UHGV virus genome: UHGV-0141615
Direction: 5' to 3' (one strand)
Length of the DNA: 39,379 bases
Source: a virus
The translations under genes and the position numbers were made by a program. Shown here piece after piece: positions 1 through 39,379 of this stretch (position 1 is the first letter of the stretch; every line of letters starts with the position of its first letter). The notes beneath the pieces were generated by a model, which was not told the DNA's origin, made no database searches, and worked only from the letters and a program-made list of their open reading frames with translations.

Positions 1-65
1 GGTGACTTTAGGAGGTGACTTTAGGAGGTGACTTTAGGAGGTGACTTTAGGAGGTTGTAACAGAT
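1..65. repeat. Tandem array of a 13-bp unit GGTGACTTTAGGA (CCTCCTAAAGTCA on the gene strand), four copies here and two more at 39354-39379. It matches the CCTAAAG-type repeat region just inside the left terminal repeat of T7.
   Basis: Four exact 13-bp copies at 1-52, then GGTTGTAACAGAT. This is the reverse complement of the T7 left-end segment ATCTGTTACA..CCTCCTAAAGTCACC. Confidence 0.7.
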
Positions 66-213
66 AGGGACAAGAAGACACACTCAAAGGTAAACCCAAG
101 GGACCAACCCCAACCCTTAGGGACCCTCAAGGTCAACTGAAAGTTGACTTTTGGTGATTGGCTTGGCTTTAGGGACCCCCTATGGGGGAACTTTAGGTCC
201 GTACACTGTGAGA
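66..213. repeat. Terminal repeat (direct terminal redundancy), present once because the assembly collapsed the two copies. T7's repeat is 160 bp, and about 148 bp aligns here.
   Basis: The reverse complement reads TCTCACAGTGTACGGACCTAAAGTTCCCCCATAGGGGG...CTTGTCCCT, collinear with the T7 terminal repeat. The boundaries are inferred from T7, not from a second copy. Confidence 0.5.
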
Positions 214-452
214 TAGTCACTCAGATTTTTATGGTATATTTTAAAGGACCCTCTAGGGACTCCTTAGGCCCTCTCTAAGACCCTCTTTAGGTTCCACTGA
301 TAGGATGGCCTATCTTTAGGTATAGACCTTAGGATAGACCATTAGAGGCTCTTTATGGGTATACCTTAGGACTTGACTCTATAGGGATGAAGTGGTGTGA
401 TGCAATCATACCGCTGAATCCCTCGGTGAGCCATCAGTCGGTCAGTAAGACC
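214..452. repeat. Right-end non-coding region with dispersed CTTTAGG/CCTTAGG (CCTAAAG-like) repeats, involved in concatemer processing and packaging in T7.
   Basis: Several CCTAAAG/CCTAAGG motifs on the gene strand. The region is collinear with the T7 segment between gene 19.5 and the right terminal repeat. Confidence 0.55.
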
Positions 453-602
453 CTAATCGCTACAAGTGAGTATAGAGCAAACGGTAGACTCCAGTGAACT
501 GAGGTCTCCAGTAAGAGATGCGTACCCAAGGGCAGCACAAAGTACCACAAGAAACCGGTAGGTGACTCTATGCCGCAGTAGGTTCAACAATAAGCGGAAC
601 AT
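453..602 (-). CDS. 19.5: gene 19.5 protein, 49 aa (MFRLLLNLLRHRVTYRFLVVLCAALGYASLTGDLSS...)
   Basis: ATG at 600-602 is preceded by AAAGGGAGGAGACTC. The protein is near-identical to T7 gp19.5, and the position downstream of phiOR matches T7. Confidence 0.65.
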   Translation of the reverse strand: MFRLLLNLLRHRVTYRFLVVLCAALGYASLTGDLSSLESTVCSILTCSD

Positions 603-756
603 GAGTCTCCTCCCTTTATGTTGGACTTTAAGTTAAGGTGATATTAATACAATATAATCACCATCCTTAGAGGTCACTTTAGGTACACCACTATGCATAC
701 TTTATGCACTCTATAAGTATTCATTCAGTATCTATATAGTAACCTTTCGTCCCTCC

Positions 757-779
757 TCTCCCTATAGTGAGTCGTATTA
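757..779 (-). promoter_or_regulatory. T7 RNAP promoter phiOR, the right replication origin promoter (TAATACGACTCACTATAGGGAGAGG)
   Basis: Exact reverse complement of the 23-bp class III consensus. +1 G at 762. Confidence 0.9.
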
Positions 780-860
780 ATTTATTGTGTCTTTTCAGTA
801 ACTTAAAGAACTGACCATCCGTGGTCTATAGTGTATCCCTATGCAGTCCTAGTGCATAAA

Positions 861-2621
861 TCACCACTCAATGAAAGACGTACCGTAACCCTCATCGTCC
901 TCAGAGTATACATCAACTCCTCCTACAGACATCTCAATGATGTGGGTAGCAGACACTGTAGGACGCATCATGTGCTCCTCAAGGAAGTCAGCAAGCACTT
1001 CTCCTTCGATCTTAATGGAATCCAACTGCATGGACTCACGGAGATACTCAATGCCTAACGCAAGAGCATCCAATCGGTCATCGTGTGCCAGAGCGCCTTT
1101 CTCACGAGTGATACGGGTCATCTGATAGAACAGTGAATACTTAACGTCATGCTTACCGTCTACGTCACGAGCGGACTGGTAGTCGGCCCTAATGACCTCA
1201 TCACGAATGACAAGGCGGTGGGTCTGCATGACTGGCTCAAGGGTATCACAAATACGCATCTCCTTCATGCCACGAGCACGAATCTCTTCCATAGCACAGT
1301 TGTGGTGTTTAAGAAGGATAGGACTGAACACCTTACCAAACATACCGTCACCGAAGTTACTCTCATAGACAACCGTCTGGACTCCCCATTGCTTAGCTTT
1401 CTTAGCGAGCAACTCAAGGGTCTTATCGGAGTAACCATCACGGAAACCTCCAGCTTCCATTAGGTAGATGTAACCGTTCAGGGTGTACAGCACAGCGTAA
1501 CCTGTTTCGTCCTTACCGCGACCACTTGGGTCAATGACCATAATCTTCTGTTGATACTGACCAGAGTTATTGGAGCAGTCATGGTAGGTATGTAGGTCAT
1601 CACCCTTAAGGCCAACGTTAGGAAGGTCCTCAATGATGTTCTGACGGTTCGGAAGCCATTGGTAATGCATTGGTGCCTTCTCTAAGTCTAAGGCCGCTAC
1701 GATAGCGTCACGGAGCCTCAGAGGGTACTTCTCGGCATCACTCAGGTTCGGGTTAAGCATGAACTGTAACGTAAAGCCAGCCTTACCGTATTCCAACTCA
1801 CGTTCACGGAGGTCATCACGGTCGAATCGCACAGGGTCTGTTGGAGTCCCAGCGAGTGCCTCAGGGTTCTCATCGTACTCAGCACGTAGCATAGGAGCAA
1901 GACGTTGTGAGTAATAGAGGTTCTCTTCACGAGTCCTTGGGTACAAGGCAGGCCAGATGATAGTGGTATATCCACGGTTATCCTCAAGTTCCTTATAGAG
2001 AGTCATCTCCGTCTGAGGTGTTCCAAGGTAGATAACGCGAGAGGAAGGTAGAGGTTTAAGTAACGCAGCGAACTCCTGAACCAGCGTCCATAGCTTCTCA
2101 CGGGCACCCATAGTCGCACTGTTAGACGGAATCTCAACGTCATCCGCAATGATAATGTCAGCACGGCTACCAGTTAACTGACCAGTGATACCTACCGATT
2201 TCACACTAGGAGAGTGGTCAGGGTTAGCCGGACCTACATCAAAGCTGATTACAGAATCACGCTGTCCGGGCCTTGGCTTCAACTCAGTAAGGAACGGGAG
2301 TAGGTCAATGATGTTCTTAATAAAGATGGAGTTAGCGTCTGCACGTTCCTTAGAGGCTGATACAATAAGTATCTTCAACTGAGGGTCTCTCCATAAGGAC
2401 CACACAACGAACGCACATGTGATGAACGACTTACCGATACCACGGAAAGCCTGTAGGATGAACTTCTTGTTGTCTCCATTCGCCAGCACCTTAGCCATGT
2501 CAATCTGACACTTAGTGGGCACCGGAAGGTTTAATGCCTTCCATAAGACGAACAGGAACGCCACGAAGTCTCCTTTCAGTTGCGCCACTACGAGCGCGTT
2601 ACGGTTGGATTGAGTAGACAC
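861..2621 (-). CDS. 19: DNA maturase B, the terminase large subunit, 586 aa
   Basis: Full-length ORF, last gene of the late operon, T7 gp19-like throughout. Confidence 0.95.
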
Positions 2622-2630
2622 GTTACCTCC

Positions 2631-3074
2631 TTACTTGATTTCCTGCTTACGTTGCAGTTCACGGATAGTATCCTGTAACGCACGAATCCATGCGTCACCT
2701 CTCTGGGTCACTGCGAGAATACGCTTAGCATCTCGGTCGTCAAGTTCGGCTCGACCATCAGGCTCGAATCCACACTGACCATCGGAGGTTCCGGTAGGTT
2801 TGACTCTGACGCGCAGCCGCTTATTGTCGCTACGCAAATCAGAAATAATCCTATCAGTGCTCCCTTCCAGCGCGGCAATGTCTTCTTGATACTTAGCCGA
2901 TATTTCATTGATTGCTCTTTGAGTGCTCGCCGTAGCCGCAACTCTCTTAACGTACTCATTGTGTACCTCCTGTTTCCATTTAGCGGCCATTGAGTCTGAC
3001 CCTAGATGCCACCCTAATCCGAATAGCATCCCAGCGAGAACCCAAGGGATTAGCTTACGTAAAAATTCCAGCAT
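2631..3074 (-). CDS. 18.5: gp18.5, Rz-like i-spanin, 147 aa
   Basis: MLEFLRKLIPWVLAGMLFGLGWHLG... has an N-terminal TM segment and matches T7 gp18.5. Confidence 0.9.
   Translation of the reverse strand: MLEFLRKLIPWVLAGMLFGLGWHLGSDSMAAKWKQEVHNEYVKRVAATASTQRAINEISAKYQEDIAALEGSTDRIISDLRSDNKRLRVRVKPTGTSDGQCGFEPDGRAELDDRDAKRILAVTQRGDAWIRALQDTIRELQRKQEIK
2708..2959 (-). CDS. 18.7: gp18.7, Rz1-like o-spanin lipoprotein, 83 aa, embedded in the +1 frame of 18.5
   Basis: ORF nested in gene 18.5. It has a lipobox-like LICVATISGC and matches T7 gp18.7 (83 aa). Confidence 0.8.
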   Translation of the reverse strand: MSTLRELRLRRALKEQSMKYRLSIKKTLPRWKGALIGLFLICVATISGCASESNLPEPPMVSVDSSLMVEPNLTTEMLSVFSQ

Positions 3075-3119
3075 AATGCCTCCCGTTAACTTTCAGATTT
3101 CACGTAGGAGCATCTCGTA

Positions 3120-3175
3120 TAGACAATGACATCCATAAAGGCCACCCGTAGGAGACCTTGAGTATATCACTGTAG
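3120..3175 (-). promoter_or_regulatory. RNase III processing hairpin R18.5
   Basis: GGCCACCCGTAGGAGACCTTGAGT with the shared RNase III site core (GGCCAC...CCTTGAGT) seen at the other sites. Confidence 0.5.
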
Positions 3176-3436
3176 CGTATAAATATCGTCATCAGTTAGA
3201 CCATTGTCACCGACTTTCTCTTTGTACTCTTCAAGAGCACCAGCAAGGCCACCCAAGATGTGAACATCCGGTTGTAACTTACCAATCTGGAACTTGTGGC
3301 GGTCTAACAGTTTGTTGATGGCGTTATAGAGTTGTGGGGAACGACGCTTAGGGTCAGCAAGGTCCGCAAGCATACGCTGAGCCATCGCAGTATCCAACAT
3401 CTCTAAGAATGTAATAAGGCTCTTATCCTTTTCCAT
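3167..3436 (-). CDS. 18: DNA maturase A, the terminase small subunit, 89 aa
   Basis: MEKDKSLITFLEMLDTAMAQRMLADL... matches T7 gp18. SD AAGGAG lies 8 nt upstream of the ATG at 3436. The ORF track extends 3 codons further from a GTG. Confidence 0.85.
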   Translation of the reverse strand: MEKDKSLITFLEMLDTAMAQRMLADLADPKRRSPQLYNAINKLLDRHKFQIGKLQPDVHILGGLAGALEEYKEKVGDNGLTDDDIYTLQ

Positions 3437-3441
3437 ACGTA

Positions 3442-3645
3442 TCACTCCTTATTGGCTCTCTTCCAGTCAATCATCTTATCGACTACCTTGGCACCAATCT
3501 GAACCACTGTGTAGGCGATAGCGGCAACGTAGAACCACTCATTAAGACTCAGCCCGAAGAACAGCCTCGCAGCGCCATCAGCCACACCTGTACCAACAAT
3601 AGGTGCAGCTTTGACTAACTCATTGTTAAAATCTAAAGACAACAT
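3442..3645 (-). CDS. 17.5: type II holin, 67 aa
   Basis: MLSLDFNNELVKAAPIVGTGVADG... matches T7 gp17.5. SD GGAGGA. Confidence 0.9.
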   Translation of the reverse strand: MLSLDFNNELVKAAPIVGTGVADGAARLFFGLSLNEWFYVAAIAYTVVQIGAKVVDKMIDWKRANKE

Positions 3646-3695
3646 GTGTCCTCCTTGTAAGAGTCCTTCCGTGGACTACACGTCTTTCCTTGGGG

Positions 3696-4217
3696 TTACT
3701 CAGTAGGCTTTTTAGGCCACTTGATGTTATCTAGTTCAGATAAATCCACGTTGTATACAGCCAGTCTGTATGCTCTCCACTCTTTAAGGATAGCCGAAAC
3801 GTCCTCACCGAGTTCTTCAAAGTCTCGATACATGCTGATTTTCTCACCAGCAGTCTTAAGTAAGTGCTCCTTAAGTGCTTGGTAGTGCAAAGGGTTTGGA
3901 ACCACTTTAGACCCATCAAATCGATATTGATTGTTTGTGTCTCGACGTAAACCATCAGGCACTTCTTCTAGCTCAACAACTCCAGCCATACCATTCGGAC
4001 ACAGTTCGTTCACGTCTTTCTCACACTGAAATACCGTACCATCTTGACTATATACAACCTTGAACGTATTCTCTTGGAACATCTCCCGAACGTCATACCA
4101 ATCACGCCCTTGGTCATCCATTTCGAACCCTACTCCATTCTCAATGAGGTCCGCATAATCAGGTCTATCGGTAACTGTCGGTCGATATTGTCGTGGATTC
4201 TTAAAGTGCTGTAACAT
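3696..4217 (-). CDS. Tail fibre assembly protein, a Tfa-like chaperone (lambda Tfa, Mu U and T4 gp38 N-domain family), 173 aa. T7 has no such gene.
   Basis: Inserted between gene 17 and gene 17.5, which are adjacent in T7. The C-terminus ILKEWRAYRLAVYNVDLSELDNIKWPKKP matches the conserved Tfa motif EWxxYRxxLxxVDxSxxPDIxWPxxP (lambda Tfa ends [25 protein letters not shown]). It is translationally coupled to gene 17 (AGGAGACATTATG, 9 nt after the gene 17 stop). Confidence 0.8.
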   Translation of the reverse strand: MLQHFKNPRQYRPTVTDRPDYADLIENGVGFEMDDQGRDWYDVREMFQENTFKVVYSQDGTVFQCEKDVNELCPNGMAGVVELEEVPDGLRRDTNNQYRFDGSKVVPNPLHYQALKEHLLKTAGEKISMYRDFEELGEDVSAILKEWRAYRLAVYNVDLSELDNIKWPKKPTE

Positions 4218-4226
4218 AATGTCTCC

Positions 4227-5966
4227 TTAGTAAATGTTATAGGCTGAGCCATTGGGTCTTACATACTGCATTACTCGCCACTGGACACCATCTGGAAGGT
4301 CATCAGAGTTAAAGTTCACTACACCAGTAACAACTTTACCACCTCCATCACTAACTCCCTTACCTCGCCATAATGTGGATGTCTGTAGAGAACCCATGTT
4401 GATTTGCTTTACTGTGTTCTCTTCAATCCACTGTTTAATCCACTTGCCACCCCATACGGAACCTGTTAAGTTACCATCTGACGCAATCAACCACCCCTTA
4501 TTGCTAGACAATTGTCCTTGAATAGTAATTGTAAGGGTGTGCTCACTACCACGATCCCCCTTGAGTTGGATAATACCCTCATGGAAGTTGCTGTCGCCCT
4601 TGGATACCATACCGATGGAGAATGCCGCCGGATAACCATTCGAGCGTCTACCATATTGTTTAATCATAGGGTAGTATACGTTACCGTCCTGATTTCCTGG
4701 GAGGCTTTGAGAGTAAGGGGCATTGTTGTTCAACTGGTTTGCTAACGCTCCTGCCCCATAAGTTGACTCAGTGTAGAATCTCTCGTCAGTCCTAATATAC
4801 TTAGAGACTCGAAGGTACCCATCCATAGAGACGTTCTGGTAGAATCGAGAGTCATGGTGAGAGTGGAACCCCCCATAGAAGTCATGACGACCATGACCAT
4901 TGGAGCGACCATCAGGCCACGTAGAAGGGTCTGTATTTGTAAACACATAGTAGTCCATGCGTTTTGGACCAGCCTGAATCCACTGTTCCCATACGGTCTC
5001 CTTAGAGTCCTGTCCACGCCACTGGTTCCACACTTGGTCAACTGGTTTAGTATCCGCACCTTTAGCGTCATTGTGGATCGTTAAAGAACGAGAGCCTACC
5101 TTACCTTTAAAGTAGACATCAGTAGACTCAACCCTGTCAATCGTACCAGCCAGTGCGTTCCAGTTACCCAACTTATCTACCTCTGTCTTTGCGCGGTCAG
5201 CTTCACTCTTTGCGCTATTAGCATGAGTCAAAGCGTTAGTCTCAGAGGTCTTAGCGTTAGTCTCAGAGGTCTTAGCGTTAACCTCAGAATTTCTCGCAGC
5301 AGTCTGTGAGTTACCCGCTTGTGTCTTGAACTGTTCGGCCTCATTGCGGAACTGTAGAGCTTCGTTTCGGAATCTCTCGGACTCGTTACGTTTAGTTGTA
5401 GAGATTCCGGCCTGTTCCTTAGAGGTGTTCTTGAACTGCTCAGCTTCGTCACGATACTGCTTAGCTTTATTCTGCGCATCCCAAGCGTTCTGGTTCATGG
5501 CCTTAAGTTGACCAAAAGGAACAGCGTCTCGGTCATCCACAGCGTTCGCTAGGTTCACAATTCGACGACCACGCGCATCCAAGTGACCATCGTTATTGAC
5601 ACCGATAGTATCAGCAGTAAGGTCACGGGCCTCTTCCGCTACGTGCATCGTTTGAATCTGAGCAACGTTAAGGTCATATGCACGGAGGATTGAGCCGTCC
5701 GTAAAGTCAACCAAGCGGTCGGTCGTGGATGTTACTCGCCGTAACTCGATGGTCGTGTAGCCATCGGCTGTACCCCAAGCCTTGGTCAGTGAGATGGTAG
5801 TACGCGTAGCAAAGCGATAGTCTGTATTAAGTGTAAGGACCTTACGGTCTACGCCGATAAGAGTCACCACTACGAACTTACGGGCTAGATACTCAAACGG
5901 GATGTTAAAATCACGAGTTGAGCCATCTAACGGGTAAGTCAAAACGGTTTTAATTACGTTAGCCAT
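4227..5966 (-). CDS. 17: Tail fibre protein, 579 aa, chimeric. The N-terminal tail-attachment domain and coiled-coil shaft are T7 gp17-like up to about aa 290. The C-terminal half of about 290 aa is unrelated to T7 gp17 and looks like a side-tail-fibre tip.
   Basis: MANVIKTVLTYPLDGSTRDFNIPFEYLARKFVV... is collinear with T7 gp17 through ...LAGTIDRVESTDVYFKG. From there to the end (including GHGRHDFYGGFHSHHDSRFY) there is no resemblance to the T7 gp17 tip (553 aa). Confidence 0.9.
   Translation of the reverse strand: MANVIKTVLTYPLDGSTRDFNIPFEYLARKFVVVTLIGVDRKVLTLNTDYRFATRTTISLTKAWGTADGYTTIELRRVTSTTDRLVDFTDGSILRAYDLNVAQIQTMHVAEEARDLTADTIGVNNDGHLDARGRRIVNLANAVDDRDAVPFGQLKAMNQNAWDAQNKAKQYRDEAEQFKNTSKEQAGISTTKRNESERFRNEALQFRNEAEQFKTQAGNSQTAARNSEVNAKTSETNAKTSETNALTHANSAKSEADRAKTEVDKLGNWNALAGTIDRVESTDVYFKGKVGSRSLTIHNDAKGADTKPVDQVWNQWRGQDSKETVWEQWIQAGPKRMDYYVFTNTDPSTWPDGRSNGHGRHDFYGGFHSHHDSRFYQNVSMDGYLRVSKYIRTDERFYTESTYGAGALANQLNNNAPYSQSLPGNQDGNVYYPMIKQYGRRSNGYPAAFSIGMVSKGDSNFHEGIIQLKGDRGSEHTLTITIQGQLSSNKGWLIASDGNLTGSVWGGKWIKQWIEENTVKQINMGSLQTSTLWRGKGVSDGGGKVVTGVVNFNSDDLPDGVQWRVMQYVRPNGSAYNIY
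5228..5290 (-). repeat. Perfect 21-bp tandem duplication (GCGTTAGTCTCAGAGGTCTTA, two copies plus a partial) inside the gene 17 shaft, encoding NAKTSET-NAKTSET-NA
   Basis: Direct reading of 5236-5283. The adjacent FRNEALQFRNEAEQFK repeats are also visible. Confidence 0.8.
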
Positions 5967-6017
5967 TTGACCTCCTTAAAGTAAACTAAGAGACTACAGG
6001 GAGAAGATTCTTTCGCC

Positions 6018-6040
6018 TCTCCCTATAGTGAGTCGTATTA
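6018..6040 (-). promoter_or_regulatory. T7 RNAP promoter phi17
   Basis: Exact reverse complement of TAATACGACTCACTATAGGGAGA. +1 at 6023. It overlaps the 3' end of gene 16 as in T7. Confidence 0.9.
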
Positions 6041-9000
6041 TTTCCTACGTTCCCTCAAGTTAACACCATTGGCCTCATAAATCTTAATCACAAGCTGTTG
6101 AGTAAGAGGGTCGTTAGGTACTAACTCCTTGGTAGAGTTCATCAAGCCAGTCATGAAGTCCTGCTCGGTTGCTTTGTTAGGTGAGTTGACCACGCCAGCA
6201 GCATTCATTAAGGTAGCCCCTACGTTAGCCACAAAGCCAGCAGAAGGCATCTGTTCCAGTAGGTTTGACCCCATAGCTCCCATTACCTCTCTAGAGGTGT
6301 ACGGTTTGTTTGGGTCACGTTCCTTCATGGTGTCCTTAGGTAGAATCGTAGAGCGAGCCATCTTGGAGGACTCGAACCCTAAGACACCACCCACTAGGTC
6401 AGCCATAGCTAAAGGAGCACCCAATTGAGAACTACGAGACAACGAAGCGTGGGCAATCATGGTTGGGTCCAATGCACGCTCCAAGTATTCTTTACGTTTC
6501 TCCTTAGGCATCCCATATGCTTTGACGTGTGCAGCCATCGCGTAGTAACCCCCAGCGAGACCCATAGAGATGATACCAGTCAACGCAGCGTCAATCGCTC
6601 GGTTGTTCTTGTACCCATCGTAGAAGGTTCGCAGGAACTTAGAGTTAAGGGACTTGATAGTGAAAGACTTAAACTGCATAACCATTTTACCTAATGCTCC
6701 GAACGCATGGGAATCCTGTAAGGACACCTTGTGCGGACGCAGCATTGCCTCATCAGCTACCTTGTCAGCCAGTCGCCATAAGTCCATAGCACGAGGGTCC
6801 ATAGAGAACGCTTGCTTATCCTTGACAGTAAACTTCCCGTCCTCACCACGTACCATATGTTCCTTGATGAGAGACTTGATGCCAGCCATCTGCTCAGGAG
6901 TTACGGAGGCACCACGAAGGAATCCTTCTTTCTCCCAGCGGGTAGTCTTGCCTGTTAGGGTGGCGCTAATAACGTCCCCAAGCATACCTTGACGAGCAGC
7001 ATCCAGAAGGTAGTTAGTGGTTCCGTTCAGCAACTTAGTCCACGGAGAGCGAGCAGCCAGTTCCTGTGTGGAATACTTCAAGGTCCCTACGATGTTCGCC
7101 ACAGCAGGCCCGGTATCAGTTGCTTCCCTTAGGCGCTGCACAATGTCAGCACGTTTAGGACGAATCAACTGGTCCACCTCCTTCCCGAACAGAGACGCAT
7201 GGAGTTCCTTAAGTTCCTTAGCGGAGACTGGTTTAGACTTGTAGAGTGTATCGCGCAGAATTGGGATACCGTGACCGAGAGCACGCACGTTACCAGTGGC
7301 AATCATCCCAGCAATCTCCGTAAGGTTCTGAGCACCCATGTAGGCGTTCTTAGCGAAGAACCCTAGGTCATTGATGGAACGCAGTGAGGTTTCCCACACA
7401 GTGTCCTGATTACGTCTAGCACGACCAGTGAGAATCTTAACGGTATCCATTAGAGCATGAACCTCGCCAGTCTTCTTACCGTCACCCTCAGCTTTCGCTT
7501 TGAGAGCCAAAATCTCATCCTTAAGTTCCTTAGTGGTTTTACCAGTAGACCCCATGATGGCGATGTCACCATTGACACGGCGGTCATACGCTGGCATGAT
7601 TCGGAACATATCGAAGTCCCTCAGGTCGTTCACTGAGAATTGCTGTCCGTCTGGCATCGTGATGGATAGGTCCGAATCGAACAAGTTACGTGCCTCAAGG
7701 AATGAGTTGTTCTCAATACCTACTAACCCCTCAATGTTCTCTTCGATTATGGAACTGTTTGTGAACTGGTCTGAGTGGGAGATACCGTAAGCCTTATCCA
7801 TAGCATACTTCTCTACCATCTCTGGCGTTACTTCCTTCACCCCGTGTACTTCCTTAAGCATCTCATCGACTCGGGCCTTGACCTCAGGTCTGGAGATGTA
7901 GCTGTTCATCCATGAGCGAGCAATACCTTCCTGTAAACCTTCGGCACCGTAGCGTTGAATCATCAGTGCTTTAGCGTGACGGTCGTAAACGTGCGGGACG
8001 TAGGTTCCCTTGTGACGACTCTCAGGGAAGATGCTCACAGCCTTCGTATTACCGAAGATTGCGGGATTCTCCATGAGTTCACGCTTGGTGTCAAAGTGAC
8101 GCTTAATGATGTCCATAACGGTTCTCTCAGACGGGGTTAGTGCCCTCTGTAGTTCTGGACGCTCAATGGCTAGTGCCGCTCTACGATAGATAGTATAGCG
8201 AGCTTCTTCGCGAGACATCTTAGCACCACCAGTAGAGAACTCAGGGTCTTTCATAGCGTCAGACATTGCTTTGTACAAGCCATTATAAGTACGCTGGTCA
8301 GTACCATGAAGTCTCTCATGGATGTCAGAAGCTGTCGCACCGAACTTACCGGAGGCACCAGACTGCATACCAGTAGGAGAGCGAACGAGGTCGATAGCCA
8401 CTCTACGAATGTCAGCATCGTCAGACCCCAAGGTCTTCAAGCCAATCTCAGTGAACCCAGCAAGTTTGATTCCTCGTGCAGCCTTCTCAGGGTCAACCTC
8501 GGAGAACTCTTGGAGGGTCTTAGGGTTGATTGGGTTGCTTGCACTTAGAACGGAGCCATCATGTAACACCACAGCGCCCCTCTCGGTCGGTAAGTCCTCA
8601 TAAGGGACACCATTATGTTCACCTTCAAACTTCATGTTCTCAGTGTTCATACGAGAGAGGTCCGCAGAGTTGGCGTTGCGTGCTGTCTCACGGGCTTCCA
8701 TTCGCATCATGGGACCAATGAACTCATTATCGAACTCAGCTTCTGGCTTATTACGTTTCAGCCCAGCGGCTACAGCGTCACTGATTGCGGACATACCAGC
8801 ACCAAATACAAAGCCACCTAAGGCCGCACCAGCATAGTCTGTGTCACCACCAGCTACGGAGGTACGGAGACCTTCGGATGCAACGTTCAGCGCAGCACTT
8901 TCGGCACCAACTACAAGGGCCTTATTGACTAATTTAAAGCCCTTACCAGTGACACCGACCATTGGAACATAGCTAAGAGGGTCCACGCCAGCACCGATAA

Positions 9001-9994
9001 TACCAGCACTCAGTTTAGCACCTAGGCCAGCTTCGGCAGCGAGTGAGTCATTCTCAAAGTTCTCGTTAGCCAGCTTAATGAGGTCGTCAAGATTCTCAGG
9101 GGAACCACCAGTTACCACGTTGATGTACGCAGGGTTCTTAACCTCGGTTCGAATCTTCTCTAACTCTTCTGGAGTCCAGATGTGAGAGTTCCAGCTAGTC
9201 GGCGTAATGGTGTCCTTAAACACATCAAAACCATTATCGAGGCGACCAGCACGGAAAGCCATCCCAGCGACTGAGTTGGAGAGTTCAGCTTCGGCAGCAT
9301 TTTTGAATCCGAAGAAGGTTGAACGACTATTGTACTCATCAAGTGTTTCTCCGTGGGTCTCCCAAAAGTCCTTGGCGAATGGTTTCTCCGGAGCCTCCTG
9401 TTCGATACCCTTAACGTCAAAACTTGTGGACTCAGGAAGTTCCTGTGTTACTTTCTGCTTGTGACCAATTCCAGCCAATCCTACCTCAGCCGGAATACCT
9501 TTACCCTTTGGGGTTATGCCACCAAAAGTTTCCAACTGTCCAGCCATAGGTGACTTAGCGACATCCAGAAGGTTACGCATGTAGTTCCGTCCTTCCTCAG
9601 AGATGGACGCGAAGTCTCCCTTAGAGTATGCCTCAAGTTGTGGATTACCCAAGCGTCCCTCGCCTTGGTTGTACGCAAGGGCAGCTTTGAGTTCGTCACC
9701 ATCAAATTTACCTACCAGACCTGCAAGGTGCTTAGCGGCAGCGTTGATGGCTAACTCGGGGTTCAGTCGGTCATCGTCTGGGCCATCGGTAACTCGCAGA
9801 CCAAGGGCCTTAGCGGTTGCCTTGGTGAACTGCATCATTCCTAATGGTCCAGTCTTAGATTTTGCTGTAGGTACAAAGCGTGATTCCGTCCAAGCGACTT
9901 TACGTAAAAGGTCATAAGAGACCCCGTTGGCATCAGCCGCCTTTTGGAACAGACCATCATAATCACTTGGTACGTTCTTATCGTACTTATCCAT
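6038..9994 (-). CDS. 16: Internal virion protein D, 1318 aa, with an N-terminal lytic transglycosylase domain. It is an ejectosome component.
   Basis: Same length as T7 gp16. It has an SLT-like N-terminus (...ESRFVPTAKSKTGPLGMMQF...). Confidence 0.95.
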   Translation of the reverse strand: MDKYDKNVPSDYDGLFQKAADANGVSYDLLRKVAWTESRFVPTAKSKTGPLGMMQFTKATAKALGLRVTDGPDDDRLNPELAINAAAKHLAGLVGKFDGDELKAALAYNQGEGRLGNPQLEAYSKGDFASISEEGRNYMRNLLDVAKSPMAGQLETFGGITPKGKGIPAEVGLAGIGHKQKVTQELPESTSFDVKGIEQEAPEKPFAKDFWETHGETLDEYNSRSTFFGFKNAAEAELSNSVAGMAFRAGRLDNGFDVFKDTITPTSWNSHIWTPEELEKIRTEVKNPAYINVVTGGSPENLDDLIKLANENFENDSLAAEAGLGAKLSAGIIGAGVDPLSYVPMVGVTGKGFKLVNKALVVGAESAALNVASEGLRTSVAGGDTDYAGAALGGFVFGAGMSAISDAVAAGLKRNKPEAEFDNEFIGPMMRMEARETARNANSADLSRMNTENMKFEGEHNGVPYEDLPTERGAVVLHDGSVLSASNPINPKTLQEFSEVDPEKAARGIKLAGFTEIGLKTLGSDDADIRRVAIDLVRSPTGMQSGASGKFGATASDIHERLHGTDQRTYNGLYKAMSDAMKDPEFSTGGAKMSREEARYTIYRRAALAIERPELQRALTPSERTVMDIIKRHFDTKRELMENPAIFGNTKAVSIFPESRHKGTYVPHVYDRHAKALMIQRYGAEGLQEGIARSWMNSYISRPEVKARVDEMLKEVHGVKEVTPEMVEKYAMDKAYGISHSDQFTNSSIIEENIEGLVGIENNSFLEARNLFDSDLSITMPDGQQFSVNDLRDFDMFRIMPAYDRRVNGDIAIMGSTGKTTKELKDEILALKAKAEGDGKKTGEVHALMDTVKILTGRARRNQDTVWETSLRSINDLGFFAKNAYMGAQNLTEIAGMIATGNVRALGHGIPILRDTLYKSKPVSAKELKELHASLFGKEVDQLIRPKRADIVQRLREATDTGPAVANIVGTLKYSTQELAARSPWTKLLNGTTNYLLDAARQGMLGDVISATLTGKTTRWEKEGFLRGASVTPEQMAGIKSLIKEHMVRGEDGKFTVKDKQAFSMDPRAMDLWRLADKVADEAMLRPHKVSLQDSHAFGALGKMVMQFKSFTIKSLNSKFLRTFYDGYKNNRAIDAALTGIISMGLAGGYYAMAAHVKAYGMPKEKRKEYLERALDPTMIAHASLSRSSQLGAPLAMADLVGGVLGFESSKMARSTILPKDTMKERDPNKPYTSREVMGAMGSNLLEQMPSAGFVANVGATLMNAAGVVNSPNKATEQDFMTGLMNSTKELVPNDPLTQQLVIKIYEANGVNLRERRK

Positions 9995-10020
9995 TTAGGG
10001 CCTCCTTATGTAGCCTTTAG

Positions 10021-12252
10021 TTACTCCTTACGTCCGTAGATGAACTTAGGAGTCTGTTTACGTTTCTCTCGTACTCGTTTAGCAGCAGCTTCACGAGCTT
10101 TCTTAGCGGCAACTATAGGTGCTCGCTTGTTAACATCAGCAAGAGCCTTCTCTTCGAGTTTCTTCTGGTTCTCACTCCAGACCTTCGAGAGTAACTCTTT
10201 GTCGTATCGGACTCGGACTTGACCAGTAGTGTCCATAAGGTAAATGGAGTCACCTTGAGAATACATGGTCAGTTGCTTGTTGGTTATCCAGCGGTTGCTC
10301 GCAATGATTCCCTTACGTGCTTCCTCCAGAATATCACGACCTTGCTCCCACGATTTCGGGTCAGAGTTGACTTGCATCATGTTCTTCGGAATTACACCAA
10401 CGGCATCACCATCAACATCGTCACCAGTGAACGTGTAGGTAGATTCCTTAAGGAACTTGGTCATCTGCTCCATAGCCATACTTTCGTTCCCTGAGCGATA
10501 CTTAACGGAGTCATAAATCTTACGTGCGGATTCGCGCAGTGACGCTGGCATACGGGCAATCTCAGGAGCTTTAGACGCATTCAATGCAGACTCGAATGCT
10601 TTATCATCCTCAAAGCGTTGCTCTTTGGACCGCTTGACAGTCAGTCGGTCGGCATCAAGAATAACCTGAGGGTCAATACCTTGCTTGTCCATCATGTCCA
10701 TCGTCAGGAATAGCTCAGCTTGGTCTGGGTATAGCGCAGCAATCAACTGAGGGTCGGCATTACGGATTCTACGTAGGGCATCCAGAGCTGGGGTTCGTTC
10801 TGGCAACTTACCGTTAATAACAGCGGCAGACCACTCTTGACCAGCGTCAGTCACCATAGTTCCGATTGCTGTACGGAATGCTCCGTCCTTAGAGTCAGCT
10901 TGAAGGTATTTCAACTTCATCATGTCCTTGGTGCTATCTGGGATGTCCATGCGGTCAATCTCCGCGAGCTTCTTATTGGCGTAGTTAACCATATCACTAT
11001 GTTTGAACTCACCAGTGTTCTCGTTGACTGGCATATCCTTAAAGTCCGTTGATACCCACTCGCCGTTGATTCGCTTCTGGAACTGCTTGTCGATTACGTC
11101 AAGTTTGTTCATAGACTTCATTGAGTCATCCAGAGCTTTTGCTTGAGCTTTCGTCCATGCGTTCATCTGATTCTGAACTTGCTCCTGTGCTGAGATTAAC
11201 CACTCACGTTGTGGTGTCATCTGCTCATCAGGTTGAACTTTATCGAGTTCAGCCTTGATACCTTGAAGCATCTCCCACGCAGTACGAGGGTCCTCTTGGT
11301 TCAGCGCGGAGTTAATCTTCAAGCGATACTGCTCGTTCAGCTTGGCGTCATTCTCAAACTGAGAACGTTGTGCTGTCACCATTAGAGCATTCCACTGTTC
11401 CTCACCCATCAACTCTCGGTAAGTCGTAGTGGCCCCGTTGAGTGTTACCTTCTTATCGCCAACGCGCATCAGGAAGTCAGCACCACCAGCACGGCTAGAA
11501 GCATCACTGAACGCTTGGCTTATAAGCTGTATGGCTTGAGCATCAGATGGGATTGCCCCAATAACCAGACCATTGTCGATGTATTTCTCAAAGAAGTCAG
11601 CAGAGTCTGGACGACGCAGCATGTCAGGGTCTTGAAGGACACCGTTTAGTTCCACTCGGCTGTTCATGATGGCACCCTTCTGAGCTTGCTGGCTCAAGAA
11701 GTTATCATGCGCACCATACAGCGAGATGTTACGCTCAGTGATGTCCCCGTTGAAACCACGCTGATAATCAACGTCCTCAGGGTCAATACCGAACTGCTCA
11801 GCGTATGCCTTGGCGCCCTCTTGGAGACGACTATGACGATACTCTTCCATCTCTTCACGAGTACGGAAGACACCCTCTTTGACCTTCTGCATAACGTCAT
11901 CGTCCACAAGGTACGCAGCGTTACGACCAGTCTTGACTCGTAGTGCTTCCATAGCGTATGGGTCATCCTGATACAGAAGGGTCCCGTTGTTGAGAGCTTC
12001 TCGGCGTTGCTCAGGAGTCAGCTTACGGATAATCTCGTTAGAGCGTTCGTCAGCTAGGTCGCGTGCTCGTTGTTCCTTAGCGGTATACATATCGGCACCA
12101 GCTTTAGCGAACCGGCCAATGGTGTCCAATAGGCTGGACTTTTGCTGCTCAGCCTGAGTGGTTGCTGCACGATAGCCCATACCGCCAGTGCCACCACGTA
12201 ACCGAGAGAGTCCCGGTTGTGCCGCTTGAAGGGCAGATTCAATTTTACTCAT
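10021..12252 (-). CDS. 15: Internal virion protein C, 743 aa
   Basis: T7 gp15-like, 747 aa in T7. Position is conserved. Confidence 0.95.
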   Translation of the reverse strand: MSKIESALQAAQPGLSRLRGGTGGMGYRAATTQAEQQKSSLLDTIGRFAKAGADMYTAKEQRARDLADERSNEIIRKLTPEQRREALNNGTLLYQDDPYAMEALRVKTGRNAAYLVDDDVMQKVKEGVFRTREEMEEYRHSRLQEGAKAYAEQFGIDPEDVDYQRGFNGDITERNISLYGAHDNFLSQQAQKGAIMNSRVELNGVLQDPDMLRRPDSADFFEKYIDNGLVIGAIPSDAQAIQLISQAFSDASSRAGGADFLMRVGDKKVTLNGATTTYRELMGEEQWNALMVTAQRSQFENDAKLNEQYRLKINSALNQEDPRTAWEMLQGIKAELDKVQPDEQMTPQREWLISAQEQVQNQMNAWTKAQAKALDDSMKSMNKLDVIDKQFQKRINGEWVSTDFKDMPVNENTGEFKHSDMVNYANKKLAEIDRMDIPDSTKDMMKLKYLQADSKDGAFRTAIGTMVTDAGQEWSAAVINGKLPERTPALDALRRIRNADPQLIAALYPDQAELFLTMDMMDKQGIDPQVILDADRLTVKRSKEQRFEDDKAFESALNASKAPEIARMPASLRESARKIYDSVKYRSGNESMAMEQMTKFLKESTYTFTGDDVDGDAVGVIPKNMMQVNSDPKSWEQGRDILEEARKGIIASNRWITNKQLTMYSQGDSIYLMDTTGQVRVRYDKELLSKVWSENQKKLEEKALADVNKRAPIVAAKKAREAAAKRVREKRKQTPKFIYGRKE

Positions 12253-12258
12253 AGCTCA

Positions 12259-12849
12259 TTACCTCCCCGTCTTGGTTCCTTTAGCGGCAACAATAGGTGC
12301 CTTAGTTGTGGACTTAGAGTCGAACGCACCGGATGCGTAAGCACTCGCAGCGGAAGACCCCATGATAGCCAGTGGGTCCAGAACCATCTGTAGCTTACTC
12401 TTCTGCTTCTGTTCGCCCTTATAGATTTCGCTAATCTGGCTTGCAGCACTTTGAGTGCCACCAAGTTGCTGTGCGAATATTGCTTGGTAGTCACGGCGAT
12501 AGTTCTCAGTTACCATATTGGCTTCCCGAATGAACTGTCCTTCGGTGACTCGCTTAATGCGGTCCATTGAGGAACCTTCGAGCATACTCTCTCCGATAGC
12601 CGCTCGGATAGACCCAAGAGCTTGGACCTTCTGCATGTTCTGTGAGGTCAACTCAGAGGATGCTTCCTCAAGTTTACTTCGAGCTTGCAACGATAGGTCA
12701 GCATTCTGGATGTTCGTCTGCTTCATGATTTCCATAGCTTGACGACGACCAGCAGCGGTCTGAGCGGCAATCATTTTGGCCTGAGCGTTCTGACCACTGA
12801 TAGCCTGAGCACCAGCCAGTGCGATTGGAATTGCAGCCATCCAACACAT
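12259..12849 (-). CDS. 14: Internal virion protein B, 196 aa
   Basis: MCWMAAIPIALAGAQAISGQNAQAKM... is T7 gp14-like, with the same length. Confidence 0.9.
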   Translation of the reverse strand: MCWMAAIPIALAGAQAISGQNAQAKMIAAQTAAGRRQAMEIMKQTNIQNADLSLQARSKLEEASSELTSQNMQKVQALGSIRAAIGESMLEGSSMDRIKRVTEGQFIREANMVTENYRRDYQAIFAQQLGGTQSAASQISEIYKGEQKQKSKLQMVLDPLAIMGSSAASAYASGAFDSKSTTKAPIVAAKGTKTGR

Positions 12850-12853
12850 ATGG

Positions 12854-13270
12854 TTATCCTCCTTTCGTTATTGTGAATAATTGAAATTGACCATCTCGTG
12901 TGTACTCTTCATGGAATACCGCACCGATAGTCTTGAGGAAACGAATGTGGGACGTATTGCCTACCCATACGTAATTCCAAAGAGTATCATACTTCTCAAG
13001 CATCTTATCGCGATACTCCATGATTAACTTACGGAACTCTCGCTTAGCCTTTCCACTAAGTCGCCACACTTGGTCACTCGTAACGAACCAGCACTGGTCC
13101 CCACAGTTGCCACCTATGGCTAGAGGGAACCCATAGAGGCTCAACGTGACACACTCGGAAGCATCAGGGAAACTTGGCTCAATACCAGCAGCCTTAGCTT
13201 CAAGAATGTCATGGTGAGCCGGAGTGAATACCTCAAAGTCTGTACTTTTAGTAGGTCTTATAATCATCAT
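12854..13270 (-). CDS. 13: Internal virion protein A, 138 aa
   Basis: T7 gp13-like in length and position. SD GGGAGGGTTTTCTTATG. Confidence 0.9.
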   Translation of the reverse strand: MMIIRPTKSTDFEVFTPAHHDILEAKAAGIEPSFPDASECVTLSLYGFPLAIGGNCGDQCWFVTSDQVWRLSGKAKREFRKLIMEYRDKMLEKYDTLWNYVWVGNTSHIRFLKTIGAVFHEEYTRDGQFQLFTITKGG

Positions 13271-13307
13271 AAGAAAACCCTCCCGTAGTCGTATTGTTCT
13301 CCCTATA

Positions 13308-13330
13308 GTGAGTCATATTAATTTCGAACC
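13308..13330 (-). promoter_or_regulatory. T7 RNAP promoter phi13, carrying a -12 C>T variant (TAATATGACTCACTATAGGGAGA)
   Basis: Reverse complement read directly. +1 at 13313. It is the only class III promoter here that deviates upstream of -6. Confidence 0.85.
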
Positions 13331-13350
13331 ACCACAGGGAGAACACTTAA

Positions 13351-15735
13351 TTAAATACCGGAACTTCTCCGTAAGTAGTTACCTTCCCAGCCACACCCAA
13401 TGATGTTCAACGGGGTAGTCTCATCAGACAAGATGGACACGGTATTGAACTTGGCGTTGCCCACCACAGGGAATCGGTATTGTCCGGTCCCTAAGTTCAA
13501 TCGCCCAGCCCTCAGAGTGTTAGAGCCTAAGCGAGCACCAGCCATCGTGTACTTCCAGTTAGACGATTGGTTCTCAACATAAATGTCGAACGTTCCAGAG
13601 TTCTCATAGTTCACCCACGCTCGGCGTAACTGTAAGCGACCAATGTCTTCCGTGGAGGTAGACCCGTCGTCGGCAGTCTGCTTGATGAGAAACTTAGAGA
13701 ACTCATAGGCGAAGTTAATGTTGAACCCGATGTACACCATACGTCCCTCTAAGTTACCATTGAGTCTCAGCCAAGGGTCACTATTCCACCCACCAGTTGG
13801 TTGCTCACATACGGTTATCTTACCATCAGGCTCCAATACGGTGATTTTGTCCCTCCCGAAGTTTGCACCATAAATGGTTGGAATATGGATAGAGGTAGTG
13901 AACGTGTCATCGTTGTATGTTCCACTCGGAATCGTGTAGCGAATCTTCATGTCCATAAAGGCACGGTAAGGTTCACCTCGTAAGTCAATGGCGTTCTTAG
14001 TGAAAGAGATTTTAGCTAGAAACGTATTGAACTCATTGCGAAGAATAACATACATATCCGAGTTTATACTCTGACACGCTAGAACCTGTACGTTTCCCCC
14101 AAAGTCCCAATGGGACCACGACTGTTGTCTTAACTCTTCGTTCAGGTACAGGAATTTGTATATGAAGATTTTGCTTGGGTCCCCTTGAGATAGTACCGAA
14201 CAGAAGTTTTCCGTACCACTACCACAAATACTAAACACACCATTTGGGATGTAGTTAGGAACGTGTGCTGTGATGTCCTCAGCGTTCTTAACTGAACTGA
14301 CATCCTGCACAGCGTAGTACCTGTGGATGGACGTGAAGCTGGACCTCGGACTAGCGAAATAAACATTACGCCCAATCCCATAAGGTCTCGCTCGGTCCTG
14401 TACGTCAAACTGAGTCGTTAGGTTCAACTCAACCGACTTCGACGTAAGGGTGCCTGACGCTGTCAGAACGAACTGTGCTTCGTCGGACCAGATGAGTAAC
14501 TCTTCTGAGAACGGAACGGCGTACTTAAGGATTGCTATTCGGTTGGTACTCACAGCTACGTCTATAGGGTCGTCATCACTAAGGTTCGCAACGGACGCAG
14601 GGTAGAAGTTGAAGTATTTGGCTGTACGACTCAATATGATGTTCTCCCCACTAAGGAATCCTAAGCGGTTACGGAAGAAGAACACATCGTTAATACTTGA
14701 ACCAACAAAAGAAGGCCAAGGGTTGGTGTCAACGTCACCACAAGACTTAGGGGACCACTCAAGCCACTTGAAGTCGAAATTACCGTCAGCGGCTCGCACA
14801 AGAGCGTGTGGCATGGTTTCCCATAGAACTTGGTTCTCAGTGTTCCAACCTAAAGTCTCAACCCAAACTTTCCGCTCAGCGTCATACCGCACGTAATACT
14901 GGTCGGCAGACTTAGAGGAGTCCCCTACGATTTTCACCATGTAGCCGTTAGGAGCATTAGGTGGCAGCTTAGAGAACGACTGAGCGTAGTGGGTCACAGG
15001 GTTAATCAACTGGTCTGCGTAGCCATCTTTAGTCGTGAAGGAGTTAATCTGTTGACCGCTAGGTGCGGCAACATGTATGAACCCTTGCCCTACATTTACA
15101 GTCCAACCAGACAAGTTAGTGCGCATCTGCTTGGCTAACTCTTCGGCTAACCATTGGGCATCCGTATTGTTTACGTGTTCAGGTTTACTACCATCTGGGA
15201 TTTTATACTTCGCAACGTCTTTACCGTTAATGTGTACAATTAGTTCCCTACCATACTGACCACCACGAACGTTAATCAATCCGTCTTGTTTAGGGTTGTA
15301 ATTCGGTAAGTTGACAGACTTTGTGTTCTTCTGTGCAACAACATTGCGGTTAACGATGAACGTATAGTCTGCTACAGTAACCATTCGCAGGTCGTTACGT
15401 GGATTAGCGGTCTTGATGTAGTTGGAACCGTTAGGATACCTAACTTGCTTCTCGTTACCAGCAAGGTCGAACACTCGGATTCCACTACCAGTGAACACAG
15501 CATAATACTGTTCGCGCTCATCTCGGTTAATCAGATGGATGTACGGAGCTTGACCTAAAGCACCGTTGTTTCCAAGTGTCTTTAAGAATACCAGAGGTGG
15601 ACGCTTTTGGAGGCCCTCGGTCTCCGAAGACCAACCGTTAACTTGGCGTGACCCTTGGTCTGGATAACGAAGGATGTCAGGCTGTTGGCTGATACCACCC
15701 TTCAAGTTCTTGATTGATTGGCTAATGAGTGCCAT
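13351..15735 (-). CDS. 12: Tail tubular protein B, 794 aa
   Basis: Same length as T7 gp12. Position is conserved. Confidence 0.95.
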   Translation of the reverse strand: MALISQSIKNLKGGISQQPDILRYPDQGSRQVNGWSSETEGLQKRPPLVFLKTLGNNGALGQAPYIHLINRDEREQYYAVFTGSGIRVFDLAGNEKQVRYPNGSNYIKTANPRNDLRMVTVADYTFIVNRNVVAQKNTKSVNLPNYNPKQDGLINVRGGQYGRELIVHINGKDVAKYKIPDGSKPEHVNNTDAQWLAEELAKQMRTNLSGWTVNVGQGFIHVAAPSGQQINSFTTKDGYADQLINPVTHYAQSFSKLPPNAPNGYMVKIVGDSSKSADQYYVRYDAERKVWVETLGWNTENQVLWETMPHALVRAADGNFDFKWLEWSPKSCGDVDTNPWPSFVGSSINDVFFFRNRLGFLSGENIILSRTAKYFNFYPASVANLSDDDPIDVAVSTNRIAILKYAVPFSEELLIWSDEAQFVLTASGTLTSKSVELNLTTQFDVQDRARPYGIGRNVYFASPRSSFTSIHRYYAVQDVSSVKNAEDITAHVPNYIPNGVFSICGSGTENFCSVLSQGDPSKIFIYKFLYLNEELRQQSWSHWDFGGNVQVLACQSINSDMYVILRNEFNTFLAKISFTKNAIDLRGEPYRAFMDMKIRYTIPSGTYNDDTFTTSIHIPTIYGANFGRDKITVLEPDGKITVCEQPTGGWNSDPWLRLNGNLEGRMVYIGFNINFAYEFSKFLIKQTADDGSTSTEDIGRLQLRRAWVNYENSGTFDIYVENQSSNWKYTMAGARLGSNTLRAGRLNLGTGQYRFPVVGNAKFNTVSILSDETTPLNIIGCGWEGNYLRRSSGI

Positions 15736-15755
15736 TAGAGCCTCCTTAGTAATTA

Positions 15756-16346
15756 TTAGCGAGTCAGTTGACCGGAAGTGAATGCATCACCATCCAGCAT
15801 ATTGTACCCACCGTAGTCCACTTCGTACTCCATGCAGAGACGTCTAGCCTCATCTTCCTCTTCTTGGAGTACACCCTCTACTTCCGGTGCCCCAAAGAAT
15901 CGGTTGTTGAACTGACGGGAAGCCTTAGTGACAATCCAGTAGCGGAAGCACTCAGGCATCTCATCGTAGTCTCTTAGACGGATAATGTTAACGGTAATGC
16001 CAGAGTCAAAGCGGTCTGATTGACTCGTTCGGTCATACACATAGCCACCTCGGTTAACGTAGATGGATTGACCGGAAGTAGCCATTAGGGATAAATAGTC
16101 ATCGCTGTATACAATCAGGTTGGAGTAAACATCAGGTAATAGCGTTATGCCTTCCTCAATGTTGAACGTCCAGCCACGAGACTGAATCTGTCGGTTAATC
16201 TTGTTGAGAATACGTCGAGCGTTCGCTACGTCTGCGTTAGAGTCACCTTCCAGCGTTGATACCGGAGGTTCTCCGATAGATGCCAGAATGTCATTCACAG
16301 CGGATAACTCAGCGGCAGTCTCAACGTTCATATCGTATGAGCGCAT
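15756..16346 (-). CDS. 11: Tail tubular protein A, 196 aa
   Basis: Same length as T7 gp11. Position is conserved. Confidence 0.95.
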
Positions 16347-16360
16347 ATAGTTCCTCCTTT

Positions 16361-16410
16361 AAGCAAAAACCCCTCAAGACCCGTTTAGAGGCCCCAAGGG
16401 GTTATGCTAG
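16361..16410 (-). terminator. Tphi, the T7 RNAP late terminator
   Basis: Reverse complement of CTAGCATAACCCCTTGGGGCCTCTAAACGGGTCTTGAGGGGTTTTTGC, essentially the T7 Tphi hairpin plus U-run. Confidence 0.9.
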
Positions 16411-17606
16411 TTATTGCTCAGCGGTGGCAGCAGCCAACTCAGCTTCCTTTCGGGCCTTGTTAGCAGCGCGAGTGCGTGCAGCCTTCTGTGCTGGCGTTAA
16501 GGTTTCTTCTGTTGAAGTAACACTCACCTCTTCGGGACTAGCAGCGACCGTTGAGGTCACTCCCAGCATTACCTCGCTTTGAAAACCACTGCACCAGCAG
16601 CTTCTGGGCGCAGACCACCGTGACCCATTGCGTACTTAGCGATAATCTGGTCCGCTTGGAAGTTAGCACGGCGAGCACGCTCCAGAGCCAAGTCACGCAG
16701 CTTAACAGTACCTACCGCAGAGCGGTGCATGAACAGGCCGATAACGTTGGCCTTAGCAACCTTGGTAGTACCACCTTCACTAGCGGCAGGGAAGGCGTGC
16801 TTCTGATTAGTGGTATCCGCGCGAGAGGTTCCAGCGCCACCAGCAGTGAGGTGAGGAACTTCTACAACCTCAAAGCCCATAACGTTACGGATAGAACCCT
16901 TCTCAGGGTCAATCAGCGCAGCGTAGTTTGCCGCGTTCGGCATCAGTGCTGCCAGAATCGCAGAGTAGCTATCTGGGTCGCAGTAGAACACACGGTCAGA
17001 AGCCGGAACGTAGTTCTTGGTCAGAGCTGCACGAGCCTTGGTCAGTGCTGCAATAATCTCCTTACCCAGCGCAACTTGGTCGGTAAGTGCCTCCTTGTCC
17101 TGAGTGGTCGCAATTACAGTTGCGGCACCTAAGCCCTCAATGTTCTCGTTAATGGTGCTCGTCAAGTTACACAGGCCAGCAATCTCTGCCAGAACCGCAC
17201 CATCCGCAGCCATCGCCAGAGATTCACCTAACTGAGAGGTGTACTCAGAGCGAACGTCATAGTGGTTCATCGCGTCCTCAATATCGTAAATCAGAACGTC
17301 AGCAGTCAGGAGACCATCAATGGTGATTACCTTCTCGGTGTGTTTGATGCCTTTTCGTTTATCGTCGAGGTTCTCACCAGGTGCCAGATACGCTGCCTGA
17401 GTGCGACCCAGAACAGGGAACTGAGCTGATTTACCGCTGGAGATGGAACGGACCATGTGGCGAGAAGTGGTCACGGAGGTACGAGCGAACGCAGTCAGGA
17501 CTTCACCGCCAAATACCTTCAAGAACAACGCCAGTTTATCGGAACCAGTGCTTACACCTTTACCTTGGTTAGTACCAATTTGCTGTCCACCAGTCATGTT
17601 AGCCAT
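16411..17606 (-). CDS. 10B: Minor capsid protein 10B, made by a -1 ribosomal frameshift at GGTTTTC (16581-16587) near the 3' end of 10A. The 52-aa extension ends at the TAA at 16411-16413.
   Basis: Slippery heptamer G GTT TTC is conserved. The -1 frame reads QSEVMLGVTSTVAASPEE...AELAAATAEQ*, matching the T7 10B tail. Confidence 0.75.
16569..17606 (-). CDS. 10A: Major capsid protein 10A, 345 aa
   Basis: MANMTGGQQIGTNQGKG... The classic gene 10 RBS AAGAAGGAGATACATATATG is present. The track ORF extends 10 codons upstream, but the SD-supported ATG is at 17606. Confidence 0.95.
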   Translation of the reverse strand: MANMTGGQQIGTNQGKGVSTGSDKLALFLKVFGGEVLTAFARTSVTTSRHMVRSISSGKSAQFPVLGRTQAAYLAPGENLDDKRKGIKHTEKVITIDGLLTADVLIYDIEDAMNHYDVRSEYTSQLGESLAMAADGAVLAEIAGLCNLTSTINENIEGLGAATVIATTQDKEALTDQVALGKEIIAALTKARAALTKNYVPASDRVFYCDPDSYSAILAALMPNAANYAALIDPEKGSIRNVMGFEVVEVPHLTAGGAGTSRADTTNQKHAFPAASEGGTTKVAKANVIGLFMHRSAVGTVKLRDLALERARRANFQADQIIAKYAMGHGGLRPEAAGAVVFKAR

Positions 17607-17779
17607 ATATGTATCTCCTTCTGTTGATTTAAACATTTAATGTATGAGGTACTTCTTGAAACGAGTTGGTTCTCATTGTGTATCACTCAAGGGAGCACTC
17701 CCACGACACGCTCGGAAGCCAGACTCCACAGCAACTTAATGGTCTGTGTGACCTCCAATCGTGGGATTCAGTCTCTCTC

Positions 17780-17802
17780 TCTCCCTATAGTGAGTCGTAT
17801 TA
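17780..17802 (-). promoter_or_regulatory. T7 RNAP promoter phi10
   Basis: Exact consensus reverse complement. +1 at 17785. Confidence 0.9.
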
Positions 17803-17815
17803 ATTTCAGAGTCTA

Positions 17816-18739
17816 TCAGAAGTTCGAGTCGATTACTTTCTGTTCGACTTGACGACGATAGTTGGCATCTGTGCGATACCGAGGGTCGCTCATAGCTTTA
17901 ATCATCTCGCTACGGTCCGCAAAGCCTTCACGCTTGGTAGCCTGAGGTTTAGCAGGAATAGCGCGATTAGTCACACTACGAGTCGGCTTACGACCGAACG
18001 CCTTAGCGCGAGACTCACCAGCCAAGTTGATGATAGCCTTAACGGTCGCTAAGTCACGATTGGTTAACGCATTGTCCAGCGACTGTGCAGCCTCAGGGTT
18101 GTGCGTCTCAAGGTGATTATACAGTGCGTCAAAACGTTCACGACCACCAGCGTACTCAATGACACTGTTAACGTACTGCTCCACCAGAGCTTCTTGACCG
18201 CGAATGTATGAGTCGATGAAAGCCTTCGTGTAGCCAATTTCAGCCAGCTTAGCGTAGGACTCAGCGGACAACTCTTCGTTCTCCTCGTACTCACGCTGGA
18301 TAGCCTCAATGGTCTCAACACTCATGCCACGCTCGGCAGCAATGTTAATCATCTCTTGGAAGCCCTCTTCATGCTCACCAAGTTGCTCAGAGGCAGCTAC
18401 CAGTTCTTCTGGAGTCTCACCCAGCGGGGTAAACTCTTCGGAACCTTCGGTGCCCTCAAAGACTTCTTCGCCAGTGTCCACATCAGTAGGCTCAGAGCCA
18501 TCGCCAATACGAACCTGAATGCGGCCTTCGTCATCCTCTTGACCGAATGGGTCAGAGTTGTCATACAGGTCTCGTTCAGTTTCCACTTCGTCGGACGCTA
18601 ACTCGATTGCATCATCGCCATCACGGGCAGCAACATCAAGAGCCAGCATGTTCTGTTCATGTTCCTCAACGGAACCACCAGACATCACAGCGGAGTTCAC
18701 GCCAAAAGATGCATATACGTCTGCATTAGATTCAGCCAT
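17816..18739 (-). CDS. 9: Capsid assembly (scaffolding) protein, 307 aa
   Basis: Acidic protein of T7 gp9 length. Position is conserved. Confidence 0.9.
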   Translation of the reverse strand: MAESNADVYASFGVNSAVMSGGSVEEHEQNMLALDVAARDGDDAIELASDEVETERDLYDNSDPFGQEDDEGRIQVRIGDGSEPTDVDTGEEVFEGTEGSEEFTPLGETPEELVAASEQLGEHEEGFQEMINIAAERGMSVETIEAIQREYEENEELSAESYAKLAEIGYTKAFIDSYIRGQEALVEQYVNSVIEYAGGRERFDALYNHLETHNPEAAQSLDNALTNRDLATVKAIINLAGESRAKAFGRKPTRSVTNRAIPAKPQATKREGFADRSEMIKAMSDPRYRTDANYRRQVEQKVIDSNF

Positions 18740-18818
18740 TATTATTGTCTCCTTAAAGTTGAACTATGGGAAGACCGAGGACTCCAACCTCTTGTCATCG
18801 CTCATTTCAAAGATGAGG

Positions 18819-18841
18819 TCTCCCTATAGTGAGTCGTATTA
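18819..18841 (-). promoter_or_regulatory. T7 RNAP promoter phi9
   Basis: Exact consensus reverse complement. +1 at 18824. Confidence 0.9.
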
Positions 18842-20449
18842 AATGCCCGGCTGTAAACCTACGGAATCAGCGGCAGCAGCCATAGCCTCAGGTGACGCTG
18901 TAGCTTGTGCAGCCATACCTTGAGCCAGCGCAGCAGCACCATTATCCATACCCATCTGCATAGACTGTTGGGCCATCTTCTGTTGCTTCTGTTCTTCGGT
19001 AAGAAGGATACCAGAAGTGTCAATACCGATAGCGTTGGCAATTCGCAACTTAATCATCGCAAGGTTAATATCAGGGTCATCCCGCATAGGAGCCAGAGCA
19101 GCCCACGCAGTGACACAGCGTTCCAGCTTATCAAGGTCTTGCCCTCGACCAATTGCTTCCAGACCCGTACTAATGGTTGGCTCTACGGCTTCCTTAGGTA
19201 ACTCAGGAATCTGTTGCGTGGCTTGTAGTTGCTTCAAGAGCACTCGTACCAGAGGCAATTGTAATTCTTGAGAAAGGATAGAGTAGACACCACCTAAAGT
19301 ATCTTCAAGTTCAGAAGCGACATACCGAATCTCTTCGGCGGTCACACGTTCACCTGTGCGCTGAACCGCAGAGTTCAACATAAAGGCAAACGAAAGGCGA
19401 GCCTCAATAGCGTCACTGACAGCCTTGGCTACGGTAAAGTCTGCTTGCTTCTCCAGTTGAAGGAACGAGATGTCTTCTGGACGACCAGTAACGAAGTCAC
19501 CAGTCTGAGCTTTGGTCAGTCGGCGTGGCTGGGTAATACCAGCAGGATTCACTAAGCCGATGACCTTAGAGCTAATCATGGACATCTTGACGATAGCCTC
19601 TTGGAGATTCTCAAGGGACCGTAAGTCACCTAAGTATTCCTCAATGTACGAACGACCGTAGGATTCGCCGTCCAGACGAACCATTCGAATCGGGATGTAT
19701 GGGCAAGCCTCTTTAGGGTAAGACCCATCGGAGCCTTGTATCCCCATGCCTTCAACCTCTTCGTAGCGGAGATATTCGTCTGACTCTTCGTCCAAGTAGA
19801 TGTGAGTATACACATCAATGGTCTCATCAGGTTTCTTCTCACCGCCTTGACCTTCTACAGCCTTACGGATGTCCTCAGGGAGAGCACCGAAAGCTATCTG
19901 GTCACGAGTCACCATTTGCAGAACGTTGCCGAATGCGTCTCGTTGGACCACATAAGAAGACAATCGGTACAGCTTCATGGGATTGTAGTTTGACCCTTCT
20001 GGTTCCGGTAGGTACAGCAGAACGTTACCAGATACGACTAACTGCTTGAGAGCCTCAAAGAGAGTCACGCGGTAGCTGTTAGACTCAATGTAGTTCATGA
20101 TGATACGCTCTACCATTGAGAGACCCTCATCGACCTTAGCGAGTCCATCGGGGTCGCTCAGTAACTGCTTTGCTTCATATTCAGATATAGTAAGTCGCAT
20201 CCAAGTCTGCATAGGGAACAGAGCCAGCATGAGCTTAGAGGCTAGATTGTTTAGACCACGAGCGCCCACAGCTTGCCACGGTGTTTGATAATCTGTAGAG
20301 GCGTTATCGGAATCCTTAGGGAACAATGAGGGGATGGTATATTGAGCGCAATTCTGAGCGCGTGTCTCATAAGGAGCGCGGTCGTTCTTCAATCGGTCAT
20401 AAACGGACTTTGCGCCTTCCTCGGCTAGACCTGTACGCTTCTCAGCCAT
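18839..20449 (-). CDS. 8: Head-to-tail connector (portal) protein, 536 aa
   Basis: Same length as T7 gp8. MAEKRTGLAEEGAKSVYDRLKNDRAPYE... Confidence 0.95.
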   Translation of the reverse strand: MAEKRTGLAEEGAKSVYDRLKNDRAPYETRAQNCAQYTIPSLFPKDSDNASTDYQTPWQAVGARGLNNLASKLMLALFPMQTWMRLTISEYEAKQLLSDPDGLAKVDEGLSMVERIIMNYIESNSYRVTLFEALKQLVVSGNVLLYLPEPEGSNYNPMKLYRLSSYVVQRDAFGNVLQMVTRDQIAFGALPEDIRKAVEGQGGEKKPDETIDVYTHIYLDEESDEYLRYEEVEGMGIQGSDGSYPKEACPYIPIRMVRLDGESYGRSYIEEYLGDLRSLENLQEAIVKMSMISSKVIGLVNPAGITQPRRLTKAQTGDFVTGRPEDISFLQLEKQADFTVAKAVSDAIEARLSFAFMLNSAVQRTGERVTAEEIRYVASELEDTLGGVYSILSQELQLPLVRVLLKQLQATQQIPELPKEAVEPTISTGLEAIGRGQDLDKLERCVTAWAALAPMRDDPDINLAMIKLRIANAIGIDTSGILLTEEQKQQKMAQQSMQMGMDNGAAALAQGMAAQATASPEAMAAAADSVGLQPGI

Positions 20450-20463
20450 GTGTCACCTCCTGT

Positions 20464-20778
20464 TTAAATGTTGATGCCGCCACCGGAGCTACGGGCTACA
20501 CTCAAGGACTTCTTACCACCAGCACGGGCTTTCTTACGTCCGCTTTCGGTCTGTGCTTCGTCCTCAGTGGAAACCTCTTTCTCAGGTACGTCAACAATCT
20601 GTGCAGCAGGAGTTGCGGCAGCTTGTGGAACTTCCACTACTTGTGCTTCCCCAGCACCACCTGCCAGCGCACCAGCAACCTGTTTAACCGGACGAGCCAC
20701 TTCCTTGGTAACTTTCTTCACGGCTTTCGTAACTGGCTTGGTGACTTTCTTAACGGCCTTCTTAATTTTCTTACCCAT
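20464..20778 (-). CDS. 7.3: gp7.3, tail/host-range protein, 104 aa, lysine-rich
   Basis: MGKKIKKAVKKVTKPV...ARSSGGGINI is T7 gp7.3-like (99 aa in T7). Confidence 0.85.
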   Translation of the reverse strand: MGKKIKKAVKKVTKPVTKAVKKVTKEVARPVKQVAGALAGGAGEAQVVEVPQAAATPAAQIVDVPEKEVSTEDEAQTESGRKKARAGGKKSLSVARSSGGGINI

Positions 20779-20781
20779 AAC

Positions 20782-21186
20782 TTATACCTCCTTAAAGTAT
20801 ACACGCATTGTCTCGCCCTCATGCTTACAGCGAGACACCCAATCGCAATCGTGGAGTTCTGCAAGGTACTTAAAGCGTTTCGCTAGGAATCGCTGTAAAC
20901 CCTTAGAGTATGCCTCAGGATTAATGACAACGGACGTTACATCCAGAATGTCTCCTTTGTGGTGAATGTCACAGCTTACGCACCACGCGAAGTACGCTAC
21001 ATGTTTTCCGGTAGAGTCCAGAATGTACTCTTCACGGCAACCAGACATGTCCATAACTTCGTCAACGTAGAGGCTGTAACCTATGAAGTGTCCTTCGAAT
21101 CCTTTAGGCAACCCAAGGTGTTCCACAGTCCACCGGATTGCACGGAAGCGACTATTGGCTTCCACACATATGAACTCGGACATCAC
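20782..21186 (-). CDS. 7: gp7 host-range protein, 134 aa
   Basis: Near-identical to T7 gp7. Confidence 0.85.
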   Translation of the reverse strand: MMSEFICVEANSRFRAIRWTVEHLGLPKGFEGHFIGYSLYVDEVMDMSGCREEYILDSTGKHVAYFAWCVSCDIHHKGDILDVTSVVINPEAYSKGLQRFLAKRFKYLAELHDCDWVSRCKHEGETMRVYFKEV

Positions 21187-21449
21187 TTCTTACCTCCAAA
21201 TGCGGACTTACGGATTGAAGATTTCATACGAGCGGAGCCATTACTACTGGCTTTAGACTTCGCTACGGAATCATCGCGTTCGACCTTGAGGTCTTTGCGT
21301 CCAGACACTTCGGTGCCTTCGGTATCCGTCTCATCAGAAGACCCACCGAACTCTACACCCGACACTTCTTGGGTCAGAGGCGCTGGCTCAACGGCTCGAA
21401 TCTGATTGGTATCCATCTTCGGAACTTTAACTTTCGGTGAGAAACACAT
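21183..21449 (-). CDS. 6.7: gp6.7, a small virion protein ejected into the host, 88 aa
   Basis: MCFSPKVKVPKMDTNQIRAVEPAP... has the same length as T7 gp6.7. SD GGAGG supports the internal ATG at 21449, not the track start. Confidence 0.8.
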   Translation of the reverse strand: MCFSPKVKVPKMDTNQIRAVEPAPLTQEVSGVEFGGSSDETDTEGTEVSGRKDLKVERDDSVAKSKASSNGSARMKSSIRKSAFGGKK

Positions 21450-21453
21450 AAGG

Positions 21454-21708
21454 TCAATCCTCCCCATCATCTCTTAGTTGTTCCTTACGTAACTCAATCT
21501 CGTCAATGACGTTAGAGGCATACTGTAGGCCCTGAATGAACCCCAAGATGTGGGCTTCACTACAACCGTTAGCACGCATAAGTCCTATATGACCAGACGC
21601 TTCGAGGTACGCATAGTTGAATCGAACCTGTAGATACTCAGCGGTTGCACGAGGTACATCTGGAATATCGTTAGGGTTCTTAAGTAATTGGTTAATAGGC
21701 GTTAACAT
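21454..21708 (-). CDS. 6.5: gp6.5, 84 aa
   Basis: T7 gp6.5-like. It is the first gene after phi6.5. Confidence 0.85.
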
Positions 21709-21762
21709 GATGAAGATTCCTCTTATAGTTAAATCTTAAAGTAATAATCATAAAGGCCCCTA

Positions 21763-21785
21763 TCTCCCTATAGTGAGTCGTATTA
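21763..21785 (-). promoter_or_regulatory. T7 RNAP promoter phi6.5
   Basis: Exact consensus reverse complement. +1 at 21768. Confidence 0.9.
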
Positions 21786-21788
21786 ATT

Positions 21789-21842
21789 TAGGGACCTTGA
21801 GTTTATCACTTAGTGTCGTGTAACGACTTGATTATTCGGGCT
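21789..21842 (-). promoter_or_regulatory. RNase III hairpin R6.5
   Basis: Inverted repeat GGGACTTAGCCCGAATAATCAAG...CTCAAGGTCCC immediately upstream of phi6.5, as in T7. Confidence 0.5.
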
Positions 21843-21919
21843 AAGTCCCAAAGGCCCCACGCAATGAGGCCCATTCCGAGAACACAAAGACCAATGCCAA
21901 TATACGCTACGGTCTCCAC
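21806..21919 (-). CDS. 6.3: gp6.3, 37 aa, GTG start overlapping the end of gene 6
   Basis: VETVAYIGIGLCVLGMGLIAWGLWDLARIIKSLHDTK. The GTG start and 13-nt overlap with gene 6 are as in T7. Confidence 0.6.
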   Translation of the reverse strand: METVAYIGIGLCVLGMGLIAWGLWDLARIIKSLHDTK

Positions 21920-22809
21920 AGGTAAATCTCCTTGTCAATAAAGTTGTACTCGTTGAACCGAAGGATGCGAGCCATCTGGCCCTGCTTGATAATATCCTCT
22001 TCGGTCATTCCAGCCTTAGCACCGATGGACTTAATGCAGTCCCAAAGCGTTTCATGAGGCTCAGGGTCGCGTTTAACCCACTTAGTAACCTCTTGGCCTT
22101 TGTTCTTACCAGACTTAAGCACAGACGTTTTAGGCTCGGTTATGAACGGGTTATTCAAGAAGTCCTCGGCAGTATCACCCCATCCAGCAATCCCTGAGTA
22201 ACCATCTGTGATGTCACCCTTGATTGTCTGGAATAGGTGCCACCAGTCAGCGGACTCTTCGGTCTGAGTCAGGATGTTACCAGTGGTACACCACAGGAAA
22301 TCACAGTTAGGGATGGTCTTAAAGTCCTTATCGCACGAGATGATTACCGCCTTACGAGCACCGAATGCAGACGGATTGGAAGCAATAACTCCCATAACGT
22401 CATCGCCCTCAAGCATAGGCTCACGGATGCAATAGAACTCTTCGCGCTCAAAGAGGGCGTCAAGAAACTCAAAGTAACCTACAGGTTTCTTGGTGGCCTT
22501 ACGGTTAGCCTTGTAGTTCGGGTCAACCAGTTCTTTCCGCCAGTTAACATTATCGGTGAACGCAAGGACAATCGGAGCACCTACCCAAGCCTTCTTACGG
22601 GTCTCGTAGGACTTAATGGAATCCTCCAGAATCTGACGGGCCTTAGCGTGGTCACAACAGCGGTGCCAAATCTCTTCCTCCCATGAGGCATCAAACTCAG
22701 CAGCACTCATCGCTTGGAAGACAAGCCAGTCACCATCCATAACAAGGATGCCCTTGTCATCACATCCTTCACGTAACTCGTAGAATTGTTTTAGGTCAAG
22801 AAGTGCCAT
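21907..22809 (-). CDS. 6: 5'-3' exonuclease, 300 aa
   Basis: T7 gp6-like throughout. Confidence 0.95.
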   Translation of the reverse strand: MALLDLKQFYELREGCDDKGILVMDGDWLVFQAMSAAEFDASWEEEIWHRCCDHAKARQILEDSIKSYETRKKAWVGAPIVLAFTDNVNWRKELVDPNYKANRKATKKPVGYFEFLDALFEREEFYCIREPMLEGDDVMGVIASNPSAFGARKAVIISCDKDFKTIPNCDFLWCTTGNILTQTEESADWWHLFQTIKGDITDGYSGIAGWGDTAEDFLNNPFITEPKTSVLKSGKNKGQEVTKWVKRDPEPHETLWDCIKSIGAKAGMTEEDIIKQGQMARILRFNEYNFIDKEIYLWRP

Positions 22810-22954
22810 TAAGTTTCTCCTCTAGCTCAGCCACGTATTCGTCAGCTTCCATTAGTTGATTCTTGAGGCTATCGTTCTCACGTTCCAGAGAGTCGATGTA
22901 GCCCTGCATATCGTTCCACACATCGCGTGGAATAGTAACAAGGTCACGAGACAT
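22796..22954 (-). CDS. 5.9: gp5.9, RecBCD inhibitor, 52 aa
   Basis: MSRDLVTIPRDVWNDMQGYIDSLERENDSLKNQLMEADEYVAELEEKLNGTS matches T7 gp5.9. The start overlaps the gene 5.7 stop by 1 nt. Confidence 0.8.
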   Translation of the reverse strand: MSRDLVTIPRDVWNDMQGYIDSLERENDSLKNQLMEADEYVAELEEKLNGTS

Positions 22955-23163
22955 TATACACAGCCTCCCATTCGTTTCAGAAAGCGAGTACCAGAAGCAG
23001 TAATTTCCCAAGCGCCACCGTTACGTCCACTTGTGGTCAGGCATGAGATGTGACCACGGGAAGCGGCCTCAGCTACGAGGCTCGCATTGTTCCGTACATA
23101 GTTGGACTGGAAAGTCTTAGGGCAACTTTTGATTGCTTGCAGCACTTTCAAGTAGTCAGACAT
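22954..23163 (-). CDS. 5.7: gp5.7, 69 aa
   Basis: MSDYLKVLQAIKSCPKTFQSNYVRNNASLVAEAASRGHISCLTTSGRNGGAWEI... matches T7 gp5.7. Confidence 0.85.
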   Translation of the reverse strand: MSDYLKVLQAIKSCPKTFQSNYVRNNASLVAEAASRGHISCLTTSGRNGGAWEITASGTRFLKRMGGCV

Positions 23164-23459
23164 CAGAACACCTCCCGTACAGTTGCAGGAGATAATTTGA
23201 ACAGTGATTTATCGCTAGTCTCTTCGAACATCTCCTTGACAGCATTACGGATACCTTGGCGTACAGCGAATGCAGCAGCACCGTCTGGACCACGCGTCAG
23301 TGCTTGAACTAGCAACTCTCGGTTCATAGGAGCAATCTCCTCACCAGCGCCAGCACGATGAGCTAAGTCCAGAATCTTTTCTCGCATCAGTTCTTCGGTC
23401 TCGCTGTCCAGCTTAAGGGTAACATCAAAGGACACTTTAAATTTCTTAGTGATAGCCAT
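23163..23459 (-). CDS. 5.5: gp5.5, an H-NS-binding protein, 98 aa
   Basis: T7 gp5.5-like (99 aa in T7). It sits directly downstream of gene 5 with a 19-nt gap. Confidence 0.8.
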   Translation of the reverse strand: MAITKKFKVSFDVTLKLDSETEELMREKILDLAHRAGAGEEIAPMNRELLVQALTRGPDGAAAFAVRQGIRNAVKEMFEETSDKSLFKLSPATVREVF

Positions 23460-23478
23460 AATAATTTCTCCTATAGAA

Positions 23479-25635
23479 TTAGTGACATACGGCCCAGTTA
23501 GGACCCATCTTACCTTCGGTATCCAGAAGACACCGGAAGTTCCAGTGGTCTCCTACCCAGCGCATTGCCTCTTGTGCGGTCTCAATGACAACCTGAGCAA
23601 TCTCTTCGGTACGGCAACCTACTTGGATTTCGTCATGTACCCATGCCATGTACGCAAAGTCCCCATCCCAGCCGTGCTTCAAGCCTTTCTCAACGAGCAT
23701 CTCTTCGGTCTTGATAATCCACAGTTTGCAGATGAGAGCACCAGCAGATTGCAGTAGGGTATTCAAGGCAGCGTGAGGACTGCGGACGTGTACCTTACGA
23801 CCGTCCAGACCTTTAATCCAGCGGCGTTTCCACTTGACTTGTTGTTCACCAGCTACCCACTGAGAGGACTCAACAAGTGTCTGTTGGATAGACTCGCGGA
23901 GTGCTGCAATCGCAGGGGTGTTCTCAAGGAATTTCTTCTTGAGTTCCTTACCGCGCTCTTTACCAGCCCCTACAATCTGCCCAGTCCTCTCATCTCCAGC
24001 ACCATAGAGGAACCCATAGATAAACGTCTTGGCGTTATCTCGCATTAGGTCGTGTTCCTTATTATGCTTATCACGGGCAACGTTTGGTGCTAAGTCGGCA
24101 GCAATTGCGTTCTTCCAGTGAATGTCGCCATTGAGAATCTCGTGAGCGTACTCACCGTTATCAAAGCGAGCCATGAAGTGGGCCAAGCAGCGCAACTCAA
24201 GGCCGGATGCGTCGATACCTGCCTGAACCCAAGGCTTACCAGTTATCTCATCCAAATGGTGCTCAGCGCCAAAAGCAGCGCGACACTGCTCTCCATAAGG
24301 AGAACGTACACCCGGAATTTGCGCAAGGTTGGGGAACGCATGGGTTGCACGACCCGTAACCGCTCCATTAGGGTTAACAGAACCATGAATCTTACCGTCC
24401 TCAGCAACGTAACGAAGCCACGCCTTGTCTCCCTCAGCAGACTGTCCGATTCGCTTCTGAATCATCAGGTACTCTTTAATGAGGTCGATAGCAGCTTGCT
24501 TCTCAGGGTCATCTACACGTACTCCTTCGAGTACCTCATCGTCCACCACAGGAGCACCCTTATCGGTGTACTTCGTGGGGACCCATCCAGCCTCTTGGAG
24601 TTTCTTCTGGATGTGGTCACGAGACGAAGGGTTAAACACAACGTGCTCTACTGGGGTATAAGGAGCACCAGCAACGTACTCGCGGGTATCCAGTTCGCAA
24701 GGCTCACGGCCCTCTCTCTGTGCCTTGTTCTTAGGCTTCTTAAAGATGCCACCAACTTTAGGTGTCTTAATGCGGGGATATTTAGGCAGTGGCTTACCTG
24801 TTCGCGGATGGCAGAACATTTCTGTACCACCTTTAGGCTGATACCACGAGCCGAACGTTTCGGTCAATTTACGTAGCAACTCAGAGCGTCGAGCAGCTAA
24901 CTCTACGTACAACTCTTCGATTGCTTTCGTGTCAAACGGGAACCCATTACGCTCTTGCTTAGCGAGTAGCCATGCAGCGCGATGTTCAACATCAACGGCC
25001 TCAAGGGATTCTGACCAGAACGTAGTGTAACCTACGTCCGTAAAGTCAATCTCAGGAGGGAAGTAATGTTTGTCAGAGAGTAGCTTCTCGAGGAGAGCCT
25101 TAGTGACCACAACGTCCTGAACGTTATAGTCCATCATCTCTTCGTTGAAGTTCCACCACTCCATTCCGTCAACGTATTCCTCACCTTGCTCTTCAAGCAT
25201 ACGCTTAAAGTCATCCTTGTATTCACCCTTCATCTCGCCTAAGCGATAACCCCACGCCTCCAAAGCGTGAGACCCAAAGCGTTTTCCGGGTAACTTACCG
25301 GAACGCAGAAGACCCATATCGGTGTCCTTTAGGTTGGAGTGAATCAAGCGTGACAGCACAAGGGTGTCGATACAGTTCTCACGAGGAAGGTGGAACTCTC
25401 GGTTTAATTGCAACTTTGCTAGTTTGGTTAGCGCAGGGATGTCGAATTTAGTGAAGTTATGCCCCACTATGAGTCCTCCCTTTGCTACCTCGGCTTCTAA
25501 TGCATCAAGGTATTTATTAAAGTCTACAGGGCGATACTTGTTGTACTCTCCAGTGCTGTAATCATAGATAACCGCACAATGAAATTTAGTGGTGGTCTCA
25601 AGTAGACCGTTTGATTCGATGTCTGAGACAATCAT
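23479..25635 (-). CDS. 5: DNA polymerase, 718 aa, with a roughly 14-aa insertion next to the O-helix compared with T7 gp5 (704 aa)
   Basis: [13 protein letters not shown]... has the thioredoxin-binding loop region and the O-helix [16 protein letters not shown]. Extra [14 protein letters not shown] lies just N-terminal of it. Confidence 0.95.
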
Positions 25636-26072
25636 TAGAGTTCTCCCTTAAGATACCTTATGGCATTCTCCAACCTATCTGTAGAATCGAAGAATTTACC
25701 TAAACCAATATTGCAGTGCCAGCATAATAGCCCACGAACTTTCAGAGTTACATGGTCGTGGTCAATACAGGCTACCTTATGTCTCTCGGATGAGTGTGCC
25801 ATTATAGCGTCTCCACATATCTTACACTTCCCTCCTTGCGAGTTCCACAATTCCTCATACTGCTCTACTGTCAGGCCATACTTCTTGATTTGAGATTTAC
25901 GAGAACTCCACCTGTGGGCCTCTCGCTTCTCAGCATCATGCTTATGGTATCTCGCATTGTTATCTTTACGGATGCACTCTTTACACCAAGTTCTAAGACC
26001 GTCCTTCATGCGGGAAGCCTTGCCGAACTCGGAGAGCGGCTTTCCGTTCCCACATTTAGAACAAATCTTCAT
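25635..26072 (-). CDS. 4.7: gp4.7-position protein, 145 aa, with CxxC...CxxC plus a DHDH...N zinc-finger nuclease-like motif (Endo VII / HNH-like)
   Basis: MKICSKCGNGKPLS...CKICGD...CIDHDHVTLKVRGLLCWHCNIGLGKF. SD GGAGGTGG precedes the ATG at 26072. The stop overlaps the gene 5 ATG (TAATG). Confidence 0.8.
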   Translation of the reverse strand: MKICSKCGNGKPLSEFGKASRMKDGLRTWCKECIRKDNNARYHKHDAEKREAHRWSSRKSQIKKYGLTVEQYEELWNSQGGKCKICGDAIMAHSSERHKVACIDHDHVTLKVRGLLCWHCNIGLGKFFDSTDRLENAIRYLKGEL

Positions 26073-26075
26073 GCC

Positions 26076-26098
26076 ACCTCCTATAGTGAGTCGAATAG
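26076..26098 (-). promoter_or_regulatory. T7 RNAP promoter phi4.7 (…ATTCGACTCACTATAGGAGG), class II
   Basis: Reverse complement read directly. +1 at 26081. Confidence 0.85.
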
Positions 26099-26150
26099 TA
26101 TTCATGAAGGCCACCACTCGGGCGACCTTGAGTATACCACTCTTAGCTAT
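26097..26150 (-). promoter_or_regulatory. RNase III hairpin R4.7
   Basis: GGCCACCACTCGGGCGACCTTGAGT core between genes 4.5 and 4.7. Confidence 0.5.
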
Positions 26151-26412
26151 CAATCTTGTCTAGGATAGCTATAGCTTCATTGATGCGACCAGCTTCATGG
26201 ATTGCTGTCACGGCAGCTTTGGTAAGCGCATTGACCAGACGCAGTGCTTGCTCATCTGTCAACGTCATACGCTGAGTGTGATTCTTAGAGGACTTAGAGT
26301 CCTTCCAACGGTAGACCATAGTAGCCTTTCCGTTACGAACGTTGATGTGAACCCGACGGTTCCACTGGTCAGCGGTATCGGATAGACGGATAGTTTCAGC
26401 TACGTTAGACAT
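26143..26412 (-). CDS. 4.5: gp4.5, 89 aa (in T7 it binds the Sau toxin / Lon-related)
   Basis: MSNVAETIRLSDTADQWNRRVHINVRNGKATMVYRWKD... is T7 gp4.5-like. SD AGGAG supports the ATG at 26412. Confidence 0.85.
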   Translation of the reverse strand: MSNVAETIRLSDTADQWNRRVHINVRNGKATMVYRWKDSKSSKNHTQRMTLTDEQALRLVNALTKAAVTAIHEAGRINEAIAILDKIDS

Positions 26413-26431
26413 AATGGTTTCTCCTGTTTGA

Positions 26432-26644
26432 TTACTCAAAGAATTTGGAAAGTTGCTGAGCTTGGTTTGCTACACGGGCAGCTTCTGTAACTTTAGTGGA
26501 TGCACTATCAGCCAGTTCGTTTGAGCGAATAGCCAGAGCGCGTGACTGTGTGGCCTCTTTACGAGCCTCATCGTTCAGCCGCTTAGCTTCCACGTTATAC
26601 ATACGAACCAATAGTTGTCCTAATTTCTTAATCAGTTTGAACAT
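26432..26644 (-). CDS. 4.3: gp4.3, 70 aa
   Basis: Same length as T7 gp4.3 and similar. The promoter's own GGAGAC acts as its SD. Confidence 0.85.
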   Translation of the reverse strand: MFKLIKKLGQLLVRMYNVEAKRLNDEARKEATQSRALAIRSNELADSASTKVTEAARVANQAQQLSKFFE

Positions 26645-26648
26645 GGGT

Positions 26649-26671
26649 GTCTCCTTTAGTGAGTCGTATTG
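26649..26671 (-). promoter_or_regulatory. T7 RNAP promoter phi4.3 (CAATACGACTCACTAAAGGAGACAC)
   Basis: Reverse complement read directly. +1 at 26654. Confidence 0.9.
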
Positions 26672-26689
26672 AAATCGTCAAGAATCCTG

Positions 26690-28729
<2,040 letters not shown>

Positions 28730-28746
28730 TATTTGACCTCAAATGC

Positions 28747-28771
28747 GAACAAAGGGAAACCGTTGTGGTCT
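28747..28771 (-). promoter_or_regulatory. RNase III hairpin R3.8 (GGGAGACCACAACGGTTTCCC) in the phi3.8 leader
   Basis: Short perfect hairpin right after +1 of phi3.8, as in T7. Confidence 0.5.
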
Positions 28772-28791
28772 CCCTTTAGTGAGTTCAATTA
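28769..28791 (-). promoter_or_regulatory. T7 RNAP promoter phi3.8 (ATTAATTGAACTCACTAAAGGGAGA), a weak class II variant
   Basis: Reverse complement read directly. +1 at 28774. Confidence 0.85.
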
Positions 28792-28792
28792 A

Positions 28793-29248
28793 TTATCCAC
28801 GGTCAGAAGTGACCAGTTCGTTCTTCTCCCACCAACGCTTAAGGTCGAACGATGGGCAAGCCTTCGGCGCGACCTCATGATGCGCGCGAAGCACAGCGCC
28901 TTCGTACTTAGCCAGTAGCGTGACAAGCAGTGAGCGGAGGGATTGCATTTGGGCTGGCGTAAAGTTAGCGTCGAACTTACCTTTATCGTCAATACCACCT
29001 ACAAGGCAGACACCAATAGAGTTGTGATTATAACCTTTAGCGTGAGAGCCTACAGCCATCTCATCTCGACCTTCCTCTACTGTGCCATCGCGCTTGATGA
29101 TAAAGTGATACCCCACATCGAGCCAACCTTGCTCTTTATGCCACTGGCGAATCTCACGGACACCTACATTCTGACTTGGCTTGGTAGCCGAGCAGTGAAC
29201 AAAGATTGCGTCAGTAGATTCACGTTGTTTAAACTGTACACGAGCCAT
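28793..29248 (-). CDS. 3.5: Lysozyme (N-acetylmuramoyl-L-alanine amidase), a T7 RNAP inhibitor, 151 aa
   Basis: MARVQFKQRESTDAIFVHCSATKPSQNVGVREIRQWH... is T7 gp3.5-like. Confidence 0.95.
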   Translation of the reverse strand: MARVQFKQRESTDAIFVHCSATKPSQNVGVREIRQWHKEQGWLDVGYHFIIKRDGTVEEGRDEMAVGSHAKGYNHNSIGVCLVGGIDDKGKFDANFTPAQMQSLRSLLVTLLAKYEGAVLRAHHEVAPKACPSFDLKRWWEKNELVTSDRG

Positions 29249-29703
29249 TATTTCTTTCCTCCCTTCGATTGTTTCAGCTTGTCAAATGGCACCTCCTTTT
29301 TGGGTTCTTTGAGCCATTCTACAGGAATTAATTTGTCAGCAAACAGAATACCGTGCTTCTCACACCATTCTCCATAACTGGTCGGAGACCCTTTGTATAG
29401 CTTGGTGCGCGAACTTGAGAACACAAGACGGATGTCCAGTTCAGGAAACTGTTCGCGAATCAGTAAGTGTTTCTTTCGGTCGTCACTCTCCCATAAACCT
29501 TTGGTTTCAATAAAGATTCCGTTAGGCAGCAGGAAGTCTGGAGTATACATATGGTTGCTCGCAGGGACAACGTAAGGGATTTTCCACAGTTCATAATCGA
29601 ACTTAATGCCCTTACCCTCTAGCTGCTTAGAGACCTTATCTTCTAGGCCGGAACGGAATGTCCCGACCTTTCGGATACCACGCGCAGCGTATGCGCCAGC
29701 CAC
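29248..29703 (-). CDS. 3: Endonuclease I, a Holliday junction resolvase, 151 aa
   Basis: T7 gp3-like. Its start abuts the gene 2.5 stop. Confidence 0.9.
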   Translation of the reverse strand: MAGAYAARGIRKVGTFRSGLEDKVSKQLEGKGIKFDYELWKIPYVVPASNHMYTPDFLLPNGIFIETKGLWESDDRKKHLLIREQFPELDIRLVFSSSRTKLYKGSPTSYGEWCEKHGILFADKLIPVEWLKEPKKEVPFDKLKQSKGGKK

Positions 29704-30405
29704 TTAGAAATCTCCGTCTGAGTCTTCTTCTTCGTAAGAGTCTCCGTCGTCTTCGTCCCAGCTTTCTTCGTCGCGTGGTTTGCTCGCTTTGGCAGAACCA
29801 GAGGCAACATAGCAGTTCTCTTCAACTTCGTCAGCCCAATCGTCTTCACCACCACCAAAGGTAGCCAGCTCAACCAACATGACAGACTCCAGCTGTAGCT
29901 TAACACTTGCGCCGACTGCCTGATTCCACTTGTACGGAACCAGAGAGTATTTGACTTTCAGCTTAGAGCCACCTCCGATAATCGGAACGTCTTCCATCTT
30001 CTTACCTTTGGAGTCAACCACAACCAGATTGATGTGCTTGGTCTCTTTGGTCTTCTTGTCCTGATAGGAAGCATATGATTTGAACTTAAAGGTAGTCGTG
30101 CCGTCGCCATTATCGAAGAACGGCATGTCTCCTTCATACGGTTTCAGTGGTTTCTTACCACGAGCTACAGCAGGCGGGTTCGCTTCGTATTCCTCAACGG
30201 CAGCAGCATAAGCCTCTTCGTGACACTTCACGATTTCATCGACCATACGCTGGCAGCGCGGGTCTTTGTTGGGAATAGTCAGGTCAACTTTGTAGACACC
30301 GCGAGGGTTACCAAAGCCACGCTCTTCGTTACCGTAGTCCGGCTTAGCGATGTAAGCGTAAGGTTCAGCAGTACCCAGCGCAGAGGTGAAAATCTTCTTA
30401 GCCAT
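29704..30405 (-). CDS. 2.5: ssDNA-binding protein, 233 aa, with an acidic C-terminal tail ending ...DGDF
   Basis: T7 gp2.5-like throughout. Confidence 0.95.
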   Translation of the reverse strand: MAKKIFTSALGTAEPYAYIAKPDYGNEERGFGNPRGVYKVDLTIPNKDPRCQRMVDEIVKCHEEAYAAAVEEYEANPPAVARGKKPLKPYEGDMPFFDNGDGTTTFKFKSYASYQDKKTKETKHINLVVVDSKGKKMEDVPIIGGGSKLKVKYSLVPYKWNQAVGASVKLQLESVMLVELATFGGGEDDWADEVEENCYVASGSAKASKPRDEESWDEDDGDSYEEEDSDGDF

Positions 30406-30449
30406 AATGTTAATCTCCTTTAGGTTTCGTTTGGTTTCTCAAAGGGAGT

Positions 30450-30470
30450 CTTCCCTAATAGTGAGTCGTA

Positions 30471-30472
<2 letters not shown>
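30450..30472 (-). promoter_or_regulatory. T7 RNAP promoter phi2.5 (TAATACGACTCACTATTAGGGAAG)
   Basis: Reverse complement read directly. +1 at 30455. Confidence 0.85.
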
Positions 30473-30756
<284 letters not shown>

Positions 30757-30778
30757 CTTGTGGCACCATTCACTCGGC

Positions 30779-31318
30779 TTAAGCATCGTAGCACTTATCC
30801 TTATGTTTCTCGTACAGTTCACCATAGAACCCAGCTTTCGCCATGTCCTTCTCTAAGTACGCCAGTTCGGATTTCTTACCAGCACGTAGGCGGTACTTAA
30901 GGATGTTCCCTAAGCAATACCCCTTGAACTGCTCACGGGTCATCGAACGGGCAATCACTTCGATAGCCTCAATGTCGTCAAACAGCATGTAATGGGATGG
31001 CTTAGTGACACCTTCGATTGACTCAGCGGAAGGCTGGTCATCTGTCGGAGTTACCTCAAGTTTATTCAGATGAGGTTTACGTGGGTCCATCGCTCTGATT
31101 TCACCTAAGGTAATGTTCTCATCGTTTGTTACAGGGCACTCACCACAAGGTACTCCAGCGCAGAACAGGCCGCAACCAGACGTGTCGCCAGTACGACCCT
31201 CGTTATTATCTATCAACTTGATGATAATATCTTGTTCACGTTCGGTCATATTGTTAGCTCCTTTGTTACAAGTGTGCGGATAACGGTCGTCTTTCTCTAA
31301 GCAAGCTATGCACCCCAT
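30779..31318 (-). CDS. 1.7: gp1.7, nucleotide kinase, 179 aa, with a shorter N-terminus than T7 (196 aa)
   Basis: [22 protein letters not shown]... aligns with T7 gp1.7 from about residue 20 onwards. Confidence 0.85.
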   Translation of the reverse strand: MGCIACLEKDDRYPHTCNKGANNMTEREQDIIIKLIDNNEGRTGDTSGCGLFCAGVPCGECPVTNDENITLGEIRAMDPRKPHLNKLEVTPTDDQPSAESIEGVTKPSHYMLFDDIEAIEVIARSMTREQFKGYCLGNILKYRLRAGKKSELAYLEKDMAKAGFYGELYEKHKDKCYDA

Positions 31319-31578
31319 CAGAACACCTCCTTGATACGTTTGAGTAACAGACGGACGAACGGGAAGCGGGTCACTGCCACACTAAGAACCGGACGTTTCT
31401 TGTCTATTGCTTTCTCAAAGTCACCACGGGTGATAATGATGTGGACGCTCGGTGCCAGAGGAACTGTGTTACCAATAAGAGGTAATTTAGCTCGGCGCTC
31501 GCTCGCACATACGATTGAACGGTCAGCACGGCGAACCGTGAAATTCTTAATGCTTTTGTTGTAATGAAGTCGAAACAT
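31318..31578 (-). CDS. 1.6: gp1.6, 86 aa
   Basis: [37 protein letters not shown]... is T7 gp1.6-like. The ATG at 31578 follows the phi1.6 GGAGAC. Confidence 0.8.
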
Positions 31579-31583
31579 ATAGT

Positions 31584-31606
31584 GTCTCCTATAGTGAGTC
31601 GTATTA
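31584..31606 (-). promoter_or_regulatory. T7 RNAP promoter phi1.6
   Basis: Reverse complement of TAATACGACTCACTATAGGAGAC. +1 at 31589. Confidence 0.9.
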
Positions 31607-31693
31607 AGCATGACCATCTGGCATATCGTCATCGCTACAGTGGAGCGCAAGGCATCCAACGATGACAATGAGTAATGGCATTAAGTACATCAT
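31604..31693 (-). CDS. 1.5: gp1.5, 29 aa ([29 protein letters not shown])
   Basis: Short ORF right after phi1.5 with SD GGAGGT. It matches T7 gp1.5. Confidence 0.55.
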
Positions 31694-31700
31694 GATGTGT

Positions 31701-31723
31701 ACCTCCTTTAGTGAGTCGTATTA
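31701..31723 (-). promoter_or_regulatory. T7 RNAP promoter phi1.5 (TAATACGACTCACTAAAGGAGGT)
   Basis: Reverse complement read directly. +1 at 31706. Confidence 0.9.
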
Positions 31724-31876
31724 GCAATTGACGAAGCACCACACACAAGCGCACGCTGCCGCTAGGCAACACGCACCAACTACTACGAGTGCTACTTGAG
31801 GATATACCACCAGAAGATATGCAAACGTCAGGATAGCTGCCCAAGCTGCAAGGAACTTACCGACCTTCTTCAACAT
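31721..31876 (-). CDS. 1.4: gp1.4, 51 aa, a hydrophobic small protein
   Basis: MLKKVGKFLAAWAAILTFAYLLVVYPQVALVVVGACCLAAACACVWCFVNC. SD AAGGAGACACTTTATG. It is the first gene after TE, as in T7. Confidence 0.65.
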   Translation of the reverse strand: MLKKVGKFLAAWAAILTFAYLLVVYPQVALVVVGACCLAAACACVWCFVNC

Positions 31877-31887
31877 AAAGTGTCTCC

Positions 31888-31922
31888 TTATAAACGCAGA
31901 AAGGCCCACCCGAAGGTGAGCC
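31888..31922 (-). terminator. TE, the intrinsic terminator of host-RNAP early transcription
   Basis: Reverse complement GGCTCACCTTCGGGTGGGCCTTTCTGCGTTTAT, a GC hairpin plus U-run identical to T7 TE. Confidence 0.9.
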
Positions 31923-31929
31923 AGTGTGA

Positions 31930-32952
31930 TTACATTTTCTCTTGAGGGTTGTCCTCGGTGCCACGGAACATTACGAACGATGGGTGACGCAGGGAGCCAT
32001 CAGGTGTTTGCTCCATATAACTAATCTGGCAAGCGTGACCATTGTAGAAGTCACGGCCTTCAATGTTTACGGTATTCGTGAACTCGTCCATTAAGGCGCG
32101 AGAGATGTTTGTGGCGTTTACTACACGACCACTCTCAAGAAGCACCTCAAAGCCAATCACTTTACCTTCGTTAGCCAGACCTTCCGTACCCCATACCAGA
32201 CCTTGGATAATACCGTCAGCCTCGTTCTCTGGTTTCATTTTCCACCAGCCGGACTTCTTGCCTCGCTTGTATATTCCCATCGGGTCTTTCACAATGAGAC
32301 CTTCGTGGCCTTCCGCTCGCTTCTTCTCGTACAGTTGCTGTAGTTCTACCATATCGTAGACCTCGTAAGATTCAGCCGCTTGCCATTCGATTTCAGGGAA
32401 GTATTCCTGTAGCAGAGGCAGCATGTTCTTAACGTGTTCCTGCATGAGCAGCGTCATGACATCGCAGTCTTCTCCAGACTCCACGATGTGCAGCGGTAGG
32501 ATAGCGTACAGTTTGACGTGAAGGTGCCCAGTGTGCAGCTTAAAGGGAACCTTATCTTTCTTACGGATTGGCTCAGCGAATAACTCTTCGTGGAACTCTT
32601 GGTTCTTGGTGTCAGTCCATTTGGTGCGCAGTAGGCCGGACCCTGTGTTAAAGTCTACGCCCTTGACCATGAGTTCCCCATCAAGCATAAAGCCATCCTT
32701 GTAGAAGCAACGGTCATCGTTCAGCAGACGCTTCCAGCGAACATCAAATCCGTTTAAGTGCTCCAGTGCCGGAATCGTTTTAGATACACGAGAGAGCCAG
32801 CAACTGTTAGCGGTATTATCTACGCAGATGTTCCCACGTACGCCATCGTACTTGATGTCAGCGATAAGATACCCAGCGTTATCCAGAGCTTTCTTAATGG
32901 AAGACTCTACGAAAGACACTGCTTTAAACGGACTGGTCTTAATGTTCATCAT
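31930..32952 (-). CDS. 1.3: ATP-dependent DNA ligase, about 340 aa from the SD-supported ATG
   Basis: MMNIKTSPFKAVSFVESSIKKALDNAGYLIADIKYDGVRGN... has the KYDG adenylation motif. It is T7 gp1.3-like, but a segment near the C-terminus (..FTNTVNIEGRDFYNGHACQISYME..) is shorter and different from T7. Confidence 0.9.
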   Translation of the reverse strand: MMNIKTSPFKAVSFVESSIKKALDNAGYLIADIKYDGVRGNICVDNTANSCWLSRVSKTIPALEHLNGFDVRWKRLLNDDRCFYKDGFMLDGELMVKGVDFNTGSGLLRTKWTDTKNQEFHEELFAEPIRKKDKVPFKLHTGHLHVKLYAILPLHIVESGEDCDVMTLLMQEHVKNMLPLLQEYFPEIEWQAAESYEVYDMVELQQLYEKKRAEGHEGLIVKDPMGIYKRGKKSGWWKMKPENEADGIIQGLVWGTEGLANEGKVIGFEVLLESGRVVNATNISRALMDEFTNTVNIEGRDFYNGHACQISYMEQTPDGSLRHPSFVMFRGTEDNPQEKM

Positions 32953-32972
32953 AATGTTTATCTCCATGTTTT

Positions 32973-33012
32973 GGTTAAATGACTAAGGCCACTCAATGAG
33001 CGACCTTAAGCA
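32973..33012 (-). promoter_or_regulatory. RNase III hairpin R1.3
   Basis: GGGACAATGCTTAAGGTCGCTCATTGAGTGGCCTTAGTC in the phi1.3 leader. Confidence 0.5.
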
Positions 33013-33013
33013 T

Positions 33014-33036
33014 TGTCCCTATACTGAGTCGTATTA
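33014..33036 (-). promoter_or_regulatory. T7 RNAP promoter phi1.3 (TAATACGACTCAGTATAGGGACA)
   Basis: Reverse complement read directly, with the characteristic CAGTATA variant of T7 phi1.3. +1 at 33019. Confidence 0.85.
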
Positions 33037-33306
33037 CTTCCAGTCCTTCAAATCACTATGCACCTTGCGTAACCATTCGGCCTGTGCGTTGCAGCGTACA
33101 TCTTCATCATCCTGTTCGAACCGCTTGGATGTCAACTCTACGCCATTCCGCAAGACCACTCGAAGAGTCTCACCAGCTACCCATCGGCGCTGTGCGTAGT
33201 CTTCACGTCGATAAGTCTCAGTGACCACATCGACGGCATGGTCTTCTCTGAGGCGCTTGATAGCATCTTTGTATGCTGCCAGATTGCCACTATACAGACG
33301 TCCCAT
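33034..33306 (-). CDS. 1.2: gp1.2, 90 aa. In T7 it inhibits the host dGTP triphosphohydrolase and is a target of F-plasmid PifA exclusion. The ends are conserved but the central region is divergent.
   Basis: MGRLYSGNLAA...HSDLKDWK. The first 11 and last 8 residues match T7 gp1.2. The core (YKDAIKRLREDHAVDVVTETYRREDYAQRRWVAGE...) does not. SD GGAGGG lies before the ATG at 33306. Confidence 0.8.
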   Translation of the reverse strand: MGRLYSGNLAAYKDAIKRLREDHAVDVVTETYRREDYAQRRWVAGETLRVVLRNGVELTSKRFEQDDEDVRCNAQAEWLRKVHSDLKDWK

Positions 33307-33307
33307 C

Positions 33308-33439
33308 TTACTGACCCTCCCAGCAGCGTTTATGCGCACGGGTGCGTAATGGTTTATTAAACTTACGACCTTTAGTTACCTCGAAGCGGTCATGAGCATT
33401 ACGGTTAGAACGTTTGGTCATCTTTTCGAAGTTACGCAT
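33308..33439 (-). CDS. 1.1: gp1.1, 43 aa, basic (MRNFEKMTKRSNRNAHDRFEVTKGRKFNKPLRTRAHKRCWEGQ)
   Basis: First ORF after phi1.1B. It is T7 gp1.1-like. Confidence 0.65.
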   Translation of the reverse strand: MRNFEKMTKRSNRNAHDRFEVTKGRKFNKPLRTRAHKRCWEGQ

Positions 33440-33517
33440 ACTTAAAGTCCTCTCTTAGTAATTCTTTAATTTAAATCTCTAATTAACACTTAAGGGTCTT
33501 AAAGTTAAACCTTAAGG

Positions 33518-33540
33518 TTCTCCTATAGTGAGTCGTATTA
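33518..33540 (-). promoter_or_regulatory. T7 RNAP promoter phi1.1B
   Basis: Reverse complement of TAATACGACTCACTATAGGAGAA. +1 at 33523. Confidence 0.9.
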
Positions 33541-33547
33541 ACCGGAA

Positions 33548-33592
33548 GAAGGTCAATCATAAAGGCCACTCTTGCGAATGACCTTGAGTTTG
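33548..33592 (-). promoter_or_regulatory. RNase III hairpin R1.1
   Basis: GGGACAAACTCAAGGTCATTCGCAAGAGTGGCCTTTATGATTGACC between the two phi1.1 promoters, as in T7. Confidence 0.55.
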
Positions 33593-33593
33593 T

Positions 33594-33616
33594 CCCCTCT
33601 ATAGTGAGTCGTATTA
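33594..33616 (-). promoter_or_regulatory. T7 RNAP promoter phi1.1A (TAATACGACTCACTATAGAGGGG)
   Basis: Reverse complement read directly. +1 at 33599. It lies immediately after the gene 1 stop. Confidence 0.85.
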
Positions 33617-33624
33617 ATTTGACG

Positions 33625-36276
33625 TTACGCGAACGCAAAGTCTGACTTAAGGATGTCTTGGAGATTCAAGTTACCCTTAGCAGGAAGTGCCGGCATTTTA
33701 TCCAATTGAGACTCGTGCAACTGGTCAGCGAACTGGTCGTAGAAGTCAGCCAGTACATCACAAGACTCATAGGTGTCCACCATGGTTTCGCGCACAGCTT
33801 TGAACAAGTTGGCAGCGTCAGCCGGAATGGTCCCGAAGGAGTCGTGAATCAATGCAAAAGACTCGATTCCATACTTCTCGTGCGCCCATACTACAGTCTT
33901 ACGCAGGTGGCTACCGTCTTGGCTGTGTACAAAGTTAGGAGCGATACCAGACTCCTGTTTGTGTGCATCAATCTCGCTATCTTTGTTGGTGTTAATGGTT
34001 GGCTGTAGACGGAACTGACCTAGGAACATCAGGTTCAAGCGAGTCTGAATAGGCTTCTTGTATTCCTGCCACACAGGGAAGCCATCAGGAGTTACCCAAT
34101 GCACAGCGCAACGCTTACGAAGAATCTCTCCAGTCTTCTTATCTTTGACATCAGCAGCCAGCAGCTTAGCGGCAGACTTAAGCCAGTTCATAGCTTCCAC
34201 AGCGGCTACCACCGTCACGCTCACAGCTTCCCAAATCAGTTTCGCCATGTATCCAGCAGCCTGATTCGGTTGAGTGAACATCAGACCTTTACCGGAATCA
34301 ATAGCTGGCTGAATGGTATCTTCCAGCACTTGTTGACGGAATCCGAACTCTTTTGACCCGTAAGCCAGCGTCATAACTGAACGCTTAGTCACGCTGCGAG
34401 TAACACCGTAAGCCAACCACTGACCAGCCAGCGCCTTGGTGCCCAGCTTGACTTTCTCAGAGATTTCACCAGTGTTTTCATCAGTCACGGTAACTACTTC
34501 GTTGTCTGTTCCGTTGATTACGTCTTCTTGCAGAATCACGTTGACTTTCTTAGCAACAATCCCGTAGATGTCCTGAACTGTTGCACTAGGCAGCAGGTTA
34601 ACAGCAAGACCACCTACCTCATCGAGTAGCATCGCGGAGAAGTGCTGAATGCCAGAGCAAGACCCATCGAACGCCAGAGGCAGTGAGCAGTTGTAACTTA
34701 ATCCGTGGTGCTGTACCCCAGCGTACTCAAAGCAGAACGCGAGGAAGCAGAATGGGGAATCCTGCTCAGCCCACCAAGTGTTCTCAAGTGGAGACTTAGC
34801 GCAAGCCATGATGTTCTCGTGGTTGTCCTCAATGAACTTGATGCGCTCAGGGAACGGAACCTTATCAACGCCTGCACAGTTTGCACCGTGGATTTTCAAC
34901 CAGTAATAACCCTCCTTGCCGATTGGTTTACCTTTCGCCAGAGTCAGCAGACCCTTGGTCATATCGTTACCTTGCGGGTTGAACATTGACACAGCGTAAA
35001 CACGACCGCGCCAGTCCATGTTGTAAGGGAACCAGATGGCCTTATGGTTAGCGAACTTGTTAGCTTGCTCAAGCATGGACTCAAGGCTGATACGGCGAGA
35101 CTTGCGAGCCTTGTCCTTGCGATACACAGCGGCAGCAGCACGCTTCCAAGCGGTGAGTGACTCAGGATTCGTGTCGATGTCTTCCTGTTTCATCGGGAGT
35201 TCTTCACGCTCAATCGCTGGGATGTCCTCTACAGGGCAATGCTTCCACTTGGTGATTACGTTGGCGACCGCTAGGACTTTCTTGTTGATTTTCCATGCGG
35301 TGTTTTGCGCAATGTTAATCGCTTTGTACACCTCAGGCATGCAAACATCTTCGTAGCGCATCAGTGCTTTCTTGCTGTGGGTACGTACAAGCGCCAGAGG
35401 GCGACGACCGTTAGCCCAATAGCCACCACCAGTAATACCAGTCCACGGCTTAGGAGGTACTACACAAGGTTGGAACATTGGGGAAATGCCAGCAAGCGCA
35501 CCTGCACGGGTTGCGATAGCCTCAGCGTATTCCGGTGTCAGCTCGATAGTCTCAGAGTCTTGACCAACTACACCAGCATTTTGACGATGCAAGCTAACCA
35601 TTCCGGTTGACTCAATGAGCATCTCAATGCAGCGCACACCCACGTGAATGGAGTCTTCCTTATGCCACGAAGACCACGCCTCGCCACCCAGTAGACCCTT
35701 AGAGAGCATGTCAGCCTCGACAACTTGCATGAATGCTTTCTTGTAGACGTGACCTACACGCTTGTTAAGTTGTTCCTCAACGTTTTTCTTGAAGTGCTTA
35801 GCTTCAAGGTCACGGATTCGACCAAAGCGCGCCTCGTCCTCAATGGCTCGACCGATTGCGCTGGCTACTGCCTGAACGGTTGTATTGTCTGCACTGGTTA
35901 GACAAGCCAGAGTGTTCTTAATGGTGATGTACGCTACAGCTTCCGGCTTGATTTCTTGCAGGAACTGGAAGGCAGTCGGGCGCTTGCCTCGCTTAGCTTT
36001 CACTTCCTCAAACCAATCGTTGATGCGTGCAATCATTTTAGGGAGCAGGGTAGTAATCAGAGGCTTAGCGGCAGCGTTATCTGCGACCTCACCAGCTTTA
36101 AGCTGACGCTCAAACATCTTGCGGAAGCGTGCTTCACCCATTTCGTAAGACTCATGCTCAAGGGCCAACTGTTCGCGAGCTAAACGCTCACCGTAATGGT
36201 CAGCCAGAGTGTTGAACGGAATAGCAGCCAGTTCGATGTCAGAGAAGTCGTTCTTAGCGATGTTAATCGTGTTCAT
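33625..36276 (-). CDS. 1: T7-type single-subunit DNA-dependent RNA polymerase, 883 aa
   Basis: MNTINIAKNDFSDIELAAIPFNTLADHYGERLAREQL...DFAFA has the same length as T7 RNAP. About 15 substitutions were seen by eye, roughly 98 percent identity. Confidence 0.98.
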   Translation of the reverse strand: MNTINIAKNDFSDIELAAIPFNTLADHYGERLAREQLALEHESYEMGEARFRKMFERQLKAGEVADNAAAKPLITTLLPKMIARINDWFEEVKAKRGKRPTAFQFLQEIKPEAVAYITIKNTLACLTSADNTTVQAVASAIGRAIEDEARFGRIRDLEAKHFKKNVEEQLNKRVGHVYKKAFMQVVEADMLSKGLLGGEAWSSWHKEDSIHVGVRCIEMLIESTGMVSLHRQNAGVVGQDSETIELTPEYAEAIATRAGALAGISPMFQPCVVPPKPWTGITGGGYWANGRRPLALVRTHSKKALMRYEDVCMPEVYKAINIAQNTAWKINKKVLAVANVITKWKHCPVEDIPAIEREELPMKQEDIDTNPESLTAWKRAAAAVYRKDKARKSRRISLESMLEQANKFANHKAIWFPYNMDWRGRVYAVSMFNPQGNDMTKGLLTLAKGKPIGKEGYYWLKIHGANCAGVDKVPFPERIKFIEDNHENIMACAKSPLENTWWAEQDSPFCFLAFCFEYAGVQHHGLSYNCSLPLAFDGSCSGIQHFSAMLLDEVGGLAVNLLPSATVQDIYGIVAKKVNVILQEDVINGTDNEVVTVTDENTGEISEKVKLGTKALAGQWLAYGVTRSVTKRSVMTLAYGSKEFGFRQQVLEDTIQPAIDSGKGLMFTQPNQAAGYMAKLIWEAVSVTVVAAVEAMNWLKSAAKLLAADVKDKKTGEILRKRCAVHWVTPDGFPVWQEYKKPIQTRLNLMFLGQFRLQPTINTNKDSEIDAHKQESGIAPNFVHSQDGSHLRKTVVWAHEKYGIESFALIHDSFGTIPADAANLFKAVRETMVDTYESCDVLADFYDQFADQLHESQLDKMPALPAKGNLNLQDILKSDFAFA

Positions 36277-36282
36277 TTAGTA

Positions 36283-36345
36283 CCTCTTCCGGTTAGTAAA
36301 TCGTATCTATTCAGGCCACCCGCAGATGACCTGTAAGATAAGACT
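36283..36345 (-). promoter_or_regulatory. RNase III hairpin R1 between genes 0.7 and 1
   Basis: GATAGTCTTATCTTACAGGTCATCTGCGGGTGGCCTGAATAGATACGATTTACTAAC, essentially the T7 R1. Confidence 0.6.
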
Positions 36346-36346
36346 A

Positions 36347-37426
36347 TCAGCCCATTAGCATTGCGTCAAGTTTCTTGTCGATGTTAAGCGGAAGACCGTT
36401 AGCGATAGCCATCCGGTCAGCTTGGAACCAGTGCGCTGCGATTCGTTCCTCAAGCGCCTTAAAGTCCCCAGCGAACATGTGCGCCCATAGCATAGCGTTA
36501 TTGGTTAGACCCAGTACATCCACAGCTACCTCATGGTTACGTCGTTCTTGACGTTCAGCCATGCGCCACTGTGCGCACATTCTCTTATGTTTCGCTTGGT
36601 GTGCTTTACGTGCCTTGCGGTTGCGGCGCTTGAATCTGCGCGCCTCCAATCTACCCACATGACGTTCTTTACGTTCCTTAGCGCGGTCAATTTCTTTCTG
36701 TCGTGCGACCTCCTCGACTTCCTTAATGAGTTCCTCAGGGTCAATGCTGAACGAGCCACCATCTTTCTTCTGAGAGAACGATACAGGGTCGGTAATGAAG
36801 GGCATATCATCGTCGCTGAACATGATGTTCCCGCTGTGCATGTCGAACGAAGCGATGCCCTCAAAGAACTTGCGGATTAACTTGCAAGTCTCGACGAACT
36901 CGCCATCCCATCCAGTTAAACCATCGTGCTCACCTGATTTATAGTCAATGATGTCGCTTGCAATCTCAGCGTATTTATAATGTTCATCATTGTTGAAACG
37001 CTCGCAATCATTCAGTGCATCGAGTACAACCGTATAGCATCCAGCGTGACGCTGTACATCGTAGACGTTAGGGATACCGGCACGGCCCTGATACATGCGG
37101 CAGAATGCGGTGTATGCTGCGCCTGAGTCCTCTTTCTTAAAGCCCACCTTAATCACCCTGTTAGGCAGCAGCGGGTGACTATAAGCAGCCGAGAAGTGAC
37201 CATTACCAAGCATCTTGAAACCTGTGTCAGCCGTGAGGCACTTCAAGGTAGTCCACCAGTCTTGAAACTCAAGTGCCTGATTCAGTTCGGTTATCTCGCC
37301 ATCGCATGTTTCGCTGTTGACCATCTCGACCAGTAAGTCGATAAGCATCCCTTGACGCTTGTCAAGTTCACAGATTGGAAGTGCTTTGATTGCGTCGATA
37401 GCGTTCATGATGTCGGTAATGTTCAT
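36347..37426 (-). CDS. 0.7: Ser/Thr protein kinase and host transcription shut-off protein, 359 aa
   Basis: [44 protein letters not shown]... is T7 gp0.7-like with the same length. Confidence 0.95.
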
Positions 37427-37448
37427 TTCAGTGTGTCCTTTATGTTCG

Positions 37449-37667
37449 TTATGAGATAGCGTTCAGTGTGTTGGCTAGTGCCTGTTCAAGTGCGGCAAGT
37501 TTCTTGGCTTTAATCTTTTCCTTTCGCCGATGCCATGCCGCCCTTTCTTGTGCCTTGCGGCGTTCAAGGTTGTTCTCTCGCCACGTCCTTACCATACGTC
37601 TATTTGCAGCGTATAGTGTACCATTGGGCATGTAACCTTTCTTTAAGCCATCAGTGCGTTCTGTCAT
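37449..37667 (-). CDS. 0.6B: 72-aa ORF in the gene 0.6B region ([72 protein letters not shown]). It is continuous here with its own ATG, which overlaps the 3' end of 0.6A.
   Basis: The N-terminal 38 aa match the T7 0.6B-specific frame. Here the frame stays open through ...[16 protein letters not shown] without needing a frameshift. Confidence 0.5.
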
Positions 37668-37812
37668 AGCTGGAACCTATCTGGTTAATCTTGCGGTTGA
37701 TGCGTAGTTCACGCTTAAGGCGTTCTATTCGTTGTTTCATTGCGAACCCATCAGGTGTGCATACAGTTGCCCCGTTGGACGTGTGGATAGGCATAACGTA
37801 GTGTTTCAGCAT
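37651..37812 (-). CDS. 0.6A: gp0.6A, 53 aa (an MreB-interacting protein in T7)
   Basis: [53 protein letters not shown] matches T7 gp0.6A. The ATG overlaps the gene 0.5 stop. Confidence 0.7.
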   Translation of the reverse strand: MLKHYVMPIHTSNGATVCTPDGFAMKQRIERLKRELRINRKINQIGSSYDRTH

Positions 37813-37940
37813 TTGCGTAGTGCTCCCGTGATGATACAAGCGACCAAGTAAGCGCCTACAGCTACACCCAAAGACTCCCCAAAAGATGCGCCCACGGCTA
37901 GACCTAGCGCGGTGAGTAGACCGATAGTAAGCATATACAT
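37806..37940 (-). CDS. 0.5: gp0.5, 44 aa, a small membrane protein (MYMLTIGLLTALGLAVGASFGESLGVAVGAYLVACIITGALRKC)
   Basis: Matches T7 gp0.5 over most of its length. Confidence 0.6.
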   Translation of the reverse strand: MYMLTIGLLTALGLAVGASFGESLGVAVGAYLVACIITGALRKC

Positions 37941-37954
37941 TACTCCCATAAGTA

Positions 37955-38003
37955 AAGTGATAATCATAAAGGCCACTCGCTAGGAGCGACCTTGAGTTTA
38001 TCA
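37955..38003 (-). promoter_or_regulatory. RNase III hairpin R0.5
   Basis: GATAAACTCAAGGTCGCTCCTAGCGAGTGGCCTTTATGATTATCAC, near-identical to T7 R0.5. Confidence 0.6.
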
Positions 38004-38153
38004 CTCGGCAGACTCCAAGGCTATTGCCTTGTTGTTTTCGTACAGTTCCTTAAGGTGTGCCATTGCGAGCGACCAATCAAACCCGCAGCGCACCATGTCA
38101 CTATAAAACAGTACAGTTTGAGCGGTCAGCCCATATTGCATGTTGTTAGCCAT
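38001..38153 (-). CDS. 0.4: gp0.4, 50 aa (an FtsZ inhibitor in T7)
   Basis: [50 protein letters not shown]. The ATG overlaps the ocr stop (TAATG) as in T7. Confidence 0.7.
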   Translation of the reverse strand: MANNMQYGLTAQTVLFYSDMVRCGFDWSLAMAHLKELYENNKAIALESAE

Positions 38154-38515
38154 TACTCTTCGTCCTCTTCGTAGTCTTCATCTTCCTCGACTTCCTCAAG
38201 GTACTCGTTCAGTAAGTCCTCAGCGTCTGCCCAGAGGTCAATCGTGAGTTGCTCATAGATGCGAGCTTGCAGGATGCGGATTACGTCCTTGGTGTCCGGC
38301 ATCAGACCAGAGTCCTCGAACTCAAGGTCAATGCCCTCGCTTGCCATTACGCTGAAAATGTCGCTGTAGTAGTGCGGAACGGCGCTATCGGCAGCCATGT
38401 GAACAGCATCGTGCAGGCCATCAGTGTCGCGGATGTCATCATAACGGATGTTTTCTTTCAGCATTTCGTAAGCGTGGTCGAAAACGTTGTTGTAAGTCAT
38501 GTTAGACATAGCCAT
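38153..38515 (-). CDS. 0.3: Ocr, a DNA-mimic anti-restriction (anti-RM/BREX) protein, 120 aa
   Basis: [32 protein letters not shown]... is about 90 percent identical to T7 Ocr. The acidic C-terminal tail [13 protein letters not shown] differs slightly. Confidence 0.95.
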
Positions 38516-38524
38516 CTTGTGTTA

Positions 38525-38582
38525 CCTCGTGCAGTTATTAGTGAATATCATTAAAGGGCACCTTGCGATACCCTTGAGTTAT
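38525..38582 (-). promoter_or_regulatory. RNase III hairpin R0.3 in the early leader
   Basis: AACTCAAGGGTATCGCAAGGTGCCCTTTAATGATATTCACTAATAACTGCACGAGG matches T7 R0.3. Confidence 0.55.
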
Positions 38583-38697
38583 TCGCTATTTATGCACCCA
38601 AGAGCTATTTACCAGATTGTTAAAGAGCATGTCGGTCAGGTTTCGTTAGACCCTAGCGCCTTTCAGTGTTGCGCCTCACTGTCGTTTCATGTGGTAC

Positions 38698-38726
38698 ATC
38701 TTATCGTACTTTCGTTACCGTGTCAA
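38698..38726 (-). promoter_or_regulatory. Additional sigma70-type early promoter not present in T7 (TTGACA-17nt-TAAGAT), an A3-like duplicate
   Basis: Reverse complement GTGTTGACACGGTAACGAAAGTACGATAAGATGTACCACATG. The downstream GTACCACATGAAACGACAGTGAG is the sequence that follows A3 in T7, so an extra promoter-bearing segment of about 190 bp is inserted. Confidence 0.55.
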
Positions 38727-38870
38727 CACTTAGTTTGACTAGAAGATAACTTGGTGCTTATCGTGTCTGCATACTCCAATAAGCGGTGCCTTATCCTTGG
38801 CGAGTATCCTGCAGGGTTCGCAGTTCCTATCCGTTCTCTCTTTGTGCTGACTCGTTGCCAGCTGTGGTAC

Positions 38871-38899
38871 ATCGTACCGTGTTTACTGCATGTTGTCAA
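38871..38899 (-). promoter_or_regulatory. Host RNAP promoter A3 (TTGACA-17-TACGAT)
   Basis: Reverse complement GGTTGACAACATGCAGTAAACACGGTACGATGTACC matches T7 A3. Confidence 0.75.
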
Positions 38900-38976
38900 C
38901 CGTTTGTTTCACCTTGTGTGCCGTGGTGCGCTTAAGTCACCTAGAAGACACCGTGTGCTACCGATTAACGCTGTGT

Positions 38977-39007
38977 ATCTTACTGCATGTTAGTTCGTGT
39001 TGTCAAT
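38977..39007 (-). promoter_or_regulatory. Host RNAP promoter A2 (TTGACA-18-TAAGAT)
   Basis: Reverse complement AAAAACAGGCATTGACAAACACGAACTAACATGCAGTAAGATAC matches T7 A2. Confidence 0.75.
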
Positions 39008-39094
39008 GCCTGTTTTTCGTACGACTTATCAGGCTGTCTACTTATCCGGTTGACCCCGGTATCTCAGGGAGTGGCTTTAGGCCGTTGTCCCGTT

Positions 39095-39134
39095 GACGAG
39101 ATGAATAGTAACCTCATAGGACCCTTTAAGTCAA
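39095..39134 (-). promoter_or_regulatory. Host RNAP promoter A1 (-35 TTGACT at 39129-39134; the -10 region is TTACTAT)
   Basis: Reverse complement AAAAGAGTATTGACTTAAAGGGTCCTATGAGGTTACTATTCATC. The upstream A-rich UP-like element and TTGACT are as in T7 A1. Confidence 0.65.
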
Positions 39135-39185
39135 TACTCTTTTAAAATTATTTAATTTCTCTCTTTAAGGCCGCTTTAAGTAGTC

Positions 39186-39208
39186 TCTCTCTTTAGTGAG
39201 TCGTATTA
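39186..39208 (-). promoter_or_regulatory. T7 RNAP promoter phiOL, the left origin-associated promoter (TAATACGACTCACTAAAGAGAGAG)
   Basis: Reverse complement read directly. +1 at 39191. An AT-rich stretch (AAATTAAATAATTTTAAAAGAG) follows, as at the T7 primary origin. Confidence 0.8.
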
Positions 39209-39214
39209 AAGACG

Positions 39215-39379
39215 ATGGATGAAGATTATCTCTTTATAGGTAACAACAAGGCATCTTTAGGAATAGGCTTTAGGATGGTCTTTAGGTTATCTTTAAGATA
39301 GGGATTGACTGAATGGGTCTTTAAGTGTAGTCTTTAGGCTGTAGACGGTAGGAGGTGACTTTAGGAGGTGACTTTAGGA
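39215..39379. repeat. Left-end array of CCTAAAG-type repeats (CTTTAGG on this strand, at least 10 copies in different contexts), ending in the 13-bp tandem units that continue at window position 1
   Basis: Direct reading gives CTTTATAGG, CTTTAGGAAT, CTTTAGGATGG, CTTTAGGTTATCTTTAAG..., GTGACTTTAGGAGGTGACTTTAGGA. Confidence 0.7.

Follow-up and report, generated by a model that had tools for sequence, protein, structure and literature searches.

A mosaic tail fibre in a T7-like phage genome, probably ending in a Mu-type tip that is co-inherited with a Mu-type assembly gene

The tail fibre gene in the virus genome UHGV-0141615, whose full 39,379 nucleotides we refer to as the window, very probably encodes a fibre made of four parts of different descent in a T7-like genome, with a distal tip of the Mu S' type that is co-inherited with a gene for a Mu gpU-type tail fibre assembly protein (Tfa). 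The four parts would be a T7-type attachment domain (aa 1-150), a non-T7 shaft (aa 150-270), a middle block of the type found in phages EG1 and P483 (aa ~277-496) and the Mu S'-type tip (aa ~497-579). A first-pass annotation of the same sequence had already described the fibre as a mosaic relative to T7, and in this it was right; our account of how the mosaic is put together differs from the one it gave. Sequence comparison indicates a natural genome of the genus Teseptimavirus, probably of gut metagenome origin and approximately 94% identical to T7 (86-95% throughout).

All the features described here lie on the minus strand. Gene 17, which encodes the 579-aa tail fibre protein gp17 (4227..5966 including the stop codon), was recognized as an open reading frame with a match to PF03906. 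It is followed by a 173-aa reading frame (3696..4217), here called gene 17.2, with matches to PF02413, phrog_136 and 5YVQ_B, then by an intergenic region (3646..3695) and the flanking backbone gene 17.5 (3442..3645), an open reading frame for a class II holin; PF10746 matches gene 17.5 in the metagenome contig L023, a contig 100% identical to the window. Upstream, a T7-type class III promoter at 6018..6040 matches the T7 promoter consensus at 23/23 positions and occupies the position that phi17 has in T7; it drives gene 17, the Tfa gene and the genes downstream. Both the Phage_T7_tail N-terminus of its product and its place between genes 16 and 17.5 behind phi17 make gene 17 a member of the T7-group gp17 genes. 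In T7 genes 17 and 17.5 have no gene between them, which confirms the earlier statement that the 173-aa frame separating them in the window is absent from T7. Nucleotide homology to T7 restarts at 3692, 4 nt beyond the Tfa stop codon, and the blastn alignment continues from 3692 to 80 at 93.8% identity. The GC content of the tip and Tfa region is 43.5-43.8%, compared with 48.5% for the whole genome.

Only 9 nt separate gene 17 from the Tfa frame, and the stop codon of gene 17 (TAA, 4227-4229) overlaps the Shine-Dalgarno sequence of the Tfa gene (AAGGAG, 4223..4228, read from the sequence) within the string TAAGGAG, with a spacing of 5 nt from the Shine-Dalgarno sequence to the ATG. A scan of this junction for a promoter or terminator gave nothing exceeding the shuffled expectation. 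The two genes had been called translationally coupled; the short gap and the stop codon inside the Shine-Dalgarno sequence agree with that description, and coupling itself is what we infer from them.

The tail-attachment domain of gp17 (aa 1-162; 5481..5966) is of the T7 type, matching PF03906 (Phage_T7_tail) with 237.8 bits, and its residues 1-150 are 93-100% identical to those of T7, EG1, N30 and the sibling metagenome contig L009. The coiled-coil shaft that follows (aa ~163-269; 5160..5480) was assigned to a non-T7 allele from its identity profile: residues 150-265 are 26-46% identical to T7 and 93-100% identical to L009, and the siblings from metagenomes have the same allele. Nucleotide homology to T7 within gene 17 ends at 5439, near codon 176. 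The first-pass annotation had taken the fibre to be collinear with T7 up to about residue 290. Residues 1-290 of the two proteins do align without gaps, but T7-like identity (93-100%) is confined to aa 1-150 and the ungapped alignment hides the break. At 579 aa, against 553 aa for T7 gp17, the fibre is 26 aa longer, in line with the earlier estimate of about 25. Four metagenome contigs, 36-39.5 kb in length, encode exactly this gene 17 protein. NCBIfam holds a relevant model for neither gp17 nor the 173-aa frame.

At residues 270-292 of gp17 (5091..5159) lies a hinge, NALAGTIDRVESTDVYFKGKVGS, which is conserved in T7 (also at aa 270-292), EG1 and CICC 80001. The exchange of the middle block has its left breakpoint within this hinge, since homology to L009 stops at 5137 and homology to EG1 starts at 5212. 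The middle block (aa ~277-496; 4479..5137) was assigned to the EG1/P483 type by its DNA identity of 88% to EG1 (5212 to 4470) and 86% to P483 (5228 to 4467). Over gp17 aa ~252-499 the protein identity to EG1 and P483 is 80-100%, while aa 281-390 are just 6-16% identical to the sibling L009. The region of high identity to EG1 and P483 includes the Gly/His-rich segment, which sits within the middle block; the string reported for it previously, GHGRHDFYGGFHSHHDSRFY, was found at aa 358-377. The block that bears this segment thus belongs to the T7-group gp17 repertoire, and the C-terminal half of the fibre, proposed at first to be foreign to that group, does align to T7-group gp17 in part, through aa ~277-496.

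Searched alone, the middle block matches no Pfam family, and its sole match among the PHROGs is phrog_2901 (function unknown). Residues 406-547 of gp17 align to T7 gp17 360-485, covering the pyramid domain and linker, with 28% identity and a pairwise E of 1e-6, which suggests that the distal middle block and the T7 pyramid domain are remotely homologous. A stretch of approximately 110 residues at aa ~294-405, additional to what T7 has, shows no T7 similarity. The earlier claim that everything beyond the shaft lacks similarity to the T7 tip therefore stands for aa ~294-405 and for the last ~60 aa and fails for aa 406-547. A homologue search with the C-terminal half of gp17 returned 2 matches, and the AF2 monomer model of aa 270-579, built from a 3-sequence alignment, has a mean pLDDT of 31; the fibre is an obligate trimer. 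We also considered the HSHH of the Gly/His-rich segment as an HxH metal site (compare T4 gp37 and gp12) and judged the case weak; the motif is not kept in the 38%-identical CICC 80001 homologue (GNHTFYGDVLF), which counts against the idea.

The linker motif WLIASDGNLTGSVWGGKWIKQWIEENT (aa ~491-520; 4407..4496) is conserved across T7-group fibres, its DGNxxGxxWGGKW pattern matching T7 gp17 434-476 (4A0T, 7BOZ) with E=1e-4. The right breakpoint falls within it: homology to EG1 stops at 4470 and homology to L009 restarts at 4478. Beyond it, the distal tip (aa 521-579; 4230..4406), which ends in QWRVMQYVRPNGSAYNIY, was assigned to the Mu S' type by its match to 8JU3_A. Residues 519-577 correspond to the C-terminus of Mu S' (8JU3_A 426-484) with E=1e-5 for the single sequence and E=3e-9 for the profile, giving the fibre a tip homologous to those of Mu S/S'. 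The tip also matches the C-terminus of phrog_5454 (E=2.4e-13), and it lies at the C-terminus in 56/56 representative matches. BLASTP and phmmer alignments of gp17 to T7 end at T7 aa ~483-485, and the T7-type C-terminal tip (T7 aa 465-553, 4A0T) is missing; in its place stand ~60 terminal residues with a match to Mu S'. The description of a side-tail-fibre-like tip can be kept for this extreme tip only, and the tip type occurs on lambda-Stf-type and on P2/Mu-type fibres as well. Its dN/dS is ~0.5, from small counts.

The 173-aa frame encodes a true Tfa of the Mu type; the first-pass annotation had already proposed a Tfa-family chaperone from a C-terminus that reads EWRAYRLAVYNVDLSELDNIKWPKKPTE. 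Pfam Caudo_TAP (PF02413) matches aa 113-171 with 34.1 bits, above the cutoff of 22.1; phrog_136 matches across aa 1-172 (E=6e-34); and Mu gpU (5YVQ_B) matches over the full length (E=1e-10), the phmmer alignment pairing residues 3-171 with gpU 2-174. The AF2 model of the protein (pLDDT 80.3) places strands within aa 9-107, one helix at 109-135 and another at 141-155. It thus predicts the two-domain build of TfaMu, with an N-domain rich in beta structure (aa ~1-108) ahead of a conserved pair of C-terminal helices (aa 109-155). In a Foldseek search of the PDB with this model, 5YVQ_B was the sole significant match (prob 1.00, TM 0.55, rmsd 10 A); the fold match is modest. The dN/dS of the gene relative to its siblings is 0.13-0.14.

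The gene lies directly downstream of its presumed cognate fibre gene and in the same operon. When we compared fibre-Tfa pairs, co-variation with Tfa was confined to the final ~60-80 residues of the fibre (rho 0.78, Mantel p ~0.0005), with rho of 0.16 for the N-domain, -0.23 for the shaft and 0.25 for the middle block; these statistics come from 11 phylogenetically related pairs. Homology, synteny and co-variation together suggest that this Tfa pairs with this tip, and that gp17 aa ~497-579 and the Tfa frame (~0.78 kb, 4478 to 3693) form a co-inherited module. Since the match of the tip is to the G(-) fibre, Mu S', and that of the Tfa to the G(+) chaperone, Mu U, we use "Mu-type" for homology at the family level and not for orthology with one Mu pair.

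Two sibling contigs, L009 and L014, are informative about the history of the locus. Their tip and Tfa are 93-96% identical to the window at the nucleotide level, and they differ from it only across 5137 to 4478, the stretch that is 86-88% EG1/P483-like, which implies at least two nested exchanges. The tip-Tfa module would then circulate as a unit within Studiervirinae, and all that separates the lineage of the window from its nearest siblings would be a middle block exchanged later by homologous recombination, with both breakpoints in motifs conserved among T7-group fibres. The first-pass annotation preferred one capture of a ~1.4-kb cassette, comprising gp17 290-579 and the chaperone gene, from the side-tail-fibre locus of a siphovirus or myovirus. 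Compared with T7 there is indeed one contiguous non-homologous interval (window 5438..3693, T7 35152..36296), and the tip type is shared with fibres of the lambda-Stf and P2/Mu types. That interval, however, splits into blocks with different closest relatives: 5212 to 4470 is 88% identical to EG1, which is T7-like and without Tfa, and 4478 to 3693 is 93-96% identical to L009, whose middle block, of the Gp34_trimer type, differs. Tfa, moreover, co-varies with the last 60-80 aa only, and its nearest relatives are all T7-like (47-51% identity in isolates, 60-97% in metagenomes), the best from non-T7 phages being below 40%. These comparisons contradict a single capture, which we consider very improbable. 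Fibre swaps in T7 are a common engineering target, and a synthetic swap in a laboratory T7 had been left open, with nothing beyond the modular look of the locus in its favor. It is now effectively excluded. The backbone is 5-14% off T7 throughout, genes 2.8, 5.3 and 7.7 are missing from it, and its 1.2 and 4.7 regions are alternative ones; exact proteins recur on several independent metagenome contigs, and an independent ENA assembly contains the same sequence at 100% identity; several metagenome samples together have the Tfa cluster on at least 17 contigs, and the divergence looks natural; and the junctions fall in conserved motifs with no scars, restriction sites or linkers.

In Mu, the N-domain of Tfa binds the fibre tip and the conserved C-domain drives trimerisation (PMC9608196). 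By homology to the Mu fibre-Tfa system, phi17 would drive transcription of both gene 17 and the Tfa gene, translation of the second would follow directly on that of the first, the variable N-domain of Tfa would bind the emerging fibre C-termini, and the conserved C-terminal helices would align three chains, so that trimerisation would run from the C-terminus to the N-terminus. The chaperone may remain attached to the tip, in a 3:3 complex. The module of tip and Tfa would stand in for the self-folding tip domain of T7 and, with the middle block, would set a receptor specificity different from that of T7, which we regard as a reasonable prediction.

Two further readings concern the Tfa protein. 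That the 173-aa frame is a decaying or dispensable passenger beside a fibre that folds alone would agree with the EG1 and P483 fibres, which have the same middle block and work without Tfa, and with N30-type phages, which have at this place just a 125-aa frame weakly like the Tfa N-domain. We give this very little credence, as the full-length frame is kept at 47-97% identity in the same place across three genera and many metagenomes, always adjoins the same tip type, and combines a dN/dS of 0.14 with a strong Shine-Dalgarno sequence and an intact two-domain predicted model. The other reading is compatible with that of a co-inherited tip and Tfa and extends it: Tfa may, as in Mu, remain on the tip of the mature fibre, form or contribute to the receptor-binding surface and help set the host range. 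Tfa proteins of Mu and Ur-lambda are present in mature virions and Mu Tfa helps to recognize the receptor (PMC9608196), AF-multimer predicts a stable fibre-Tfa hexamer for the Teseptimavirus Bas103 (PMC11990801), and the post-linker tip of the window, just ~60 aa, is small for a stand-alone receptor-binding domain. On the other hand, purifying selection is stronger on Tfa (dN/dS 0.14) than on the tip (~0.5, small counts), the opposite of what would be expected of the main specificity determinant, and gp17.2 is not among the virion proteins reported in the Kvp1 paper. Retention is a tentative extension that we consider less likely than not. More speculative still, and doubtful in our view, is a picture in which Tfa serves as a separable (co-)adhesin on the six short fibres and the EG1-type middle block as a second and independent glycan-binding domain, the allele being directed at a receptor unseen for cultured T7-like phages. 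If true, the fibre would be a three-way combinatorial host-range device of middle block, tip and retained chaperone.

The locus is a clean natural example of how T7-group fibres are assembled from four or more interchangeable modules. Crossovers fall in the conserved hinge (NALAGxIDxV) and in the conserved linker (DGNxxGxxWGG), and Tfa travels with the last ~80 fibre residues only. These crossovers offer rational cut sites for the design of T7 fibre chimeras, in which a Mu-type tip must move together with its chaperone. The importance of the locus is mostly for annotation and phage engineering, and it reveals no new kind of system.

Among known systems, Mu S/S' with U/U' (5YVQ, 8JU3) has both partners homologous to the window pair and the chaperone gene directly downstream of the fibre gene. 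The long fibre of the myovirus Mu attaches to a baseplate, whereas the module in the window sits at the end of a short T7 podovirus fibre whose N-terminus is of the PF03906 family; the window is also without the invertible G segment and alternative tip-chaperone pair of Mu, and identity to Mu is low. T7 gp17 (4A0T, 7BOZ) shares the N-terminal domain (93-100% identical), the hinge and the pre-tip linker with the window, and remotely the pyramid, but its shaft allele differs, its tip domain (aa 465-553) is replaced in the window by the ~60-aa Mu-type tip, and it needs no separate chaperone gene. The Escherichia phages EG1 (Teseptimavirus) and P483 (Berlinvirus) have the middle block in common with the window; beyond the linker their tip is of the T7 type (43-53% identical to T7 439-553), and neither has a Tfa gene.

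The closest match in organization is to T7-like phages that carry both gp17 and a gp17.2 Tfa. The first-pass annotation stated that such chaperones do not normally partner podovirus T7 fibres, a view contradicted by the gp17-Tfa-holin order, which recurs in 15 or more records of cultured T7-like phages; the 10 of them that were inspected span three Studiervirinae genera. This synteny is found in Kvp1, SPLA4, LL2, Seera, Leclercia 10164-302, Yanou, Bas103, PGX1 and ESh2 and in all metagenomic relatives. The full order of the window (16, phi17, 17, Tfa, 17.5 holin, 18) recurs in Kvp1 (FJ194439; host Kluyvera), LL2 and EmilieLinder/Bas103 (Escherichia), Yanou (Cedecea), SPLA4 (Salmonella), Seera (Serratia) and 10164-302 (Leclercia). 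These phages and the window share the linker DGNxxGxxWGG, the tip pattern QWRVMQYVRxNGxxFNIY and a Tfa length of 172-175 aa. Identity of the window to the isolates is 47-51% for Tfa and 54-66% for the tip; the middle block (18-25%) and the shaft (27-49%) are unrelated, and the INPHARED release of August 2025 contains no cultured phage with the allele of the window. A 14-sequence alignment with 30 invariant columns places the window in the gp17 plus gp17.2 Tfa class of Kvp1, LL2 and Bas103. The downstream Tfa of Kvp1 (gene 17.2) has stood in its annotation beside gp17 since 2008, and the gp17 of Bas103 was described with a "Mu-like" Tfa in 2025 (PMC11990801). With the gp17-Tfa arrangement already known in other T7-like phages, the window is an ordinary new example of it.

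The window is a nearly complete T7-like phage genome on the minus strand, in which the tail fibre gene 17 (4227..5966, minus strand, 579 aa) is preceded by a phi17 promoter at 6018-6040 that matches T7 exactly, and is followed by a 173-aa ORF (3696..4217, minus strand) and next by gene 17.5 for the class II holin (3442..3645, minus strand). Gene 17 ends in AAC ATT TAC TAA. Because this stop codon lies inside the Shine-Dalgarno sequence TAAGGAG, 5 nt before the ATG of the ORF, and because the gap between the two genes is 9 nt and our scan of it found no promoter-like or terminator-like signals, their close coupling is plausible.

The first-pass annotation had taken this ORF for a Tfa-type chaperone gene, and our comparisons bear this out. 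The ORF scores 34.1 bits against Pfam Caudo_TAP (cutoff 22.1), matches phrog_136 ("tail fiber assembly protein") over its full length at E=6e-34 and can be aligned along its whole length to Mu gpU, which is chain B of 5YVQ, the Mu fibre-chaperone complex (E=1e-10). In its AF2 model (pLDDT 80.3) the N-domain is rich in beta strands and is followed by two long helices at the C-terminal end, and a fold search of the PDB with this model returned 5YVQ_B as the sole significant match. The dN/dS against sibling genomes is 0.13-0.14. Sequence and model together identify the product as a genuine Mu-type tail fibre assembly protein (Tfa).

The fibre itself had been described as a T7 stem joined to a foreign tip that was captured together with the chaperone gene in a single 1.4-kb event, but the alignments resolve gp17 into a mosaic of four parts rather than two. 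Residues 1-150 are 93-100% identical to T7, to the Escherichia phages EG1 and N30 and to the sibling metagenome genome L009. The shaft (aa 150-265) is only 26-46% identical to T7 and 93-100% identical to L009; the middle block (aa 270-495) is 80-100% identical to EG1 and P483, with L009 at 6-16% across aa 281-390; and the tip (aa 500-579) is 86-93% identical to L009, 40-76% to Kvp1, Yanou and LL2 and <30% to EG1. At the DNA level, homology to T7 ends at 5439 and restarts at 3692, 4 nt beyond the Tfa stop codon, while EG1 matches over 5212->4470 (88%) and P483 over 5228->4467 (86%). L009 and a further sibling (L014) share 93-95% identity with the window over 8000->5137 and 4478->2000 and diverge only between these two stretches. 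The EG1 and P483 fibres continue past the common block with a T7-type tip (43-53% identical to T7 aa 439-553), and no gene was found between 17 and 17.5 in either phage. A single capture is thus contradicted by a middle block like that of EG1 and P483, where there is no Tfa, next to a tip and Tfa like those of the siblings. The three distal modules, namely the shaft, the middle block and the tip (alone or accompanied by a Tfa), are thus combined differently in different natural genomes.

Both breakpoints of the middle-block exchange lie within motifs that T7-group fibres have in common: NALAGTIDRVE..YFKG, a hinge at aa 270-290, and DGNLTGSVWGGKW, a linker at aa ~497-510 that corresponds to T7 gp17 434-476. 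The claim that everything beyond the stem lacks similarity to the T7 tip holds for aa ~294-405 and the last ~60 aa, the only parts without detectable T7 similarity, and fails for aa 406-547, which can be aligned to the pyramid domain and linker of T7 (aa 360-485; 28% identical residues, pairwise E=1e-6). The block also carries a Gly/His-rich segment, GHGRHDFYGGFHSHHDSRFY (4836-4895, aa 358-377), whose HxH-like spacing recalls the metal-binding sites of the T4 gp37 and gp12 fibres; across aa 361-390 conservation is 100% in EG1 and 96% in P483, but the CICC 80001 homologue, which is more distant, does not conserve the segment. In place of the EG1-type block of the window, the sibling lineage L009-L014 (L009 2279-3991) has a middle block with a T4 Gp34_trimer domain (PF21446, 51 bits, aa 253-342). 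Its shaft, tip and Tfa are >90% identical to those of the window, and the two lineages form a natural isogenic pair for probing middle-block function. The analysis also yields a precise map of fibre module boundaries and crossover motifs.

Several comparisons indicate that the tip and its chaperone are a single module. The final ~60 residues of gp17 are homologous to the C-terminal end of S', the fibre of Mu in its G(-) orientation (8JU3_A 426-484), with E=1e-5 as a single sequence and E=3e-9 with a 14-sequence profile. Among 11 T7-like fibre/Tfa pairs, which are mutually related so that the correlation is support short of proof, the tip (aa 521-579) and the N-domain of the Tfa vary together in pairwise identity (Spearman 0.78, Mantel p ~0.0005), and in the same pairs no correlation was found for the fibre N-domain, shaft or middle block (0.16, -0.23 and 0.25). 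GC content is 43.5-43.8% in tip and Tfa, 47.3% in the middle block and 48.5% in the genome. We searched 1.84 billion representatives exhaustively and found the tip in 56 clusters, in every case at the very C-terminal end of the protein; among the carriers are fibres of T7 length, of lambda-Stf type (PF08400) and of P2/Mu type (PF12571 together with fibre repeats) and fibres that bear gp37_trimer. Because lambda-Stf-type and P2/Mu-type fibres are among these carriers, "side-tail-fibre-like" is apt for ~80 residues, not for the entire 290-579.

An engineered fibre swap, also raised earlier, can be dismissed because the backbone is natural, being ~94% identical to T7, phiA1122 and YpP-R over 25 kb and collinear with T7 at 86-95% identity, because identical gp17 and Tfa proteins occur in public metagenome assemblies on 36-39.5 kb contigs, and because the Tfa 90% cluster spans at least 17 contigs; one ENA contig is 100% identical to the window across 6 kb. 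T7 genes 2.8, 5.3 and 7.7 (annotated in the T7 record as endonuclease, hypothetical and HNH endonuclease) are absent (window 29680-29699, 23477 and 20450-20454 against T7 9861-10277, 16469-16833 and 19844-20239), and the gene 1.2 (33052-33268) and 4.7 (25647-26077) regions are alternative, non-homologous replacements. Because bases 1-26 and 39354-39379 are identical, and both T7 ends overlap in 3-213 (213..3 matches the T7 left end, 1-222, and the right end is already matched at 80), the window looks like a terminally redundant genome that was closed into a circle on assembly, its terminal repeat being collapsed.

The earlier observation is largely correct, except that a Tfa beside a T7-type fibre is no rarity. 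In the phage collection, the nearest relatives of this Tfa are without exception from T7-like podophages, namely Kvp1 gene 17.2 (51%), SPLA4, ESh2, LL2, Bas103, Yanou, Seera, Leclercia 10164-302, ESh6, ESh10 and PGX1; these cover Teseptimavirus, Berlinvirus and Teetrevirus, every one with the order gp17-Tfa-holin, and the best non-T7 phage Tfa has <40% identity. The Kvp1 GenBank record names 17.2 a putative tail fibre assembly protein, and the 2008 Kvp1 paper counts 17-17.2 among the variable regions (PMC2579914). The metagenomic Tfa relatives (60-97% identity) all follow the C-terminal end of a gp17 and precede a holin gene of T7 type. Since identity to the cultured phages of the August 2025 collection reaches at most 51% for Tfa and 66% for the tip, we place the fibre in a known T7-like class, of which it is a new allele. 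In Shigella phage ESh2 (UNVERIFIED ON528716, 2992-3597) the Tfa ORF extends to 201 aa (172-175 aa elsewhere) and ends in a basic tail entering the intergenic region, probably because the stop codon was lost or because this unannotated record contains a sequencing error. N30 (MH717098, 2807-3184), and likewise CQ615, Pila and AV103, has a T7-length gp17 (553 aa) and a different 125-aa "hypothetical protein" before holin 17.5. This protein weakly matches phrog_136 positions 28-125 of 178, part of the Tfa N-domain (E=8.4e-5), stopping before the C-terminal positions 126-178; the same hotspot may thus carry a chaperone-like gene that is truncated or has diverged.

In Mu, Tfa binds the fibre tip through its variable N-domain, mediates trimerisation through its conserved C-terminal helices and is retained in the virion (PMC9608196). 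By this homology, the Tfa of the window would most likely capture the C-termini of three nascent gp17 chains, start trimer folding from the distal end and possibly stay on as a 3:3 cap. The native T7 tip domain folds unaided; a Mu-type tip in its place would need its chaperone too, which would explain why tip and Tfa travel together. By analogy with relatives the receptor is likely LPS or an O-antigen glycan; Bas102-104 are reported to require the O16 O-antigen (PMC11990801).
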